A stretch of 64,000 bases of DNA from an uncultured Gemmatimonadales bacterium (GCA_963730185.1 CAVSQW010000008.1:448001-512000), one strand, 5' to 3'. Counted from the stretch's first letter, positions 1 through 64,000 are shown. The notes: generated by a model not told the origin, from the sequence alone. Numbers and translations are program-made.

Positions 1-231
1 ATCGACTTCTTCAAGACCCGGAACGCCGAGAACGTCATGCGGGGGCTTCGTGAGGTCTTCTACCGAAGTGATCTGGATGGGCGCGAGGCGCGCCTGCTGC
101 GGGCCATGGCGCTCGAGACGGTCCATTTTCTCACCCGCCAGGGAGTTGCCGTCGAGCTGCCGCCGGAACTGGCCCGGCCGGGTGGGTCGGGGCTGGGCGG
201 GCCGGCCGAGGAGGCCGGGAATGCCGACTAG
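1..231 (+). CDS. 3' end of a probable TrmJ/LasT-family RNA methyltransferase (partial, runs off the window start)
   Basis: Frame +1 from base 1 reads IDFFKTRNAENVMRGLREVFYRSDLDGREARLLRAMALE, which resembles the C-terminal helical domain of TrmJ-type SPOUT methyltransferases. The catalytic domain is not visible. Confidence 0.55.
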   Translation: MDFFKTRNAENVMRGLREVFYRSDLDGREARLLRAMALETVHFLTRQGVAVELPPELARPGGSGLGGPAEEAGNAD

Positions 232-343
232 TTTGCTCTGCTTTGCCGGCGGGGGCGCCGCCTTGTCAGAGCGGGGCTCAGCTTTATTATTCCGTCGGCC
301 GTTGCGCCTTGGCGCGACAGCACTTGCGGTGTTTCTCCCGTTA

Positions 344-361
344 TCGTGAAACATTTCACAT
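344..361. promoter_or_regulatory. Rex-like (also CRP/FNR-like) operator upstream of the act operon
   Basis: TCGTGAA-ACAT-TTCACAT has two mismatches to TTGTGAA-N4-TTCACAA and lies about 40 bp upstream of the actA ATG in an AT-rich patch. Confidence 0.6.
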
Positions 362-398
362 ATTGCCAGCCACCTCAAGGATTGGCGGGACCCAACGC

Positions 399-995
399 AT
401 GCGAAAGCTTCTCGCCGTCACGGTTGTGACCCTGGTCGGGGTTGGGGCAGCCGTCCTAATGCTGAGCGGCGCGACTGTGGCAGAGCAGCAGACCTCGACG
501 GCCGTCCCCGACTCGGTGGCGGCGACCAAGCTGACGGTCGCCGACTCGGGCTCGCTCAAGGGGCCGCGCCAGCCGATCTTCTTCCGGCACGACATTCACG
601 CCGGCCAGTACAAGATCCAGTGCCAGTACTGTCACTACTCGGTCGAGTACACGACCGAGCCGGGCATCCCGTCGATGCAGACCTGCATGGGATGCCATCT
701 CGCCGTGGGGAGCGCCGACAGCGCCAACCTCACCGAGATCCGGAAGCTCCGGAAGGCATGGACGGCGAAGGAGCCGGTGCAGTGGACCCGGGTGCACACC
801 CTGGCCAAGCACGTCCACTTCCCGCACATGCGTCACATCAAGGTGCTTGGCCCCAATGCGTGCCAGACCTGCCACGGCGACGTGGCCCGGATGCCGCAGG
901 TCTTCAAGGTGAACAACATCAACAACATGGGCTTCTGCATCTCGTGTCACCTGGAGCGGAAGGTCAACCGGGACTGCACGGCATGCCATTACTGA
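399..995 (+). CDS. actA: Alternative complex III pentaheme cytochrome c subunit
   Basis: N-terminal hydrophobic anchor MRKLLAVTVV; five CxxCH motifs (CQYCH, CMGCH, CQTCH, CISCH, CTACH); QPIFFRHDIH and HVHFPHMRH cytochrome c3/c7-type motifs; first gene of the act cluster. Confidence 0.9.
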   Translation: MRKLLAVTVVTLVGVGAAVLMLSGATVAEQQTSTAVPDSVAATKLTVADSGSLKGPRQPIFFRHDIHAGQYKIQCQYCHYSVEYTTEPGIPSMQTCMGCHLAVGSADSANLTEIRKLRKAWTAKEPVQWTRVHTLAKHVHFPHMRHIKVLGPNACQTCHGDVARMPQVFKVNNINNMGFCISCHLERKVNRDCTACHY

Positions 996-1080
996 CGGTG
1001 ACCGGCGCCGGCGCGACGGACGCGAGCGTCGACCCGCGCCCTCCCCTCACCGACCACGTCACGGAGCAGGGACACCACTC

Positions 1081-4074
1081 ATGAGTGACGATCCAACGCG
1101 CGTCGACCGTCGCCGCTTCCTCAAGGTCCTCGGGGTTTCCGGGGCCGGGGCGGCGGCGCTCTCCGGCTGCTCGACGGACAAGGTTCAAAAGCTGATTCCC
1201 TACCTGGTGCAGTCGGAGGACCAGGTCCCCGGGATTCCGACCTACTACGCCTCGACCTGTACCGAGTGCGCCACCGGCTGCGGGCTTCACGTGAAGACCC
1301 GCGAGGGCCGGGCCATCAAGCTCGAGGGCAACCCCGAGCATCCGGTCAACGCGGGCACGATGTGCGCCCGGGGCGAGGCGTCGCTCCAGGGACTCTACAA
1401 CCCGGATCGCCTCCGCTTCCCGATGGCCCGGAATGCCGCCGGCGAGATGGCCGAGATCCTCTGGGACGAAGGGATCGATCGCTTAGCCGCCGCGATCAAG
1501 GCCGCACCCGGACGCGTGGCGGTGGTGAGCGGGGCGGGGCGGGGCAGCTTCGACGACCTCCTCGGACAGTTCGTCCAAGCCGCCGGCGGCCGTCTGGTCC
1601 GCTACGAGGCCTTCGATCACGAGGCGATCCGGGCGGCCAACCAGCGGGTGTTCGGCACCGGTGAGTTGCCGGCGCACGACTTCACCAAGGCCCGCTACAT
1701 CCTGTCGTTCGGGGCCGACTTCCTCGAGACCTGGCTCGCCCCGATCGAGAATCAGCGGGGCTTCGCCCAGTCGCACGGCTTCGATGGCTCGATGGCCAAG
1801 AGTGTCTACGTCGGCCCTCGGATGTCGCTGACCGGCATGAACGCCGACGAGTGGATCAGCCCGAAGCCGGGCTCGGAGGCGTCGCTGGCGCTCGGGTTGG
1901 CCAACGCCGTCGCCAATACCCGCTCCTCGCTGCCGCCTGATGCCGGCATGCTGCGCCCGATGCTCGCGGCCTACACGGTCGACCGGGTGGCCGCCGACAC
2001 CGGCCTGACTCCGGAGCGGGTCCGGCGCCTGTTCGACGAGTTCGCGACGGTCGAGCCGACCCTCGCGGTCGCGGGTGGCCTGGCCGGTCAGCACCGCCAG
2101 GCGATCGAGCTCTGCGCCGCGGTCAACATCCTGAACTACGTGGCCGGCAACGTCGGCCAGACAGTGCTCTTCGGCCCGGCCCTGGCCGGCGGCGACGGCT
2201 ACGGCGCCATGCTCGATCTCCAGCGCGCCCTGGCCGCCGGCGAGATCGACGTGCTCATCGTCCACGAAGCCAACCCGGTCTTCAGCCTGCCGGCGAGCAG
2301 CGGCTTCAAGGATGCGATGGGCAAGGTCAAGCTCGCCGTCTCGACCTCGCTCTTCCTGGACGAGACGGCCGCCGCCTCGAGCCTCCTCCTGCCTAACCTC
2401 CACTCGCTCGAGCGCTGGGACGACGCCCGCCCGCGGGCCGGCGTGCACGGCCTGATGCAGCCGGTCATGGAGCCGGTCTTCAAGAACATGGCGACCGGTG
2501 ACCTGCTGCTCGCCGTGGCCAAGAAAGCCGGCCTGGGCGGGCTCGACGCGGCCTCCTACGAAGCCCACCTCAAGTCGGTCTGGGCGGCGTTCGCCCGGTC
2601 CCGCGGGGTGAGCGATACGATCGGCTTCTGGCGGCAGGCCCTGATGAAGGGCGGCGTCTACGACGCGGTGCCGGCCCAGCCGGTCCGGCTCGCCTCGGGG
2701 GCGGCCACCGTCGACGCCTCGGCCCCGAGCCTCGATGGCGACGGCGAGTTCGTGTTCGTCCCCGCCGCCACCTCGATGTACTACGACGGCCGAGGCGCCA
2801 ATCGTCCTTGGCTGCTCGAGAATCCCGACCCGGTCACCAAGATCACCTGGGGCTCCTGGGTCGAGGTCCATCCCGAGACCGCCGCCCGGCTCGACGTCCG
2901 GGAGGGCGAGATCGTCCGGGTCACGTCGCCTCACGGGGCCTTCGAGGCTCCGGTCTACGTCTACCCCGGGCTCCGGCCCGACGTGGTGTCGGCCCCGCTC
3001 GGCCTCGGCCACACCGAATACGGCCAGTGGGCCAAGGGACGGGGCGCCAACGCCCTCGACGTCCTCGGCGCCGCCGACGGCAACGGCTTCCTGCCCTACG
3101 TCGCCACCAAGGTGCAGGTCACCAAGACCGGCGGCTACAAGAAGCTGGCCAAGACCGAGGGCAACACCCGTGAGCTCGGCCGCCACATCACCGAGACCAT
3201 GAGCGTTGCCGCGGCGACCAAGGGCCTCACCGTCGAGCAGGCCTATCGCGAAGCGGGCGGCGAGATCCACGAGCTCAACACCGAGAAGGAGCTCGAAGCG
3301 CTCCACGGCTTCCGCGAGTCGCAGCTCGAAGGCCGGAAGCTCGGGGCCTATGCCCAAGACTTTCCCCAGTGGGGCCTGGTCGTCGATCTGGCTCGCTGCA
3401 CCGGGTGCTCGGCCTGCGTCACCGCGTGCTACGCCGAGAACAACATCCCCTGGGTGGGTGAGGCCGACGTTCTGAAGGGCCGCGAGCTCAGCTGGATGCG
3501 GGTCGAGCGGTACTTCCACGGCGGCGAGGGCGACGAGCCGTTCTCGGCTCGCGTCATTCCGGTCATGTGCCAGCAGTGCGACAACGCGCCCTGCGAACCG
3601 GTCTGCCCGGTCTACGCCGCCTATCACACCGCCGACGGCCTGAACGGCCAGGTCTACAATCGGTGCGTGGGCACCCGGTACTGCGCCAACAACTGCCCCT
3701 ACAAGGTCCGCTACTTCAACTGGTATCCCTTCGCCCGACGGGCGTTCCAGGAGCCGCTGAACCTGCAGCTCAACCCGGACGTCACGGTCCGAGCCCGCGG
3801 GATCATGGAGAAGTGCACTTTCTGTATCCAGCGGATCCGCGGGGCGCAGAACACCGCCCGCCTCGAGGATCGGCCGCTCCAGGACGGCGACGTCATCACG
3901 GCCTGTGCCCAGGCCTGTCCGTCGGGGGCGATCACCTTCGGCAACGTCAAGGACCCGACCAGTCGGGTGAACAAGGCGATGAAGAACCACCGAGGCTATC
4001 ACGTGCTCGAGGAGATCAACGTGCGACCGGCGGTGACGTATCTCGCCAAGGTCCTCGACCGGACGGAGGCCTGA
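1081..4074 (+). CDS. actB: Alternative complex III ActB (molybdopterin-oxidoreductase-like domain fused to a ferredoxin domain)
   Basis: Tat motif DRRRFLK followed by ALSGC; C-terminal Fe-S motifs CTGCSACVTAC, CQQCDNAPCEPVCP, CVGTRYCANNCP and CTFC...CAQACP. Confidence 0.93.
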   Translation: MSDDPTRVDRRRFLKVLGVSGAGAAALSGCSTDKVQKLIPYLVQSEDQVPGIPTYYASTCTECATGCGLHVKTREGRAIKLEGNPEHPVNAGTMCARGEASLQGLYNPDRLRFPMARNAAGEMAEILWDEGIDRLAAAIKAAPGRVAVVSGAGRGSFDDLLGQFVQAAGGRLVRYEAFDHEAIRAANQRVFGTGELPAHDFTKARYILSFGADFLETWLAPIENQRGFAQSHGFDGSMAKSVYVGPRMSLTGMNADEWISPKPGSEASLALGLANAVANTRSSLPPDAGMLRPMLAAYTVDRVAADTGLTPERVRRLFDEFATVEPTLAVAGGLAGQHRQAIELCAAVNILNYVAGNVGQTVLFGPALAGGDGYGAMLDLQRALAAGEIDVLIVHEANPVFSLPASSGFKDAMGKVKLAVSTSLFLDETAAASSLLLPNLHSLERWDDARPRAGVHGLMQPVMEPVFKNMATGDLLLAVAKKAGLGGLDAASYEAHLKSVWAAFARSRGVSDTIGFWRQALMKGGVYDAVPAQPVRLASGAATVDASAPSLDGDGEFVFVPAATSMYYDGRGANRPWLLENPDPVTKITWGSWVEVHPETAARLDVREGEIVRVTSPHGAFEAPVYVYPGLRPDVVSAPLGLGHTEYGQWAKGRGANALDVLGAADGNGFLPYVATKVQVTKTGGYKKLAKTEGNTRELGRHITETMSVAAATKGLTVEQAYREAGGEIHELNTEKELEALHGFRESQLEGRKLGAYAQDFPQWGLVVDLARCTGCSACVTACYAENNIPWVGEADVLKGRELSWMRVERYFHGGEGDEPFSARVIPVMCQQCDNAPCEPVCPVYAAYHTADGLNGQVYNRCVGTRYCANNCPYKVRYFNWYPFARRAFQEPLNLQLNPDVTVRARGIMEKCTFCIQRIRGAQNTARLEDRPLQDGDVITACAQACPSGAITFGNVKDPTSRVNKAMKNHRGYHVLEEINVRPAVTYLAKVLDRTEA

Positions 4075-4077
4075 GCC

Positions 4078-5427
4078 ATGACCGCCATTGCCCAGGATCC
4101 GGCCCGCCCCAATCTGACCCACGCCGAGGTCACCCGGGACGTCGTCGCAACGCTCCAGACCCCGAGCCGCGGCTACTACCTGGCTCTCGCCACCGCGATC
4201 GGGATGCTCCTCGTCGGCGCGGTGACCTTCGTCCTGCTGCTCAAGGACGGCTTGGGGCTCGCCGGCTACAACCCGCCGGTCTTCTGGTCGGTGTACATCA
4301 CCAACTTCGTCTTCTGGGTCGGCATCGGTCACGCCGGCACATTGATCTCGGCGATCCTCTATCTTTTCCGATCGCCCTGGCGAACGGCGGTGTACCGGTC
4401 GACGGAGGCCATGACGGTCTTCGCGGTCATGACGGCCGGCCTCTTCCCGATCATCCACATCGGGCGCCAGTGGATCTTCTACTGGCTGCTGCCCTATCCC
4501 AACCAGCGGTTCCTCTGGCCCAACTTCAAGTCGCCCCTGATCTGGGACGTCTTCGCCATCGGGACCTACCTCACCGTCTCGACCACGTTCCTCTGTGTCG
4601 GGTTGGTGCCCGACATCGCGGCGGTCCGTGACAAGGTCTCTGGATGGCGGCGGAAGCTCTACGGCGCCCTCTCGATCGGCTGGACCGGCGCCGACAGCCA
4701 GTGGCGCCACTATACCCGCGGCTACCTCTACCTGGCCGCGCTGGCCACGCCCCTGGTGCTCTCGGTCCACTCGGTGGTGTCCTGGGATTTCGCCATGGGG
4801 CTCGTGCCCGGCTGGCACGGGACCATCTTCGCGCCCTACTTCGTGGCCGGCGCGATCTACTCGGGCATCGGGATGGTGCTCACCCTGATCATCCCGCTCC
4901 GGAAGGTGCTCAAGATCGAGCACCTCCTGACTGACTACCACTTCGACAATCTGGCCAAGCTGACGCTGCTCACCGGATCGATCTTGTTCTACTCCTACGG
5001 GATGGAATACTTCGTCTCCTGGTACAGCGGGAACACCTTCGAGCAAACCGCCTTCTTCCGCCGGGCGTTCGGTCCGCAGTGGTGGGGCGGCTGGTCGATG
5101 ATCATCTGCAACGCGTTCGTGTCCCAGCTGCTCTGGTTCAAGAAGATCCGGACCAATCTCACGTCGCTCTTCGTGATCTCGATCTTCATCAACATCGGGA
5201 TGTGGTTCGAGCGCTACGTGATCATCACCTCGTCGCTGTCCAACGATTTCGTACCGTACGCCTGGGGTCAGTTGAATCCGACCTGGGCCGACTGGGGCAT
5301 TCTGATCGGGTCGTTCGGGTGGTTCGGGATGTACTTCCTGATGTTCGCCCGGACCTTCCCCGTGGTGGCGATCCAGGAGATCAAGGAGATGATTCCGATG
5401 CCGCGCCGCAGGAAGGGGGCGCACTGA
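4078..5427 (+). CDS. actC: Alternative complex III ActC, NrfD/PsrC-family quinol-binding membrane subunit
   Basis: Hallmarks ITNFVFWVGIGHAGTLISAIL, SPLIWDVFAI, LVLSVHSVVSWDFA and GMWFERYVII. Confidence 0.95.
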   Translation: MTAIAQDPARPNLTHAEVTRDVVATLQTPSRGYYLALATAIGMLLVGAVTFVLLLKDGLGLAGYNPPVFWSVYITNFVFWVGIGHAGTLISAILYLFRSPWRTAVYRSTEAMTVFAVMTAGLFPIIHIGRQWIFYWLLPYPNQRFLWPNFKSPLIWDVFAIGTYLTVSTTFLCVGLVPDIAAVRDKVSGWRRKLYGALSIGWTGADSQWRHYTRGYLYLAALATPLVLSVHSVVSWDFAMGLVPGWHGTIFAPYFVAGAIYSGIGMVLTLIIPLRKVLKIEHLLTDYHFDNLAKLTLLTGSILFYSYGMEYFVSWYSGNTFEQTAFFRRAFGPQWWGGWSMIICNAFVSQLLWFKKIRTNLTSLFVISIFINIGMWFERYVIITSSLSNDFVPYAWGQLNPTWADWGILIGSFGWFGMYFLMFARTFPVVAIQEIKEMIPMPRRRKGAH

Positions 5428-5939
5428 TGGCCAAATCCGAAACCGGCGTGCTCGCGTCCTTCGTCTACGAGGACTCGGCCGTCGAAGCGATCAAGGGACT
5501 CAAGTCCAAGGGGTTCCGCGATCTGACGGTCTACTCGGCCGCGCCGAATCACCATCTCGAGGAGGCGCTCGACCAGCCGATCAGCTGGGTCCGTGCCTTC
5601 ACCCTGGTCGGTGGCCTGACTGGCTGCAGCGCCGGCTTTGGGATGACGATCTGGATGTCCCGCGACTGGCCCCTCTTGGTCGGCGGTAAGGCCATCGCGG
5701 CCATCCCGCCCTACGTGGTGCTCGCCTTCGAGCTCACGATTCTCTATGGTGCCATGTTCACGGTGCTCGGCATCGTCGTCCTCTCGGCACTCAAATCACT
5801 CAGGGGCCGACCCTTCCGGCCGTCCTTCAGCGACGACCAGATCGGAATCTTCGTGCCCTGCCGGCTCGATCAGCGCGCCGACGTTCACCGGTTCCTGGAG
5901 CAGGTGGGCTCGGAGGAGGTGTCGGACCATGGCGCGTAA
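5427..5939 (+). CDS. actD: Alternative complex III ActD (DUF3341)
   Basis: Starts MAKSETGV, overlapping the actC stop (TGATG); two TM segments; WPLLVGGK and FELTIL motifs. Confidence 0.9.
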   Translation: MAKSETGVLASFVYEDSAVEAIKGLKSKGFRDLTVYSAAPNHHLEEALDQPISWVRAFTLVGGLTGCSAGFGMTIWMSRDWPLLVGGKAIAAIPPYVVLAFELTILYGAMFTVLGIVVLSALKSLRGRPFRPSFSDDQIGIFVPCRLDQRADVHRFLEQVGSEEVSDHGA

Positions 5940-6525
5940 GCCTTCCCGCTGGCTCGCCGGGCTGGCCTTGCTGTCATTGGCCGGCTGTAACTGGTACTAC
6001 AACACCCTCCCGTCGCCGGACGATCTGATGAAGCTCGTCCCGTGGTTCGACTTCATGGTCACCTCGCCCCGGGTCTCACCCTACCAGAGTGACTCGGTGC
6101 CCCGGAACACGGTGCCGGGCACCGTGCCGATCACCGGGGGCGAGCCGGATTGGGGCACCGGAAACGTGTCGATGCTGGTCTATGCCTTCGACACGCTGGC
6201 GGCCAATGCCCTCACCAACCCGCTGCCGCCGGGTCGCCTGGCCGCTCGGGGAGATACCGTTTTCCATACCTTCTGCTCGGCCTGTCACGGCAACACCGGC
6301 GCCGGTGACGGCTTGGTCGGCAAGCGGATGGGGGCACTGTCGCTCCTCACCGACAAGGCCAAGGCCTACAGCGATGGCTATCTCTACAGCATCATCCGCT
6401 ACGGACGGGGCGTCATGCCGCGGTATGGGGACAAGATCTTCCGCTTCGACGAGCGCTGGGCGGTCGTGAACTACGTCCGCAAGCTGCAGGGGCGCGCGCC
6501 GGCGTCCCAGGGAGCGGCCCAATGA
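5929..6525 (+). CDS. actE: Alternative complex III ActE, monoheme cytochrome c lipoprotein
   Basis: Lipobox LAGC; PGTVP motif; single CSACH; GRGVMPRY distal Met; ERWAVVNYVRKLQ. Confidence 0.9.
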   Translation: MARKPSRWLAGLALLSLAGCNWYYNTLPSPDDLMKLVPWFDFMVTSPRVSPYQSDSVPRNTVPGTVPITGGEPDWGTGNVSMLVYAFDTLAANALTNPLPPGRLAARGDTVFHTFCSACHGNTGAGDGLVGKRMGALSLLTDKAKAYSDGYLYSIIRYGRGVMPRYGDKIFRFDERWAVVNYVRKLQGRAPASQGAAQ

Positions 6526-7869
6526 GCACCGCCGAACTTCGCCAGCGCCTCATCGCCCGCGGCAACGCCGGGAGCTACAACCTGTTCTTCTCGCTGGGTG
6601 TGGTCCTGGCGGTGGTCGGGGCCGCGCTCTTCGGGTGGGCCCTGATGGGCGGGGAGCATGCCGATCGGGCCTGGCAGCTGTTCCACGTCAATTGGCTCTT
6701 CTTCACCAGTCTCTCGGGCGGCAGTCTCGCGCTCGTGGCGGTCCACAAGCTGGCCAACGCCAAATGGTCCGGGGTGATCATTCGGCTGGCGGCGGCCAAC
6801 CTGTTCTTCACCGTGGTCTCCGTCCTCGGCTTGGTGGCCATCTTCACCGTTGGCTACCAGCCGATCTTCGGACCCATGCACGAGCAGCTCCATACCCTGT
6901 CGCCGGGCAAGGCCCTCTGGCTCAGCCACGGCTTCATGTTCGGTCGGCTGCTGGTCGGCCTGCTGGTGCTCTACGGGATCGGCTGGGCGCTGATCCGGGC
7001 CGACATGGTGCCCGACATGCACCTGGCGCTCGGTTCGGTCGGGGACGACCGGCGGGCTCGGTACGAGCAGCTGACCCGGGGGTTCGACGGCTCGGACGCC
7101 GCCCGGGCGGCGCAACACGCCAAGATCAACCGGCTGGCCGGCTTCTTCATCCCGGTCTACGCGTTGGTTTTCACCATGGTCGCCTTCGACGGCATCATGG
7201 CGCTCCAGCCGCACTGGTACTCGAATCTGCTGGGCGGTTTCTTCTTCATGGGCGCGTTCCTTGGCGCCCACATGCTCCTGGTGCTCCTGATGATCTACGG
7301 GCGCCGCCATCTCGGGATCGCCGATCTGGTGAGCTCCAAGCAGCGCCACGACCTCGGCAAGCTCTGCTTCGGCTTCACGGTCTTCTGGGCCTATCTGATG
7401 TGGTCGCAGTTCCTGGTGATCTGGTACGGGAACATGCCCGAGGAGACCGGCTTCGTCTTCGCGCGGCTCTGGGGGCCATGGATGCCGATCGGCCGGTGGG
7501 TGTTGCTCGGCATGTTCGTCATTCCCTTCTGGGGTCTCTTGTTCGTGGTCGCCAAGAAGACGCCGCTTACTCTGGGACTCTTTGCGACGGTGAGCCTGGT
7601 GTCGCTCTGGATCGAGCGGTACCTCCTGGTGCTGCCGACCGTGACGCCGATGCCGGGCCCGGTGTTCGGTCTGCCCGAGCTGGGACCGACCCTGCTCCTG
7701 GGCGGGCTCTTCCTGGCCTGCTACGCCCTCTTTGCCCGGCGGTATCCGATGATCTCGCCCCAGGCTGGCGGAGATCACCCTGGCGAAGGAAATGAGCCAC
7801 GGCGAAGGCGACCTCGAGCACGAGGAGCGCGCCGGCGACTATGCTCACCCGAAGGAGCTGGAGGCGTGA
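6522..7869 (+). CDS. actF: Alternative complex III ActF membrane subunit (probable +1 indel near 7760)
   Basis: Polytopic protein with PHWYSNLLG, HDLGKLCFGF and WSQFLVIWYGNMPEET. Removing one C from the run at about 7758-7761 gives the tail PRLAEITLAKEMSHGEGDLEHEE...ELEA* ending at 7869. The uncorrected ORF ends at 7892. Confidence 0.88.
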
Positions 7870-7871
7870 AG

Positions 7872-8045
7872 GTAGTGACTGGTGATTCGTGACTGGTGAC
7901 TAGGGGGTGAGTGGGCGGTAGGGAGTAAGGGGCGGAGGGGGTAGAGGCAACGACCAGGGGGTGGTGAATCGGAAGATCCGACTCACCACCCCCTATTCAC
8001 GACTCCCCACTCCCTCCCTAGTCACGACTCCCCACTCACTAATCT
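7872..8045. repeat. Low-complexity intergenic element with a G-rich left arm, C-rich right arm and central hairpin, between convergent genes
   Basis: Short GTGACTG-type tandem units; hairpin AGGGGGTGGTGA(7956-7967)/TCACCACCCCCT(7983-7994); duplicated TCACGACTCCCCACTC. Confidence 0.65.
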
Positions 8046-8067
8046 CTATTATCCCGAGAGGCCCGGC

Positions 8068-9108
8068 TCAGTCGCGCAGATCGATCTGTTGCGCCAAGGC
8101 GTTGAGGGAATCGGCCGGGAAGCTGCCGGTTACGGCCAGGATCCGGAGACCGCGCCTGGTGCCGCCCTTCCCATCGGAGAGGTAATCGGGAGGCGTGAAG
8201 CTCGCCGCGCTGCTGTTGAGGCGACGACCGGCGCCTTTCGCGACCAGCGCCTCGACCCGCTCGAACGGTCCCTCGATGGTTCGAATCACCCCACCGGCCG
8301 GATGCTGTTGCGAGACGACGACGATCGGTCGCTCGTCATCGGACGCGCGTTGGATCTGGACGTCGAGGACCGTCAATCCGTTGACGTACGGTACGTTCCC
8401 GCCGGTGAGCGCCTGAGCCTCCTGCCAGTCGACCGATTGCCAGAGTCCCTCGAACGGGACCGGGGGCTCGTCGTCGGCGGGGCTCAGGGAGGTCACTTGT
8501 ACCGCGACCGGGGTGGCGGTCACTCGGGGATCGCGGGGCGGGGCGGCCGCGAGTTGGACGCCGGGCGCGGCGTCGGCATGGACCACCGGCGGCTGCTGGG
8601 CGGGTGATGCCTGGCCGCGGAGCGCGTTGCTGTCGCTGGCCACCTGGATCGGGGTGACCGCGGTCAAGGTCCGCTCGGCTGGCTGCGCGGGTTCCGTGAC
8701 CGTCTGGGCCGCCATGTCCGTCTGGTCGGCGGCGGCCGAGGCGCGAAGGGCGCCCCGAGCCAGCCAACCGGCCGCGATGGCGCCGATCAAACTCGCCGCG
8801 ACCAGCGTGCCCTGAAGCAATCGGGTCCGGACCTGGCGCCGGTGGACGGCGATGGCCCGGCCCCGAGCGCGGAGTTGCTCCAGCGGCGGTGGCAGAATGA
8901 CCGACCGCGGCGTCGTCTCGGCGAGCAACGCCGTGACCCGGTCGCGAGCGGCAGCCACCTGATCGCGCTCCACGGCGCATCGGTGGCACTCCGCCAAGTG
9001 ACACTCGATCTCCACGCACTGAGAGCGGCTCAGTGCCTGGTCGAGGTACGCGTGGAGTTCGTCCTCAGGAATGTGCCGAGCGTTGTCGGCCGAAATCCAT
9101 CCGGTCAT
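8068..9108 (-). CDS. Zinc-binding (zf-HC2) anti-sigma factor with TM helix and extracytoplasmic domain
   Basis: HIPEDELHAYLD...HLAECHRC ZAS motif; TM segment; immediately downstream of an ECF sigma gene. Confidence 0.85.
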   Translation of the reverse strand: MTGWISADNARHIPEDELHAYLDQALSRSQCVEIECHLAECHRCAVERDQVAAARDRVTALLAETTPRSVILPPPLEQLRARGRAIAVHRRQVRTRLLQGTLVAASLIGAIAAGWLARGALRASAAADQTDMAAQTVTEPAQPAERTLTAVTPIQVASDSNALRGQASPAQQPPVVHADAAPGVQLAAAPPRDPRVTATPVAVQVTSLSPADDEPPVPFEGLWQSVDWQEAQALTGGNVPYVNGLTVLDVQIQRASDDERPIVVVSQQHPAGGVIRTIEGPFERVEALVAKGAGRRLNSSAASFTPPDYLSDGKGGTRRGLRILAVTGSFPADSLNALAQQIDLRD

Positions 9109-9580
9109 AAGCCTCAAGAAGTCGCTTGCGAGCCCGCGCCAAGGTGGTCCCGATCGCTCCAACAGCCAGGCCCGTCTGCTCCGCGATTTCGGGGTAGCTG
9201 AGTCCGGCGTCCCACAACAACAACACTTCCTTATCGCGCGCGGAGAGGGTCTCGAGCGCTTCGTTTACCTGCTCGCGGCGCTCCTGATCCTCCACCGCCT
9301 CGTGCGCCCCGGTATTCGGGGTCGAAAGCGGCACCGGGTCGTTGGCGAGCAGCGTCAGATGCTTCTTGCGCCTGACCGCGGCCCTCGCCTCGTCCCGCGC
9401 CAAATTGGCGGCCACGGCGAACACCCAGGCCCGGGGCTTCTCAGGATTATGAGCCATGGCTCGGATGAAGACCTCCTGCGCGAGGTCTTCGGCCCGATCG
9501 GCGTCCCAGACCTTACGGTACAGGAAGCGCACCACAGCGGAATACGTCGATTTGTAGAGGCGCTCCAGCTCGTCGGTCAT
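9065..9580 (-). CDS. ECF-type RNA polymerase sigma factor
   Basis: Region 2 (AEDLAQEVF, WVFAVAANLARD) and region 4 (GLSYPEIAEQTG...GTTLARAR). Confidence 0.93.
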   Translation of the reverse strand: MTDELERLYKSTYSAVVRFLYRKVWDADRAEDLAQEVFIRAMAHNPEKPRAWVFAVAANLARDEARAAVRRKKHLTLLANDPVPLSTPNTGAHEAVEDQERREQVNEALETLSARDKEVLLLWDAGLSYPEIAEQTGLAVGAIGTTLARARKRLLEAYDRMDFGRQRSAHS

Positions 9581-9726
9581 TCGGTTCCTCCGGCGGTCGG
9601 CGTCTCGCAGACAACTGAGGGGACGCGTCTCGGGCGGCCGCCTTGCACATCAACGACTTACGGTCCTGCTTGAGCCGGATTTTCGGTCCCATCGCCGGCC
9701 GACCCGATCTAGCCGTGATTCTGTAA

Positions 9727-10494
9727 TCACTTGTGTTTCTTACGCTTACGCTGAGGGGCAAAGACACAGCCGGGGTGAAGCGTCCCGTCGCCGTCCGGCC
9801 AGTCGAAACAGAGCCCCGGCTTGGCCGACCGGCCGTCGGCCCGGACCCGGTTGTGAAGGACACACGAGATGCCGTCTCCGCCGAGATAGCTGCATGCGGA
9901 GATCATCTCCACGCCGATCGAGTCCTCCTCCTCGCGCTCGACCTTGCAGAGGTAGGGTGACTGGCGCGACCGGAGCAGTGCCTCCAGCCGATGGTGGGTC
10001 GGCCCGCACATGATCTCCAGCTGGAGGTCGCGGCAGCAGGCGGCCCCACGGCGATGGTTGGCCGTGGTGCAGGGGGCGTCGGCGCACGGGTTTGCCCCGT
10101 CGAACACCGGGAGGCCCCGCTTGGGGGGCGGCTTCGGGGCCAGCGCCCGCTCGACCTCACGGCCGCGCTCGACCACCACGAACGTGCCGGCCTCGTAGCG
10201 GGCGGCGGGCCGGTGCCTTGGCGGGGGCAGGCGGGCCTCGAATCCATGGGCCCGGCAGCGGGACCGGCCGTCGGGCCCGCCCTCGAGGTGCTTGCAGCGA
10301 ACCTGGAGCCGCGCCGTGGTGTAGAGGTGGTCTCCCTCGCGCCACAGCTTCCCGAACGCGATGTGCTCGGTATGCCCGCGGAGCCAGGTGGCTTCGTCGT
10401 CGGCGGAAGCCGGGCCATCGTCGAGCTCGGCCACCCGGAGGGTGACCGCGAGCCGGTGGCACTGGGCCCCCATCCGGGTACAGGGCGGAATCAT
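9727..10494 (-). CDS. Cys-rich hypothetical protein with YkgJ-like (Zn/Fe-chelating) motifs
   Basis: C-terminal half contains GAACCRD...ACSYL...SCVLH...KPGLCFDWP. The N-terminal half has a degenerate copy (RCKHL...RCRAH). Confidence 0.6.
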   Translation of the reverse strand: MIPPCTRMGAQCHRLAVTLRVAELDDGPASADDEATWLRGHTEHIAFGKLWREGDHLYTTARLQVRCKHLEGGPDGRSRCRAHGFEARLPPPRHRPAARYEAGTFVVVERGREVERALAPKPPPKRGLPVFDGANPCADAPCTTANHRRGAACCRDLQLEIMCGPTHHRLEALLRSRQSPYLCKVEREEEDSIGVEMISACSYLGGDGISCVLHNRVRADGRSAKPGLCFDWPDGDGTLHPGCVFAPQRKRKKHK

Positions 10495-10539
10495 GGCGGA
10501 AAGCTAGGCACTAGAGGATTGGATGGGAGGGTCCTATAT

Positions 10540-10557
10540 TTGTGAACCTTTTCACAA
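10540..10557. promoter_or_regulatory. Perfect Rex-type operator (contains a CRP-like TGTGA-N6-TCACA core)
   Basis: TTGTGAA-CCTT-TTCACAA in the divergent region, about 95 bp upstream of the cupredoxin ATG. Confidence 0.75.
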
Positions 10558-10651
10558 GAGCTTGCGCGCCCCGGGACCCTGGCGCGCTACGATGGACATA
10601 CCGGGTTCGACTCGATCGATTGGAACCACCTTCTGGGAGGCTGAGGTAGCG

Positions 10652-11125
10652 ATGCGACAGATGCGATTGATGGCGGGGGCGGCGGCCCTGATGCTGGCCG
10701 CGTGCGGTGGTGGGGAGAAGGCTCAGCCGGCGGCCGAGCCGGCGGCCGCCGAGCCTGCGGCGGCGCCGGCGGCGGCTGCGGGTGCGGTTCACGACGTAAA
10801 CCTGGTGCTGGAGGGGACCACCTACAAGTTCGTCCCCAACGATTTCACCATCAAGCCGGGCGACAAGGTGGTCTTCCACAACGTGAGCGGCGGCCCGCAC
10901 AACGTGCAGTTCTGGGCCGACAGCATTCCGGCCGGTTCCGCCGAGGCCCTCGACGCGGCGATGCCGGGCGACAAGCTCGGTCCGCTCAATGGGCCGCTCC
11001 TCACCGAGCCGAACGAGACCTACGCGGTCACCTTCCCGGCCACCCTGCCGAACGGGGAGTACCATTTCACGTGCACGCCCCACATGGCGATGGGGATGCA
11101 CGGGAAGCTGACGATCGCTCCGTGA
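10652..11125 (+). CDS. Plastocyanin/azurin-family type-1 blue copper lipoprotein
   Basis: Lipobox LAAC; Ala/Pro-rich tether; copper ligands in PHNV and CTPHMAMGM. Confidence 0.92.
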   Translation: MRQMRLMAGAAALMLAACGGGEKAQPAAEPAAAEPAAAPAAAAGAVHDVNLVLEGTTYKFVPNDFTIKPGDKVVFHNVSGGPHNVQFWADSIPAGSAEALDAAMPGDKLGPLNGPLLTEPNETYAVTFPATLPNGEYHFTCTPHMAMGMHGKLTIAP

Positions 11126-11141
11126 CCTCGGGAGCGTAAGG

Positions 11142-11185
11142 CGAAAGCTCGGGGGCCCCGCTTCGGCGGGGCCCTCGCGCTTTCG
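11142..11185 (+). terminator. Intrinsic terminator-like hairpin after the cupredoxin gene
   Basis: GGGCCCCGC-TTCG-GCGGGGCCC stem-loop, flanked by CGAAAGC/GCTTTCG. Confidence 0.75.
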
Positions 11186-11249
11186 GAGGGTCGCGACGGC
11201 CCGGGCCAGCCGGGCATCCTCTCGGTACCCATACCTCACGGGAGCCTTG

Positions 11250-12400
11250 ATGCGCCTCGTCCTGATCGGCCTGATGGCCGCGGCCGCGTTGCCTGGACCG
11301 CTCTGGTCCCAGACCCCGGTCCCCCTCAAACCATCCGCAAAGCTCACCCATGAATTCAGCTCCATCACCGGCCTGCGGGAGCTCGCCGACGGGCGGGTCG
11401 AGGTTTCGGACGGGATCGACGGCGTTCTGATCCGGGCCGACTTCGCGACCCAGACGCTGGATACGATTGGGCGGAGTGGCGAGGGGCCCGGGGAGTACCG
11501 GAGCCCGGACGCGCTGTTCGCCCTTCCCAATGGTGCCACCTTGCTGGTCGACCTGGGGAACGCGCGGCTGTCGATCTTCGATGCCGCCGGGAAGTACCGA
11601 GAGTCGACCCCGATCATGGAGGGCCGTCCCGGTGGACCGGGTGGCCTCACCCTGATCATCCCGTCCGCCACCGATCGGATGGGGCGGATCTACTTCCAGC
11701 CCGGGGTCAGCCGGGCGCCGACTCGGGCGCGGTGCTTCGCTGGAACCGCTCCACCGGGAAAAAGGACACCGTGGCCACGATCCGACTGCCGACGGTGATC
11801 ACCTCGAGCTCCGGCGGGCCCAATGCCCGCTCCGTGAATCAGCGTCCGCCGCCCTATCCGTTGCAGGATGGATGGGCGGTGGCGCCCGACGGGCGGGTGG
11901 CCCTCGTCCGGGCGCCCGCGTACCGGGTTGATTGGGTGGATCCGGCTGGCCGACTGCACCGTGGGCCGCCGCTCACGGCCGAGCCGGTCCGGATCGGGAA
12001 GGCGGAGAAGAAGGAGTACCTCGAGGATCTGGCGGCCAGCGGTGTTCGGGTTCAGGCCGAGGATCGGAATGGCCGGATGTCGATCAGCATGTCGCGGGGT
12101 GGAGGGAATCCTGACGAGGATCCGTTCAGCGCGGACGAGTGGCCCGATAGCAAGCCGCCCTTCGTGTCGGGAGGCATCCGGGTCGGGCCCGACGGCTTGG
12201 TGTGGGTCGAGCGGTCGGTGGCCGCCGGTGCCCCCGACCTCTACGACGTGATCGGCGCGGACGGCGGACTGGTCCGCCGGGTCACGCTGCCGGCCGGCTA
12301 CCGGATCGTGGCCGTCGGCGCCCGAGGAGTGTACGCCCGCCGGATGGACGACAACGGGATCAGCTGGCTGGAGCGGTTCGATCGACCCGGGTCGAAATGA
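11250..12400 (+). CDS. Secreted beta-propeller-like protein (frameshift near 11700)
   Basis: Signal peptide; IGRSGEGPGEYRSP motif of 6-bladed/NHL-like propellers. ORFs 11247-11798 and 11732-12400 join if one C is added at CAGCCCGGGG (YFQPRGQPGADSGAVLRWNR). Confidence 0.75.
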
Positions 12401-13208
12401 CCATCGCCACGGCCGCCACGCCGAGGCCGGCGATGGCGTCGACGCCGTAGTGCATCTGGCAATACACCACACCCACGGTCAGCAGCAGGGCGGGGAGCGC
12501 GAGCAGCGCTCCCCAGCCCGGCGCCTCTCGAGCCGTCGCCGCGACGGCGGCCCAGGTGCCAGCCACGTGTGACGACGGAAAGGCCGCGCCGAACGAGCTG
12601 CCCCCCGACAGCACTCCGTACACCAGCCGGGCTGGGAGATTGGCCGTGAACCAGGCCGCCGGCCGGGGGAACACGTAGTACGGCCCCGCGACCGGGAAGA
12701 AGATGAACCAGAGGTAGCAGATCACGAACGCGGTCATGATCGTGAACACGGACCGTCGGGCGGAAGCCTGGTCGTGCCGGAGGAGGAACAGCGCAATCGG
12801 GAAGGGGACGATCACGTAGTAGCCGAAGTAGGCCGCGTGGCCGATCGCCGAGGCCAGCCGGCTCGGGGCGAGCTGCCACCAGCGGTGGCTTACCTGCATC
12901 CCGAAGAGTGCCTGCTCGGCTCCCTGCATGATCGCGTCGTGGGTGGGACGGCTCCCGAATCCGTTGATCACGTCGAGCGCGCCATAGAGGGCCAACAGCA
13001 GCACGATCGGCGCGACGGTCCGGGCGGTCCGGCCGAAGCGGCCGAGGTCGGGCGCTTGGAACGAGAGCAAGAGCACCAGCAGGAGCAGGTGACCCAGCGC
13101 GACCCACCAGATCGCGGGATTCTCCCCGGCCCTGACGATCGACACCGCGATCACCACGCCGGCGTAGCCGGCCAGGAGCCATTCGGTGGGTCGGGGCTTC
13201 AGAGCCAG
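12360..13208 (-). CDS. PAP2-superfamily membrane protein resembling Aur1/inositol-phosphorylceramide synthases (PAP2_3 type)
   Basis: Multi-TM protein with FFPVAGPYY, AAFPSSHVA and YCQMHYGVD catalytic motifs. The start is uncertain (in-frame CTG at 13208 or 13202, overlapping the upstream stop). Confidence 0.8.
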   Translation of the reverse strand: MALKPRPTEWLLAGYAGVVIAVSIVRAGENPAIWWVALGHLLLLVLLLSFQAPDLGRFGRTARTVAPIVLLLALYGALDVINGFGSRPTHDAIMQGAEQALFGMQVSHRWWQLAPSRLASAIGHAAYFGYYVIVPFPIALFLLRHDQASARRSVFTIMTAFVICYLWFIFFPVAGPYYVFPRPAAWFTANLPARLVYGVLSGGSSFGAAFPSSHVAGTWAAVAATAREAPGWGALLALPALLLTVGVVYCQMHYGVDAIAGLGVAAVAMVISTRVDRTAPAS

Positions 13209-14164
13209 CCCCGGGCCCGATACCAGGCGAGCGTCTCCTCCGCGCCCCGCGCGAGGTCGTGGGTGGCGACCCAGCCGGTGGCCTCGGTGAGGGGGGCGGG
13301 GTCGCAGGTCCACGCCGGCTGGAAGAACTCGTTCGCCTTGTCGTAGTTGAGGACGGTAGCCCGCCCCAGGAGACGGGCGGTCGTGTCGGTCACCCGCAGG
13401 GCCGCCCGCCCGACGAGCTCGGGCAGGCCGACGACCCGCACCCGGCGGCCGGCCGCCCGACCGACGGTCTCCACCAACGAGCGGCTGGTGACGATCTCGG
13501 GGTGGGCGGGATAGTAGACCCGACCCCGGGTGGCGTCACTCTGGCCTGCGCTGACCAGGGCGGCGGCCAGGTCGGGTCCGTAGACGAGGCTCAGCCGCTG
13601 GGAGCCGTCGCCGAACACGGGGGCGAACCCGAAGGCCGCCGCTTTGAAGACCCGGAGCATCTCCTTGTCGCCCGGCCCGTAGACCACCGGCGGCCGGACG
13701 ATCGTCCAGGCCAGTCCGGACTCGCGCACCACGTCCTCGCCGGCCAGCTTGCTCCGGCCGTATCCGGTGACGGGGTTCGGGGGCTCCGGACCGCGGAGCG
13801 GCGTGTCGCTGGCGGGCCCGCCGGCCGCCAGTGAGGAGACGAACAGCAGCCTCGCGACACCGGCGGCCTCGGCGGCCTGAACCAGGCGCCGGGTGCCCTC
13901 GCGGTTCACTTCGAGGAGCTCGGCCTCGCTCCGCGCCGCGATGAGGCCGGCAACGTGGAAGACCAGGTCCTGCCGCGCGGCGGCCCGGTCGAGGGCCGGC
14001 AGATCGAGCAGATCGCCGACCACCAGCTCCACGCCACGCTCCGCCAGCGAACGGGCTTTCTCGGTGGACCGGACCAGGGCGGTGACGTGGAGGCCCCGGG
14101 CCAGCAGGACATCGATCAGGTGGCCACCGACGAACCCCGTCCCGCCGGTGACGAGCACCCTCAT
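13199..14164 (-). CDS. cerR: NAD-dependent epimerase/SDR, probable ceramide reductase
   Basis: MRVLVTGGTGFVG Rossmann motif; YGRSK catalytic motif; RPPVVYGPGD. The functional call rests on synteny with spt and the GNAT gene. Confidence 0.7.
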   Translation of the reverse strand: MRVLVTGGTGFVGGHLIDVLLARGLHVTALVRSTEKARSLAERGVELVVGDLLDLPALDRAAARQDLVFHVAGLIAARSEAELLEVNREGTRRLVQAAEAAGVARLLFVSSLAAGGPASDTPLRGPEPPNPVTGYGRSKLAGEDVVRESGLAWTIVRPPVVYGPGDKEMLRVFKAAAFGFAPVFGDGSQRLSLVYGPDLAAALVSAGQSDATRGRVYYPAHPEIVTSRSLVETVGRAAGRRVRVVGLPELVGRAALRVTDTTARLLGRATVLNYDKANEFFQPAWTCDPAPLTEATGWVATHDLARGAEETLAWYRARGWL

Positions 14165-15294
14165 GCGGAGCGCTCGTACATCCGGTAGGTCTTGTAGGGG
14201 TGGAAGCCCATCTTGATCAGGCCGGCGTTCATGGCGGAGTTGTCTTCCAGGATCCACCCGGCCTCGCCCCAGGTCATCCCGAGCTTCCCCGCCTTGGTCC
14301 AGATCCAGTGGTAGAGCATCGCGTCGATTCCCTTACCGCGGTGCTCGGGCAGCACGCCCAGCAAGAGGATCCGGGCGCGGGTCATCCGGCGGGTCTTGAG
14401 GGCCCAGAGCAGCTTCAGCGCGGACGGGAACATCCGGCCCTGGCGATTGGTCTTGAGGACCTCGTTGAAGTCGGGCAGGGTGAGCCCGAACCCGACCGGC
14501 TGGCCGTCGATCTCGGCGAAGGGCACCAGCTCGGGGACCACGACCGGGCGGAACTGCTGCGCGAGATGCTCGATCTCGTGATCGGTCATCGGGATCGCAC
14601 CCCAGTTGTTCTCCCAGCAACGGTTATAGAGATCCTTGACCCGCTCCACCTCGGCGGTGAAGTCCCGGAGCCGGATGGCACGGAGGGTCACCCGGTAGCG
14701 GCGCTGGCCGATCTCCACCGCCCGGCTGATGCGCTCGGGCGGGATCACGTAATGGTCGGGAGCACCCCCTTCGTAGGCGATCAGGTCCTTGACGCCCGTG
14801 AGCCCCGCCTGTTCCAGCAGGGGCGGGTAGTAGGCCGGGTTGTGGGGCATCATGATGGTGTTGGGGCGGTCGAAGCCCTGGACCAGGAGGCCGCACTCGT
14901 CGTTCACCGAGAAGGACGCCGGCCCCCGGATCGTGGTGAACCCCCGCTCGCGGCACCAGGCAGCGGCCGTATCGAGCAGGGCCTGGGGCACCTCGGGGTC
15001 GTCGATCGACTCGAGGAAGCCGAAGAACCCGACCCGATCGTCGTGGGTCTCGTTGTGGAGGCGATTGGCGATGGCCGCGATTCGCCCCACCACCCGGCCA
15101 TCCCGCCAGGCGAGGAAGTAGTCTGCTTCGGCGTGCTCGAAGAAGGGGTTCTTGGCTCGGTTCAGGAGGAGCTTCACGTCTCGACGCAACGGCGGGACCC
15201 AATTCGGGTCCCGCGCGTGCAATCGGAACGGCAGATCGATGAAGCGGCCGAGGTCGCCCGAGGTCGGACCGGGCGGAACGGAAACCGAGGTCAG
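14161..15294 (-). CDS. bcerS: GNAT-fold protein, probable bacterial ceramide synthase
   Basis: FIDLPFRLHARDPNWVPPL, NPFFEHA, VGRIAAI, GFFGFLESIDD, MMPHNPAYY, LLGVLPEHRGKGID and WILEDN motifs typical of the roughly 370-aa family that includes bCerS; directly downstream of spt. The start is uncertain (CTG overlapping the spt stop). Confidence 0.75.
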   Translation of the reverse strand: MTSVSVPPGPTSGDLGRFIDLPFRLHARDPNWVPPLRRDVKLLLNRAKNPFFEHAEADYFLAWRDGRVVGRIAAIANRLHNETHDDRVGFFGFLESIDDPEVPQALLDTAAAWCRERGFTTIRGPASFSVNDECGLLVQGFDRPNTIMMPHNPAYYPPLLEQAGLTGVKDLIAYEGGAPDHYVIPPERISRAVEIGQRRYRVTLRAIRLRDFTAEVERVKDLYNRCWENNWGAIPMTDHEIEHLAQQFRPVVVPELVPFAEIDGQPVGFGLTLPDFNEVLKTNRQGRMFPSALKLLWALKTRRMTRARILLLGVLPEHRGKGIDAMLYHWIWTKAGKLGMTWGEAGWILEDNSAMNAGLIKMGFHPYKTYRMYERSA

Positions 15295-16502
15295 ATGACG
15301 CCCAGCTCGCGGCCGATCCGCCCCACCGTCTCGAGGCAATAGTCGATCTGGTCCGCCGTGTGGGTGGCCATGACGCTGGTTCGAAGCCGGCACTGGGAGG
15401 GCGCCACCGCCGGCGGGACCACCGGGTTGGTGAACACCCCGGCGTCGAAGACCTTCCGCCACATGACCAGCGTCTTGTCGAGCGGACCGATCAGGATCGG
15501 AACGATCGGCGTCTCGGACGGTCCGGTCTCGAAGCCCAGGTTCCGGAATCCTTCGGCCAGCCGGCGGGTATTGACCCAGAGCTGCTTCGCGCCGCTCGGG
15601 CTCGGTCTGGATCACTTCGACCGCCGCGAGCACCCCGGCCGTGTTGGCCGGGTGGCAGGGCGGCGGTAAAGATCAGGGGACGACTGTGGTGGCGGAGGTA
15701 GTTGATCACCTGGCGCGACGCCGCGACGAAGCCGCCGATCGAGGCCAGCGACTTGGAGAACGTGCCGGCGACGATGTCGACCTCGTCGGTCAGTCCGAAG
15801 TGAGCGGCGGTGCCGTCGCCGTTCGGACCGAGGACGCCGATCGAGTGCGCGTCGTCGACCGCGAGGGCGGCGCCGTAGCGGCGGCAGACCTTGAGCAGGC
15901 CGGGCAGGTCGGCGATGTCGCCTTCCATGGAATACACGCCGTCGACGATGACCATCCGGCCGCCCGGCTCGGCGCACTGGGCGAGCTTCCGCTCCAGCCC
16001 GGCGAGGTCACCGTGATTGAACCGGACGGTGTTCCCATAGCTCATCTTGGCGCCGTCGACGATCGAGGCGTGGTCGAGCTTGTCGAGGAACACGACATCG
16101 CCCTTGGACACCAGGCCGGAGATCAGACCCAGATTGGCGTTGTAGCCGGTCGAGAAGACGATGCAGTCCTCCTTGCCGAGGAACGCGGGCGAGCGCCTCT
16201 TCGAGCTGGAGGTGCAGGTCGAGGGTGCCGTTCAGGAACCGGCTCCCAGTGCAGCCCGAGCCGTAGATGTGCAGGGCCCGGGTCGCGGCCTCGAGGACCT
16301 TGGGGTGGTGGGTCAGGCCGAGGTAGTTGTTCGACCCCAGCATGATCCGCTTCTGTCCTTCGATCACCACCACCGTATCTTCGGACTCGGAGATCGGCTT
16401 GAAATAGGGGTAGAGCCCCTGCGCCTTGACCTCGTCGGCCCGGGTGTACCTGCGGCACTTCTCGAACAACGAGATGTCGGTATTGATCGTCGGCGTCGAC
16501 AC
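15291..16502 (-). CDS. spt: Serine palmitoyltransferase (alpha-oxoamine synthase family), interrupted by three +1 indels
   Basis: [39 protein letters not shown] and PLP-lysine GTFSKSL. Removing one base each at about 16188, 15651 and 15586 restores a roughly 400-aa protein ending GRELGVI*. Confidence 0.8.
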
Positions 16503-16727
16503 GGAGCCCCAAAGGTGGAAGGGTAGCCAAAATGCTACTCGATCCCATTGCGGAATAACAGGTTAAGCTAACGGCCCCTAGCTCGTGACACAAGTATGTG
16601 ACGTTCCAGAGTGCGGCGCCTTGCACTCCCTCCGGCCGGGCCGCCGGGGTCAGGGGGCGGTCCCGATATTATTGTTATTCCGTCGGATAACGCGCCGGCT
16701 CGAGGCCGGCCCTTACGGTGTGGAGCG

Positions 16728-19028
16728 ATGCAGCGACAGCTTCTGATCCTGGGGTTGACCATCCTGGCTGGCCTTGCAGGGCCCTTGGTCCCGGCGGCGC
16801 GGGCCCAGACGGTCCAGCCAGGGCGGTTCGAGGTCCCGGGGCTCGACTGGGGGCCGAACGCGGCTTGGCGCCGGCAGGCACGGCAGGTCAGGGCCACCCG
16901 ACAGGCCATGCTCAAGGCCGGACGATTCGGTCTGCTCAACGCCCCGCCCCTGTTCGCCCTCGCGGCACCCGGGGGGGCGAACGGCACCGCGGTGACGGGG
17001 GTCTTCAACGTCCCGGTCATTCCTTTCGCGTACTCCGACGTCCCCGCGCCCTATAGCAAGCAGGAGTTCCAGGACGTCCTCTTCCAGACAGCACCGCCGT
17101 ATGGTCGCCCCTACACGCTCAAGACGTACTACGAGGAGCTGTCGCACGGACTGATCCAGATGTTCGGCACGGTGTTCGATCCGGTGCGGACCGACAGCAC
17201 GGCCGAGTATTACCAGCAGAACTGCAACGGGCTCAACCTGCCGGGTCGGACGGCCTGTCCCGACAACGGCAAGCGCTTCGGCAACATGCTGATCGCCGCC
17301 CTGGATTCGATCACCAATCGGCCCGGCGGCGACACGGTCTGGGCTGAGTTCGACAACGACGGCCCCGACCACCAACCGAACTCGGGTGACGACGACGGGG
17401 TCGTCGACTTCGTGACTTTTCTGCAGCCGACGGTCGACGGCGCTTGTGGCACCCCAGGCATTTGGGCCCATCGGTGGGTGATCTCGGTCTGGAACGGCGG
17501 GTCGCCGTACGTGACCAAGACTCCTTGGGCGGGGCACCCGGGACAGTTCATCAAGGTGGAGAACTACACCATCCAGAGCGAGGTCGGTGGAGCGAGCGGC
17601 TGCGACCACCCTCAGGGAATGACGGCTCCGATCATGCCGATCGGCACCATCGCTCACGAGACCGGCCACGCCTTCGGCCTCCCCGACCTCTACGACACCC
17701 AGACCGGCACCGAGGGGATCGGAGAGTGGGGAATCATGGGAAGCGGCAACTACGCCAAGGCATTCAGCCCAGCCCAGTACGATCCCTGGTCGATGAGCCA
17801 GCTGGGATGGATCACCGTGGCGCCGCTGACCCAGACCTCGGTGATCACCACCGGGCCGCGCCAGCTGACCGACACGGTGTTCATGGCGCAGAGCCCCAGC
17901 CCTGACGAGTACGTCCTGATCGAGAACCGGCAGGCAGTCCACTCCGACTCGGCGATGTTCGATCCCAACAACACGGCGTCGCCGACCGGGACGCCCCCCT
18001 GCAAGTCCAAGTGCCGGAAGGTGCCGGGACTCCTGATCTGGCACATCGACGACGGCCGGATCCTCCAGGGGCAGGGGTCCAACACCATCAACACCGGTCC
18101 GATCCAAGGGGTCGAGGTGGAACAGGCCGACGGCCTCAACAATCTGCGGAGCACGAGCTCCACGACCCGGAACCGGGGCGATGCCGGGGATACGTGGCCC
18201 GGCGACTCGAGCCGGGTGGTGTACGGGTTCCGCACCAACCCCGCCGCCAAGACCCACTACAGTGAGTACGACGGCTTCGTGATCGATCAGATCGCGGACC
18301 TGGGCGGCGGGGTGATGCGGTTCCGTTACCTCCAGCGGGGCCTGACCGTGGTGCGATCGAACACGCTGGGCGCCCTGATTCGCTTCGACGGGGCGCCCTG
18401 GGCCACGTACTCGGACGCCCTGCCGGAGGGAACGGCGTTTACGGTCGGGGTCGACAGCGTTCAGGAGACGGTGCCGGGTGTGAGCCGAGCCGCGTTCCTG
18501 AACTGGAGCAACGGCGGGCCGCGGGAGCAGGCGCTCACCAGCGGGCCGGTCCCCGACACCCTGGTGGCGAGCTTCGCGGTCGAGCATCGCCTCAAGGTGA
18601 CGGAAACGGGTGGCGGGCTCGGGACGGTGACGGCCAGCGTCAACGGCGACTTCGGGGCCGGGGTGTTCCTCCCGGCGGGGACGCCGGTTACCCTCACGGC
18701 CGCGCCGAGCGGGAGCGACGTCTTCGCGGGCTGGCGGGGCGACACGACGTCGATCGCGACCGAGATCACCTTGCCCATGAACCGGGCCTACACGCTCGAG
18801 GCGTCGTTCGTCGCCTTCGTGGACGTCACCTTGTCCGACGCCACCGACGACATCCTCGGCACCCCCAAGCTCTCGGCGGCGCAGAAGACCTTCCTCGACG
18901 GGCTGGGGAATCGGAACGGATCGTACGACGTCGGCGACTATCTGGCCCTCCTCAAGCGGAACGGGCAGGCGGTCCCGGAGGCCGTGGTGCGGGCACTGAA
19001 GGCGGCCCCGGCCGGAAAGGGCCAGTGA
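16728..19028 (+). CDS. Secreted M6-family (immune inhibitor A-like) metalloprotease with C-terminal beta-sandwich repeats and a dockerin-like tail
   Basis: Signal peptide; HETGHAFGLPDLYD zinc motif; WGIMGSG Met-turn; EYVLIENRQ; GLLIWHID. Confidence 0.88.
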   Translation: MQRQLLILGLTILAGLAGPLVPAARAQTVQPGRFEVPGLDWGPNAAWRRQARQVRATRQAMLKAGRFGLLNAPPLFALAAPGGANGTAVTGVFNVPVIPFAYSDVPAPYSKQEFQDVLFQTAPPYGRPYTLKTYYEELSHGLIQMFGTVFDPVRTDSTAEYYQQNCNGLNLPGRTACPDNGKRFGNMLIAALDSITNRPGGDTVWAEFDNDGPDHQPNSGDDDGVVDFVTFLQPTVDGACGTPGIWAHRWVISVWNGGSPYVTKTPWAGHPGQFIKVENYTIQSEVGGASGCDHPQGMTAPIMPIGTIAHETGHAFGLPDLYDTQTGTEGIGEWGIMGSGNYAKAFSPAQYDPWSMSQLGWITVAPLTQTSVITTGPRQLTDTVFMAQSPSPDEYVLIENRQAVHSDSAMFDPNNTASPTGTPPCKSKCRKVPGLLIWHIDDGRILQGQGSNTINTGPIQGVEVEQADGLNNLRSTSSTTRNRGDAGDTWPGDSSRVVYGFRTNPAAKTHYSEYDGFVIDQIADLGGGVMRFRYLQRGLTVVRSNTLGALIRFDGAPWATYSDALPEGTAFTVGVDSVQETVPGVSRAAFLNWSNGGPREQALTSGPVPDTLVASFAVEHRLKVTETGGGLGTVTASVNGDFGAGVFLPAGTPVTLTAAPSGSDVFAGWRGDTTSIATEITLPMNRAYTLEASFVAFVDVTLSDATDDILGTPKLSAAQKTFLDGLGNRNGSYDVGDYLALLKRNGQAVPEAVVRALKAAPAGKGQ

Positions 19029-19029
19029 G

Positions 19030-19419
19030 ATGATGCGCCGACTGCTCTTGGTGGCCGCCGCGGTCGGGCTTGCCGCCTGCGGAAACAAGTCCATGCCGGT
19101 CGAGCCGGTGGCGGGCGATCTGACGCTGGCCTTTTCGTCGCCGGTGGGGAACGACGGCGCCCTGCTGCTGCTCGTCTCCGGTGGACCGGTGACCACGGTC
19201 ACGGCCCTCAACGGCTATCAGGTGGCCTCGGCACCGGCGGGCACCAACCTGACTCGGATCGTGGTTACTGGCAATCTGGTGGCCGGCGACGTGGTCAAGA
19301 TCGCGATTCCCGACACGTCGGCGTCGGCAGCCTACTCGGCCCGGGTGGAAGCGGCCGCCAACCGGAACACCTTCGCCCTGTCGGATCCCCTGTCGTACAC
19401 CGCCGGTCTCCGGAAGTAG
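19030..19419 (+). CDS. Small beta-rich lipoprotein of unknown function
   Basis: Lipobox LAAC; about 105-aa mature domain of alternating hydrophobic strands; starts 1 bp after the protease stop. Confidence 0.75.
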
Positions 19420-19436
19420 CGGGCGGGTCGGCGGTC

Positions 19437-21617
19437 ATGGAGCGGCGCGAGTTTCTCAAGGTGAGCGCGGCCACCGGGGCCGCCCTGACGCTGGCGGTGT
19501 CGCTCGACGGCTGCGGTGCCGAGGCTCTGCCGGCGGGCCCCGCCGGGAGCTTCGCCCCCAATGCCTGGATCCGGATCGACGACCAGGGCACGGTGACCGT
19601 GATGGTCGACCGGGCGGAGATGGGGCAGGGGGTGAGCACGGCCCTCCCGATGCTCGTGGCCGAGGAGCTCGACGCGGACTGGGAGCGGGTGCGGTTCGAG
19701 GCGGCCCCGGCCAACGAGGCCTACTACAACCCGCTGCTCAAGGCGCAGATCACCGGTGGGAGCACCTCGATCCTGGCGGCCTGGACGCCGCTCCGGCGGG
19801 CCGGGGCCGCGGCTCGCGCCATGCTCCTGTCGGCCGCGGCGCTGGAGTGGGGGGTGGAGGTCGCCGCCTGCCGGACCGAGGCCGGCGAGGTGGTCCACGA
19901 GGCCTCCGGGCGGCGGGCGGGGTATGGAGCCTTGGTCCCGCGGGCCGCCACCCTCGCGGTGCCGGACCAGGTTGCCCTCAAGCCCCGAACGGCCTATCGC
20001 CTGATCGGCACTCCGGTGCCCCGACTGGACGTTCCGGACAAAGTCACCGGTCGGGCCCGTTTCGGGGCCGATGCCGGGCCGGCCGGGGTGTTGGTTGCGG
20101 TGGTGGCGCGATGCCCCGTCTTCGGGGGCAAGGTCGTCCGCTACGACGGGGCTCGGGCGCTGGCGGTCCCCGGCGTCAAGCAGGTGGTGCCGATCGACAG
20201 CGGCGTGGCGGTGGTGGCCGAGCACACCTGGGCCGCCCTGGAAGGGCGGAAGGCCCTCGAGGTGACCTGGAACGAGGGACCGGACGCGACCATCGACGAT
20301 GCCGCCATCCGGGCCGAGCTCGAGGCCCTCACGGGCGAGGCCGGCGCGTCGGCTCGGCGCCTCGGAGATCCTGGCGGCGTCAACCCGCCCACCCGGATCG
20401 AGGCGGTCTACGAGGTTCCCTACTTGGCGCATGCCACGATGGAGCCGATGAACTGTACCGCCGATGTGAGCTCGGACGGCGTCACCCTGTGGGTGCCGAC
20501 CCAGTTCCAGGCCGGGCCGAGCTACTTCGCGGGGGGTGGGGCGCGGGGCGTGGCGGCGAGCGTGGCCGGCGTCGGGACCGACCGGGTGACGGTGCACACG
20601 ACGATGCTGGGCGGTGGGTTCGGCCGGCGGAGCGAGCTCGACATGGTGGGCGAGGCGGTGGCCGTGTCGAAGGCCGTCGGGGCGCCGGTGCGGCTGCAGT
20701 GGACCCGTGAGGACGACACCCGTCACGACCGGTATCGCCCGGCGGCCCGACATGTGATGACCGGCGGGCTCGCGGCCGACGGCACCCCGGTCCTCTGGCA
20801 GCACCACATCGCGTGTCAGTCGATCATCCGGAAGTTCATGCCCGGGTTTCTGCCTCGCTGGGCCACCCGGATCGCCGGGCCGCTCAAGGGCGGGGTGGAC
20901 GCGAACGCGATCGAGGGCGCGGCGGACCTGCCCTATGCGATTCCGAACCTGGACGTCCGGTACTCGGAGGCGACGCTGCCGATTCCGGTGGGGTTCTGGC
21001 GCTCGGTGGGGCACAGCCACACGGCCTTCGCGGTGGAGAGTTTCATCGACGAGATGGCCCACTCCGGCGGCAAGGACCCGGTGGAGTTCCGACGGTGGCT
21101 GCTTCGAGTGGCACCCCGCCACCTCGCGGTGCTCGACCTGGCGGCCGAGCGGGCGGGATGGGGCACGGAGCCGCCGAAGGGACGGTTCCGCGGCGTGGCC
21201 GTGCACGAGTCGTTCGGGAGCTTCGTCGCGCAGGTGGCCGAGGTCTCGGTGGAGCAGGGGACGATCCGGGTGCACCGGGTGACCTGCGCGATCGACTGCG
21301 GGGTGGTGGTGAACCCCGACATCGTCAAGGCCCAGATGGAGGGTGGCATCGCCTATGGCCTCTCGGCGGCCCTGCACGGCGGCGTCACGATCGAGAAGGG
21401 CCGGGTCCGGCAGGGGAACTTCAACGACTACCGGGTCCTCCGGATCGACGAGATGCCGGTCGTCGACGTACACTTGGTGCCGAGCGACCAGCCACCGGGC
21501 GGCGCCGGCGAGCCCGGCACCCCGCCGATCGCCCCCGCCGTGGCCAACGCGGTCTTCGCGGCGACCGGGACCCGCCTGCGGTCGCTCCCGTTGGTGATAG
21601 GGAGTAGGGAATCGTGA
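19437..21617 (+). CDS. Xanthine-dehydrogenase-family molybdopterin-binding subunit (isoquinoline 1-oxidoreductase beta type)
   Basis: Tat signal [45 protein letters not shown] and GAGEPGTPP motifs. Confidence 0.9.
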
Positions 21618-21763
21618 GTAGGGAGTAGGGAGGGAGTAGGGAGTGGGCAATGGGGGTGCGCGTCCCCGAGGGGCTGCTCACCGCCCCCTCCCGATTCACC
21701 ACTCCCTCCCGATTCACCACTCCCTCACTCACCACTCCCTCCTCCCGATTCACTAGTCCCTAC
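21598..21763. repeat. Second G-rich/C-rich intergenic repeat element between convergent genes
   Basis: GGGAGTA heptamer units on the left; tandem CCCTCCCGATTCACCACT-type units on the right. The CCGATTCACCAC unit is the reverse complement of GTGGTGAATCGG in the 7872-8045 element. Confidence 0.65.
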
Positions 21764-23630
21764 TTGCGACCTCATCAGCCGGCTGGCTGGTGAAGTCCTC
21801 CCCCGGGTTGATGAACCGGTCGCGCTCGATCCGGTACTGCTTCTCGTACAGCTGCCGGTAGCGTCCGTCGACCGCGAGGAGCTCGGCGTGGGTGCCGCGC
21901 TCCACGACCTGACCTTCTTCGATCACCAGGATCTGGTCCGCGCTCATGATGGTGCTGAGCCGGTGGGCGATCACGAACGTGGTCCGACCGGCCCGGAGCG
22001 ACTTGAGGCCGTCCTGGATCAGGGCTTCGGACTCGCTGTCGAGGCTCGAGGTGGCTTCGTCGAGCAGCAGGATGGACGGGTCGGCCAGGATGGCGCGGGC
22101 GATGGCGATCCGCTGGCGCTGACCGCCCGAGAGCCGGACTCCGCGTTCGCCGACGATGGTGTCGTACCCGTTCTCGAAGTCCTGGATGAACTCGTCGCTG
22201 TGGGCGATCGTGCTGACTCGCTTCACGTCCTCCATCGTGGCGTCGGGCCGGGAGAAGCGGATGTTGTCCGCCACGGTTCCGTCGAACAGGAAGTTGTCCT
22301 GCAGGACGATGCCCAGGTGGCTCCGGTAGTCCCGCAGCTTGAGCGTGGCCAGGTCGGTTCCGTCGAGCAGGAGCCGGCCCTGGGTAGGCCGGTTGAAGGC
22401 CATGACCAGGCTCATCAGGGTGCTCTTCCCCGAGCCGCTCGATCCCACCAGGGCGGTCGTGGTGCCGGCCGGCGCCTTGAACGAGATTCCCCGCAAGACC
22501 GGCGTGCCGGGGTTGTACTCGAACCAGACGTCCTGGAACTCGATCTCGCCGCGGACCGTGTGCAGGGGACGGCGGTCGACATCCTCGTCGTCCTCGGTCG
22601 CGGTTTGCCGGAGGTCGCGAATCCGGTCCAATCCGGCGAAGGCCTCGCTGACCTGGGTGCCGATCGAGGCGAGTTGGATGAGCGGAACCGCGATCATGCC
22701 GGTAAAGAGCACGTACATGAAGTAGTCGCCGACCGTCATCGCCCCGCTCAGGACCCGGCCTCCGCCCACCACGATCATCAGGGCTCCGATGGCGCCCACG
22801 ATCACCGACGAGAAGGCGCTCACGGCCGAGACGCCGGTCATGGTGGTCGCCACGTTCCGGAACAGCCGGTGCACGCCCCGGGCGAAGACCAGCTCCTCGC
22901 GGCGCTCGGCCACGTACGACTTGACCACCCGGATCCCGCCCAGCGTCTCGGTCAGACGACCGGTCACCTCCGCGTTGATCTTGCTCCGCTCCCGGAAGAT
23001 GGGGCGCAGCTTGGTGAACGCGACCGACATCCCGCCGGCGAAGAGGAGGAGCACGACCAGGGTGATCGCCGTGAGCTGCCAGTTCAGGAAGAACAGGATG
23101 CCGAGCACGATCACCGCGGTCACCAGGCCGCCGGTGATCTGGACCAGGCCCGTTCCGACCAGGTTTCGGATGCCCTCGGCGTCGCTCATGATCCGGCTCA
23201 CCAGGGTGCCGGTCTGGGTGGCATCGAAGGCCCGGACGGGTAGCCGCACCACGTGCTCCATCACGGCCCGGCGCATGTCCGTGATGGCGCGCTGAGCCGC
23301 GATGCCGAGCATCCGGGTCAGGGCGAACGAGGTTGAAGCCTGGATCAGGGTCGCGACCACCGCGGCCGCCGCGATGGCGAGCAGCTGGCCATGTCGATCC
23401 GCCGGCAGGAGGCGGCTCAGCATCGGGCTCATCGCCGGGCTCGGGGTCGAGACCGGCATCAGCACGTGATCGATCAGGAACTTGGAGCTGCCGGGCAGCA
23501 CCAGGCCGGCCAGGCGGTTCACGAGCATGATTGCCATGCCCAGGCCCAGCCGGCGGCGGTGCTTCCAGATCAGGGCCCGTGCTTCGACCCAGGCGGCCTT
23601 GTAGTTGGTCTTGCGTTTTGGCGGAGTCAT
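21753..23630 (-). CDS. ABC exporter, fused permease and ATPase (MsbA/MdlB-like)
   Basis: TM domain plus Walker A GSSGSGKS, LSGGQRQR signature, LLLDEATS and IAHRLST. Confidence 0.93.
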   Translation of the reverse strand: MTPPKRKTNYKAAWVEARALIWKHRRRLGLGMAIMLVNRLAGLVLPGSSKFLIDHVLMPVSTPSPAMSPMLSRLLPADRHGQLLAIAAAAVVATLIQASTSFALTRMLGIAAQRAITDMRRAVMEHVVRLPVRAFDATQTGTLVSRIMSDAEGIRNLVGTGLVQITGGLVTAVIVLGILFFLNWQLTAITLVVLLLFAGGMSVAFTKLRPIFRERSKINAEVTGRLTETLGGIRVVKSYVAERREELVFARGVHRLFRNVATTMTGVSAVSAFSSVIVGAIGALMIVVGGGRVLSGAMTVGDYFMYVLFTGMIAVPLIQLASIGTQVSEAFAGLDRIRDLRQTATEDDEDVDRRPLHTVRGEIEFQDVWFEYNPGTPVLRGISFKAPAGTTTALVGSSGSGKSTLMSLVMAFNRPTQGRLLLDGTDLATLKLRDYRSHLGIVLQDNFLFDGTVADNIRFSRPDATMEDVKRVSTIAHSDEFIQDFENGYDTIVGERGVRLSGGQRQRIAIARAILADPSILLLDEATSSLDSESEALIQDGLKSLRAGRTTFVIAHRLSTIMSADQILVIEEGQVVERGTHAELLAVDGRYRQLYEKQYRIERDRFINPGEDFTSQPADEVASRD

Positions 23631-23638
23631 CTCTCGTC

Positions 23639-24088
23639 TCAGCGCTGGCGCCGCAGCTCCTCAACCCTGGCCTGGTGTCGGCCGAACATGTCGCGGCCGG
23701 CCTCGGTCTCGGTCGCGACCCACTCCGTATTGCGGAGGAATCGCGGCCCGGTAGAGGTGCGGATCTCGTCTAGATAAGGATGCAGCTTGGCGAGCAGGAT
23801 CAGGGCCTCGCCGCCGCTCGAATCCGCCAGGTAGTCGGCGTGGACGATCCCGTGGCGGGCGAGACCGTAGACCATCTCCCAATAGTCCACCACTTGGCGG
23901 AACGACTCGTTATGGGGGTGCTCGTTGTTCAGGATGGCGGTGACGTCGGAGGCGGCCTTGGGCCAGAAATCGCGGCTGATTACCCGCCGGGCGTCCCGGA
24001 GGACCTCCTCCCGCCGAAGCTCGTAGACCTTGAGGACCAGCTCGGCGTCGTGGTGGTCGGGGAAGTCCTTGGGCGACGGTACTCTCAT
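23639..24088 (-). CDS. Small helical hypothetical protein (DUF4760-like)
   Basis: MRVPSPKDFPDHHDAELVLKVYELRRE...; ATGA overlap with the RND stop. It is the C-terminal part of the listed 923-aa shadow ORF. Confidence 0.7.
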   Translation of the reverse strand: MRVPSPKDFPDHHDAELVLKVYELRREEVLRDARRVISRDFWPKAASDVTAILNNEHPHNESFRQVVDYWEMVYGLARHGIVHADYLADSSGGEALILLAKLHPYLDEIRTSTGPRFLRNTEWVATETEAGRDMFGRHQARVEELRRQR

Positions 24089-27000
24089 GAGGTGCTCTCC
24101 CTGGCCATGGAGGCCGGGCTTGGCTCGAGCTGGCTCGCGCCCCGGCGGCGCCTCACCCAGCGGGTCGCCTTCTCCCGGAGCTCGAACAGGATCTCGTAGA
24201 AGGTCGGGATCACCAGCAGGGTGAGGAACGTCGAAGTGATGACGCCGCCGATGACGGCCACGCCGAGGGGGGAGCGGAACTGCGATCCTTCCCCGGTGCC
24301 CAGCGCGATCGGTGTCATGCCCGCAATCAGGGCCACCGTCGTCATCATGATGGGGCGGAGCCGGATCCCGCCGGCCTCGATCAGGGCGTCCCGAATGGAA
24401 AGGCCCCGATCGGCCCTGGCCCACTTCGCGAAATCGATCAAGAGGATCGCATTCTTGGCCACCAGGCCCATTAGCAGGATCACGCCGATCAAGCTCATGA
24501 TGTTGATGGTATAGCCCGCCAGCGAGAGCGCCAGCATCACCCCGATCAGCGAGAGGGGGAGCGATGCCATGATCGCGAGCGGATCCATGAACGAGCCGAA
24601 CTGCATTACCAGCACCAGGTACATCAGGAGCACGGCGATCGCGAGCGAGAGGAAGATGCTCCGGAACGACTCCGCCTGGAACTCCTGGTCCCCACCCTGG
24701 CTGACCGTGACCCCGCCGGGTCCGGGCTTGCCGAGCTGATAGCCCAGCTTCTCGATCCGGGCCTGGACGTCGGAAAACACTTCGCCCGTGGACCGGCCGG
24801 CAACGTTCCACTCCACCGCGACGTTCACCTCGCGGTTCAGGTGGTTGATGGCGGCCGGGCCGAGGCTCTGACTGATGTCGGCCACCTGGCCGAGCGGGAG
24901 CGTCGTCGGGCCGTTGGGGCCGGGCACGACGAGCGGGAGGTCGGCCAGGTCGGTGACGTGCTCCCGGTACTGGGGTGAGAGCCGGATGGTGACGTCCCGG
25001 GTCTCCCCGCTCGGGTCGATCCAGTCGCCGGCATCGATCCCGGCGAAGGCGGGTCGGAGGGACTGCGCGACCTGACCGACGGTCACCCCCAGCGCGCCCG
25101 CGAGCCCGCGATTGAGCTCCACGTTCAGCTCGGGCTTCTGCCCCTTGGTCGAGAGGCCCAGGTCCACGACGTTGGGGACCTGGGCGACCTCGCCCTTGAT
25201 CTGGTCGGCCACCGCCGCGAGTGTGCCCGGGTCGTTGCCCTGGACGTTCAGGGCGAGCTGCTTCCGTCCGCCACCGAAGTCGGTGGTGAACACCGACGTG
25301 GTGAAGCCGCTCAGCTGCGACGTCTGGTGCCGCACCTCCTCGGCGATGACCTCCACGCTCCGGCCGGGGCGGTCCGTCTTGGGAGTGACCCGGACGTAGA
25401 AGTTCGCTACGTCCACCGCGCCCGATTGCCCGGCGCCGAGGGTGACGTAGGTGTAGCGGAGCTCGGGGAGCCGGCGGAGGATGGCCTCCACCTGGCCCGC
25501 CTTCTGCCGGGTGAACTGCAGGCTCGAGCCGGGCGGAGTCTCCACCTTGATGAAGAACTCCGAGCGGTCGTCGATCGGAAAGAACCCGACACCCACCTTG
25601 CGGAAGGTCGGCGCGATCCGGACCAGGGCGAACGCCAGCACCAGGCCGCCCGCGAGGCCGAACACCTTGACGTACCAGGCCCGCCGGGGGCCGGCGGCCC
25701 AGGCCATGACCCCGATCCCGACCAGGGCGCCGAGCAGGCCGAGCAGTCCCTTGCCGGGGAGGATGAAGGCGGCGACGAAGGTGCCGGCCGTGATGATCAC
25801 CATCGACAGCCGGTGGTCGAGCGCCCAGGCGATGATCCGCTTGTAGCGCTCCGCCTGCCGCATGAACCAGTGGTTGAACCCGGTCAGCCGCTTGGTGATC
25901 CAGCCCTGCTGCTGGAACGGCTTCCGGTGGTCCGGCCAGTACGCGGAGAGCATCGGGTCGAGCGAAAACGACACCAGCAGCGAGACCGCGACCGAACAGG
26001 CGATGGTGAGTGCGAAGGGCTGCATCCATTGTTCGGTCATCCCGCCCTGGAACGCGACCGGGATGAAGACCGCCAGGATCGAGAAGGTCGTGGCGGCCAC
26101 GGCGAGCCCGATCTCGTCGGTCCCTTCGTGGGCGGCCGTCACGTGATCCTTCCCCATCTCCACGTGTCGGACGATGTTTTCCCGGACCACGATGGCGTCG
26201 TCGATCAGCACCCCGATGGCCAGCGAGAGGCCCAGCAGCGACATCGTGTTGAGGGTGAACCCGAAGGCCCACACCGCGATGAACGAGGCCAGCACCGACA
26301 CCGGCAGGGCCAGACCGGTGATGACGGTCGACCGCCACGAGTTGAGGAAGACGAACACCACGAGCACGGTAAGCAGGGCGCCCTCGATCAGGGCCTTCTC
26401 GACTTCCCACACCGAGCGGCGGACTCGCTCGCCGGAGTTCCGGACGACGGCGATGCTGGTGCCCTCGGGGAGCGTCGTCTTGACCTGGTCGATCCGGGCC
26501 AGGATCCGATCGCTCACGTCCGTGGTGCTGTAGCCCTGGGCCTTCTTGATGTCGATCCCGACCGACTCGACCCCGTTGTAGAGAGCCAGCGTCCGCTGCT
26601 CCTCGAACCCGTCCTTGACGGTTGCGATGTCACCGAGGCGGATCGGCTGGCCGTTCCGCTCGACGACCGCGATCTGGTCGAAGTCGCGGGGCGCCGCCGG
26701 GCGGCCCTTGAGGCGGATCGAACGCTCGGCCTCCTTGGTCTCGATTCGCCCGACCGGGCTGGCCAGGTTCTGGAGCTGGAGCGCCTGGACCACCTGGGCC
26801 ACGCTGATGCCGGCGGCCTGGAGGGCCTTGGGATGGAGCTCGACCGTGAGCTCCCGCTCGAGCTTTCCGGCGACGGTCACCTCGGCCACGCCGCCGAGCG
26901 AGCGGAGCTCGCGGGTGATGCCGGGATCGGCGAGACGGGTGAGCTCCCCGGGCGTGAGCTTGGTCGACGACAGGGCCAGCGACACGATCGGCCGGTCCGT

Positions 27001-27399
27001 GTCGTTGAACTTCTTGATGATCGGCTCCTTGAGCTCCTCGGGTAGGTCGCCCCGAATCCCGGAGATCGCGTCGCGGATGTCCTGGGTGGCCTCCGGGAGC
27101 GGCTTGCCGAACTGGAACTCGACCAGGAGCTGGCCGAAGCCGTCCTCCGAGGTGCTGTTGACCTTCTTGACGCCGGAGATCGAGGCGATCGCTTCCTCGA
27201 TCGGATTGATGACTTCCTTCTCCACCCCGTCGGGTGACGCGCCCGGGTAGATGAGCGCCACGGTCACGAACGGCGGGTTGATGTCGGGAAACTCGTCGGT
27301 CTTGAGCTTGAGGAGCGCGAAGGCGCCGAACGCCACGAGCGAGAGCATCGCGACGATGGTGATGACCGGTCGCTTGATCGCGAAATCGGAAATAACCAC
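24085..27399 (-). CDS. RND efflux transporter permease (AcrB/HAE1 family)
   Basis: ISDFAIKRPV, GVLIDDAIVVRENI, KNAILLIDF and RLRPIMMTT. Confidence 0.95.
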   Translation of the reverse strand: MVISDFAIKRPVITIVAMLSLVAFGAFALLKLKTDEFPDINPPFVTVALIYPGASPDGVEKEVINPIEEAIASISGVKKVNSTSEDGFGQLLVEFQFGKPLPEATQDIRDAISGIRGDLPEELKEPIIKKFNDTDRPIVSLALSSTKLTPGELTRLADPGITRELRSLGGVAEVTVAGKLERELTVELHPKALQAAGISVAQVVQALQLQNLASPVGRIETKEAERSIRLKGRPAAPRDFDQIAVVERNGQPIRLGDIATVKDGFEEQRTLALYNGVESVGIDIKKAQGYSTTDVSDRILARIDQVKTTLPEGTSIAVVRNSGERVRRSVWEVEKALIEGALLTVLVVFVFLNSWRSTVITGLALPVSVLASFIAVWAFGFTLNTMSLLGLSLAIGVLIDDAIVVRENIVRHVEMGKDHVTAAHEGTDEIGLAVAATTFSILAVFIPVAFQGGMTEQWMQPFALTIACSVAVSLLVSFSLDPMLSAYWPDHRKPFQQQGWITKRLTGFNHWFMRQAERYKRIIAWALDHRLSMVIITAGTFVAAFILPGKGLLGLLGALVGIGVMAWAAGPRRAWYVKVFGLAGGLVLAFALVRIAPTFRKVGVGFFPIDDRSEFFIKVETPPGSSLQFTRQKAGQVEAILRRLPELRYTYVTLGAGQSGAVDVANFYVRVTPKTDRPGRSVEVIAEEVRHQTSQLSGFTTSVFTTDFGGGRKQLALNVQGNDPGTLAAVADQIKGEVAQVPNVVDLGLSTKGQKPELNVELNRGLAGALGVTVGQVAQSLRPAFAGIDAGDWIDPSGETRDVTIRLSPQYREHVTDLADLPLVVPGPNGPTTLPLGQVADISQSLGPAAINHLNREVNVAVEWNVAGRSTGEVFSDVQARIEKLGYQLGKPGPGGVTVSQGGDQEFQAESFRSIFLSLAIAVLLMYLVLVMQFGSFMDPLAIMASLPLSLIGVMLALSLAGYTINIMSLIGVILLMGLVAKNAILLIDFAKWARADRGLSIRDALIEAGGIRLRPIMMTTVALIAGMTPIALGTGEGSQFRSPLGVAVIGGVITSTFLTLLVIPTFYEILFELREKATRWVRRRRGASQLEPSPASMARESTS

Positions 27400-27417
27400 G
27401 AGACGTCCTCTCCTGGC

Positions 27418-28554
27418 TCAGCGGCCGGCGCCGGCTTGCTCGGCGGCGGCGGCGGGGCGAATGCGGGTGCCCGGCTGAATGGTCCGGGCCGAGCCGATGA
27501 TCAGGGTGTCGCCCGGGGCGATGCCCGAGACGATCTCGACCCGGTCGCTGGTGGCGTCCTCGATCCCGGTGTCGACCTCCACCCGCTGGGCCGTCCCGTT
27601 GACGAGCCGGGTTACGGTCGGGCGAAGGCCCCGCCGGTCGATGGCGGAGACGGGCACCACCACGCCGACCCGCGACTCCAAGGCCGCGCGGCCCTGGGCG
27701 AAGAGGCCGGCCGCGAGGCGCCCCGACGTATTGGGCAGGGACACCGTGATCCGGACCTGCCGGGTGGTCGGGTCGACCGCCGGATTGATCCGGACGATCT
27801 TGCCCTCGAAGAACCGGGTGCCGTAGCCGTCCACCGAGAAGGGCACCGCCGTTCCCGGCCGAAGGCTCTCCAGGGCCGACACCGGCACCTGGGCCTCGAG
27901 TCGGAGACTGGACGGGTCGATCACGGTGAAGAGTGGGTTCCCGACTTGAACGACGTCGCCGGCGTTGGTCCGGCGCTCGCTCACCACCCCGGTCAGCGGC
28001 GACCGGATTTCGGTGTAGCGCAGCTGCTTCTCGGCCGCGGCGAGCCTGGCCTTGGCGTCAGCCACGGCGCCGTCGGCGTTGGTGGCGGTCCACTGGGCCT
28101 GCTCCAGGTCGCGATCGGCCATCGCGCCGGCCTGGGCCAGCTTCTCGGCCCGCTCGGCGTTGCGGTGGGCGACCTGGGCCGCCTGCTCGGCCGTCCGGAG
28201 GCCGGAGCGGGCGGAGAGTGCGGCGTCCTTGACGGCATCTTCGCTGAGACGGGCCAGGAGCTGGCCGCGGTTGACGTGCTGTCCCTCCTCGACCTCGACC
28301 CCGACCACGGTGCCGCCGAGCTCCGCCCGAACGGTGGCTTCCCGTTCGGGCGTGAGGGTGCCGGAGACGATCGGACCGGTCCGGAGGGTGTCGGTCACCG
28401 TCAGGTAGAGGTTTTCCGGGCCCACCAAGACCGGGGCCGGTTCGGCGTCGGCCTGTTCGGCCTGGCCGGAGCCGCCGCACCCGGCGGCCAAAATGGCGCC
28501 GAGGAGAAGGAGGGCAGGGGCGAGGGCCCGTCGGGGATCGAGGGTCGCGATCAT
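27418..28554 (-). CDS. RND periplasmic adaptor (membrane fusion protein), lipoprotein
   Basis: LAAGC lipobox; lipoyl-like halves flanking a coiled hairpin; INPAVDPTTR. Confidence 0.92.
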   Translation of the reverse strand: MIATLDPRRALAPALLLLGAILAAGCGGSGQAEQADAEPAPVLVGPENLYLTVTDTLRTGPIVSGTLTPEREATVRAELGGTVVGVEVEEGQHVNRGQLLARLSEDAVKDAALSARSGLRTAEQAAQVAHRNAERAEKLAQAGAMADRDLEQAQWTATNADGAVADAKARLAAAEKQLRYTEIRSPLTGVVSERRTNAGDVVQVGNPLFTVIDPSSLRLEAQVPVSALESLRPGTAVPFSVDGYGTRFFEGKIVRINPAVDPTTRQVRITVSLPNTSGRLAAGLFAQGRAALESRVGVVVPVSAIDRRGLRPTVTRLVNGTAQRVEVDTGIEDATSDRVEIVSGIAPGDTLIIGSARTIQPGTRIRPAAAAEQAGAGR

Positions 28555-30131
28555 GGGAACGTCTGGCCTCCGGTCGCCGGCTGTTGCGGTGCGGCCGTCG
28601 TACTGGTGGTGGGGGCGGTCGAGGCGCCGGCCTCGGTCGCCATGCTGCTGGCACCGGCCAACGGCAAATCGGGCAAGAGAGCCATCCTGACCCGGGCGAC
28701 CTGGAGATCGCGGGCCGCCCGGGCCCGGTTCACCTGGGCCTGCTGGAGCGCGATCCGGGCGTCGAGCAGCTCGGTCTGGGTGGAGATCCCCTCGCGGAAG
28801 CGGAGATCGGCGATCTGATAGGCCCGGTTGGCCTGCGCCTCGGTGCCCTCGCTCGCCACCCAGGCCGCTTCGGCGGCCCGGAGCTGGGCCAGCGAGTTCC
28901 GAGCGTCGAGCTGGGCGGCCTTGGCCGTCTGCTGCCGCTGGAGCCTGGCCTGGGCCAGCGCCGCCTTGGCGGCCACCCGGTCGCCGCTGATCCGGCCCCC
29001 GGTGAAGATCGGCACCTGCACCCCGAGGGAGAGACGCCAGTCGGTCACGAACTCGTTCCAGCTCGGCAGGCCCCGGGAGGGATACCCGATCCGGCTGTAT
29101 TGCGAGGTCAGTGAGATCGACGGGAAGCGCTGGGCCCGGGAGGCGGCGTCGAGACCCTCCTGCGCCCGGATTGCCTCACCGGCCTGCCGGACCGCCGCGC
29201 GATCCGTGGCTGCCGTGTCAGGCGTGGCCGACGCCGCTTCGGCCAGGGTCGGTGTCGAGGCAAACGAGGTATCACCCAGCTCGGTCGTCAGCGCGAGCGG
29301 CCGATCCAGCGGAAGGTCGAGCAGCTGCTTGAGGCGGACGTCGGCCAGATCGCGCTGCGCCTCGGCCTGGATCAGCTGGGTGCGCTGATTGTCGCGGGCC
29401 ACCCGGGCTCGCAGCACGTCGAACTCGGGGGCGTTGCCCACCTGCTCGCGGAGCTGGGTCTGGTGCAGGGTCGTGTCGGCCTGACTCAGGGTGGCCTGGG
29501 AGATCGTGGCGAGCCGGCTGGTCAGGGCGGCGTCGTAGTACGCCTCGACCACGTCGAGGATGAGCTTCGCCTCGGCCGAGGTCACGCCGATCTCGGCGCT
29601 CCTCCGGGCCGCGTCGGCCGCCTTCATCCGGCCGAAGATCTGTCCGCCGTCGAACAGGACCTGCGACCCCGAGAGGCCGAGGTTGTAGGTGTTCTTGCGG
29701 CCAAAGGGCAGCCGACTGAACCCGGCGAAGGGATTGACCGTCGTGGTGCACTCGACCGCCTGCTCGAGCGCCGCCAGCCGTTGGTCGAGCGGCGTGTTCG
29801 GATCGGGCGTGAAGGCATCGCACGAGGCGGGTGCCGTCACGGTGCTCGTGTCGGGCGTCGAGCTGCTCAGCACGTTGTCGAACTGCGACTTGATCTGCCG
29901 GGTGTAGGACGCCGATCCCGTGATCTGGGGGAAGAGGGCGCTTCGGGCCTGCATCAGCTGACCGCGGCTCCGTTCGACGGCCACCCGGGCCAGGGCGACG
30001 GCCTCGCTGGCCGGATGGGCCAACGCCAGCGCCTCCTCCAGCGACAGCGGTCGGGCCGATTCCGGGGTTTGGGCCTGGGTCGGGACCGCGACCAGCGCCA
30101 GCAGCAGGGCTGTCCACAGTCGCCGGATCAC
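28551..30131 (-). CDS. TolC-family outer membrane efflux protein
   Basis: GTG start overlapping the TetR stop; LSLEEALALA, VPIFTGG and RFREGISTQTELLDAR. Confidence 0.9.
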   Translation of the reverse strand: MIRRLWTALLLALVAVPTQAQTPESARPLSLEEALALAHPASEAVALARVAVERSRGQLMQARSALFPQITGSASYTRQIKSQFDNVLSSSTPDTSTVTAPASCDAFTPDPNTPLDQRLAALEQAVECTTTVNPFAGFSRLPFGRKNTYNLGLSGSQVLFDGGQIFGRMKAADAARRSAEIGVTSAEAKLILDVVEAYYDAALTSRLATISQATLSQADTTLHQTQLREQVGNAPEFDVLRARVARDNQRTQLIQAEAQRDLADVRLKQLLDLPLDRPLALTTELGDTSFASTPTLAEAASATPDTAATDRAAVRQAGEAIRAQEGLDAASRAQRFPSISLTSQYSRIGYPSRGLPSWNEFVTDWRLSLGVQVPIFTGGRISGDRVAAKAALAQARLQRQQTAKAAQLDARNSLAQLRAAEAAWVASEGTEAQANRAYQIADLRFREGISTQTELLDARIALQQAQVNRARAARDLQVARVRMALLPDLPLAGASSMATEAGASTAPTTSTTAAPQQPATGGQTFP

Positions 30132-30709
30132 TGGGGCGCCTCCTCGAGGCCCAGAGCTCGGACAAACAGTTCCACGTAACGCTCCACCGAGGTTTCGGGT
30201 GGGTCGGAATACATCTGCGAGAGCACGTCCCGGCTCATCGCGTCGGCGAACAGCGTTCCCATGAACATCGTCACCGCAGCGGCGAGGGGGACGTCGTCGC
30301 GGATCCGTCCGGCGGCCTTCAGCTCGCGGAGGTAGCGGATCAACTCCTGACCCGCGCAGACCGTCGGGGTCTGCTCCGGCGGCATCAGGTCGGGGTGCTC
30401 CTCGATCTCGCCCATCGCGGTCCGGATCAGGGACCGGCGGGCGTAGAGTTCGCGGTGATTGAGGGTGGCCCATTCGGTCAGCTCGACCCGCGGGTTCTCA
30501 GGACGGGCGGGGAGCTGGCAAAGATTCGCGCTCGAGCCGGCGCACTTGAAGGCCTCGTGGAGGAGCCGCGTCTTCGAGCCGAAGTGCCGGAACAGCGTGG
30601 TTTCGTTTACCCCCGCACGCTCCGCGATCCGGCGGGTCGTGGCGCCCCGAAAGCCGGTCTCGGCGTAGAGCTCGGCGGCGGCGTGGAGGATTCGGTCGCG
30701 GACGTCCAT
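30128..30709 (-). CDS. TetR/AcrR-family transcriptional regulator
   Basis: RILHAAAELYAETGFRGATTRRIAERAGVNETTLFRHFGSK HTH. Confidence 0.93.
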   Translation of the reverse strand: MDVRDRILHAAAELYAETGFRGATTRRIAERAGVNETTLFRHFGSKTRLLHEAFKCAGSSANLCQLPARPENPRVELTEWATLNHRELYARRSLIRTAMGEIEEHPDLMPPEQTPTVCAGQELIRYLRELKAAGRIRDDVPLAAAVTMFMGTLFADAMSRDVLSQMYSDPPETSVERYVELFVRALGLEEAPQ

Positions 30710-30744
30710 AGGACCGGCAAGGATAAGGACCCTTCAAAATCGAT

Positions 30745-30760
30745 GCAAGCGGGTGCTTGC
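30745..30760. promoter_or_regulatory. Candidate TetR operator
   Basis: GCAAGC-GGGT-GCTTGC inverted repeat about 35 bp upstream of the tetR start. Confidence 0.55.
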
Positions 30761-30911
30761 TTCTCGACGGTAACACCGGCGTAACGAGCCCCTGATCTCA
30801 CCCGGTATTGCCCATGTAAACGATTGTGGGGCTGAGGCTTGTAGAGGTACAACGAAGCCGGCGACCGAGCCAGAGGGCCCGGTCGCCGGATCGGACTACC
30901 CAAAGACGCGA

Positions 30912-32222
30912 TCAGCCAGGGCGACGCCAGAAGAAGTAGACGGGTACGCCGAGGAGTGCTCCGCCAATGCCGATCGCGCCCCGAATCGGGGTCTGGATCG
31001 CGGTGTTGAGCACGATCGCGACCGCAGACAGGACAAAAAGGATGGGAGTGATCGGATAGCCGGGGACCTTGAAGGGCCGGGGCGTGTCGGGCTCCTTCCG
31101 ACGGTAGGCAATCACGCAGAGGCCGCCCAGACCGTAGAAGATCCAGCCGACGAACACCACGTAGGTGAGCAGGGTGTTGAAGGTCCCGCTCATGGCGAGC
31201 AGGAAGGCCCAGACGCTGACCGCGATAATCGAATTGGCGGGGGTGCCGAGGGTCGGGTGGACCTCGCCGAGGGCCTTGAAGAACACCCCGTCCCGGGCCA
31301 TGGCGTAGAACACTCGCGAGGCGGTGAGGAGGAGGCCGTGGGCCGCGCTGATCACCGAGACGAGGACCGGGATCGCGATCAGACGGGCGGCGGTCGGGCC
31401 GAACGAGGCCCCGACCGCGTCCGAGGCCACCGTGGTCGACACGGCCAGGCGGTCCGGGCCCAGCCCGGCGATGTAGCCGATGTTGGCGAGGACGTAGATC
31501 ACCACGATCGCGAGCGTGCCCAGGACCAATCCGCGGGGGAAGTTCCGCTGCGGGTCCTTGACCTCGCCGCCGACGAAGGTGGCGTACTGCCAGCCTTCGT
31601 AGGCCCAGAGGACACTGATCATCGCCGCCAGGCCGCCGGTGAGGACGGTCCCGTCGAACGAGGGCGGCCAGGCCACGGTGACTTCGGAAAATCCGTGGCC
31701 CACCACCGGGAGCACCACGATCAGCACCACCAAGGCCAAGGCTTTGAGGACCGTGGCCACCGTCAGCAAGCTGGCGCTCTGCCGGGTGCCTCGGACGTTG
31801 ATGACGGCCAGGCTGGCGATCACCACGAAGGCCACGACCTTCTTGCCGACCGCGCCTAACGGGATCAGCGCCGCCATGTTGTCGCCCGCCGCCACTCCGA
31901 GCGCGGCCATGCTGCCGCTCGCGATGACCAGGAACAGGGTCCAGCCGTAGAGGAAGGCGGGCAGGGGGCCGAAGGCATCGCGGATGTAGGCGTAGAGCCC
32001 GCCCGCGCCGGTCTTCATGCAGCCGAGCTCGGCGTAGGTCAAGGCGCCGAGGAGCGTGAGCAGCCCCCCGATGATCCAGACGGTGAGCGCCATCCCGGCG
32101 AACTTGCCGGAGCTGGCCATCACGCCGCCCGGGGTGAGGAAGATGCCCGATCCAATCACCGTGCCCATCGTGACAACGGCGATGTCCTTGGCGGTCAGCG
32201 TGCGCTTGAGATCGTCGCTCAT
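30912..32222 (-). CDS. APC-family amino acid permease
   Basis: IGSGIFLTPG, YAELG, GGLYAYIRDAFG, WAYEGWQ and RPFKVPGYP. Confidence 0.92.
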   Translation of the reverse strand: MSDDLKRTLTAKDIAVVTMGTVIGSGIFLTPGGVMASSGKFAGMALTVWIIGGLLTLLGALTYAELGCMKTGAGGLYAYIRDAFGPLPAFLYGWTLFLVIASGSMAALGVAAGDNMAALIPLGAVGKKVVAFVVIASLAVINVRGTRQSASLLTVATVLKALALVVLIVVLPVVGHGFSEVTVAWPPSFDGTVLTGGLAAMISVLWAYEGWQYATFVGGEVKDPQRNFPRGLVLGTLAIVVIYVLANIGYIAGLGPDRLAVSTTVASDAVGASFGPTAARLIAIPVLVSVISAAHGLLLTASRVFYAMARDGVFFKALGEVHPTLGTPANSIIAVSVWAFLLAMSGTFNTLLTYVVFVGWIFYGLGGLCVIAYRRKEPDTPRPFKVPGYPITPILFVLSAVAIVLNTAIQTPIRGAIGIGGALLGVPVYFFWRRPG

Positions 32223-32312
32223 GTGGCTCTGGGCGTGAGGGGAGGACGCCGGAAAGGCGAAGAGGACAGGGTTGGCAGGGTCAGGAACTCTGGAGGGGGG
32301 CCGGGATCGGGC

Positions 32313-33035
32313 TCACCACTTGCCCCGATCGCCGACCCGCTCGATCACCCGGCCGAGTCGTTCGGCCGCGTTATGCCAGTTGCGCTGGACGGCCTCCATG
32401 GCCGCGTCGCCGTCGCCCCGCTCGATGGCGCCGATGATCTCGTCGTGCTCCTCGACCGAGGTCATGATCTCGCCGGCCAGGAAGCTGACGTAGAGGCGCT
32501 CGTACCGCTCGGCCTGCGGCTTGACCGAATCGTGGAGCCCCTTGAGCCGGGCGCCGGCCGCCACCTCGACGTAGCGCTTGTGGAACCGCTCGTCGAGGTC
32601 CCAGAGCCGGTTGTGGTCGGGCCGGCCTGACGAGGCGGTCTTGCGGAAGTCGCTGTTGATGGCGGTGAGCTCCTTGACCAGCGCCTGGCGCCGGACCCCG
32701 GGCAGCCGGGCCGCCTGTCGCGCCGCCAGGCCCTCCAGCTCGCCGACGATGTCGAAGAGCTCCTCGGCATCGTCGCCCGTGAGCGGCGCCACCGTGGGGC
32801 GGCTCTGCCGCATCGAGGGCGAGTCGACGATGTAGCCCTCCTGCTGGAGCCGCTGCAGCGCGCCGCGCACCGGCGTTCGGCTGACGTTGAACCGGGCGGC
32901 GATGTCGGTCTCGACCAACCGACTGCCCGGCGCCAGCCGACCGTGCACGATCAGCTGACGCAACTGCTCATAGACCTGCTTGGGCCGGTCGCTCCGAGCC
33001 CGGCTCCGGGTCGCGCCGGGACGGCGCGCGGTCAT
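32313..33035 (-). CDS. GntR-family regulator (FCD effector domain)
   Basis: LAPGSRLVETDIAARFNVSRTPVRGAL wHTH; DERFH and EEHDEII FCD motifs; ATGA overlap with the upstream gene. Confidence 0.92.
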   Translation of the reverse strand: MTARRPGATRSRARSDRPKQVYEQLRQLIVHGRLAPGSRLVETDIAARFNVSRTPVRGALQRLQQEGYIVDSPSMRQSRPTVAPLTGDDAEELFDIVGELEGLAARQAARLPGVRRQALVKELTAINSDFRKTASSGRPDHNRLWDLDERFHKRYVEVAAGARLKGLHDSVKPQAERYERLYVSFLAGEIMTSVEEHDEIIGAIERGDGDAAMEAVQRNWHNAAERLGRVIERVGDRGKW

Positions 33036-34759
33036 GGCTCCCTCCAGGCCGGACCCCGTACCAGCCGCCCCGGTTTGGCGCCGGTGTGCTTGCTGTCGCT
33101 GACCACGGCCGTGCCGTTGACGAACACCTGCTCGATGCCGACCGACAACTGGTGCGGCTTTTCGTACGTCGCCTTGTCGATCACCGTCTCGGGGTTGATC
33201 ACGATCACGTCGGCATAGGCGCCCGGACGGAGAGTGCCACGATCGCGGATGGAGAGCCGGTTGGCCACCGCGGAGGTGCCTTTCCGGATCGCCTCCTCCC
33301 AGCTGAGCACATGCTGCTCGCGGACGTAGCGGCCCAGGAGCCGGGGGTAGTTCCCGTAGGCCCGGGGGTGAGCCAAGAGTCCCAGCGCGCTGTCCGGATC
33401 CATGCCGTTGGCGTCGGTTCCCCACTTCATCCACGGCTGCTGCATCTGGAGCGGGAGATTGGCCTCGGTCATCATGTGGAAGATCGCCCCTACCTGTCCC
33501 TTCTCCGCCAGGACGATATCGAACAGCGCGTCGGCCCAATGCTTGCCCATCGCCTTGGCGATCTGTGAGAGTCGCTGGCCCTCGTACTTCATCAGGCTCG
33601 GGTCGGTCAGACCTACGACCTGGACCCCCTCCGGGCCCATCAGTTCGCAGAGCCCCTCCGAGTTGGCCTGGGGCTTGAGCATCTCCGCCTTGATCTTGGC
33701 CCGGGTCGCCGGATCCTTGAGGCGGTCGAGCAGTTTGCCGTCGGCTGAGGCCCAGGGCGGTGTGCATGCCGCCAGGGAGGTGCCGCCGGCGGTATAGAGG
33801 TACATGTCCGCCGCCACGTCCTGGCCGGCCGCCCGGGCCGAGTCGACCTTCGCGATGGCCAGCGGGATCTTGTTCCAGTTTCGGGGGCCCCCTGCCTTGA
33901 AGTGATAGATCTCGACCGGCACCCCGCCCTCGCGCCCGATGCGGAGCGCTTCGTCGATCGCTTCGAGGAGTCGATCGGCTTCGGAGCGCATGTGGGTGAT
34001 GTAGACGCCACCGAGCGGCGACATCGCCTTGGCTTCCTCGATCAGTTCGTCGGTCGAGGCGTAGCTGTCGGGCGGATAGATCAGGGCCGACGCCAGCCCG
34101 AACGCCCCGTCTTCCATCGCGTTCTTGACCACGGTGCGCATCGTGTCCAGCTCGGCCGGGGTGGCGGGCCCTTCGATCTCACCCTTGGCGTAGACCCGGA
34201 CCGTGCCGGCGCCCAGGAAGGAGCCGGCGTTCTGGGACATGCCGTGCTTCTCCATGGTCTCGAGCCAGGTCTTGAACCCGTGCTGGCCTCGGAACGTGTC
34301 CATCGCTTTCCGGAATACCGAGTCGTATCCGGCCGCGGCGGCCATGAGATGGTCGTTCACCGGCGCCGGCGTGCTGCCCTCGCCGAGGATGGCCGTGGTG
34401 ATGCCTTGAGTGACGCTGCTGACCACCCGGCCGTCCCCCACCGTGAAGGCCTGGACCGACTGCGCCTGGATGTCGATGAAGCCCGGCGCCACGATCTTGC
34501 CGGTGGCGTCGATGCGCCGGCCGGCCTGCGCGTTGGCCAGCATTCCCGGTGGCGTGATCCGGGCGATGCGTTGGCCTCGGATCCCAAGGTCGCCGTAGTA
34601 CCAGGGGTTGCCGGTGCCGTCGATGACCCTGCCACCACTGATGATGACGTCGTAGTTGGGGCCGTCGTCGGACGGCGCGCCAGGGGGAGGGCTGGGCGGC
34701 TGGCAGGCCGCGGCCAGCAGGGCGACAGCGAGCGAGGCAATCGACAAGCGATCGGCCAT
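33032..34759 (-). CDS. N-acyl-D-amino-acid deacylase family amidohydrolase, lipoprotein
   Basis: LAAAC lipobox; YDVIISGGRVIDGTG, APGFID, YITHMRSE, HPRAYGNYPR and ADVIVI. Confidence 0.88.
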   Translation of the reverse strand: MADRLSIASLAVALLAAACQPPSPPPGAPSDDGPNYDVIISGGRVIDGTGNPWYYGDLGIRGQRIARITPPGMLANAQAGRRIDATGKIVAPGFIDIQAQSVQAFTVGDGRVVSSVTQGITTAILGEGSTPAPVNDHLMAAAAGYDSVFRKAMDTFRGQHGFKTWLETMEKHGMSQNAGSFLGAGTVRVYAKGEIEGPATPAELDTMRTVVKNAMEDGAFGLASALIYPPDSYASTDELIEEAKAMSPLGGVYITHMRSEADRLLEAIDEALRIGREGGVPVEIYHFKAGGPRNWNKIPLAIAKVDSARAAGQDVAADMYLYTAGGTSLAACTPPWASADGKLLDRLKDPATRAKIKAEMLKPQANSEGLCELMGPEGVQVVGLTDPSLMKYEGQRLSQIAKAMGKHWADALFDIVLAEKGQVGAIFHMMTEANLPLQMQQPWMKWGTDANGMDPDSALGLLAHPRAYGNYPRLLGRYVREQHVLSWEEAIRKGTSAVANRLSIRDRGTLRPGAYADVIVINPETVIDKATYEKPHQLSVGIEQVFVNGTAVVSDSKHTGAKPGRLVRGPAWREP

Positions 34760-34835
34760 GAGTCGGTTTCTCGAGTGACGGAATCGGTGTGCCGGGGCGT
34801 CTCGGTCAGTCTGGAGGGCCCCAGAGAGGAATAGT

Positions 34836-34847
34836 TTTGTATACAAA
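34836..34847. promoter_or_regulatory. GntR-type operator palindrome
   Basis: Perfect TTTGTATACAAA palindrome in the divergent region upstream of the aminoacylase-gntR-permease operon. Confidence 0.7.
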
Positions 34848-34969
34848 TTACGGCTTGGACCGGCCGGCGGCAAGACTGGGAGCCTCTTTGCCCCCTATCC
34901 TTGACACCCGGGCTCCCGCCGGGAATCCTTGACCCTCGCGCTCCGACCCTCACCGCACCCCGAACCCGC

Positions 34970-37476
34970 GTGTTTCGAACCCTCGTCCGCCTCGTCGTCG
35001 GCTTGCTCGTTCTGGGCGCCACCCTGCTGCTGGGCACGCGGGGACTCGGCGCCGTGCCGCCGCTCGGACCGTTGCTCGATCCGGCCAACGGGGTCTGGGC
35101 GGTCGCCCGCGCGGCGGCCCCGCTTCGTTCCGGGAGTCTTCGACTCGCGGGGCTCGAGCAGCCGGTGGACGTCGCGGTGGATCGGCGGGGCGTGCCGCAC
35201 ATCTACGCCGCCACCGAGCTCGACGCCTACCGGGCCCTCGGCTATCTGGTGGCTCGGGACCGCCTCTTCCAGCTCGACCTCCAGACCCGGGCCGGCGCCG
35301 GCCGCTTGAGCGAGCTCCTCGGCCCCCGCCTGCTCGAGGCAGATAGACAGGCACGACGCCTCGGTTTCACGCGGCTGGTCGAGCGAACCATGGCGGGTCT
35401 GGACACGACCTCGGCGGGCTACCGGTCGGTGGTCGCGTACGGCGAGGGCATCAACGCCTGGATCGACGGGCTCCACGCCCGTGACCTGCCGCTCGAGTAC
35501 CGCCTGATTGGCGCGCGACCCGAGCGCTGGCAGGTCCGGAACACGTACTATCTGCTCGCGCAGGATGGCCCTCACCCTCGCGTTCAACGATCCGTCCCTG
35601 CTCAAGGCGGAGGCCGCGGCCCGGGTCGGGTGGCCGGCGGCCGAGGCGCTGTTCCCGGTCAACTCGCCGCTCCAGGACCCCATCCAGCCCGATCCGGTCG
35701 ACGGGCTTCGGAAAGCGTTTGCACCGGTGCCGGGACCGGGTCCCGCCGACAGCGCGACCCGGACCCTGGCGCAGGTCGCGACCGTAGCCCGGCGCGCCTT
35801 CGGAGTGGAGCCCCCCCGGGAGTTCGGAATGGCCCTGGGCAGCAACAACTGGGCGGTGAGTCCCGCGCGGAGCGCGTCCGGGCATGCCCTGCTCGCCGGG
35901 GACCCCCATCTCGAGCTCACCCTGCCGTCGATCTGGTATCAGGCGCACCTGGTCGTCGGCGATCGGCTCGACGTCCAGGGGGTGACCTTACCCGGCGCTC
36001 CCTGGGTGATCATCGGCTTCAACCGCGACATCGCCTGGTCGTTCACCAACACCGGGTCCGACGTCAACGACTTCTACCGCGAGGCCGTCGACGACCCTCG
36101 CGCCCCGACCCGCTACCGCCTTGACGGTGCCTGGCGGCCGCTCGACCTCCGGATCGAGGCGTTCCGTGGCCCCACCGGCGAGACCCTCGCCGTCGACACG
36201 CTTCGCTTCACCCATCGGGGTCCCCTCCTCCAGGTCGACTCCAGCTGGATGTCGATGGCCTGGACGATCTACGACGGGGCCACCAGCGAGGACCAGTTCA
36301 CTGCGGCCGACCGAGCCCGGAGTGTGGCCGAGTTCCTGGAGGCGATGAAGACCTACGAGGCGCCTGCCCAGAACATGCTGGTGGCCGACCGGCGGGGAAC
36401 GATCGCGATCCGGTCGACCGGTCGGTATCCGATCCGCCCGGGGGCGGGGCGGGGGGATTTGATCCAGGACGGCACCAGCTCGGCCGCGGACTGGACCGGG
36501 ATGCTGCCGCTCGAGTTCTATCCCTTCAGCCTGAACCCCGCCCGCGGGTTTCTCTCGTCGGCCAACCAGCAGCCGGTCGACCCTGAGGTGAATGCTCACT
36601 ACCTCGGGGCCAACTGGTACGGTCCCTGGCGCGCCCTTCGGATCAACGAGCTGCTTCGGGCCGACTCGGCGGTGACCGCGGACGAGATGCGCGGCTTCCA
36701 GACCGACGCTCGGAGTGCTCGGGCCGAGCTGTTCCTGCCCTATCTGCTGGGTCAGGGCCTCGATTCGGCCGCCCTCGTGGGGGCGCCGGACCAGGTTCGA
36801 GAGGCGCGACGGCTCCTCGGGGCGTGGGATCTCCGCTATGACCGGGACGACCGTCGGGCGGTCCTGTTCGAAGCGGTGATGCGCGAGCTCGTCCGCCGGA
36901 CCTGGGACGAGCTGGCCGATCCGACCGCCCCGGCCGACTCCGCCTACCCTCGCCCCCGCCCCGGAAGACTCCGTGCTGCTGGAGCTGCTCGACCAGCCCA
37001 CCAACCCGTGGTGGGACGACCGCCGAACGGCCGGGGTGATCGAGACTCGGGAGGCGATCGTCGACTCCGCCCTGGCCGCCGGCCTGGCCGCCGCCATCCG
37101 GGACCACGGGCCGAGTGACGGACCGGGGTGGCGCTGGGGAACGGCCCACCACGCCAACATCTACCATTTGCTCCGGCTGCCCGCGCTGTCGGCCCTGAAC
37201 CTTGAGGTCAACGGCGGGCCCAGTACGTTGAGCCCCTCGAGCGGGCGCGGGGTGGCCGGCCCCAGCTGGCGCATGGTGGTGGAGCTGGGTCCCGAGATCC
37301 GGGCCTGGGCCACCTACCCCGGCGGCCAATCCGGTAACCCGGCGAGCCCTCACTATCTCGACCGCCTCCCCGACTGGCTCGCGGGGCGGCTCGACACCGT
37401 GATCACGGCCCGACGGGCCGACCAATTCCCGGCCGGCGGGTTGGAGAGCCGCGTGCACTTCGTCCCGGGACGGTGA
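34970..37476 (+). CDS. Penicillin acylase family Ntn-hydrolase (two +1 indels, near 35563 and 36955)
   Basis: DRRGVPHIYA, RDRLFQLD, nucleophile GSNNWAV, GDPHL, SANQ and YPGGQSGNP. Three overlapping ORFs join into one protein of about 830 aa. Confidence 0.85.
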
Positions 37477-37817
37477 CCATGGCGCTGGTGCTTTGGCTGC
37501 TCGCCGCGGCCGCGGCCTTCGGGTACGGGACCCTCTGGTTGGGATGGTGGGTGGTACCCGTGCTCGGACTGGCTCTGGGCCGGCTCATTCCCCGGCGGTT
37601 CCGCCCCGTGATGGTGGTGCCGGCCGCGGCCGCCCTCGGGTGGGGGCTCCTGCTGGTCCGGGCCACCCTCGTCCCGGCGTTCGGGGCCCTGGAGCACCGC
37701 CTGTCCGCCTTGCTGCCGGCCTCGTCTGCGGCGCTGATCGGCGCCACCCTGGCGTTTCCCGCGCTCCTCGCCTGGGGCGCGGCCCTGCTGGCCCAGATCG
37801 GGCGCGATCCCGCCTGA
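37473..37817 (+). CDS. Small hydrophobic membrane protein
   Basis: Three to four TM segments; GTGA overlap with the acylase stop. Confidence 0.6.
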   Translation: MTMALVLWLLAAAAAFGYGTLWLGWWVVPVLGLALGRLIPRRFRPVMVVPAAAALGWGLLLVRATLVPAFGALEHRLSALLPASSAALIGATLAFPALLAWGAALLAQIGRDPA

Positions 37818-37860
37818 TCGTTACCGCAGCTCAACCCTCGTCGTTGCCCGGAGGAATCGC

Positions 37861-38763
37861 ATGCGCCGACCCCTCGTGTCGCTCGTCCTGACCCTGACCG
37901 TAGCGGCGCCGCTCGCGGCGCAGGGTGGGCAAGACACCGTGAAGATCCGGACCGTGCCGGTGGCGGGCGGAGTTTACCTGCTGATGGGGCAGGGCGGGAA
38001 CATCGGGGTCTCCACCGGCGAGGACGCCGTCTTCCTCGTCGACGACCAGTACGCCCCGTTGGCCGATCGGATCGTGGCGGCGGTTCGGGCCGTCAGCCCC
38101 GAGCCGATCAAGTTTCTGGTGAACACGCACTGGCACGGCGACCATACCGGTGGCAACGAGCACTTCGGCGCGTCGGGCGTCGTGATCGTGGCGCACGACA
38201 ACGTCCGCCATCGAATGAGCGTGGAGCAGTTCCTGGCTCGGTTCAATCAGAAGGTGCCGCCGTCGCCGAAGGCGGCCCTGCCGGTCATCACCTTCAACGA
38301 TCAGGTGACGTTCCACCTGAACGGCGACGACATCCACGTGATCCACGTTCCCAGCGCCCACACCGACGGCGACGCCATGGTGCGTTGGACCCGTGCCAAT
38401 GTGCTCCACACCGGCGACGTGTTCTTCAACGGCGGCTATCCCTTCGTGGATCTGTCGAGCGGGGGCTCGGTCGACGGAATGATCGAGGCGGTGAAGGTGG
38501 CCTTGGGGTTGGTCGACGATCAGACCCGGATCATTCCGGGGCATGGCCAGCTCGGCGGCAAGGCCGACCTGGTGGCCTACCGGGACATGCTGGTCGCGAC
38601 CCGTGACGCGGTCAAGCGGCTGGTGGATCGAGGGCAGTCCCGTGAGGCCGTGCTCGCCGCCAAGCCGACGGCCCGATGGGACGCCGAGTGGGGCCACGGA
38701 TTCATCAAGCCGGACGACTGGGTCGGGACGATCTACGACAGCTTGACGGGCGCCCAACAGTAG
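37861..38763 (+). CDS. Secreted MBL-fold metallo-hydrolase (cyclase-like subgroup)
   Basis: Signal peptide; NTHWHGDHTGGN, AHTDGD, HTGD and IIPGHG. Confidence 0.88.
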   Translation: MRRPLVSLVLTLTVAAPLAAQGGQDTVKIRTVPVAGGVYLLMGQGGNIGVSTGEDAVFLVDDQYAPLADRIVAAVRAVSPEPIKFLVNTHWHGDHTGGNEHFGASGVVIVAHDNVRHRMSVEQFLARFNQKVPPSPKAALPVITFNDQVTFHLNGDDIHVIHVPSAHTDGDAMVRWTRANVLHTGDVFFNGGYPFVDLSSGGSVDGMIEAVKVALGLVDDQTRIIPGHGQLGGKADLVAYRDMLVATRDAVKRLVDRGQSREAVLAAKPTARWDAEWGHGFIKPDDWVGTIYDSLTGAQQ

Positions 38764-38792
38764 ATCGCCCCGCTCGGCCGAGCGCTGGGGAC

Positions 38793-39206
38793 CTATTGGG
38801 CTCGGGTCTTGACCAGAATCGCGCCGCCGTCGTAGCCGGTCCCGAAACGAATGCTCGCGTCGGTCGCGCTGAAGTAGCTGATCTCCTCGATCGCCAGCAC
38901 CGGGACCTGCCGGAGCGCGTCCAGCTCACCTCGCGGAACGCCGTCGACCAGGACCCGCGGATAGGGCGTGGTCCGGCCGGTCCCTCCGAGCGAGGTGGCG
39001 CCCCGGGCCCGCAGGAACTGGGGCCGGAGCCGCTGAACCACCTCGTAGGCGTTGTTGGTCTCGTTGACGATCTTCGCGATCTCCGCACGGACGATCACGT
39101 TCGGCTGCCGCTTGAACTTCTTCGCGGGCGCCGAATCCTGATTCTGAGCCCAGAGCGAACCTGGCAAGAGCAGGGCTCCGAGGGCGAACAGGGCAAGGAT
39201 TCTCAC
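38793..39206 (-). CDS. Stand-alone TonB-dependent-receptor plug-like protein
   Basis: Signal peptide; NAYEVVQRLRPQFL, VLVDG and IEEISYFSATDASIRFGTGYDGGAILVKTR; no beta-barrel. Confidence 0.75.
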   Translation of the reverse strand: MRILALFALGALLLPGSLWAQNQDSAPAKKFKRQPNVIVRAEIAKIVNETNNAYEVVQRLRPQFLRARGATSLGGTGRTTPYPRVLVDGVPRGELDALRQVPVLAIEEISYFSATDASIRFGTGYDGGAILVKTRAQ

Positions 39207-39421
39207 GGGCGCCTCCAGGCCACGGGATTGCCGCAAGATACCCAATGGTGCCGGCCTCACCAGCCGCCGATCCCGGCCACCCCCGAGGTTCCGCCGGTTC
39301 CAGCCCGGACCGCTCCGTCGCGGCCCGAGCCGGCGTACCCGCCTGGGGCCGGCTCGGGCCGAGGACCGGGCCGACCGCCGCGAGCACGGCGCAGAGCAGG
39401 GAACCGTAGGCGGGCTGCACG

Positions 39422-39607
39422 CTAGCCTCCTTCACCGGACGCGGCCGGGTCGTCGGCCGGCGGCGACCGGCCGGCGTCGGTGACCGCCCGTCGCAAGAGA
39501 TACTCGATCTGACCGTTGAGGCTCCGAAGCTCGGCGCCTGCCCAGCGCTGAAGGGCATCGTGCAGCGCCGGGTCGATCCGAATCAGCACCGACTTCCGGG
39601 GCGCCAC
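39422..39607 (-). CDS. Arc-like ribbon-helix-helix DNA-binding protein
   Basis: RKSVLIRIDPALHDALQRWAGAELRSLNGQIEYLLRRAV; follows the SPFH gene. Confidence 0.85.
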   Translation of the reverse strand: MAPRKSVLIRIDPALHDALQRWAGAELRSLNGQIEYLLRRAVTDAGRSPPADDPAASGEGG

Positions 39608-39614
39608 CGGTCGC

Positions 39615-40484
39615 TCACGTGTAGAGGGTTCCGGTGTTCACGATCGGCTGCGTGCCCCGTTCGCTGCACAACACCACCAGCAGGTTGGAAACCATCGCGG
39701 CCCGCCGCTCGTCGTCGAGGTGGACGATGTCCCGCCGCGAAAGCATCTCCAGTGCATTCTCGACCATCCCGACCGCGCCCTCGACGATCTTCTGTCGCGC
39801 CGCGATGATCGCGCTGGCCTGCTGGCGCTGGAGCATCGCGTGGGCGATCTCGGCGGCGTAGGCCAGGTGGCTGATCCGGGCCTCGAGCACCTGGACGCCC
39901 GCCTTGGCGAGACGCTCCTGCACCTGGCCCATGAGCTGGTGCGAAATGTCGACCGCATTGCCGGAAAGTGAGATCTGCCCTTCCTCGTGGGCGTCATACA
40001 CGTAGCTCTGGGCCAGCACCCGGAGCGCCGCCTCGCTCTGGATCTTCACGAAGTTGTCGTAGTCATCCACCTCGAACAGGGCCTCGGCGGTGTCGACCAC
40101 CTGCCAGACCACCACCGCCCCGATCTCGATCGGATTGGAAGAGTTGTCGTTCACCTTGAGCTTGCCGGTCTCGAAGTTCCGAATCCGGACCGAGATCTTT
40201 TTCTTGATCGTGAACGGGTTGGCGAACCAGAGGCCGGCCTCCTTCACGGTGCCCACGTAGCGCCCGAAGAGGGTCAGAACCTTCGACTCGTTGGGGTAGA
40301 CCGCGAAGATCCCGGCGAGCAGCAGGGCGGCCGCCACCATCCCGACCAGCGATAGGGCGACCCCGGCCGGTTGGGCGGTCTGGGCCGATTTCGCGAACCA
40401 CCAGATCGATAGGCCCAGGAGCACGAGGGCAGCCAGCAGCACGACGAGGCCGGGGGCAGGCTTGAGCGGGCGCTCTTTGATCAT
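39615..40484 (-). CDS. SPFH/band-7 domain membrane protein
   Basis: Two N-terminal TMs; [44 protein letters not shown] and [10 protein letters not shown]. Confidence 0.92.
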
Positions 40485-40515
40485 CGCATCCTCACTGGTT
40501 GGACACCGATTGGTC

Positions 40516-40543
40516 GATATCCATATGATATCACATAGATATC
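40516..40543. promoter_or_regulatory. Phased triple GATATC operator candidate
   Basis: GATATC at 40516, 40527 and 40538, exactly 11 bp apart, about 30 bp upstream of the SPFH start. Confidence 0.65.
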
Positions 40544-40610
40544 GCATGGTCAAGCTGCCCCGGCGGGGCCCGAAACGCCTTGCAACGTTTGACGTACGTG
40601 AGGGATCGAA

Positions 40611-41210
40611 ATGCCGGTATCACAACCGGATAGACCGTTGATTCAGACCGTGAGTGTTCCCTTGGCCCGACCGATCGCGCCGCGGCGCGCCGCCGACGCC
40701 GATCTGAGTGACGTCGCCCTGGCGAGCCGGGGCGACGCGGAGGCCTTCGAGCGGCTCTACCGGCGCCACGTGGCACGGGTGGCATCGCTGGCCCGTTGGC
40801 TGATCGGCGTCGAGGACGTGGACGACGCCGTCCAGGACGTCTTCATCCGCGTCTGGCAGAAAATCGATACCTTCGCGGGGCAGAGCGCGTTCGCCACCTG
40901 GCTGCACCGCGTTGCCGTGAACCTCCTGCTCCGCCGTCGCCAGAACCTGGGCCGCGATCGAGCCCGGCATGTCGCCGATCCCACCCTGGCGGAGACTCGG
41001 GCGGCGCGGCCGTCGGATCCGGGACTCAAGGTGGCGTTGGAGCGGGCCGTGGACCAGCTGCCTGCCGGGGCGCGCGAGGTCTTCGTGCTCCACGACGTCG
41101 AGGGCTTCAAGCACGAGGAAATCGGGGGGATGCTCGGTATCGACGCCGGGACCTCCCGCTCGCAGTTGCATCGCGCCCGGATGCTGCTTCGGCAGCAGCT
41201 GACGGCGTGA
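40611..41210 (+). CDS. ECF sigma factor (start may be the GTG at about 40650)
   Basis: GDAEAFERLY, VQDVFIRVW, TWLHRVAVN, VLHDVEGFKHEEIG and SQLHRAR. Confidence 0.92.
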   Translation: MPVSQPDRPLIQTVSVPLARPIAPRRAADADLSDVALASRGDAEAFERLYRRHVARVASLARWLIGVEDVDDAVQDVFIRVWQKIDTFAGQSAFATWLHRVAVNLLLRRRQNLGRDRARHVADPTLAETRAARPSDPGLKVALERAVDQLPAGAREVFVLHDVEGFKHEEIGGMLGIDAGTSRSQLHRARMLLRQQLTA

Positions 41211-41221
41211 GGGGAGGCGTC

Positions 41222-41878
41222 ATGCACACCGAATGGACCGATCGGCTGTCCCAGTACCTCGACGGGGAGCTCGACTCGGCAACGGCCCGGGCCCTGGAGT
41301 CGCACCTGGTTGCCTGTCCCGAGTGCCGGGCGGTTCGAGACCAGCTCAAGGTGGTAGTGGCGACCGCCCGCGGATTCGAGGGACGACCGCCGCCGACGGA
41401 CCTCTGGCCGGCTCTCGAGGCCGAGATCGAGCGCGCTCGGGCGGTGGCCCTGCCGCGACGGTTCGACTGGCGGCACCTGATCGCGGCTGGGTTGGTGATG
41501 GGCGTGGTCGGTTCCGGCGCGGCATTGATCGTGGCGCGCCGGCTGGCGTCCGAGCGTCCGGCCGTCCCGGCGGTGGCGACCCAGCCGCCGACCATCGGGC
41601 CGAGGCCGGCGGTGATGCTCACGTCGAACGCGGACTACGATCGCGCGGTTCGCGATCTCGAAGCCGTGCTGGCGGCGGGCCGGGCCTCCCTCGACACCGC
41701 CACCGTGCGGGTGGTCGAGGAGAGTCTTGCGACGATCGACAATGCGATTACGGAGGCCCGGGCGGCGGTCCAACGCGATCCGGCCAACGCGTATCTAAAC
41801 GGTCAGATCGCGGCCCACATGCAGCAGAAATTGGCGATCCTTCGAATGGCGACCCGCGCCATCGAGTCGACCTCGTGA
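41222..41878 (+). CDS. zf-HC2 anti-sigma factor
   Basis: MHTEWTDRLSQYLDGEL...HLVACPEC; TM helix; C-terminal helical domain. Confidence 0.88.
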   Translation: MHTEWTDRLSQYLDGELDSATARALESHLVACPECRAVRDQLKVVVATARGFEGRPPPTDLWPALEAEIERARAVALPRRFDWRHLIAAGLVMGVVGSGAALIVARRLASERPAVPAVATQPPTIGPRPAVMLTSNADYDRAVRDLEAVLAAGRASLDTATVRVVEESLATIDNAITEARAAVQRDPANAYLNGQIAAHMQQKLAILRMATRAIESTS

Positions 41879-41900
41879 CGAGCGGCAGGAACGGACCCTC

Positions 41901-42896
41901 ATGATCCAGCTTGGCGTGGTGACGATGCTGATGGCGGCGGCAATGCCGACGCAACAGCCACGCTTCGACACCGATACGACGTTCTCGGTGCGCGAGGGCG
42001 ATCGCCTGCGGGTCAAGAACCAAGGCGGCGATATCCAGGTCCGCGCGTGGGGCCGGAACGCGGTCCGGGTCCAGGCGGAGCACTCCCGCCGGACCGACAT
42101 CGAGGTGACCGTGAGCGGCGCGGTCGTCGAGATTCGCTCCCATGGCCGGATGGGCATTCCCACGACCGCCGATTACCAGCTGACGGTGCCGACCTGGATG
42201 GCGCTCGACCTCGGGGGCCTCTACGCCCAGGTCACCGTCGAGGGGACCCGGGCTCCGATCAAGGTGGAGACCATCGAGGGCGACATCACCGTGCGCGGCG
42301 GAGCGGAGTCGGTTTCGCTCTCGACCATCAACGGGCGGATCGACGTGTCCGGTGCCCGGGGGCGGATCGACCTTCACACCGCCTCCGACGACGTCGTCGG
42401 GCGTGACCTCCAGGGCGACATCCGGGTCGAGGCGATCAGCGGCGATGTGGATCTCCGCGACGTCGACGCCACTCAGGTCGACGTGCAGTCGGTGAGCGGC
42501 AGCCTCCTCTTCACCGGGCGCATGGCCGACCGGGGCAGCTACAGCTTCCTGACCCATAGCGGCGACGTCACCATCGGCATCCCCGAGCGGACCAGCGCCA
42601 CCCTCTCGCTCGCCACGGCCAGCGGGGACTTTCGGTTCGGCTTCCCGGTGGAGGCGGAGCGGACCTCGCGCCGGCGCCAGACGGTCCGGATCGGCTCGGG
42701 GAGCGCGTCGGTCGAGCTCGAGACCTTCAGTGGCGACATCCGCGTGGTCCGGCCCGGCGACGTGCCTCCACCGCGGGTGTCCGAACCGGGACGCCGGCGC
42801 CCCGATCGCGAGGACGACCGCGACCGAGACCGAGACCGAGACCGAGACCACCACGACCACGACTGGGACCGCCAGCCGAACGGAGACCTGCCATGA
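41901..42896 (+). CDS. DUF4097 (putative adhesin) beta-strand repeat protein
   Basis: Signal peptide; repeated T/SxSGDI/V units; DR-rich and His-rich tail. Confidence 0.85.
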   Translation: MIQLGVVTMLMAAAMPTQQPRFDTDTTFSVREGDRLRVKNQGGDIQVRAWGRNAVRVQAEHSRRTDIEVTVSGAVVEIRSHGRMGIPTTADYQLTVPTWMALDLGGLYAQVTVEGTRAPIKVETIEGDITVRGGAESVSLSTINGRIDVSGARGRIDLHTASDDVVGRDLQGDIRVEAISGDVDLRDVDATQVDVQSVSGSLLFTGRMADRGSYSFLTHSGDVTIGIPERTSATLSLATASGDFRFGFPVEAERTSRRRQTVRIGSGSASVELETFSGDIRVVRPGDVPPPRVSEPGRRRPDREDDRDRDRDRDRDHHDHDWDRQPNGDLP

Positions 42897-43840
42897 TTCG
42901 CACCACCGCTCTCGCTCTGGCGCTCGTGACGGCCGGCGTCGTTCCCGGTCGGGCTCAGTCCCGCGACTTCTCGTTCCGTCGCGAGCTCTCGAGCGGCGCC
43001 CACTTCGCGCTCCGGAACATCATCGGCGACGTGCGGATCGAGCCGGCCAACGGCCGCAGCCTCGAGGTGACGGCCGTGAAGCGCGCCGGCCGCCACGGCG
43101 ATCCGGACGACGTCGACATCAGGGCGGTCGAGATGGACGACGGCGTCGCGATCTGCGTCTTCTACCCGAACAGCGGCTCCCGAGCTGGCCGCGATCGGGA
43201 TGACGGCGATCGGGATGACGGCGACCGGGTCCGCGACGATCGGGACGACGATCGGGGTTCCCGGCGTTCGACGCGAAGCCGGCGGAGCGACCCCTGCCGC
43301 CGCGAAGGCAACTGGGGCGGCAACAATCGAAACGACACCGAGGTGTCGTTCACCGTGCGGCTCCCGGCCGGGCTGGACGTCGACGTCCGGACGGTGTCCG
43401 GCGACGTGACCGGTCGCGGTCTGCGGGGTCGGCTGGACCTCGGGACCGTCTCGGGCAATCTCCGCCTCACTGATGTGCAGGGCGCCAGCCTCGACGCCTC
43501 CTCGGTCAGCGGTGACGTCGAGCTGATCGACGTCGACGCCCGGGATGTGGGCGCCGAGACCGTGAGCGGGGACGTCACCTACACCGGCCGGATCCAGCGT
43601 GAGGGGAGCTATGACTTCAAGACCCTGAGCGGCGACGTTCAGCTGACTTTGCCGGAGCAGCCGAACGCCCGGCTTCGGGGCTCGACCTTCAGCGGCCGCC
43701 TGGTGTCGGACCTGCCGACGTCCCGGGACGGGCGGCGCCACCGGTCGCGCTTCGAAGCCAGCTGGGGCGACGGTTCCGCGTCGATCGACGTGGAATCCTT
43801 CTCGGGCGACGTCCGGATCCAGACCCGGGCCAGCCGCTGA
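42893..43840 (+). CDS. DUF4097 beta-strand repeat protein
   Basis: Signal peptide; TVSGDV repeats; internal D/R-rich insert. Confidence 0.85.
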   Translation: MIRTTALALALVTAGVVPGRAQSRDFSFRRELSSGAHFALRNIIGDVRIEPANGRSLEVTAVKRAGRHGDPDDVDIRAVEMDDGVAICVFYPNSGSRAGRDRDDGDRDDGDRVRDDRDDDRGSRRSTRSRRSDPCRREGNWGGNNRNDTEVSFTVRLPAGLDVDVRTVSGDVTGRGLRGRLDLGTVSGNLRLTDVQGASLDASSVSGDVELIDVDARDVGAETVSGDVTYTGRIQREGSYDFKTLSGDVQLTLPEQPNARLRGSTFSGRLVSDLPTSRDGRRHRSRFEASWGDGSASIDVESFSGDVRIQTRASR

Positions 43841-46263
43841 TGCTCCGCGATTTCGTCGCGGATCTCCGCTACGCCCTCCGCGCACTTCGGAAGGCCCCGG
43901 GGTTCGCGACGATCGCGATCCTCACCCTCACCCTCGGCCTCGGCGCCACGATCGCGCTCTTCAGCGTGGTCAAGGGGGTGCTGCTGACGCCGCTCCCCTT
44001 TCAACAGCCGGACCAGCTGGTCCTGATCGGCCATCAGTATACCGGCCAGGTCCAGCTCCACACCGGGGTATCCGCCGCCGGCTTCCGGTATTACCAGAAG
44101 GAGGCCCGCGCCTTCGCCGGCATGGCCGCGGTCTCCGGCTGGGACGCCAATTTCACCACCGGTGACGAGCCGGTGCGGCTCCGGGGCCAGGCCGTCGCCG
44201 AGGACTACTTTTCGACGCTCCGGGCGCCGATGGTGCTGGGGCGTGGCTTCACCCGGGCGGAGACGGAGCCGGGCGCGGACCACGAGGTGGTGGTGTCCAC
44301 CTCGCTCTGGCGGCGGCGCCTGGGCGGCGACCCCGCGATCGTCGGCAAGACCCTGGTCTTGAACGGCGAGGGGTACCAGGTCGTCGGAGTCGCCGGTCAG
44401 GGCGTCGAGTTCGGCGCCGAGCCGACCGAGATCTGGAAGCCGATCACCTTCACGCCGGACCAGCTCCAGTGCTGGGGGTGCGAGTTCATGGGGTTGGTGG
44501 CCCGGCTCGCGCCAGGAACCAGCTTGGAGGCGGCGCAGGCCGACCTGGACCGGGTGGCTCGCGAGGTCCGACAGTTGAGCGGCTCGTTCCGGGACGAGCA
44601 GTGGGGGCTCTGGGTCAACCGGCTCTCGGACGAGCTCTACGGCAGCGCCCGGACGCCTCTGCTCGTCTTGTTGGGGGCGGTCGGGTTCGTGTTCCTGATC
44701 GCCTGCGCGAACGTGGCGAATCTGCTCTTGGCCCGGGCGACGACGCGGGCTCGCGAGGTGGCGATTCGCACCTCGATGGGGGCGTCGCGGGGCCGGCTTA
44801 CCCGGCAGCTGCTCACGGAGAGCCTGGTGCTGGCCGTGAGCGGAGGCGTGGGCGGGTTGCTGGTGGCCTGGGGGGCGATCCGCCTGCTGGTGACCCACGG
44901 CCCGGCCAGCGTGCCTCGGCTCGAGCTGGTCCAGATCGACGGGACGGTCGTGGCGTTCGGGGCGCTGCTGGCGCTCGGCACGCCGTTGCTGTTCGGGCTC
45001 GGCCCCGCCTGGTCCGCGGCCCGGGCGAACCTGCACGGCCTGATGAAGGACGCTGGGCGGGCGACCGGCGGCGGGCTCGGTCGCTTCGGGGTCCGGGCTG
45101 CCTTGGTGGTGTCGCAGGTGGCGCTGTCGCTGGTGCTCCTCATCGGCGCGGCGCTGATGGTCCGGAGTCTCCGGCGCTGGCTCGCGGTCGACCCGGGGTT
45201 CGACGGCCAGCACGTGCTCACCTTCCGGCTCCAGCTGCCGGAGGCGTCGTATCCGACGGGGCCCAAGCAGGTCGCGTTCTACTCCGAGTTCGAGCGGTCG
45301 CTGGCGGCACTGCCGGGGGCCGAGGCCGTCGGCGGCAGCGTTGCGATGCCGCGCACCGGCGCCGACTGGACCCGGAGCTTCCGGGTCGAGGGGTTCGATC
45401 CGGGCCCCACCGGGGCCAGTCCCTGGGGCGACTTCCGGATCGTGACGCCGGGTTACTTCCGGGCGCTCGGGATCCGGCTGGTGAAGGGGCGCGGCTTCGA
45501 GAACGGTGACGACGCCGAAGCCCGCCGGGTCGCGGTGGTCGACGACGTCATGGCCGAGCGCTATTGGCCCGGCCAGGATCCGATCGGGAAACGGATCGGC
45601 CTGGGCGGTGACGACCGCGTCAGCTGGTACGATGTCGTCGGCGTGGCCCGCCACGTGATTCAGAACACGCCCCGGGACGACCGCCGGACCCAGTTCTACG
45701 TGGCCCTCGCGCAGATGCCGGGTTCGAGGCTCACCTTTGCCGTGAAGGCCAAGGGCGAGGTCCAGGGGCTCGAAGCCAGCGTGCGGGCGGCGCTTCGCCG
45801 TCTCGACCCGGCGCAACCGATCTTCGCGGTGAAGCCGATGAGCGCCCTGATGGCCGACTCGGCGTCGCAACCGCGGTTCTTGATGGCGATGCTGGTGCTG
45901 TTCGCTTGCGTGGCCGGCACCCTGGCGGCGATCGGCATCTACGGCGTCATGACGTTCGCCGTGAGTCAGGAGACCCGCGAGATCGGCATCCGACTGGCCC
46001 TCGGAGCGGGCGCGGGCCGCGTCCGCGGTCTCGTGCTCCGACGGGGTCTGGCTCTGGCGGGCACCGGGGTGGTCTTCGGGGTCGTCGCGTCGCTCGCCAC
46101 CGGCCGACTGCTCGCCAGCCAGCTCTTCCAGGTGAGCCCGAGCGATCCGGTCACGCTCGCCGGCGTGGCGCTGGGGTTGGTGACGGTCGCGGCGGGGGCC
46201 TGTTGGGTTCCCGCCCGGCGGGCGACCACGGTCGATCCGCTCACCGCGCTCAAGGCGGACTGA
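43840..46263 (+). CDS. ADOP-family (duplicated MacB/FtsX) ABC permease
   Basis: DLRYALRALRKAPGF, LIACANVANLLLAR, REIGIRLALGA and PARRATTVDP; no ATPase domain. Confidence 0.92.
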   Translation: MLRDFVADLRYALRALRKAPGFATIAILTLTLGLGATIALFSVVKGVLLTPLPFQQPDQLVLIGHQYTGQVQLHTGVSAAGFRYYQKEARAFAGMAAVSGWDANFTTGDEPVRLRGQAVAEDYFSTLRAPMVLGRGFTRAETEPGADHEVVVSTSLWRRRLGGDPAIVGKTLVLNGEGYQVVGVAGQGVEFGAEPTEIWKPITFTPDQLQCWGCEFMGLVARLAPGTSLEAAQADLDRVAREVRQLSGSFRDEQWGLWVNRLSDELYGSARTPLLVLLGAVGFVFLIACANVANLLLARATTRAREVAIRTSMGASRGRLTRQLLTESLVLAVSGGVGGLLVAWGAIRLLVTHGPASVPRLELVQIDGTVVAFGALLALGTPLLFGLGPAWSAARANLHGLMKDAGRATGGGLGRFGVRAALVVSQVALSLVLLIGAALMVRSLRRWLAVDPGFDGQHVLTFRLQLPEASYPTGPKQVAFYSEFERSLAALPGAEAVGGSVAMPRTGADWTRSFRVEGFDPGPTGASPWGDFRIVTPGYFRALGIRLVKGRGFENGDDAEARRVAVVDDVMAERYWPGQDPIGKRIGLGGDDRVSWYDVVGVARHVIQNTPRDDRRTQFYVALAQMPGSRLTFAVKAKGEVQGLEASVRAALRRLDPAQPIFAVKPMSALMADSASQPRFLMAMLVLFACVAGTLAAIGIYGVMTFAVSQETREIGIRLALGAGAGRVRGLVLRRGLALAGTGVVFGVVASLATGRLLASQLFQVSPSDPVTLAGVALGLVTVAAGACWVPARRATTVDPLTALKAD

Positions 46264-46405
46264 GCGACCGTCGCCGTCCCTCCCTCGGTCCGATCGCGTT
46301 CGACCGACCCGGACCTCGTTGGCTCAGCCTGGGCGCGTGGGTATGTTCCTTCCGGGTTTGCCAACGGGGTGACCCGCCCTTCGTCCGGCCTCTCGAAGGA
46401 GATCT

Positions 46406-47617
46406 ATGCGCGTCGAACGACGCGGCTGGCGCGAGCTCACGCCGCCTCCCGCCGATGTCGGCCCGGTCGAGCTCTCGGTCGTCATTCCCTGTCTCAACGA
46501 AGCCGATACCCTGGCGCAGTGCATCGCGCGGGCGCAGGAGACGATCGCCGGAGCCGGGATTGCCGGCGAGATCGTGGTGGCGGACAACGGCAGCAGCGAC
46601 GCCTCGCCCGACGTCGCCGCCCGGGCGGGGGTCCGGGTCATCAGCGTCGACGAGCGGGGCTACGGTGCGGCGTTGATCGGAGGCATCAACGCCGCCCGGG
46701 GGACCTACATCATCATGGGTGATGCCGACGCGAGCTACGACTTCGCCGAAATCACCAAGTTCCTGGAACGGCTCCGCGCCGGCGACGATCTGGTCCAGGG
46801 GTGTCGTCTGCCGTCCGGCGGGGGCACGGTCCGGCCCAACGCGATGCGGTTCCTGCACCGGGTGTGGGGCAATCCGATGTTCTCCCTGCTGGGGCGGTGG
46901 TGGTTCAAGGTTCCCATTCACGACATCCACTGCGGTCTGCGGGGTTTTCGCCGCGACTTCTGGTTCACGCTGAACCAGCAGTGCACCGGGATGGAGTTCG
47001 CGTCCGAAATGCTGATCAAGGCGGCGTTGAAGAGCGGGCGGATCGGTGAGGTGCCGATCACCCTCTATCCCGACGGCCGGGTCGAGCACCGGTCCCACCT
47101 CCGCACCTTCCGCGACGGCTGGCGGCACCTTCGCTTCTACCTCTTGTTCAGCCCCCGCTGGCTGTTCCTGGCGCCCGGCCTGACCTTGGTCACCCTCGGG
47201 TTGTTCGGTTACGTCCTTGCTTATCCCCGGCTCTCGATCGGCCGGGCCACGTTCGACGTGAACACCCTGTTGTTCGGCAGCTTGGGCCTGATCCTCGGTT
47301 ATCAATCGATTCTCTTCGGGCTCCTGACCCGAGTGTTCGCTACCGTGGAAGGCTTGATGCCCGAGGATGCCCGGCTCGCGCGGCTGTATCGGGTCCTCAA
47401 CCTCGAGCGTGGCATCGGGCTCGGGCTCGTCGCCGCCATCGGCGGCTTTGCTTTCCTCGCGGTGGCGGTAGGGGTCTGGATCGACGCCGATTTCGGACGG
47501 CTCGACTACGCTCAGGTGATGCGGATCGTCATCCCGGGGGTGACGCTGGCCGCCCTCGGTGTCCAGACGATCCTCTCCAGCTTCTTCTTCAGTATCGTCG
47601 GCCTGGCCCGACGGTAG
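46406..47617 (+). CDS. GT2 glycosyltransferase (polyprenol-phosphate sugar synthase-like) with C-terminal TM helices
   Basis: SVVIPCLNE, VVADNGSSD, GYGAAL, GDADASYD and GMEFASEM; four C-terminal TMs. Confidence 0.9.
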   Translation: MRVERRGWRELTPPPADVGPVELSVVIPCLNEADTLAQCIARAQETIAGAGIAGEIVVADNGSSDASPDVAARAGVRVISVDERGYGAALIGGINAARGTYIIMGDADASYDFAEITKFLERLRAGDDLVQGCRLPSGGGTVRPNAMRFLHRVWGNPMFSLLGRWWFKVPIHDIHCGLRGFRRDFWFTLNQQCTGMEFASEMLIKAALKSGRIGEVPITLYPDGRVEHRSHLRTFRDGWRHLRFYLLFSPRWLFLAPGLTLVTLGLFGYVLAYPRLSIGRATFDVNTLLFGSLGLILGYQSILFGLLTRVFATVEGLMPEDARLARLYRVLNLERGIGLGLVAAIGGFAFLAVAVGVWIDADFGRLDYAQVMRIVIPGVTLAALGVQTILSSFFFSIVGLARR

Positions 47618-47620
47618 CCG

Positions 47621-48331
47621 ATGGCCGAGGCCGAGTTCGACGCGTTTGCCGCGAGTTACGACGAGGATCTCCGGCGCGGGCTGGCCCTGACCGGAGAAGG
47701 GAAGAGCTACTACGCCCGACGGCGGCTGACGTGGCTGGCCGGCCGGCTGGCGACCATCGGGCTAACCCCCCGACGGGTTCTCGATCTGGGGTGCGGTACG
47801 GGAACATCGGCACCTCTCCTTCACGAGATTCTGGGGGCCGAGCGGGTCGTCGGCGTGGATCCGTCGGATGCATCCTTGGCCCGGGCCCGCGCCGAATACG
47901 GTGGGCCCGCGACCGAGTTCATGCTCCCCTCCCAGTGCACCCCGGACGAGTCCTTCGACCTCGTCTTTATGAACGGCGTGCTCCATCATGTACCACCGGA
48001 GCAGCGACCGAGCCTGCTTCGTGAGGTCGTCGCCTGGCTCAGGCCGGGTGGCGTCTTTGCCTGCTGGGAAAACAACCCCCTCAATCCCGGCACCCGCTGG
48101 ATCATGCGGCGAGTCGCGTTCGACCGGGATGCCATGCCGCTCCGGGCCGGCGTCCTGAGGGCGCTAGTCACGGGTGCCGGTCTTGAGCTGCTTCGAGTCG
48201 ATTTCCTCTTCATCTTTCCCCGCGTGCTTCGGTTCCTTCGCGGATTCGAGCCGGCGTTGGCCCGCCTGCCGTTCGGCGGTCAGTACGAGGTGCTCGCGCG
48301 GAAGTCGGTCAGGGCGGTCCCCGGCGAGTGA
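47621..48331 (+). CDS. Class I SAM-dependent methyltransferase
   Basis: VLDLGCGTG, GVLHHV and ENNPLNP. Confidence 0.88.
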   Translation: MAEAEFDAFAASYDEDLRRGLALTGEGKSYYARRRLTWLAGRLATIGLTPRRVLDLGCGTGTSAPLLHEILGAERVVGVDPSDASLARARAEYGGPATEFMLPSQCTPDESFDLVFMNGVLHHVPPEQRPSLLREVVAWLRPGGVFACWENNPLNPGTRWIMRRVAFDRDAMPLRAGVLRALVTGAGLELLRVDFLFIFPRVLRFLRGFEPALARLPFGGQYEVLARKSVRAVPGE

Positions 48332-49905
48332 GGGACGGCGCCGGGTGGCTCCGCGGCGGACCCGAAGGCCGGCTCGTCCCGGTCGTGATCGCCCTCGCGA
48401 CCGTGGGGCTTTTCCTCTGGCTTTGGGGTGGGCTCAATCCGCTGCCTTGGGTCTACGACGAATCTGCCTATCTGCTGCAGGCCCGGATCTTCGCCGGACT
48501 GCACTGGTCCGTGCCCGGGCCACCCTTGCCCGAATTCTTCGAGCAGTTTCACGTGTTCGTGACCCCTCAGCTGGTTCCCAAATATCCGCCCGGCCACGCC
48601 CTCCTGTTGGTCCCGGGCATCTGGCTGCGGGCTTCGGCGCTCGTTCCCTTGCTCGCGGGCGGTCTCACCGGCGCCTTGCTGTTCACGGTGGGCCGCCGGC
48701 TCGGTAATGCGTGGGTTGGACTGCTGGCCTGGGCCATCTGGATCACCGCGCCCGAGGTGATGCAGTTCGGTCCCACCTTCATGGCGGAGACGACCTCGAC
48801 GGCAAGTTGGGTGGTGGCGTGGACCCTGCTCGCTCGCTGGCGCGACACCAGGGGCCTGCGAACCCTGGTGGGGTTCTCGATCGCGGCCGCCGTGGCCGCC
48901 GTGATCCGTCCGGTCACGGCGATCGCGCTGTTGGCGCCGGCGGGCCTTTGGATTGGCTGGGTCGCCTGGCGGGAGCGGCGGGTTCGGCAAGTAGCGCTCG
49001 CGGTGGCCGCGGCCCTTCCCGTGCTGGCGCTGGCCCCGTGGTGGAGCCATGCCGTGAGCGGCCGCGTCGCACCGACGCCCTACAGCGAATATTCCCGGGT
49101 CTACGCTCCCTGGAACATGCCGGGCTTCACCATCGACACGAGCCCGCCGGTGCGGGGCCCAACACCCGCCCTTACCAAGTTCCGCGACCGCTTTCTCCCC
49201 ATCCACGAGGCGCATCGCCTCGGTCGGCTTCCGGTGATCCTGGCGGAGCGCCTCGAGGGAGTCGCCATCACGCTGTTCGGCCCCCGCGGCCGCCACTGGC
49301 GGTGGCTCCTCGCCGTGGCGTTCCTCATCGGCGTGATCGGAGCGTCGCCGCCGCTCCGTTTCGGCCTCATGTCCGCGGCCACCCTCGTCGTCGTGTACCT
49401 CTGGATGGCCGGCCGGCCGCTCTGGACGGTGTACTACCTCGAGGTGTTTCCGGTCCTGGCCTTGGTGTCCGCTACGGGGTGCTGGTGGGTGCTCGGCTGG
49501 GTCGAGCGGTCGTCGCTGGCGCGACGGTGGCCCGCGCCAGGGGCCTGGACCGGCGCGGCGGTACTGGCCGCCCTGGCCGCGGCCCTGCCGGGAACGGTGA
49601 CTCGCTTCCGGCACGCCCGCGCCGCTCAGGTCGATGCCCGGGCCGACCAGGCGGCGCTCCAGGCCGCCATCGATTCGATTCCCGGCCGGGCGATCGTCTT
49701 CGTCGCCAGTGGCCCGCCCGACGCGCCCTACGACAGTTTCGTGCGCAACAGCCCGGATCTCCACCGTGAGCGAGTCTGGGTGGTGGACGATCGAGGGGCC
49801 GACGATCAGCGCCTGATCGATCGGGCGCCCGATCGCGCTGCCTACCGCTACGACCCCGGCCCCCGGAGGCTGGTGTCGCTCGGGAACACGAGCGTCAGGC
49901 GGTGA
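48328..49905 (+). CDS. GT-C-fold (ArnT/PMT-like) membrane glycosyltransferase, copy 1
   Basis: N-terminal TM then DE motif (YDESAYLLQA), KYPPGH and many TMs. Confidence 0.75.
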   Translation: MRDGAGWLRGGPEGRLVPVVIALATVGLFLWLWGGLNPLPWVYDESAYLLQARIFAGLHWSVPGPPLPEFFEQFHVFVTPQLVPKYPPGHALLLVPGIWLRASALVPLLAGGLTGALLFTVGRRLGNAWVGLLAWAIWITAPEVMQFGPTFMAETTSTASWVVAWTLLARWRDTRGLRTLVGFSIAAAVAAVIRPVTAIALLAPAGLWIGWVAWRERRVRQVALAVAAALPVLALAPWWSHAVSGRVAPTPYSEYSRVYAPWNMPGFTIDTSPPVRGPTPALTKFRDRFLPIHEAHRLGRLPVILAERLEGVAITLFGPRGRHWRWLLAVAFLIGVIGASPPLRFGLMSAATLVVVYLWMAGRPLWTVYYLEVFPVLALVSATGCWWVLGWVERSSLARRWPAPGAWTGAAVLAALAAALPGTVTRFRHARAAQVDARADQAALQAAIDSIPGRAIVFVASGPPDAPYDSFVRNSPDLHRERVWVVDDRGADDQRLIDRAPDRAAYRYDPGPRRLVSLGNTSVRR

Positions 49906-51470
49906 CGGTGACGAGGCTCGTCCGGGGAAGCGAGCGGTTCCTGGCCAGCCGAGGGGCGCCGAGGGTGGCCGCGTTGGTGACGGCGGGGATCGTGTGGTGG
50001 CTCTGGGGTTCGCTCCGGCCGGAGCCCTGGGTGTACGACGAGGCGGCCTACCTGCTGCAAGCGAAGATCCTCGCCACGGGCCATTGGGCGGTTCCCGGGC
50101 CCCCGCTGCCGGAGTTCTTCGAGCAGTTTCACGTGCTGGTGACACCCCGGCTCGTGCCCAAATATCCCCCGGGGCACGCACTCCTGATGGTGCCTGGCGT
50201 CTGGCTCGGACTCCCGGCCTTGATCCCGATCCTGCTGAGCGCGATCTCCGGCGCCCTGGTCGTCGCCATCGGCCGCCGGGTGGCCTCGCCCTGGGTGGGT
50301 CTGATCGGCTGGCTGCTGTGGCTCACCGCGCCCGCGGTGCTTTACCTGCAGCCGAGCTACATGTCGCAGGTCTCCTCCACCTTCGTCTGGCTTCTGGTTT
50401 GGCTCCTCCTGGGGCGCTGGCGGGAGAGTGGCCGGACCGCGACCGTCGTCCTCTGCGCCCTGCTAGCGGCGATTGCCGTTCTCGTGCGGCCGGCCTCGGC
50501 GCTCGCCCTCGTCGTGGTCCCTGGTGTCTGGGCCGTCCGGCAGGCTCGGGTGACCGGACGGCTGCGCCAGATCGCGCTCGGGATCGCGGTGGCGGTCCCG
50601 GTGCTCGCGGTGCTTCCGTGGTGGAGCGAGGCCACGACCGGCCGTCTGTTTCCGACCCCATACAGCTACTATTCTCGCGTCTACGCTCCGTGGAACATGC
50701 CCGGCTTTACCGTGGACACGACCCCGCCGCTCCGGTCGCCGACGCCGGCCCTCCGGAAGTTCCGGGATCAATGGCTCCCCCTTCATCGGGCCCATCGCCT
50801 CGACCGGCTCGGGGCGATCGTGGTCAGGCGGCTCGCGGGGCTCGGGGTCACCTTTTTCGGCGAGCGCGGCTGGCGCTGGTGGCTGCTCGGCGCGTTCGTG
50901 ATCGGCGCCGTCGTCGCGCCGCCGGCCCTTCGCCTGGCACTGCTGGCCGTCGCCCTTCTCTTTGTGGGGTACCTGTCGATCGCAGCCCGCTGGCTTTGGA
51001 CCGTGTACTACCTCGAGGGGTTTCCGGTGATCGCTCTGGTGACGGCGGTCGGGGTGGTCCGCCTGGCCGACCTGGCGGCCGCCCCCCTCCGCCGGATGGG
51101 CGGACGGGTCCGCCCAACCTCCGAGACAGTCCTGATCGGGGGATTGCTATTGGCCGTGCCCGGCACCGTCGATCGGCTGGTCCGGGCCCATGAGCAGCAG
51201 ATCGATCTCCGGCTGGTCCAGAGCGACCTGACCCGGGCGATCGACGGCATCCCCGGGCGGGCCGTGATCTTCGTGGCGACCGGCCCGTCCCACCGGCCCT
51301 ACGAGAGTTACACGAGGAACAGCCCCGACCCGGCGAACACCCGAGTGTGGGTGGTCGAGGATCGGGGGGCCGACAACCGGCGCCTGCTCGAGCTCGCTCC
51401 GGACCGACGGCCGTATCGGTTCGACCCCGGGAACGGCAGCCTCACCCCGTGGCATCCGCCTCCGCCATGA
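49902..51470 (+). CDS. GT-C-fold membrane glycosyltransferase, copy 2 (tandem paralog)
   Basis: YDEAAYLLQA, VPGPPLPEFFEQFHV and YSRVYAPWNMPGFT are shared with copy 1. Confidence 0.75.
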   Translation: MTVTRLVRGSERFLASRGAPRVAALVTAGIVWWLWGSLRPEPWVYDEAAYLLQAKILATGHWAVPGPPLPEFFEQFHVLVTPRLVPKYPPGHALLMVPGVWLGLPALIPILLSAISGALVVAIGRRVASPWVGLIGWLLWLTAPAVLYLQPSYMSQVSSTFVWLLVWLLLGRWRESGRTATVVLCALLAAIAVLVRPASALALVVVPGVWAVRQARVTGRLRQIALGIAVAVPVLAVLPWWSEATTGRLFPTPYSYYSRVYAPWNMPGFTVDTTPPLRSPTPALRKFRDQWLPLHRAHRLDRLGAIVVRRLAGLGVTFFGERGWRWWLLGAFVIGAVVAPPALRLALLAVALLFVGYLSIAARWLWTVYYLEGFPVIALVTAVGVVRLADLAAAPLRRMGGRVRPTSETVLIGGLLLAVPGTVDRLVRAHEQQIDLRLVQSDLTRAIDGIPGRAVIFVATGPSHRPYESYTRNSPDPANTRVWVVEDRGADNRRLLELAPDRRPYRFDPGNGSLTPWHPPPP

Positions 51471-52489
51471 GCATTCCGATCCCGGCCGAGCTCGAGAGGG
51501 CCGACCTCCCTGAAATCGCCGTCGAGGCGGTGCCCGAGTGTCCGCTCTGCGGCGCGGTTCGGAGCGAGCCCTTCGCGGAGGGATTCGACTACGAGCTGTT
51601 GACCTGCCGCAACCGGTGGACGTTCGCCCGCTGTCTCGACTGCGACCACGTGTGGCTCGACCCGCGGCCCGCGATCACGGCGCTCGGCACGATCTACCCG
51701 CCGACCTACTACGCCTACGACTACGCCCGACGGATCCACCCGATCGCGGTCCGGGCCAAGCGCTGGCTCGACGATCGCAAGCTGGCGGCCATCCGGGCCC
51801 GGCTCGGGCGGCCGGCGACCAGCTACCTCGACGTCGGGTGTGGCGACGGTCGCTTCCTCCGAGCGATGGAGCGGACCGGCGTTCCCCGCGACCGCCTGTT
51901 CGGCCTGGAGCTCGATCCCACCGTCGTGAACGGGCTGGCGAGCGCCGGGTATCGGGTCGAGTGTGCCCGAGTCGAGGACGCCACCCTCGTCGGCGATAGG
52001 ACGATCGACCTGATCACTATGTTCCACGTGGTGGAGCACGTGGACCGGCCTCTCGCCGTGGTCAAGAAGCTGGCGCGGTGGCTCGCCCCGGGCGGCCTCT
52101 TGGCCCTGGAAACCCCGAATCGCGACAGCCTGGATGCTCGGCTGTTCCGGCGAACCTATTGGGGCGGCTACCACATCCCACGTCACTGGAGTCTGTTCAC
52201 CACCGAGGGGGTCGAAACGCTGCTCCGAGAATCGGGCCTCGAGCCGGTCGGGGTGCGCTATCAGACCGGTCATTCGTTCTGGCTCTACTCCCTGCATCAT
52301 GCCTTGCGATACCGCCTGCGGATGCCCCGGCTCGCCAAGTGGTTCGACCCGGTCGGGACACTGGGGCCCCTCGCCGTGGTCACCGCCTGGGACAAGCTTC
52401 GTGCCGCCATGCACTTCCGGACCTCTGCCGTGCTGGTCCTCGGCCGCCGTCCCGCAGACGAACGGGAGGGGCATGGTAGTTGCCCGTGA
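51467..52489 (+). CDS. SAM-dependent methyltransferase with N-terminal Zn-ribbon
   Basis: CPLC...CLDC; YLDVGCGDG; MFHVVEH; ETPN; PRH. Confidence 0.85.
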   Translation: MSIPIPAELERADLPEIAVEAVPECPLCGAVRSEPFAEGFDYELLTCRNRWTFARCLDCDHVWLDPRPAITALGTIYPPTYYAYDYARRIHPIAVRAKRWLDDRKLAAIRARLGRPATSYLDVGCGDGRFLRAMERTGVPRDRLFGLELDPTVVNGLASAGYRVECARVEDATLVGDRTIDLITMFHVVEHVDRPLAVVKKLARWLAPGGLLALETPNRDSLDARLFRRTYWGGYHIPRHWSLFTTEGVETLLRESGLEPVGVRYQTGHSFWLYSLHHALRYRLRMPRLAKWFDPVGTLGPLAVVTAWDKLRAAMHFRTSAVLVLGRRPADEREGHGSCP

Positions 52490-52497
52490 GAGGTCAC

Positions 52498-53538
52498 ATG
52501 CCCCCCGCGTTGGAAACCCGTTCGGCGCCGGCCGACTCGGTGCCGGTCGGTCCGCTCGATCCCGAGCGTGACCCGTACCGGGCCTTTCGGCAGGTGCTTC
52601 TCAGTCCTGACCGAGTTCGGGAGCTGAGCCAGCTCCGGCCCGGACGGGTCGTGCTCGACACGCTCAAGGGGTGGGTCGTGATCGTGGCCGGGTGGGCACT
52701 GGTTGCCTGGCGGCGCGAGTGGTGGGCCGTTGCCCTCGCGATCCCGGCGATCGGCTCGGCCTACTATGGGCTCTTCATCATCGGTCACGACGGCATGCAC
52801 CGCCGGCTGTTCCGGCGCCGCTGGCTGAACGATCTGTGGAACGATCTGCTGTGCCAAGGCCCGATCGGCGCGATCACGCACGTCAACAACCGGAACCACC
52901 TCCGTCACCATCAACATCTGGCGACCGCCGCCGACCCCGATCGTCACAAACACACCTGTTTCGGCAAGGCCGAGCATGGAGAGCTGGTCGGATTCCTGTC
53001 CGGCCTCGTCGGCCTGGTGAAGACGGCGGTCCACGTGTTCCGTCCCAATGACCATCCCGTCGAGCGAGCCGCCGAGGAATCGTCGGACGGGTATTCGCCT
53101 CGCGACGTGGTCGTCGGCCTCGGGGTCCAGGCGAGCCTGGCGACCGGTCTCACGCTGGTCATCGGGTGGTGGGCCTACCCCGTGCTCTGGCTCCTGCCGC
53201 TCTATCTCTTCACCTATCTGGCGGACAACTTCCGATCGTTCGCCGAGCACTCCCATCCGGAATCCGACCGGAGGGCCGACTCGCATCGCCTGATCACCTT
53301 CCTCAGCAACCCGATCGAGCGCTGGTTCGTCGCCCCGAACAACATGAACTATCACGCGGTCCACCACCTCTGGCCGTCGATTCCGTACTACAACCTCCCC
53401 GGGGCCGATCAAGCGATTCGCCGGCACGCCGATGCGGTGGGGCTGGAATGGCGGTCGAGCTACGTCGGCTATCTGGCTCGATACTGGCGTGCCCAGCCGC
53501 TCCAGGAGTGTCGCCACGGGGCCGAACCCCAGGCTTGA
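52498..53538 (+). CDS. Membrane fatty acid desaturase/hydroxylase family protein
   Basis: His boxes HDGMH, HLRHHQH and YHAVHH, plus AEH. Confidence 0.88.
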   Translation: MPPALETRSAPADSVPVGPLDPERDPYRAFRQVLLSPDRVRELSQLRPGRVVLDTLKGWVVIVAGWALVAWRREWWAVALAIPAIGSAYYGLFIIGHDGMHRRLFRRRWLNDLWNDLLCQGPIGAITHVNNRNHLRHHQHLATAADPDRHKHTCFGKAEHGELVGFLSGLVGLVKTAVHVFRPNDHPVERAAEESSDGYSPRDVVVGLGVQASLATGLTLVIGWWAYPVLWLLPLYLFTYLADNFRSFAEHSHPESDRRADSHRLITFLSNPIERWFVAPNNMNYHAVHHLWPSIPYYNLPGADQAIRRHADAVGLEWRSSYVGYLARYWRAQPLQECRHGAEPQA

Positions 53539-53551
53539 CGCCCGGCCATTA

Positions 53552-53582
53552 CCCTGAAATATTCAGGTATAACATTTCAGGG
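53552..53582. promoter_or_regulatory. Candidate PadR autoregulatory operator
   Basis: CCCTGAAAT(53552-60) pairs with ATTTCAGGG(53574-82); nested CCTGAA-ATA-TTCAGG; AT-rich, just upstream of padR and downstream of TTGACG. Confidence 0.6.
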
Positions 53583-53589
53583 GAGTTCC

Positions 53590-53925
53590 ATGGCCCGCGC
53601 CGCGCTCGACCTCCTCCAAGGCACCCTCGACATCCTCGTCCTCAAGGCCCTCTCCTGGGGACCGCGTCACGGCTACGGGGTGGCCAGCTGGATCAGGGCG
53701 ACCACGGAGGACGACCTGAACATCGAGGACGGCGCCCTCTACACGGCCCTTCACCGGCTGGAGCAGCGCGGGCTGCTGGAGGCCGACTGGGGCGTCACCG
53801 AGAACAACCGGCGGGCCAAGTTCTATCAGCTGACGGAGGCGGGCCGCCGGGAGCTCAAGGCCTCACGGTCCCGCTGGTCGGTCTACGCCGGCGCGGTCTT
53901 CCGGGTGCTCGACGCGAGGGCGTGA
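53590..53925 (+). CDS. PadR-family regulator (type associated with ADOP permeases)
   Basis: LLQGTLDILVLKAL, HGYGVA, GALYTALHRLE and WGVTENNRRAKFYQLT. Confidence 0.92.
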   Translation: MARAALDLLQGTLDILVLKALSWGPRHGYGVASWIRATTEDDLNIEDGALYTALHRLEQRGLLEADWGVTENNRRAKFYQLTEAGRRELKASRSRWSVYAGAVFRVLDARA

Positions 53926-53927
53926 GG

Positions 53928-56636
53928 ATGCCGATTCGGGGTTTCCGAAGCCTGTTCCGCCTGGTCGGGCGGGCGCCGTCGCCGGCGGACGACGTGGATG
54001 CCGAGCTTCGGTTCCACTTCGAGGCGCAGGCCGAGGAGCTGATGGCGGGCGGGCTCTCCCGCGAGGCCGCCCGGGCCTTGGCCGAGCGTCGCTTCGGCGA
54101 TCGGGGGGCGTACCGGGCGGCGTTGGTCCGGCTGGGCCGGCGGGGCGCGCGGCGCCGGAGCCGGCGTGACCGGCTCGCTGGGGTCGCTCAGGATCTTCGG
54201 CAGTCGATCCGGAGTTTGACCCGGGCGCCGGCGTTCGTGGTGGGCGTGGCCCTCACCCTGGCGCTCGGCATCGGGGTCAACACGACCATGGTGGGACTGG
54301 TCGACGAACTGCTCTTCCGTCCGCCGGCGCACGTCGTCGATCCGAATCGGGTGGTCCGGTACGTCCTGACCGAGACGGACGACAACGGCACCAGCTACTC
54401 GAACACCGGGGTGACCTGGTACGAATATCGGATGCTGGCCGACGAGTCGCACACGCTCTCGACGGTGGCGGCGTACTTTCCCGGCAGCGTAAGCCTGGGA
54501 CGCGGTGAAACCGCCCGCCAGCTCACGGTGGCGGCGGCCACGCCGACCTTCTTCCCGCTGCTCGGCGTGCACCCGGCGCTCGGGCGGTTCTTCGGAGCGG
54601 CCGAGGACCCGCTCGACGGCGGATCGACGGTGGCGGTGATCAGCGATCGGCTCTGGGATCGCGATTTCGGCCGCGGCGAGGTGTTGGGTCGCACTCTCGA
54701 GCTCGGCCGGCACACCTACACCGTCATCGGCGTGGCGCCGCCGCACTTCAACGGCGTCGATCTCGACGCGATCGACGCGTGGCTCCCGTTCCAGACCGGG
54801 GCGCAGGAATTCGTCGGCACCAGCGGCGGTTGGCGGGAGACGTGGGATTGGCAATGGCTCCGGATCGTGGGTCGACTGGCCCCCGGCGTGACCCGAGCGC
54901 AGGCGGCGGCCGAAGCCACGGTGCTCTATCGGGCCCACACCGCCGACGTGGCGGATCGGAAGAACGACCGCGGGGCGGTGTCGCTGCCGTCGATCCTGGC
55001 CAGCCAGGGAGAGAACGCGTCGCGGGCCGCCCGGGTGGCCGCCTTGTTGGCCGCGGTGTCGGTGCTCGTGCTGCTGATCACCTGCGCCAACGTGGCGAAT
55101 CTGCTTCTGGCCCGCGGGCTGGCCCGCCGCCGGGAGACCGCAGTCCGGTTGGCCCTCGGCGTCGGGCGCCGCCGCCTGGTGGGGTCGCTGCTGTTTGAGA
55201 GCGGGATACTGACCCTGTTCGGGACGGTCGGGGGTGTGGCGCTGGCGGTCGCGGGCGGCCTGGTCGTGCGTCGCTGGCTCCTCCCCGACATCGACTTCGT
55301 GACCCCGCCGGTCGACGGCCGGCTCCTGCTCCTGACCGCGGGACTGGCGCTGCTGACGGCGACGCTCATCGGGCTGGTCCCGGCCCTCCGGACCACGCGG
55401 CCGGACGTCGCCCGCGAGCTTACGGCGGCCGGCGCGGGCGCGGGCGTGGCCCACCGTCACGCCCGGCTCCGCAACGGCCTGCTCGGGGTTCAGGGCGTGC
55501 TCTCGTTCGTCCTCCTGTTCGGCGCCGGGCTCTTTACCCGGAGCCTGCAGCGGATCGCCACCCTCGATCTGGGCTTTCGGCCATCGGGGCTGCTGGTGGC
55601 CGACGTCGATCTCTCCGTGCTCGGACTGAACCGGGAGCAGCGGATCGCCTTCTACGACGAGGCCTATCATCGCCTCCAACAGGTTCCGGGAATCGAGAGC
55701 GTGAGTCTGGGGTCGACCAATCCGTTCCGGAGCCGCTACACCGTGCAGGTGCGGTTGCCGGACCGGGACAGTCTGCCCCGGCTCGGCTCCGGTCGGCCTC
55801 GGGTCTCGGTGGTGACGCCGGAGTACTTCCGAACCATGGGGATCGACCGGCTCCGGGGTCGAGCTTTCACTCCCGACGACCGCTTGGGCTCGAAGTGGGT
55901 GGTGGTGGTGAACCAGACGATGGCTCACACCCTCTGGCCGGGGCGCGATCCGATCGGCCAGTGCATCATCGTGACGAAGGACGTCCCCGACTGCCGCGAG
56001 GTGGTCGGTGTCGTGGCGGACGCGAACAGCGAATCGCTGGAAGAGCCCCCGACGATGGCCTACTTCGTCCCCCACGCCCAGCCGACCGGACTCACCGGCG
56101 ATCGTGATCTCTTCATCCGGGTGGCTGGGTCGGCGCCTGCGATGATCGAGCCGATCCGCCAACTGATGCAGACGCTCCGGCCGGGGCTGCCCTACGCCTC
56201 CGTGCATCTCTTGTCCGACCAGATGGAGCCGCTGGTCCGTCCGTGGCGCCTCGGCGCCGCCTTGTTCGGGGTGATGGGCGCGGTCGCGCTGCTGGTCGTG
56301 CTGGTGGGGATCTACAGCGTGCTGTCCTACACGGTGGCCCAGCGGGTCAGGGAATTCGGCATCCGGACCGCCCTCGGCGCGAGTCAGGGGGACATCGTCC
56401 GGTCGGTGGTGGGGCAGGGACAGCGAGTCGTGGCGCTCAGCGTCGCCATCGGGCTCGGCCTGGCATTCCTGCTTGGCCGGCTGCTGGAGCCGATGCTGTT
56501 CCACACCTCGTGGCGGGATCCGCTCGTCATCGTCGGTGGGGTCGTCGTCGTGGCGGTCACCACCTTGATCGCCAGCGTCGTTCCCGCCGTCCGCGCCGGG
56601 GGAGTGGCGCCGCTGGAGGCGATGCGGGCGGACTGA
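53928..56636 (+). CDS. ADOP-family ABC permease with N-terminal permease-prefix domain
   Basis: DVDAELRFHFE...EAARALAERRFGD prefix; LITCANVANLLLAR; REFGIRTALGA. Confidence 0.9.
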   Translation: MPIRGFRSLFRLVGRAPSPADDVDAELRFHFEAQAEELMAGGLSREAARALAERRFGDRGAYRAALVRLGRRGARRRSRRDRLAGVAQDLRQSIRSLTRAPAFVVGVALTLALGIGVNTTMVGLVDELLFRPPAHVVDPNRVVRYVLTETDDNGTSYSNTGVTWYEYRMLADESHTLSTVAAYFPGSVSLGRGETARQLTVAAATPTFFPLLGVHPALGRFFGAAEDPLDGGSTVAVISDRLWDRDFGRGEVLGRTLELGRHTYTVIGVAPPHFNGVDLDAIDAWLPFQTGAQEFVGTSGGWRETWDWQWLRIVGRLAPGVTRAQAAAEATVLYRAHTADVADRKNDRGAVSLPSILASQGENASRAARVAALLAAVSVLVLLITCANVANLLLARGLARRRETAVRLALGVGRRRLVGSLLFESGILTLFGTVGGVALAVAGGLVVRRWLLPDIDFVTPPVDGRLLLLTAGLALLTATLIGLVPALRTTRPDVARELTAAGAGAGVAHRHARLRNGLLGVQGVLSFVLLFGAGLFTRSLQRIATLDLGFRPSGLLVADVDLSVLGLNREQRIAFYDEAYHRLQQVPGIESVSLGSTNPFRSRYTVQVRLPDRDSLPRLGSGRPRVSVVTPEYFRTMGIDRLRGRAFTPDDRLGSKWVVVVNQTMAHTLWPGRDPIGQCIIVTKDVPDCREVVGVVADANSESLEEPPTMAYFVPHAQPTGLTGDRDLFIRVAGSAPAMIEPIRQLMQTLRPGLPYASVHLLSDQMEPLVRPWRLGAALFGVMGAVALLVVLVGIYSVLSYTVAQRVREFGIRTALGASQGDIVRSVVGQGQRVVALSVAIGLGLAFLLGRLLEPMLFHTSWRDPLVIVGGVVVVAVTTLIASVVPAVRAGGVAPLEAMRAD

Positions 56637-56654
56637 CCGGTCGCCCCAGGCCGT

Positions 56655-57758
56655 TCAACCGCCGGGCCGGATCAGCGCCTTGAGCACCTCCTGGCGCTCG
56701 ACCGCCGCCAGCGCCTCGCCGGCCCGGTCCAGGTCGTACTCCGCCGATACCATCTCGCGCCAGGGAACCTGGTCCTGGTGGCGCGCCGCCAGGCCGACCG
56801 CCCGGTGGAAGTGGGAGTAGTCGGATCCCCAGCAGCCCCGCAGGTCGACGTGCTTCCGGTTGATCTGGGTGTGGGGATTGATCGCCACGCTGCCGTGATC
56901 GGTGTACTGACCCACGACCACCACCCGACCGCCGTCGCGCACCAGGTCGAGCGCCTGGGCCACCGCCTGGGGGCGGCCGGCGGCCTCGATCACCACGTCG
57001 ACGCCGCGGCCTTGGGTGAGGGACCGGACCTCGGCCCACCGCTCCTCGTGGGGCCGGTCCAGGCCGATCGTGTGGGTGGCGCCCATCCGCCGGGCGAAGT
57101 CGAGCCGGGATGCCGGCGCGCCGATCGCGACGATGGTTCCGGCCCCGGAGAGCTTGGCCAGCGCGAGGGATGACTGGCCCACTGGGCCGACGCCCAGTAC
57201 CGCGACGGACTGCTCCAGCCGGATCTCGGCCCGGTCGAGGGCGTGGACCGCGGTGGTGAGCCCACAGCCGCCGGCGATGAAGGTCTGCGGGGCGAGGCCG
57301 GCCGGAAGCGGGATCATCTTGACGCCCGGCTTCATCCAGATCCGCTCCGACCAGCCGCCGAGGAGCCCGTCCCGGGCGCCGTAGGTGATGCCGTAGACCT
57401 TCCGGCTCGGACACCGGGTCGTCTGCTTGGCGACCAGGCACTGGTAGCAGGCATTGCAGGTTTCGTGGACGTCGAGGAAGGTCACGACATCGCCTTCCTC
57501 GAGCGGCACGCCTTCCACGCTGGTGACCTGGCCTCGAATCGCCACCAGCCGGCCGACCGACACGTGCCCCGGGATCAGCGGGTAGGGCACACCCGAGAGA
57601 CGGCCGTGGTGGAGATGGACGTCGGTGCCGCAGACCTCGGAGTAAAGGGTCTCGAGCAGGGCGCTCCCCGGTGCCAGCTCCGGCAGAGGATACCGCTCCA
57701 CCTGGACCGGTCGGTCCGGGGCGGGGAAGATGGCGGCCCTCGATTCGATCGATGGCAT
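56655..57758 (-). CDS. Zn-dependent medium-chain alcohol dehydrogenase
   Basis: CGTDVH, GH, CNACYQC...C structural Zn motif and GVGPVG. Confidence 0.9.
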   Translation of the reverse strand: MPSIESRAAIFPAPDRPVQVERYPLPELAPGSALLETLYSEVCGTDVHLHHGRLSGVPYPLIPGHVSVGRLVAIRGQVTSVEGVPLEEGDVVTFLDVHETCNACYQCLVAKQTTRCPSRKVYGITYGARDGLLGGWSERIWMKPGVKMIPLPAGLAPQTFIAGGCGLTTAVHALDRAEIRLEQSVAVLGVGPVGQSSLALAKLSGAGTIVAIGAPASRLDFARRMGATHTIGLDRPHEERWAEVRSLTQGRGVDVVIEAAGRPQAVAQALDLVRDGGRVVVVGQYTDHGSVAINPHTQINRKHVDLRGCWGSDYSHFHRAVGLAARHQDQVPWREMVSAEYDLDRAGEALAAVERQEVLKALIRPGG

Positions 57759-57759
57759 G

Positions 57760-58590
57760 TCAGGTCGCCTCCAGGAGCTCGAGGGACACCCCGGCCGCCC
57801 AGGTCGGCCCGACCAGGATCGACCGCGGGCCGAAGGCGGCGTAGGGGACGCCGCGGGCCGACAGGATCCGCTGGGCCGCTACCAGGCTCCGGATCGCGAC
57901 GGTGATCCCGATCGGGGCCAGCTGGTCGGGCACCCGATGTCCGAGCCGGGCGCTCGCGTAGGTCGGCGTCACCAGCCAGAGACGGGTTCGACCCAGGGTT
58001 ACCGTCAGCCCTCCGGCACGGGGGTGGACCCGGGCCCGTCCCACCAGCCGCTCCCAGGCCGCGGCATTCGCGGCCAGCGCTGGATCGACCACGGTCAGCC
58101 CCGCCACCCCGAACGCGGTGTTCGGGTGCCGTTGGTGAGCCGGGAGCCACACCAGCTCGGGGGTGTGGTGCTGACAGAAGAACGCCGGCAGGCCCGGCGT
58201 GGCGTCGTCCCCGAGCGGGACGATCGTGAACCGCGCCTCGGCCGGCCCGGTGGGGCGGGCGACCGGACGGGCGAAGTCGACCGCCGAGCCCGCCGAGACG
58301 CCTCGTTCCCGGAGCGCGCCGGCCGAGGCCCGGGCGTCGTCGGTGGCCAGGGCGATACCGCCCAGCCCGTCGCCCCGAGCCTGGCCCCGGGCCCAGCGCT
58401 CGTTGCCCGGTCCCGGGGTGACGACCGAGAGGAGCTCCAGGTAGTCGCGCTCGAAGACGATGGTGTGGTTGGCGGTGCCCAGCGAGGGGTGGCCGCCGCG
58501 GGGCGTGAGGTCGAACCCGAGCCGGTGGTACGCCGGCGCGGCCCGGTCGAGCTCGCGAACGAAGACGATGGCGTGGTCGAGCGACGGCAC
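57760..58590 (-). CDS. VOC/glyoxalase-like protein
   Basis: LDHAIVFV, GGHPSLGTAN, YLEL and HPNTA (Glyoxalase_3-type). Confidence 0.85.
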   Translation of the reverse strand: MPSLDHAIVFVRELDRAAPAYHRLGFDLTPRGGHPSLGTANHTIVFERDYLELLSVVTPGPGNERWARGQARGDGLGGIALATDDARASAGALRERGVSAGSAVDFARPVARPTGPAEARFTIVPLGDDATPGLPAFFCQHHTPELVWLPAHQRHPNTAFGVAGLTVVDPALAANAAAWERLVGRARVHPRAGGLTVTLGRTRLWLVTPTYASARLGHRVPDQLAPIGITVAIRSLVAAQRILSARGVPYAAFGPRSILVGPTWAAGVSLELLEAT

Positions 58591-58698
58591 GGGCGTCCTC
58601 TCAGTCGAGCCGGTCCGCGAATCTAGGAGCGGACGGGACTTGAAACAACGTAGTCGGCACAGGTCTATTCCACCGGACCCCCACCTGGCTGAGTTCCG

Positions 58699-59061
58699 AT
58701 GCCCCAGCTCCAGAATCCGGACAAGATCCAGCACCACCTGACCAGCACCGCCTTCACCCTCGACGGCTACCGGATCGTCGAGACCCTGGGCGTGGTACTC
58801 GGGATCACGGTCCGATCCCGCTCGGTGGTGGGGACGATGTTCGCGGCGCTCGAAACCATCCGCGGCGGCAAGATCCAACGTTTCATCGAGCTCTGCGAGC
58901 GGACCCGGTCGGAGGCCTTCGAGCTGATGCTCCAGCACGCGGAGCAGCACGGCGGCAACGCGGTGGTGGCGATCCGCTACGACGCGACCGAGGTGATGCA
59001 GGGCGTCTCGGAAGTGCTCTGCTACGGGACCGCCGTGATCGTGGAGCCCGACGCCGCCTGA
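58699..59061 (+). CDS. YbjQ/UPF0145 family protein
   Basis: LGVVLGITVRSR, GGNAVVAIRYD and EVLCYGTAV. Confidence 0.9.
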   Translation: MPQLQNPDKIQHHLTSTAFTLDGYRIVETLGVVLGITVRSRSVVGTMFAALETIRGGKIQRFIELCERTRSEAFELMLQHAEQHGGNAVVAIRYDATEVMQGVSEVLCYGTAVIVEPDAA

Positions 59062-59172
59062 TTCGTTGCTCGGCCGCGCGGCTCGCGGTTTTCCGTGCCG
59101 TGCTGCCGCGATCCGGTCCCCAGGATCGCGGCCACCGCCCTAGCTTGGCCTGACCCCTTCCGGAGTACGGCC

Positions 59173-60738
59173 GTGCTGGCACGGGTTCGGGCCTTGGCCC
59201 TCCTCGGGATCGACGCCCATCCCGTCGACGTGGAAGTCGACCTGGCCTCCGGGCTCCCGTCGCTCACCACCGTCGGCCTCCCGCAGGCCGCCGTGCGCGA
59301 AAGCCGGGAACGGGTCGCGGCGGCGCTCGTCAATGCCGGCTTCGAGTTTCCCCTCAAGCGGATCACCGTCAACCTGGCCCCGGCCGACGTGCGGAAAGAA
59401 GGCTCCGCGTTCGATCTGCCGATCGCGCTCGGCGTCCTGGCCGCAAGTGGGCAGATCCCGGTCGGAGCGCTCGAGGGCGGCGTGTTCGTGGGCGAGCTTG
59501 GGCTGGACGGCGAGCTCCGCGCCCTCCGGGGTGCGCTGCCGATGGCGGCTGGCGCCAAGGCGTTGGGCGCCCGGTGGCTGGTGCTCCCCTGGGGCAATGC
59601 GGCCGAGGCGGCCATCGTGTCCGGCCTCGAGGTGCTGGGCGCCGCCCGGCTCGGCGACGTCATCGCGCATCTTGCCGGCCGGACTCGCCTCGATGCCGCC
59701 ACGCCGGGAACGGACGATCCGCCGAGCGCCGACCGGGCCGACGCACCTGACTTCGCCGACGTCAAAGGACAGACGATCGCCAAGCGAGCCCTGGAGGTGG
59801 CCGCGGCAGGCGGGCACAACCTCCTGTTGATCGGACCTCCCGGGGCCGGCAAGACCATGCTCGCCCGGCGGGTGCCGTCCATCCTCCCGCCGCTGGCCGT
59901 CGCCGAGGCGCTGGAAGTGACCAAGATCCACAGTGTTGCGGGGCTCCTGGCGTCCGGGGCGGGCTTGGTGCGCCGCCGCCCGTTCCGGGCGCCGCACCAC
60001 ACCGTGAGCGATGCCGGCCTCTCGGGCGGTGGGGCCATTCCTCGACCGGGCGAGGTGAGCCTGGCCCATCACGGGGTGCTGTTCCTGGACGAGCTGCCCG
60101 AGTTCCGCCGGCACGTGCTCGAGGTCCTCCGCCAGCCTCTCGAGGACGGCGCGGTGTCCGTGTCGCGGGCCCGCCTGAGTGTCCGCTACCCCGCGCGGGT
60201 CATGCTGATCGCGGCCATGAATCCCTGTCCCTGCGGCTTTCGCGGCGACACCCGGCACGCCTGCGGCTGCAGCGACGAGTCGGTCCGGCGGTACCGGGCC
60301 CGCGTGTCGGGGCCGCTGCTCGATCGGATCGACCTCCATGTGTCGGTCCCGGCGACCCCCTGGTCGGACCTGGCGACCGATCGGCTCGCCGAATCGAGCG
60401 CGGCGATCCGGGCTCGGGTCGAAGCCGCCCGGGCGCATCAGCTGGACCGCTATCGGGAGCGTCGGGCGGTCACCGCCAACGCCCACCTCTCGAGCCGCGA
60501 TGTGCGGAGGTTCTGCGGCCTGACGGCGGAGGGCCGCCGCCTCCTCGCCGGGGCAGTGGAGCGCTTGGGCCTCTCGGCTCGGGCCTATACCCGGATCCTC
60601 AAGGTGGCTCGCACCATCGCCGACCTGGCCGGCGCGGAGCGGATCGAAACCGCCCATTTGGCGGAAGCGGTTCAGTATCGGGGATTGGATCGCCGAGCCG
60701 GTTCGCCGGCGGGCACGGCGGGGGCTACGACGCGGTGA
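59173..60738 (+). CDS. comM: YifB/ComM Mg-chelatase-related AAA+ ATPase
   Basis: VGLP..AVRESRERV, NLAPADVRKEG, GPPGAGKTMLA, FRAPHH, LFLDELPEF, NPCPCG and SGPLLDRID. Confidence 0.9.
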   Translation: MLARVRALALLGIDAHPVDVEVDLASGLPSLTTVGLPQAAVRESRERVAAALVNAGFEFPLKRITVNLAPADVRKEGSAFDLPIALGVLAASGQIPVGALEGGVFVGELGLDGELRALRGALPMAAGAKALGARWLVLPWGNAAEAAIVSGLEVLGAARLGDVIAHLAGRTRLDAATPGTDDPPSADRADAPDFADVKGQTIAKRALEVAAAGGHNLLLIGPPGAGKTMLARRVPSILPPLAVAEALEVTKIHSVAGLLASGAGLVRRRPFRAPHHTVSDAGLSGGGAIPRPGEVSLAHHGVLFLDELPEFRRHVLEVLRQPLEDGAVSVSRARLSVRYPARVMLIAAMNPCPCGFRGDTRHACGCSDESVRRYRARVSGPLLDRIDLHVSVPATPWSDLATDRLAESSAAIRARVEAARAHQLDRYRERRAVTANAHLSSRDVRRFCGLTAEGRRLLAGAVERLGLSARAYTRILKVARTIADLAGAERIETAHLAEAVQYRGLDRRAGSPAGTAGATTR

Positions 60739-61132
60739 GGCTCACCACCATCCGAAGCCGGTACTGGTCCGGCGAGATGGTGGCGTCGGCGGTGCGAGAG
60801 GGAAGGAGCTCGAGCAGCTTGACCTCGTAGGTGCCGTCGGACCAGACGTTGAACCCCGGAGTCGATTCGAGTCGCACCGGATTCTGGGCCGACGAGCCGA
60901 AGATGTCGACCTCCACGCCGGCCGTCCCTTCGGTCACGCAGAGCGAGTCGATCGGGCACCGGCTGTCGCCCACCACGCGGCGGAAGCCGACGGTGAGGTC
61001 GGTGCCCGAAACCCTGACCGTCTGGTTGGGGGCCAACTCGAATTCCTGGCCCACGCCGATCTCGGTCGGCGCGGTAGCCAAGCATCCGGCTAGCGCAAGT
61101 CCCAGCACGGCAAGAAACGCTCTTCGTCGCAT
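60725..61132 (-). CDS. Small lipoprotein of unknown function
   Basis: LAGC lipobox; DSRCPIDSLCVTEG disulfide motif. Confidence 0.75.
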   Translation of the reverse strand: MRRRAFLAVLGLALAGCLATAPTEIGVGQEFELAPNQTVRVSGTDLTVGFRRVVGDSRCPIDSLCVTEGTAGVEVDIFGSSAQNPVRLESTPGFNVWSDGTYEVKLLELLPSRTADATISPDQYRLRMVVSLTAS

Positions 61133-61371
61133 CGGTGATCCAACCTCCGACTCCCCCGGGGCAAGCGCCGTACCAGCCAGGGGCGGGGCCTAACTTCGCC
61201 CCTGGCACCGCGGCCGGGGCGGGCGCCGCCGGGATCGTGTGGGTTCGACACGCAGGATGGACACACCGGCAGCGAATCGCGCCGGCGGCTCGATTGGTGG
61301 TGGTTAGTCAGGGTGGTGGCGGCGGCACGGTCGCACCGCGGGCGCGGCAAGTCGTTGCGCCCGTCGTGGCG

Positions 61372-61899
61372 CTATTTCGTCCCCGGGAACACGTCGTTGA
61401 GTCGATTCACCAGCGCGTACTCGAGCAGGCCGGTGGTGCTGCACGGCACCCGCTCGTTCCGGCCGTCGGGGATGTCGATCGCCTCGGCCTGCATCTGGAG
61501 CTCGAACTGAGTCTTGCCGGCGCCGGACGGCGCGACGGCCATACCGAAGCCGATGTACACGTGCCAGGTGTCGGCGTTGGCCCCGGTCAGCCCCTGGCCG
61601 CAGGAGAAGTAGCGGGAGACCGGGGCCTTGCCGAGCCGGCGCACCGCCCGGAAGCGCGGGTTGCCCAGCTGGCCCGAGCTCTGGTCTTGGACCGTGAGCT
61701 TGAGCCCGAGGTCCTTGAAGATCGGTCCGAGCACCTTCCACACGCTGTCGACGCCGCCGGCGATGACCCCGCGGGTAAGCCCCTGGTCACGATAGAACTG
61801 CACCTGGCCCCAGTCGGTAGTCACCCGTTCGCTCTGGGCGGAGGCGGAACTCACGAAGGCCATGGTGAGGACGAGCGGGACCAGGGTTCGCGTTGCCAT
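61372..61899 (-). CDS. Secreted hypothetical protein
   Basis: Signal peptide MATRTLVPL...ASA; SRYFSCG and CSTTGLLE paired Cys; GGAGG RBS upstream. Confidence 0.7.
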   Translation of the reverse strand: MATRTLVPLVLTMAFVSSASAQSERVTTDWGQVQFYRDQGLTRGVIAGGVDSVWKVLGPIFKDLGLKLTVQDQSSGQLGNPRFRAVRRLGKAPVSRYFSCGQGLTGANADTWHVYIGFGMAVAPSGAGKTQFELQMQAEAIDIPDGRNERVPCSTTGLLEYALVNRLNDVFPGTK

Positions 61900-61960
61900 C
61901 GGTTCGCCTCCAGGAGGGGCAGAATCATTATTATAGCGGTCTCTCTCGACTCGGGACGCC

Positions 61961-62893
61961 GTGGATCCCCTGTGCCACACGCTGGTGGGCGGGTGCCTGG
62001 GCCAGAGCGGCCTCAAGCGCCGCACCGGCCTCGGTCTCGCCACTCTCGTCATCGCGGCCAACCTGCCCGACGTCGACGTGCTGGCCATTCCCTTCGGGCG
62101 GAGCCTCGCCTTTCGTCGCGGCTGGACTCACGGGGTGCTGGCGCTGGCCGTCTGGCCGTTCGTGCTGGCCGGCCTGATGTGGCTCTGGAGCCGTTGGCGG
62201 GCCCGTCCCGCCCGCCCCCCGGTCCACCCGGGCCAGCTGCTGCTGCTCAGCGCCATCGGGGTGCTGACCCACCCGTTCCTCGACTACCTGAATACCTACG
62301 GGCTGCGCTGGCTGATGCCGTTCCGGGATCGCTGGTACTACGGCGACAGCCTCTTCATCGTCGATCTGGGCCTGTGGCTCGCGCTCGGTCTCGGCTACCT
62401 GATGTCCAGGACACGGGAGCGGCAGGGCCGCCCCGAACCCGGCCGGCCGGCCCGGGTGGCGCTGGCGCTCTCGGCCCTGTACATCGGGGCGATGATCGGG
62501 AGCACGGTTGGCGCCCGCCGGCAGGTGCAGGCGGCGCTGGGCGGCGACGAGCGGATCATGGTGGCGCCGGTGCCGATCGATCCCTTCCGCCGCCAGGTGG
62601 TGGTGGACGAGGGGCGGAGCTACCGGACCGGAACGTTCCGCTTCGTGGGGTCGCCGCACCTCGAGCTTGGCCCGGAGGTCACCAAGGGAGACCGCCCGGC
62701 GCTGGTCCGGGCCGTCGGGGCCACTCAGGCGGGAGCTGCCTTCCTCCACTGGGCCCGGTTCCCGGTCTTCGAGGCCCGGCAGGTCGGCGATTCGCTAGAT
62801 GTCCACGTCTACGATCTGCGCTACGCCGCGCCCGGCGGAACGTCTTGGGCCGCCCTCGAGGTCAGGGTGCCAGGGTCCGCGCCGCCCGAATGA
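61961..62893 (+). CDS. YdjM-like membrane metal-dependent hydrolase
   Basis: MDPLCHTLVG, ANLPDVD, RRGWTHG and HPFLDYLNTYG. Confidence 0.88.
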   Translation: MDPLCHTLVGGCLGQSGLKRRTGLGLATLVIAANLPDVDVLAIPFGRSLAFRRGWTHGVLALAVWPFVLAGLMWLWSRWRARPARPPVHPGQLLLLSAIGVLTHPFLDYLNTYGLRWLMPFRDRWYYGDSLFIVDLGLWLALGLGYLMSRTRERQGRPEPGRPARVALALSALYIGAMIGSTVGARRQVQAALGGDERIMVAPVPIDPFRRQVVVDEGRSYRTGTFRFVGSPHLELGPEVTKGDRPALVRAVGATQAGAAFLHWARFPVFEARQVGDSLDVHVYDLRYAAPGGTSWAALEVRVPGSAPPE

Positions 62894-63818
62894 GCGCGAC
62901 GGCGGACTCGAGGTCGGCCCGGGCCTGGTGCAGCGCCCGCTGGGCGTCCGTCATCCCGACCCACTGAAAGCGTACGTCGCCTCCCGGCCGGATCTGGGCG
63001 AACCGGTCCAGGTCGGCGCCGATGACCACCGCCAGCTTGGGGTAGCCTCCCACCGTCGGCCCGTCCGCCAGGATCACGATCGGTTGCCCGCCGTCCGGCA
63101 CCTGCATCGCGCCGACGCAGGTGCCCTCGGATGGCAGGGTCGAGCGGGTGCCCGGCGCCAGCGGGGGGCCCGTCAGGCGGGTGCCCATCCGGTCGGACTG
63201 CGGGGCGACGGTGTAGGGGGCGCGCTCCAGGGACGCCTGGGCGTCGGGCGGAAAGTGACCGACCTGCGGTCCCGCCATCACCCGAATCGGGCTCGGATCC
63301 GGGTGCCGCACCGCGCCCGGCCAGGAGAACCCGGGCGGTGGGGCGGGGAGGTCGGGCGACACGCCGACCGGCAGCTCGTCGCCGGGGCGGAGGAGGCGGC
63401 CCTCGAGCCCGCCGAAGGCGGCCGGCAGATAGGTGCTCCGGCTTCCCAGCACCGGCGGCACCGCGACCCCGCCTCGGACGGCGAGATAGGCGAGTCGGCC
63501 GCCGTCGGCCCGGCCGATCGAGAGCCGCTGCCCTGCCGCGACCCGGAGCGTGGTGCCCGGCGGAGTCGGCCGGCCGTCGATCGCCACCGGTACCGCGGCG
63601 CCGGCCACGGCCACCAGGGCCGGGTCCGTGAAGGTGACGGCCAGCTCCCCCAGCGCCACCTCGACGGCGGCCGCGTCCGGGGAGTTGCCCACCAGGGCGT
63701 TGGCCAGCTGCAGCGCTACCCGGTCGAGGGCGCCGGCCCGCGGCAGCCCCATGGCCCGACCGGCGCGCCATCCCAGATCCTGCACGGTGGCGAAGCCGGC
63801 GCTCGTAACCCGGATCAT
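62862..63818 (-). CDS. pxpC: 5-oxoprolinase subunit C (allophanate hydrolase subunit 2 family)
   Basis: [27 protein letters not shown] and [10 protein letters not shown]. Confidence 0.88.
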
Positions 63819-64000
63819 CCCGCCGCCCTCACGAACCGAACGCGGTCACCCACCGCCAGGAGGTTGGGCGGGTCACGGTCCGGTACGAAGAGCGCCGCTG
63901 GCGTCGAGCCGATCAGATGCCACCCGCCCGGTGTCGCGGAGGGGTAGATGCCGGTCTGGGCGCCGGCGATCGCGACCGAGCCCGCCGGAACTCTGGTGCG
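63815..64000 (-). CDS. pxpB: 5-oxoprolinase subunit B, C-terminal part (runs off the window end)
   Basis: The minus strand reads [31 protein letters not shown]...VGDRVRF; ATGA overlap with pxpC. Confidence 0.85.

Follow-up and report, generated by a model that had tools for sequence, protein, structure and literature searches.

In bacteria, ceramide is synthesized by the Spt-bCerS-CerR pathway, which has been described in Caulobacter and by knock-outs in Bacteroides fragilis (10.1101/2023.05.23.541633). That an Aur1-type enzyme can complete a bacterial phosphosphingolipid is also already known: BT_1522 of Bacteroides thetaiotaomicron is described as an Aur1-type phosphatidylinositol (PI)-dihydroceramide synthase (PMC9246714, PMC8791184). 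A Gemmatimonadales operon has all three enzyme families of the Spt-bCerS-CerR pathway in common with these systems. It differs from the known pathway in being a single compact unit of overlapping genes without an ACP or acyl-ligase gene, in having an Spt of the Bacteroidota type and in possessing an additional PAP2_3 gene. No PAP2_3 gene is annotated in any of the Roseomonas, Sphingomonas, E. coli, Aureispira, Streptomyces and Rubrobacter clusters examined.

The operon lies in a 64,000-nucleotide stretch of DNA (the window) from an uncultured Gemmatimonadales bacterium, the assembly of which consists of 17 contigs with a completeness of 82%; the named relatives of the GNAT point to the same order. 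A first-pass annotation had described four overlapping co-oriented genes for an alpha-oxoamine synthase, a GNAT, an SDR and a PAP2 protein; this layout is confirmed (Table 1), to which we add a broken spt reading frame that had not been mentioned. Gene by gene, the products match the families Aminotran_1_2, Acetyltransf_1, Epimerase and PAP2_3, and translation is likely coupled across all four genes as a single unit. The identities Spt, bCerS and CerR, as proposed earlier, are borne out by homology (profile, PDB, genome-wide match and tree evidence), and the assignment of the first three genes to known bacterial ceramide pathway families is well supported at the sequence level.

Table 1. Genes of the four-gene overlapping, co-oriented operon (minus strand, 16502-12360; positions in the window).
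Gene product	Position	Strand	Remarks
Alpha-oxoamine synthase (Spt)	16502-15291	minus	~402 aa, spread over three frames
GNAT (bCerS family)	15294-14161	minus	377 aa if start = CTG of CTGA overlap
SDR (CerR family, extended SDR)	14164-13199	minus	321 aa, ATGA overlap
PAP2_3 / Aur1-fold membrane enzyme	13208 or 13202 to 12360	minus	280-282 aa, CTG start

The alpha-oxoamine synthase falls on the Spt side rather than with BioF or Kbl. Its best PDB matches are the SPT structures 8guh and 3a2b (420 bits, the next solved structure reaching 303), and in a quick tree of 11 rows it is grouped with spt-cluster proteins (SH-aLRT 95). For all four intact relatives SerpalmtaseCFB is the best NCBIfam model, with 518–541 bits versus 387–397 for bioF. 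Two further superfamily members are encoded in the same genome, one adjoining a threonine-dehydrogenase-like gene and one adjoining biotin genes (neighbours identified by eye), and Kbl and BioF are thus accounted for. The intact relatives stay under the SerpalmtaseCFB cut-off of 640, a model built for Bacteroidota, and the cysteate-C-fatty acyltransferase belongs to the same superfamily (235 bits); both observations would suit an enzyme that uses cysteate, alanine or another amino acid to form a sulfonolipid or a deoxy-ceramide without a C1 hydroxyl. However, the SPT structures score far above the cysteate-C-fatty acyltransferase, and a gene of the C1-OH-dependent Aur1 fold is kept beside the alpha-oxoamine synthase, which makes such a substrate very unlikely.

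In the assembly, the spt frame is interrupted by three single-base insertions at about 16184, 15648 and 15586. These breaks could indicate that the operon is decaying and that spt is a pseudogene, all the more as split genes were only two of the ten checked in the assembly. However, the extra base at 16184 is missing from near-identical contigs in three of four other public runs, those at 15648 and 15586 are each missing from one near-identical contig (both on one low-depth contig, depth 2.2), and the Spt relatives align without a break across 402 residues. Hence, the three frame breaks are most likely assembly errors. As Spt is also 90% identical to a relative with an unbroken frame and its branch in the tree is short (0.034), decay of the gene is highly improbable.

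The GNAT and SDR families were assigned via syntenic stand-ins for the Caulobacter references CCNA_01212 and CCNA_01222 and for BF9343_4240. The GNAT aligns over ~99% of its length with E. coli YghO and with proteins of Sphingomonas and Roseomonas at 35–41% identity, the Sphingomonas match being an N-acetyltransferase near spt, acp and SDR genes and the Roseomonas match being annotated as 'dATP pyrophosphohydrolase'. Its predicted CTG start overlaps the spt stop, and an NTGA overlap is found at 90 of 90 such junctions. When the SDRs of the spt-acp clusters of Sphingomonas and E. coli are compared with the host genome, the operon's SDR is by far their best match (129 versus 74 bits and 98 versus 49 bits), and it has a C-terminal motif in common with both. 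Based on these comparisons, the GNAT is assigned to the bCerS family and the SDR to the CerR family.

The product of the fourth gene scores 56.5 bits with the PAP2_3 profile (cut-off 27) and 20.8 bits with the generic PAP2 profile, which is under the cut-off of 27.2. Its predicted structure matches yeast Aur1 along the entire length, the sphingomyelin synthase family (SMS/SMSr) not being its closest fold, and the catalytic triad H212-H251-D255 (numbered from the start at 13202) is intact. As judged from the predicted fold, it thus combines the PAP2_3 score, the Aur1 fold and the H-H-D triad of an Aur1/Ipt1-like LPT enzyme. Residues D89 and Y125 are invariant in 59 of 59 family members. Compared with the S. 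cerevisiae IPC synthase Aur1 (PDB 9vj4, 9ivc; PMC13133130), the protein is only 18% identical, and the IPC-synthase signatures PAAPPWY, SLH and HHY are missing in the family and replaced by PVxGP, SSH and xHY, so that the inositol specificity of Aur1 and BT_1522 is not transferable to it.

The H-H-D triad also serves PAP2 phosphatases, and LpxE and PgpB-type enzymes come next after Aur1 in the fold-match lists. The first three genes might therefore make ceramide, with the PAP2 protein acting as a lipid phosphatase or a phospholipase-C-like hydrolase, for example of ceramide-1-phosphate. In a profile search LpxE even had a marginally better E-value than Aur1 (0.0014 versus 0.0026), but its match is confined to residues 209–272, whereas that of Aur1 spans residues 60–271. 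In PAP2 lipid phosphatases such as PgpB, LpxE and LPP the phosphomonoester is held by the basic motifs C1 (KxxxxxxRP) and C3 (SRxxxxxHxxxD). Among the PAP2 homologues C1 is present in 0 of 126 and C3 likewise in 0 of 126, which makes a transferase likelier than a phosphatase, and the operon contains no kinase gene. A hydrolase is hence unlikely, and the ceramide-phosphate phosphatase put forward as an alternative in the first-pass annotation is weakened by the missing motifs. Its main proposal, the transfer of a phospho-head group, is strengthened by the Aur1-like fold and the intact triad, whereas its framing as a 'eukaryote-like route' does not stand, such a route in bacteria having already been published with BT_1522. 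The PAP2 protein is probably a ceramide phospho-head-group transferase.

On the evidence of homology and predicted structure, we consider it rather likely that the operon makes dihydroceramide, to which a phospho-head group is then transferred from a glycerophospholipid; in Gemmatimonadota this donor is most probably PI. Spt would condense serine with an acyl thioester, bCerS would N-acylate the 3-keto base to give an oxidised ceramide and CerR would reduce its ketone, as predicted from their homologues. In analogy to the ping-pong chemistry of Aur1, D255 of the PAP2 protein would activate H251, which would take the phospho-head group as a phospho-histidine with release of diacylglycerol, and H212 would next activate the C1 hydroxyl of ceramide, which would accept the phospho-head group. 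The active site is predicted to lie on the periplasmic face, corresponding to the luminal site of Aur1, a placement to which a loop-charge count on the protein lends weak support. The CerR of Caulobacter is reported to be periplasmic (PMC11087976), and a location of both CerR and PAP2 on this face would explain the tight coupling of the PAP2 gene to cerR.

The arrangement is conserved across Gemmatimonadota and is not a product of chance. Among 80 GNAT-centred loci, an alpha-oxoamine synthase is found in all 68 with enough upstream DNA, and the 63 with enough downstream DNA have an SDR in 63 and PAP2 after it in 62 cases; these and all other counts are descriptions rather than statistics, as loci and genomes are kin and not independent. 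Across 201 genomes of the phylum (the unpublished genome G179 being counted in these tallies only), 114 have a PAP2 match and 119 an Spt match (E up to 1e-125), and the presence of the two agrees family by family, with the exception of f8 (PAP2 0, Spt 3/3). In 98 of the 119 Spt-bearing genomes PAP2 is located less than 4 kb downstream of Spt on the same strand. Among the 21 unlinked genomes, the Spt locus was inspected in four (G074, G137, G176 and G133); all four lack PAP2 next to Spt-GNAT-SDR and three of them carry MIPS, and a fifth has a PAP2 paralogue far from Spt. PAP2 is also kept at three f3 loci from which the GNAT gene has gone.

A paralogous SDR-PAP2-SDR cassette, also found with genes for a desaturase and a CAAX-type protein, keeps the 10-base overlap of SDR and PAP2, and no Spt match is present within the loci inspected. 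The same overlap is kept away from spt in Bacteroides and Phocaeicola. These arrangements would be expected if SDR-PAP2 were a separate lipid-tailoring module, either with a non-ceramide acceptor or with PAP2 anchoring CerR in the membrane or presenting the substrate to it. However, PAP2 directly follows the GNAT gene, without an SDR between them, in three f4 genomes, its presence follows that of Spt across families, and the catalytic triad is invariant, which would be needless for a pure scaffold. Hence, we judge a separate module to be improbable, if anything slightly more so than a hydrolase, and continue with the reading of PAP2 as a ceramide head-group transferase.

Like the window PAP2, BT_1522 is a bacterial PAP2_3/Aur1-type enzyme acting on ceramide, and the triad of its Prevotella stand-in is the same. 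In contrast, BT_1522 adjoins inositol genes, whereas the window PAP2 adjoins cerR; in the host genome the PIP-synthase-like gene and MIPS are located on another contig than the operon, and there is no inositol-lipid cluster around PAP2. One Prevotella record contains two PAP2_3 genes over the cut-off. The first, found with PIP-synthase-like and GtrA-like genes in a BT_1522-like setting, is 20% identical to the window PAP2 (E 9e-4) and, as a syntenic stand-in, represents the BT_1522 clade in place of BT_1522's own sequence. The second follows a CerR-family SDR and is 27% identical (E 1e-14). A profile of 126 Gemmatimonadota-type sequences only gave 102 and 106 bits for SDR-linked Bacteroidales proteins and 18 bits for the BT_1522-type protein, and with the reverse profile, built from 117 BT_1522-clade sequences, the window PAP2 reached 15.6 bits. 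An orthologue of BT_1522 or Aur1 is thus ruled out by identity, cross-profile scores and signatures, and the comparisons place the window PAP2 in a separate CerR-family-SDR-coupled family outside the BT_1522 clade. This family comprises 773 clusters at 50% identity (E up to 1e-30, with a profile including two Bacteroides rows), and a search run without a positive control found no BT_1522-type gene among the 201 Gemmatimonadota genomes. A literature search whose coverage left out most subscription journals found no publication on a CerR-linked PAP2_3 family, and the main text of PMC11334938 mentions neither Gemmatimonads nor PAP2.

The Bacteroidales members, annotated as 'phosphatase PAP2 family protein' (for instance WP_237923849.1 of B. 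finegoldii), are the SDR-linked proteins recognized by the Gemmatimonadota-only profile. As in Gemmatimonadota, a CerR-family SDR is encoded upstream, and in two genera, Bacteroides (B. finegoldii) and Phocaeicola (P. massiliensis), the last codons of the SDR and the beginning of PAP2 share 10 bases, as they do in many Gemmatimonadota. The pairing is absent in Parabacteroides distasonis and Aureispira, which carry the SDR alone. Unlike the Gemmatimonadota PAP2, the Bacteroidales member is located away from spt and bCerS (in Bacteroides near rnr and dusB), contains a loop insertion of ~25 residues and may use a different donor. We infer that the SDR overlapping PAP2 in Bacteroides is the cerR of B. 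fragilis, deletion of which led to the accumulation of keto-dihydroceramide (10.1101/2023.05.23.541633). Since deletion of BT_1522 is reported to strip nearly all IPC, with residual IPC remaining in the mutant (PMC9246714, PMC8791184), the Bacteroides orthologue of the window PAP2 cannot be the main IPC synthase. PE-dihydroceramide is reported to make up 35–81% of Bacteroides sphingolipid (10.1101/2022.08.11.503646), and a homology search for a PE-ceramide synthase was described as giving no match (PMC8791184).

With regard to the donor, the host genome has a PIP-synthase-like gene adjoining MIPS and also contains a pssA-psd pair and a gene for a PgsA-like protein, so that PI, PE and PG are all possible. 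Within the 201 genomes, MIPS is found in 189 and psd in 183. In family f6, however, none of the 11 genomes has a psd match, whereas all 11 have MIPS and 10 carry the linked operon. In the f6 genomes examined (5/5, three of them single-contig) PIP synthase is paired with MIPS and a PgsA-like protein is encoded, with no PssA-like best match. PE made by Psd can therefore not be the f6 donor, while PI or PG can, and the gene content favours inositol (or glycerol) over ethanolamine as the putative f6 head group. Eight of the 11 f6 genomes belong to one genus, and the loss of psd may thus be one event. In G074 and G124, Spt is present and PAP2, PIP synthase and MIPS are without a match, which fits a joint loss of PAP2 with PI; PAP2 is also missing at the locus in three other genomes that keep MIPS. 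The gene content is thus compatible with a phosphoinositol transfer from PI to ceramide by the window PAP2. PI may quite possibly be the head-group donor, although we put this forward tentatively; PE or several donors appear unlikely, and PG about equally so.

The enzyme chemistry and the bacterial Aur1-type route are already known. A targeted literature search found no sphingolipid study on Gemmatimonadota; if the transferase reading is true, phosphosphingolipids are to be expected in over half of the sampled genomes of this phylum. It is conceivable, although on balance doubtful, that the CerR-coupled PAP2_3 family forms a second widespread class of bacterial ceramide phospho-head-group transferases with a donor that has shifted between phyla, producing IPC in Gemmatimonadota, the Bacteroidales member being the PE-dihydroceramide synthase and also giving rise to the IPC left in BT_1522 mutants. 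The Bacteroides family member is a candidate synthase for dihydroceramide phosphoethanolamine, which predominates among the sphingolipids of gut Bacteroides.

The GNAT gene of the operon (bCerS family) appears, from its sequence, to start at CTG (window 15294-15291). Of 90 Spt-GNAT junctions, some of them from duplicated loci, 79 read CTGA at the Spt stop and the other 11 read TTGA, and an ATG, GTG or TTG is often absent from the 60 bases that follow the overlap. Given a CTG start, this start would be mis-called by gene callers. The genes around the operon are listed in the table. Homologues of the metallopeptidase lie upstream of spt in many relatives. The gene for the predicted secreted protein, in which a Pfam scan found no match, is probably split between frames by another assembly frameshift. 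The membrane and cytochrome-c-like genes, judged by eye, are presumed to resemble alternative complex III subunits.

Genes flanking the predicted ceramide operon and elsewhere in the window
Feature	Window coordinates	Remark
Run of membrane and cytochrome-c-like genes	4078-7892	
ECF sigma factor and zf-HC2 anti-sigma	8068-9580	
Plastocyanin-like lipoprotein	10523-11125	
Predicted secreted protein	11247-12400	two frames (11247-11798 and 11732-12400)
M6-family (immune inhibitor A type) metallopeptidase	16611-19028	divergent
Molybdopterin-binding subunit	19437-21617	TAT-exported
ABC exporter	21753-23630	

PAP2_3, the predicted ceramide phospho-head-group transferase, also has paralogues outside the operon. 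One occurs at three loci (L229:4118-9594, L158 and L169) in a cassette where a hydrolase and a CerR-like SDR that overlaps PAP2_3 are accompanied by another SDR and a CAAX-type protein, and in L229 also by a fatty-acid desaturase; no Spt match was found within these loci. Another (L195:4712-9685, L206) follows a radical SAM gene and lies near a GMC oxidoreductase. In Rubrobacter and Streptomyces records (L145:9227-11296, L144:9045-10292), the gene that comes after spt, GNAT and SDR belongs to the LTA-synthase family (sulfatase fold) or encodes a condensation domain; at this fourth position, each is a further candidate for a tailoring enzyme. The operon was also found in a record labelled Acidimicrobiia (L088), with an Spt identity of 73%, similar to Gemmatimonadales loci; the record is possibly mis-binned.

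As for head groups, psd had no match in any of the 11 genomes of family f6, 10 of which have the PAP2-linked operon, and a PssA-like best match was absent from all five f6 genomes examined (G086, G109, G217, G127 and G113). Judged by gene content, f6 may be a lineage without phosphatidylethanolamine. Elsewhere in the window's own genome, two CDP-alcohol phosphotransferases, an LPG_synthase_TM protein and a class III aminotransferase are clustered (L137:4582-14100; contig C7, 433-443 kb), a putative lipid head-group pathway. In the same genome MIPS adjoins a PIP-synthase-like gene (L136:9049-11094; contig C15, 437-439 kb). Because MIPS is present in 189 of the 201 Gemmatimonadota genomes, its distribution suggests that inositol lipids are a general trait of the phylum.

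Follow-up and report, generated by a model that had tools for sequence, protein, structure and literature searches.

A dockerin-like tail and a cohesin-like lipoprotein encoded as a gene pair: a probable membrane tether for secreted proteins in Gemmatimonadota

We analysed a 64,000-nucleotide stretch of DNA (the window) from an uncultured Gemmatimonadales bacterium, in which the gene of a secreted metalloprotease with a dockerin-like C-terminal tail is directly followed by the gene of a small lipoprotein that is predicted to have a cohesin fold. This gene pair is found in about half of the sampled Gemmatimonadota genomes. The two genes are tightly coupled, the cargo is exchanged under a constant tail, the lipoprotein carries a lipobox, and in one clade the parts are fused into a single reading frame. 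From the models it is quite probable that the tail docks on the lipoprotein and thereby tethers the cargo one-to-one to a membrane, in a single orientation and with calcium in one loop. Our confidence in the tethering comes from the two fold assignments together with the linkage of the genes, and not from the score of the predicted complex. Such a pair would be a previously undescribed variant of cohesin-dockerin tethering that lies outside both Pfam families. The features of the locus are collected in Table 1.

Table 1. Features of the protease-lipoprotein locus. Positions are counted from the first letter of the window; aa, residues of the respective protein.
Feature	Residues	Position	Strand	Basis
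M6-family zinc metalloprotease ORF	766 aa	16728..19028	+	TIGR03296 and Pfam Peptidase_M6
Protease signal peptide, N-terminal	about aa 1-26		+	read from sequence
M6 catalytic region	aa 102-410	17031..17957	+	TIGR03296
Protease HExxH zinc motif	aa 310-314	17655-17669	+	motif position
Divergent InlB B-repeat (Flg_new_2) spacer	aa 624-695	18597..18812	+	Pfam PF18998, E 8.4e-6
Dockerin-like tail	aa 697-760	18816..19007	+	model, fold searches, HHalign, conservation
Single calcium-type loop	D724-D737	18897..18938	+	conservation in 180 pairs
Lipoprotein gene	129 aa	19030..19419	+	ORF 1 base after protease stop
Lipoprotein signal peptide and lipobox	aa 1-16; Cys17	19078-19080 (Cys17)	+	sequence
Predicted cohesin-fold domain	aa 24-129	19099..19416	+	model, Foldseek, VIA-align

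The longer ORF was identified as an M6 metalloprotease by TIGR03296 (E 7.3e-37) and Pfam Peptidase_M6 (E 8e-21), and its InlB B-repeat spacer sits directly N-terminal to the tail. A single base separates the TGA stop codon of the protease, at 19026-19028, from the ATG of the lipoprotein at 19030, which agrees with the 1-bp distance given in the first-pass annotation of the window. That annotation had also recognised a dockerin-like peptide at the end of the protease. The peptide is present, at residues 702-744 of the ORF, but its LLKR motif is not the end of the protein, as 22 further residues that include a fourth predicted helix come after it. Searches with tblastn showed that the protease and the lipoprotein are each single-copy in their own genome. 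A scan of the genome collection with the whole protease as the query gave no match, and a promoter and terminator scan of the locus stayed at chance level.

The tail is about 60-70 residues long and consists, in order, of helix 1, a linker with helix 2, a calcium-type loop, helix 3 and helix 4; the predicted model (pLDDT 89) has four helices with the loop between the second and the third. In 180 pairs, 31 of which derived from a query that contained the cohesin part, the loop has the pattern D-x-x-G-N-x-N-G-x-[YF]-D-x-G-D. D724 and N728 are conserved in 100% of these pairs, G727 and G736 in 99% and D737 in 98%, and the loop residues overall are 91-100% conserved. Because of this conservation, and because the tail profile matches 1,383 clusters (50% identity) at E<=0.001, the loop does not arise by chance. 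The canonical dockerin loop comprises 12 residues, with D1, N3, D5, G6 and D12. The loop of the tail, initially read as a canonical DxNxDG loop, departs from this spacing by two extra residues after the first Asp, which appear as a gap in the HHalign alignment; the ligand-type residues are nonetheless conserved. The inserted form occurs in none of 22 control dockerins. A first calcium loop located 12-50 residues upstream was found in 0 of 174 motif-bearing tails from the loci and in 0 of 123 library matches, whereas 13 of the 22 control dockerins have two strict loops, so that the tail lacks the duplicated loop. The tail shares with dockerins the C-terminal placement on secreted proteins: the loop lies at most 60 residues from the C-terminus in 137 of the 150 listed library matches, with 3 further off and 10 that have no strict motif.

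In a wide structure search of 48,161 chains, dockerins took ranks 1-4 and rank 9 of the top 12 for the tail model. The best row, 2ccl_B, has a low Z of 4.3 (rmsd 3.1 over 51 residues), and the margin is small, the first unrelated row (Z 3.4) being within 1 of the best dockerin. Foldseek placed a dockerin at rank 2 with an E-value of 0.96, which is not significant (rmsd 2.1 over 44 residues). When the tail was compared by HHalign with 22 Pfam-type dockerins of the same phylum, 41 columns aligned with the second repeat (P=4.7e-4, probability 33%). In the Atlas, 23 of 30 named matches were Dockerin_1 clusters, the top match was an unrelated family, and the shared-feature counts were low. Drawn from the model and the sequence, these lines of evidence are each weak and mutually consistent. 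Pfam Dockerin_1 (PF00404) matched neither the window protein nor any of 49 aligned tails, and in a six-frame search of the own genome with PF00404 the tail locus was absent at E<=1. With its single loop and inserted spacing, the tail falls outside Pfam Dockerin_1. A weak CSLinker match (3 of 49 tails, E 0.04) was dropped, since CSLinker belongs to an algal protein. The loop test, the dockerins at the top of the structure search and the HHalign P value are in line with the original proposal of a dockerin-like tail that has lost its first calcium loop, and the model suggests a dockerin that has probably been reduced to one loop.

The lipobox Cys is present in 95% of the aligned lipoprotein rows, with gaps in 4%. 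The predicted lipoprotein model (pLDDT 91, and 97-98 from residue 31 on) is a beta-sandwich of 8 strands and one short helix spanning residues ~24-129, and the single beta-rich domain of roughly 105 residues described initially is thus confirmed in the model. When 48,161 chains were searched with VIA-align, ranks 1-16 were all cohesins, with Z from 9.6 to 7.0 and ~100 residues aligned; the best rows were 2w1n (Z 9.6, rmsd 2.7 over 99 residues), 2vo8 (Z 9.5) and 2xdh (Z 8.4), and the first non-cohesin fold appeared at Z 6.8. The top three Foldseek rows were also cohesins, at a probability of 0.99-1.00 and with E-values of 0.055-0.071 that are not significant. The nearest named cluster in the Atlas was cohesin as well (score 0.77), which we take as a lead only. 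The model has the beta-sandwich of the cohesin type, and the 16 top structure rows together with the three Foldseek rows predict the cohesin fold that had been proposed for the lipoprotein.

Sequence comparisons gave a different picture. Pfam Cohesin (PF00963) matched 0 of 53 members of the lipoprotein family and nothing in the own genome, and HHalign of the lipoprotein profile against 20 Pfam-type cohesins of the same phylum revealed no sequence similarity (P=0.4). Neither the tail nor the lipoprotein domain had a dockerin or cohesin match in Pfam and NCBIfam sequence searches, and a PDB sequence search with both returned nothing below E 0.03 and no dockerin or cohesin match. Cohesins are built of nine strands. 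The lipoprotein, with 8 strands in about 105 residues, is smaller than the nine-strand domain of about 140 residues, and in most solved cohesins the structural alignment with it sets in only at about residue 14-23; judged from this alignment start, the first cohesin strand is probably missing. With no profile match and 8 strands, the lipoprotein falls outside Pfam Cohesin. Tandem cohesin-like copies were seen in none of the loci, and the longer cohesin-like homologues amounted to one protein of 1,428 residues among the 8,000 candidates scored. Two models that were predicted separately point to a cohesin and a dockerin, which are the partners in one known complex.

Tail and lipoprotein queries that were built separately each found 45 of 61 relatives, 44 of them in common, and the lipoprotein profile for this comparison was built without reference to the tail. 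Among 251 genomes of the phylum (E<=1e-5), 123 had both, 7 had only the tail, 1 had only the lipoprotein and 120 had neither, the lipoprotein profile for this count being partly built from tail-adjacent genes. Five of the 7 tail-only genomes were inspected, and next to the cargo gene all five encode a lipoprotein that has diverged further. Related genomes are not independent samples in these counts. A lipoprotein gene lies at most 900 bases downstream of 157 of the 190 tail copies in the fetched loci, and in 131 of these 157 the stop and start codons overlap by 4 bases. The other copies are fused to the lipoprotein (23), located at contig ends (3) or have no downstream lipoprotein (7). Four of the last group have a lipoprotein gene upstream, either directly or 7-10 kb off, two are truncated or frameshifted fusions, and for one (L229) no partner was found. 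In the named species collection, all 80 loci kept of 229 are titled Gemmatimonadota. Some genomes contain 2-6 pairs. The tail, for which the first-pass annotation had suggested building a profile, occurs on diverse secreted proteins, and the lipoprotein is in near-perfect co-occurrence with it.

The cargo proteins vary widely. We scanned 57 longer proteins from the 150 listed library matches and found 26 M6 and 3 S8 peptidases, 5 proteins with PPC domains, and others with Vps10, DUF11, HYDIN-like Ig, He_PIG or fn3/Calx-beta domains. The loci add cargoes with BACON stalks, LRR arrays and PKD arrays, and subtilases, NHL propellers and giant adhesins are among the cargoes. The system had been proposed as one for enzyme display, which is too narrow, because many cargoes are non-catalytic, adhesin-like proteins. 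Of 35 genomes with the tail but without an M6 match, 34 have the lipoprotein, and it was not found in any of the 21 genomes with an M6 match but without the tail, which shows that the lipoprotein follows the tail rather than the protease. These counts bear on whether the lipoprotein is instead a cognate inhibitor of the neighbouring protease, similar to the potempins, an idea suggested by its size, by the same gene logic, and by the frequency of M6 and S8 peptidases, which head the recognised cargo (26 and 3 of 57). We consider this very improbable. The lipoprotein is also paired with cargo in which no peptidase domain was recognised (Vps10, PPC/NHL, Calx-beta/LRR), it was not found in the 21 genomes just mentioned, and it occurs in family f6, a family in which M6 was not found, in 7 of 16 genomes. 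In addition, an inhibitor of the potempin type would always have a peptidase as its partner, and potempins are beta-barrels (PMC9890683), whereas the lipoprotein model matches cohesin sandwiches.

Two families, f6 and f7, include genomes in which a single ORF encodes the cargo, the tail and the cohesin-like domain; one such example is titled Candidatus Palauibacter (L219). The 23 distinct fused copies and one frameshifted copy make up one clade (support 0.999, midpoint root). A hydrophobic segment and a lipobox Cys are retained between the tail and the cohesin in 23 of 23 fused copies (19 placed by pattern and 4 read by eye), an Arg-rich stretch precedes this internal segment, and a Cys pair follows helix 3 in 19 of the 23. 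An internal translation start was considered for the fusions and rejected, as no conserved ATG, GTG or TTG precedes the hydrophobic segment in the 15 copies examined, some of which do have one. Most fused copies contain a second, weakly hydrophobic stretch, which from its sequence could form a membrane hairpin that leaves both domains outside. The stretch is absent from L128, L130 and L132, and a hairpin would not account for the topology of these copies.

Prediction of the complex between tail and lipoprotein gave a score of 0.59, compared with 0.01 for the best of 3 controls; the runs agreed in at least 98% of contacts, and the partners had a pLDDT of at least 71. The mark for this score was reached by 116 of 157 solved pairs and by 2 of 215 mismatched pairs, and with a score of at most 0.60 by only 18 of the 157 solved pairs and by both mismatches. 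The complex modelling that had been proposed for the pair thus placed the interface above the mark, but at 0.59 the model supports a tail-lipoprotein interface only weakly, and the score may be driven by likeness to solved cohesin-dockerin complexes. Mean-field DCA of 177 pairs (Neff 139) gave K743-F115 as the top inter-protein pair with a z of 6.1; 8 shuffles reached at most 5.1, and the nearest-neighbour swap control equalled the 6.1 of the top pair.

The weak complex score and the swap control, as well as the low Z of the tail, the non-significant Foldseek E-values and the absence of a cohesin sequence signal, would be expected if the two genes were co-transcribed and their products did not bind, the tail being an EF-hand-type calcium-binding cap and the lipoprotein a generic beta-sandwich with a role of its own. 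We regard this as unlikely. It offers no reason for the match of two small, unrelated domains to one half each of the same complex, for the constancy with which the lipoprotein accompanies the tail when the cargo is unrelated or the gene order has changed, or for the existence of fusions. Docking of the tail on the lipoprotein is the reading that we prefer. None of the three grounds on which the first-pass annotation would have given it up, namely a lack of fold similarity, of a modelled interface and of conserved co-occurrence, was clearly encountered, with the modelled interface being weakly supported.

Tethering could proceed as follows. The coupled genes would yield both proteins in similar amounts, each exported by its own signal peptide, and the lipoprotein would receive its lipid at Cys17 and would probably go to the outer membrane; we base export and lipidation on the sequence and on established pathways. 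Ca2+ bound in the single loop would order helix 3, which would dock on the cohesin sheet, and only one docking orientation would be available since the symmetric first repeat is missing. The protease or adhesin would then project from the membrane on its Ig-like spacer.

The membrane face of the anchor was considered from the sorting signal and from the secretion genes. In E. coli, the residue after the lipobox Cys decides lipoprotein sorting, a rule that is not validated for Gemmatimonadota. Among 154 copies encoded by a separate gene, 123 have Gly or Ser at this place and 5 have Asp, which by the E. coli rule suggests outer-membrane sorting. The own genome, which is 82% complete, has a LolA homologue and no match to the T9SS C-terminal domain (PF18962) or to PorV (PF19572). 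Its single secretin is PilQ-like, judged by an AMIN-type N-terminus and a position next to aroC; one secretin was also found in 4 of 5 other genomes checked. A T2SSK match in the own genome proved by sequence to be a ComEA-like gene, and a search for SprA had no match even in control genomes and is hence uninformative. Because the host is diderm and no outer-membrane route was found in the 82%-complete genome, a surface anchor and a periplasmic anchor are both possible. The anchor could face the periplasm, and the outer face of the outer membrane is somewhat more likely because the cargoes are adhesin-like and stalked.

An alternative is that of an escort, in which the complex would form in the periplasm and the cargo would be taken to or across the outer membrane via the lipoprotein route and perhaps released. 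Several observations would suit an escort. Each cargo has its own partner gene, translated in a coupled manner, and a LolA homologue is present. The own genome has a lone, PilQ-like secretin and no match to the T9SS C-terminal domain or PorV, and a single secretin was found in 4 of the 5 other genomes checked. Cargoes of 1,000-8,000 residues look extracellular. Cohesin-dockerin pairs form tight, lasting bonds, which argues against it, and a secretion system may have been missed in a genome of 82% completeness and with a search for SprA that matched none of the control genomes. An escort is in our opinion unlikely, if less so than the absence of binding, and stable tethering is the preferred reading. 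A broader proposal, which we put forward tentatively and with considerable doubt, is that Gemmatimonadota may have a modular "tag and socket" system of localisation. Here any secreted protein tagged with a half-dockerin would be caught by a dedicated cohesin lipoprotein, anchored, and maybe carried to the surface without T2SS or T9SS. In one clade the parts would be joined in one polyprotein, in the order cargo, dockerin, Arg-rich loop, internal lipoprotein signal and cohesin, and this would be cut at its internal lipobox, so that a single gene would supply a giant adhesin together with the lipid anchor that holds it.

If the tethering is true, two large families that have lacked an annotation, and that occur in about half of the genomes sampled from the abundant and little-studied Gemmatimonadota, would gain a function, and cohesin-dockerin pairs that Pfam does not recognise could serve diderm bacteria as a membrane tether of general use. 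A one-loop dockerin with a cohesin of ~105 residues would be a natural minimal pair, probably of single orientation. With it, the purpose of the repeat duplication in dockerins could be tested directly, and small orthogonal docking tags might be derived from it, and the fused form would offer a clean test of lipoprotein-signal processing in the middle of a polypeptide.

Judged from the models, the system would act in the manner of an anchor protein with one cohesin that takes up an enzyme carrying a dockerin. OlpA and OlpC of C. thermocellum are such anchors and act by cell-wall binding. Their type I complexes (3UL4, 4DH2; also 1OHZ, 2CCL) resemble the predicted folds of both partners, with a C-terminal dockerin on a secreted enzyme and one cohesin per anchor protein. 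In the present pair, the tail has a single calcium loop, with an insertion of two residues, where these dockerins have two loops, and the cohesin domain, with 8 strands in the model, is shorter than the solved cohesins. The anchor is a lipid, the host is diderm, each cargo has one partner gene, and no multi-cohesin scaffold was seen. The best structural matches of the lipoprotein, the cohesins of C. perfringens glycoside hydrolases (2W1N, 2VO8, 2JH2) and of Archaeoglobus fulgidus (2XDH), are likewise used outside cellulose breakdown, with a sequence identity to the lipoprotein of only 9-15%. The C. perfringens cohesins are, by their PDB entry titles, modules inside large enzymes, whereas here the cohesin is the whole lipoprotein.

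We found no published description of the tail-lipoprotein pair in the literature covered by full-text searching; the main texts of PMC11557425 and PMC13463774 contain neither "Gemmatimonad" nor "lipoprotein". For the minimal two-gene system of the first-pass annotation there is a precedent in a two-gene cohesin-dockerin operon that is already known. According to PMC13487519, clcC/clcD of Cellulosilyticum lentocellum place a cohesin gene beside a dockerin-enzyme gene and form a 1:1 complex, the cohesin having a cellulose-binding module that targets the substrate and the dockerin being canonical. In the present pair a lipoprotein takes the part of the cohesin, the dockerin is reduced to half, and different cargoes are used. 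Cohesin-dockerin attachment of peptidases has been hypothesised for diderm bacteria, in the "Planctosome" of freshwater Planctomycetes (PMC6461901) and the complex of Ca. Stygibacter (PMC8542988). The available sections of these two articles describe recognisable domains and large multi-domain scaffolds common to several enzymes, and in those sections we found no lipoprotein cohesin or half dockerin. The KLIKK peptidases and potempins of Tannerella forsythia, in the portion of PMC9890683 available, show a similar gene arrangement, in that a small outer-membrane lipoprotein gene (98-132 residues) adjoins each secreted peptidase gene. Potempins are described there as peptidase-specific beta-barrel inhibitors of the active site, whereas here one lipoprotein family serves unrelated cargo that has only the tail in common.

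The half-dockerin pair (a one-loop C-terminal tail on a cargo protein and a lipoprotein of predicted cohesin fold) was found to vary both in the tail and in the position of the lipoprotein gene. At loci L051, L313, L315 and L317, an M6 cargo gene is immediately preceded by that of the lipoprotein and the tail ends just past helix 3, indicating that helix 4 of the tail is dispensable. In genus g36 (loci L114, L116, L321 and L322), the tail occurs on S8 proteases and on related proteins that have BACON-like stalks, and some 7-10 kb separate the cargo from the lipoprotein gene, which is upstream on the same strand. The fused form, in which tail, lipobox and cohesin-like domain share one frame with the cargo, occurred within giant open frames of genome G326, which had 10 matches. 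Two individual tail-bearing sequences were irregular: the end of the tail is partly duplicated in P0016, and in P0043 the tail is followed by the lipoprotein out of frame. Each of the two seems to be an artefact of assembly or of a frameshift.

Window neighbours of the pair, Pfam-type clusters and fused modules
Feature	Location	Strand	Details
PLP-dependent acyltransferase-like gene, apparently split over two frames	window 15491-16502	-	ORFs 16008-16502 and 15491-16111
Molybdopterin-binding oxidoreductase subunit	window 19437-21617	+	Pfam MoCoBD_1 and MoCoBD_2
Dockerin and cohesin gene cluster	G090:C1:457000-461800 (L253, L272)		Pfam-type matches
Further dockerin and cohesin gene clusters	G171:C6, G038:C1, G094:C292, G236:C14		Pfam-type matches
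Fused tail-lipobox-cohesin module, 2 sites	G326:C1:2242284-2243018 and 2267515-2268249		in open frames 8,681 and 7,440 aa long

The oxidoreductase subunit gene begins 17 bases past the lipoprotein stop, and a similar gene start lies downstream of the pair in some loci of the same genus (L015, for example); this gene looks like a local neighbour outside the tail-lipoprotein module. The acyltransferase-like gene, which we take to be of the aminooxononanoate synthase or serine palmitoyltransferase type, is the first in a run that includes an epimerase-like and a PAP2-like membrane gene, and its two-frame split is possibly an assembly frameshift.

Pfam-type dockerins and cohesins were abundant in family f10, which belongs to a different class of the phylum from the window genome. 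All 11 genomes sampled (G061, G064, G067, G069, G072, G074, G077, G079, G081, G082 and G084; loci L234-L265 in part) had dockerin matches, from 14 to at least 24 per genome, and cohesin matches (1-15 per genome), with some cohesins in tandem. The lipoprotein family of the half-dockerin pair was found in none of these 11 genomes, which, from their sequences, are candidates for a large cohesin-dockerin network. The Pfam-type clusters in the table come from genomes of the window's own order, and the half-dockerin pair is also present in four of them (G090, G171, G038 and G094). These Pfam-type clusters are a possible source of the divergent half-dockerin pair.
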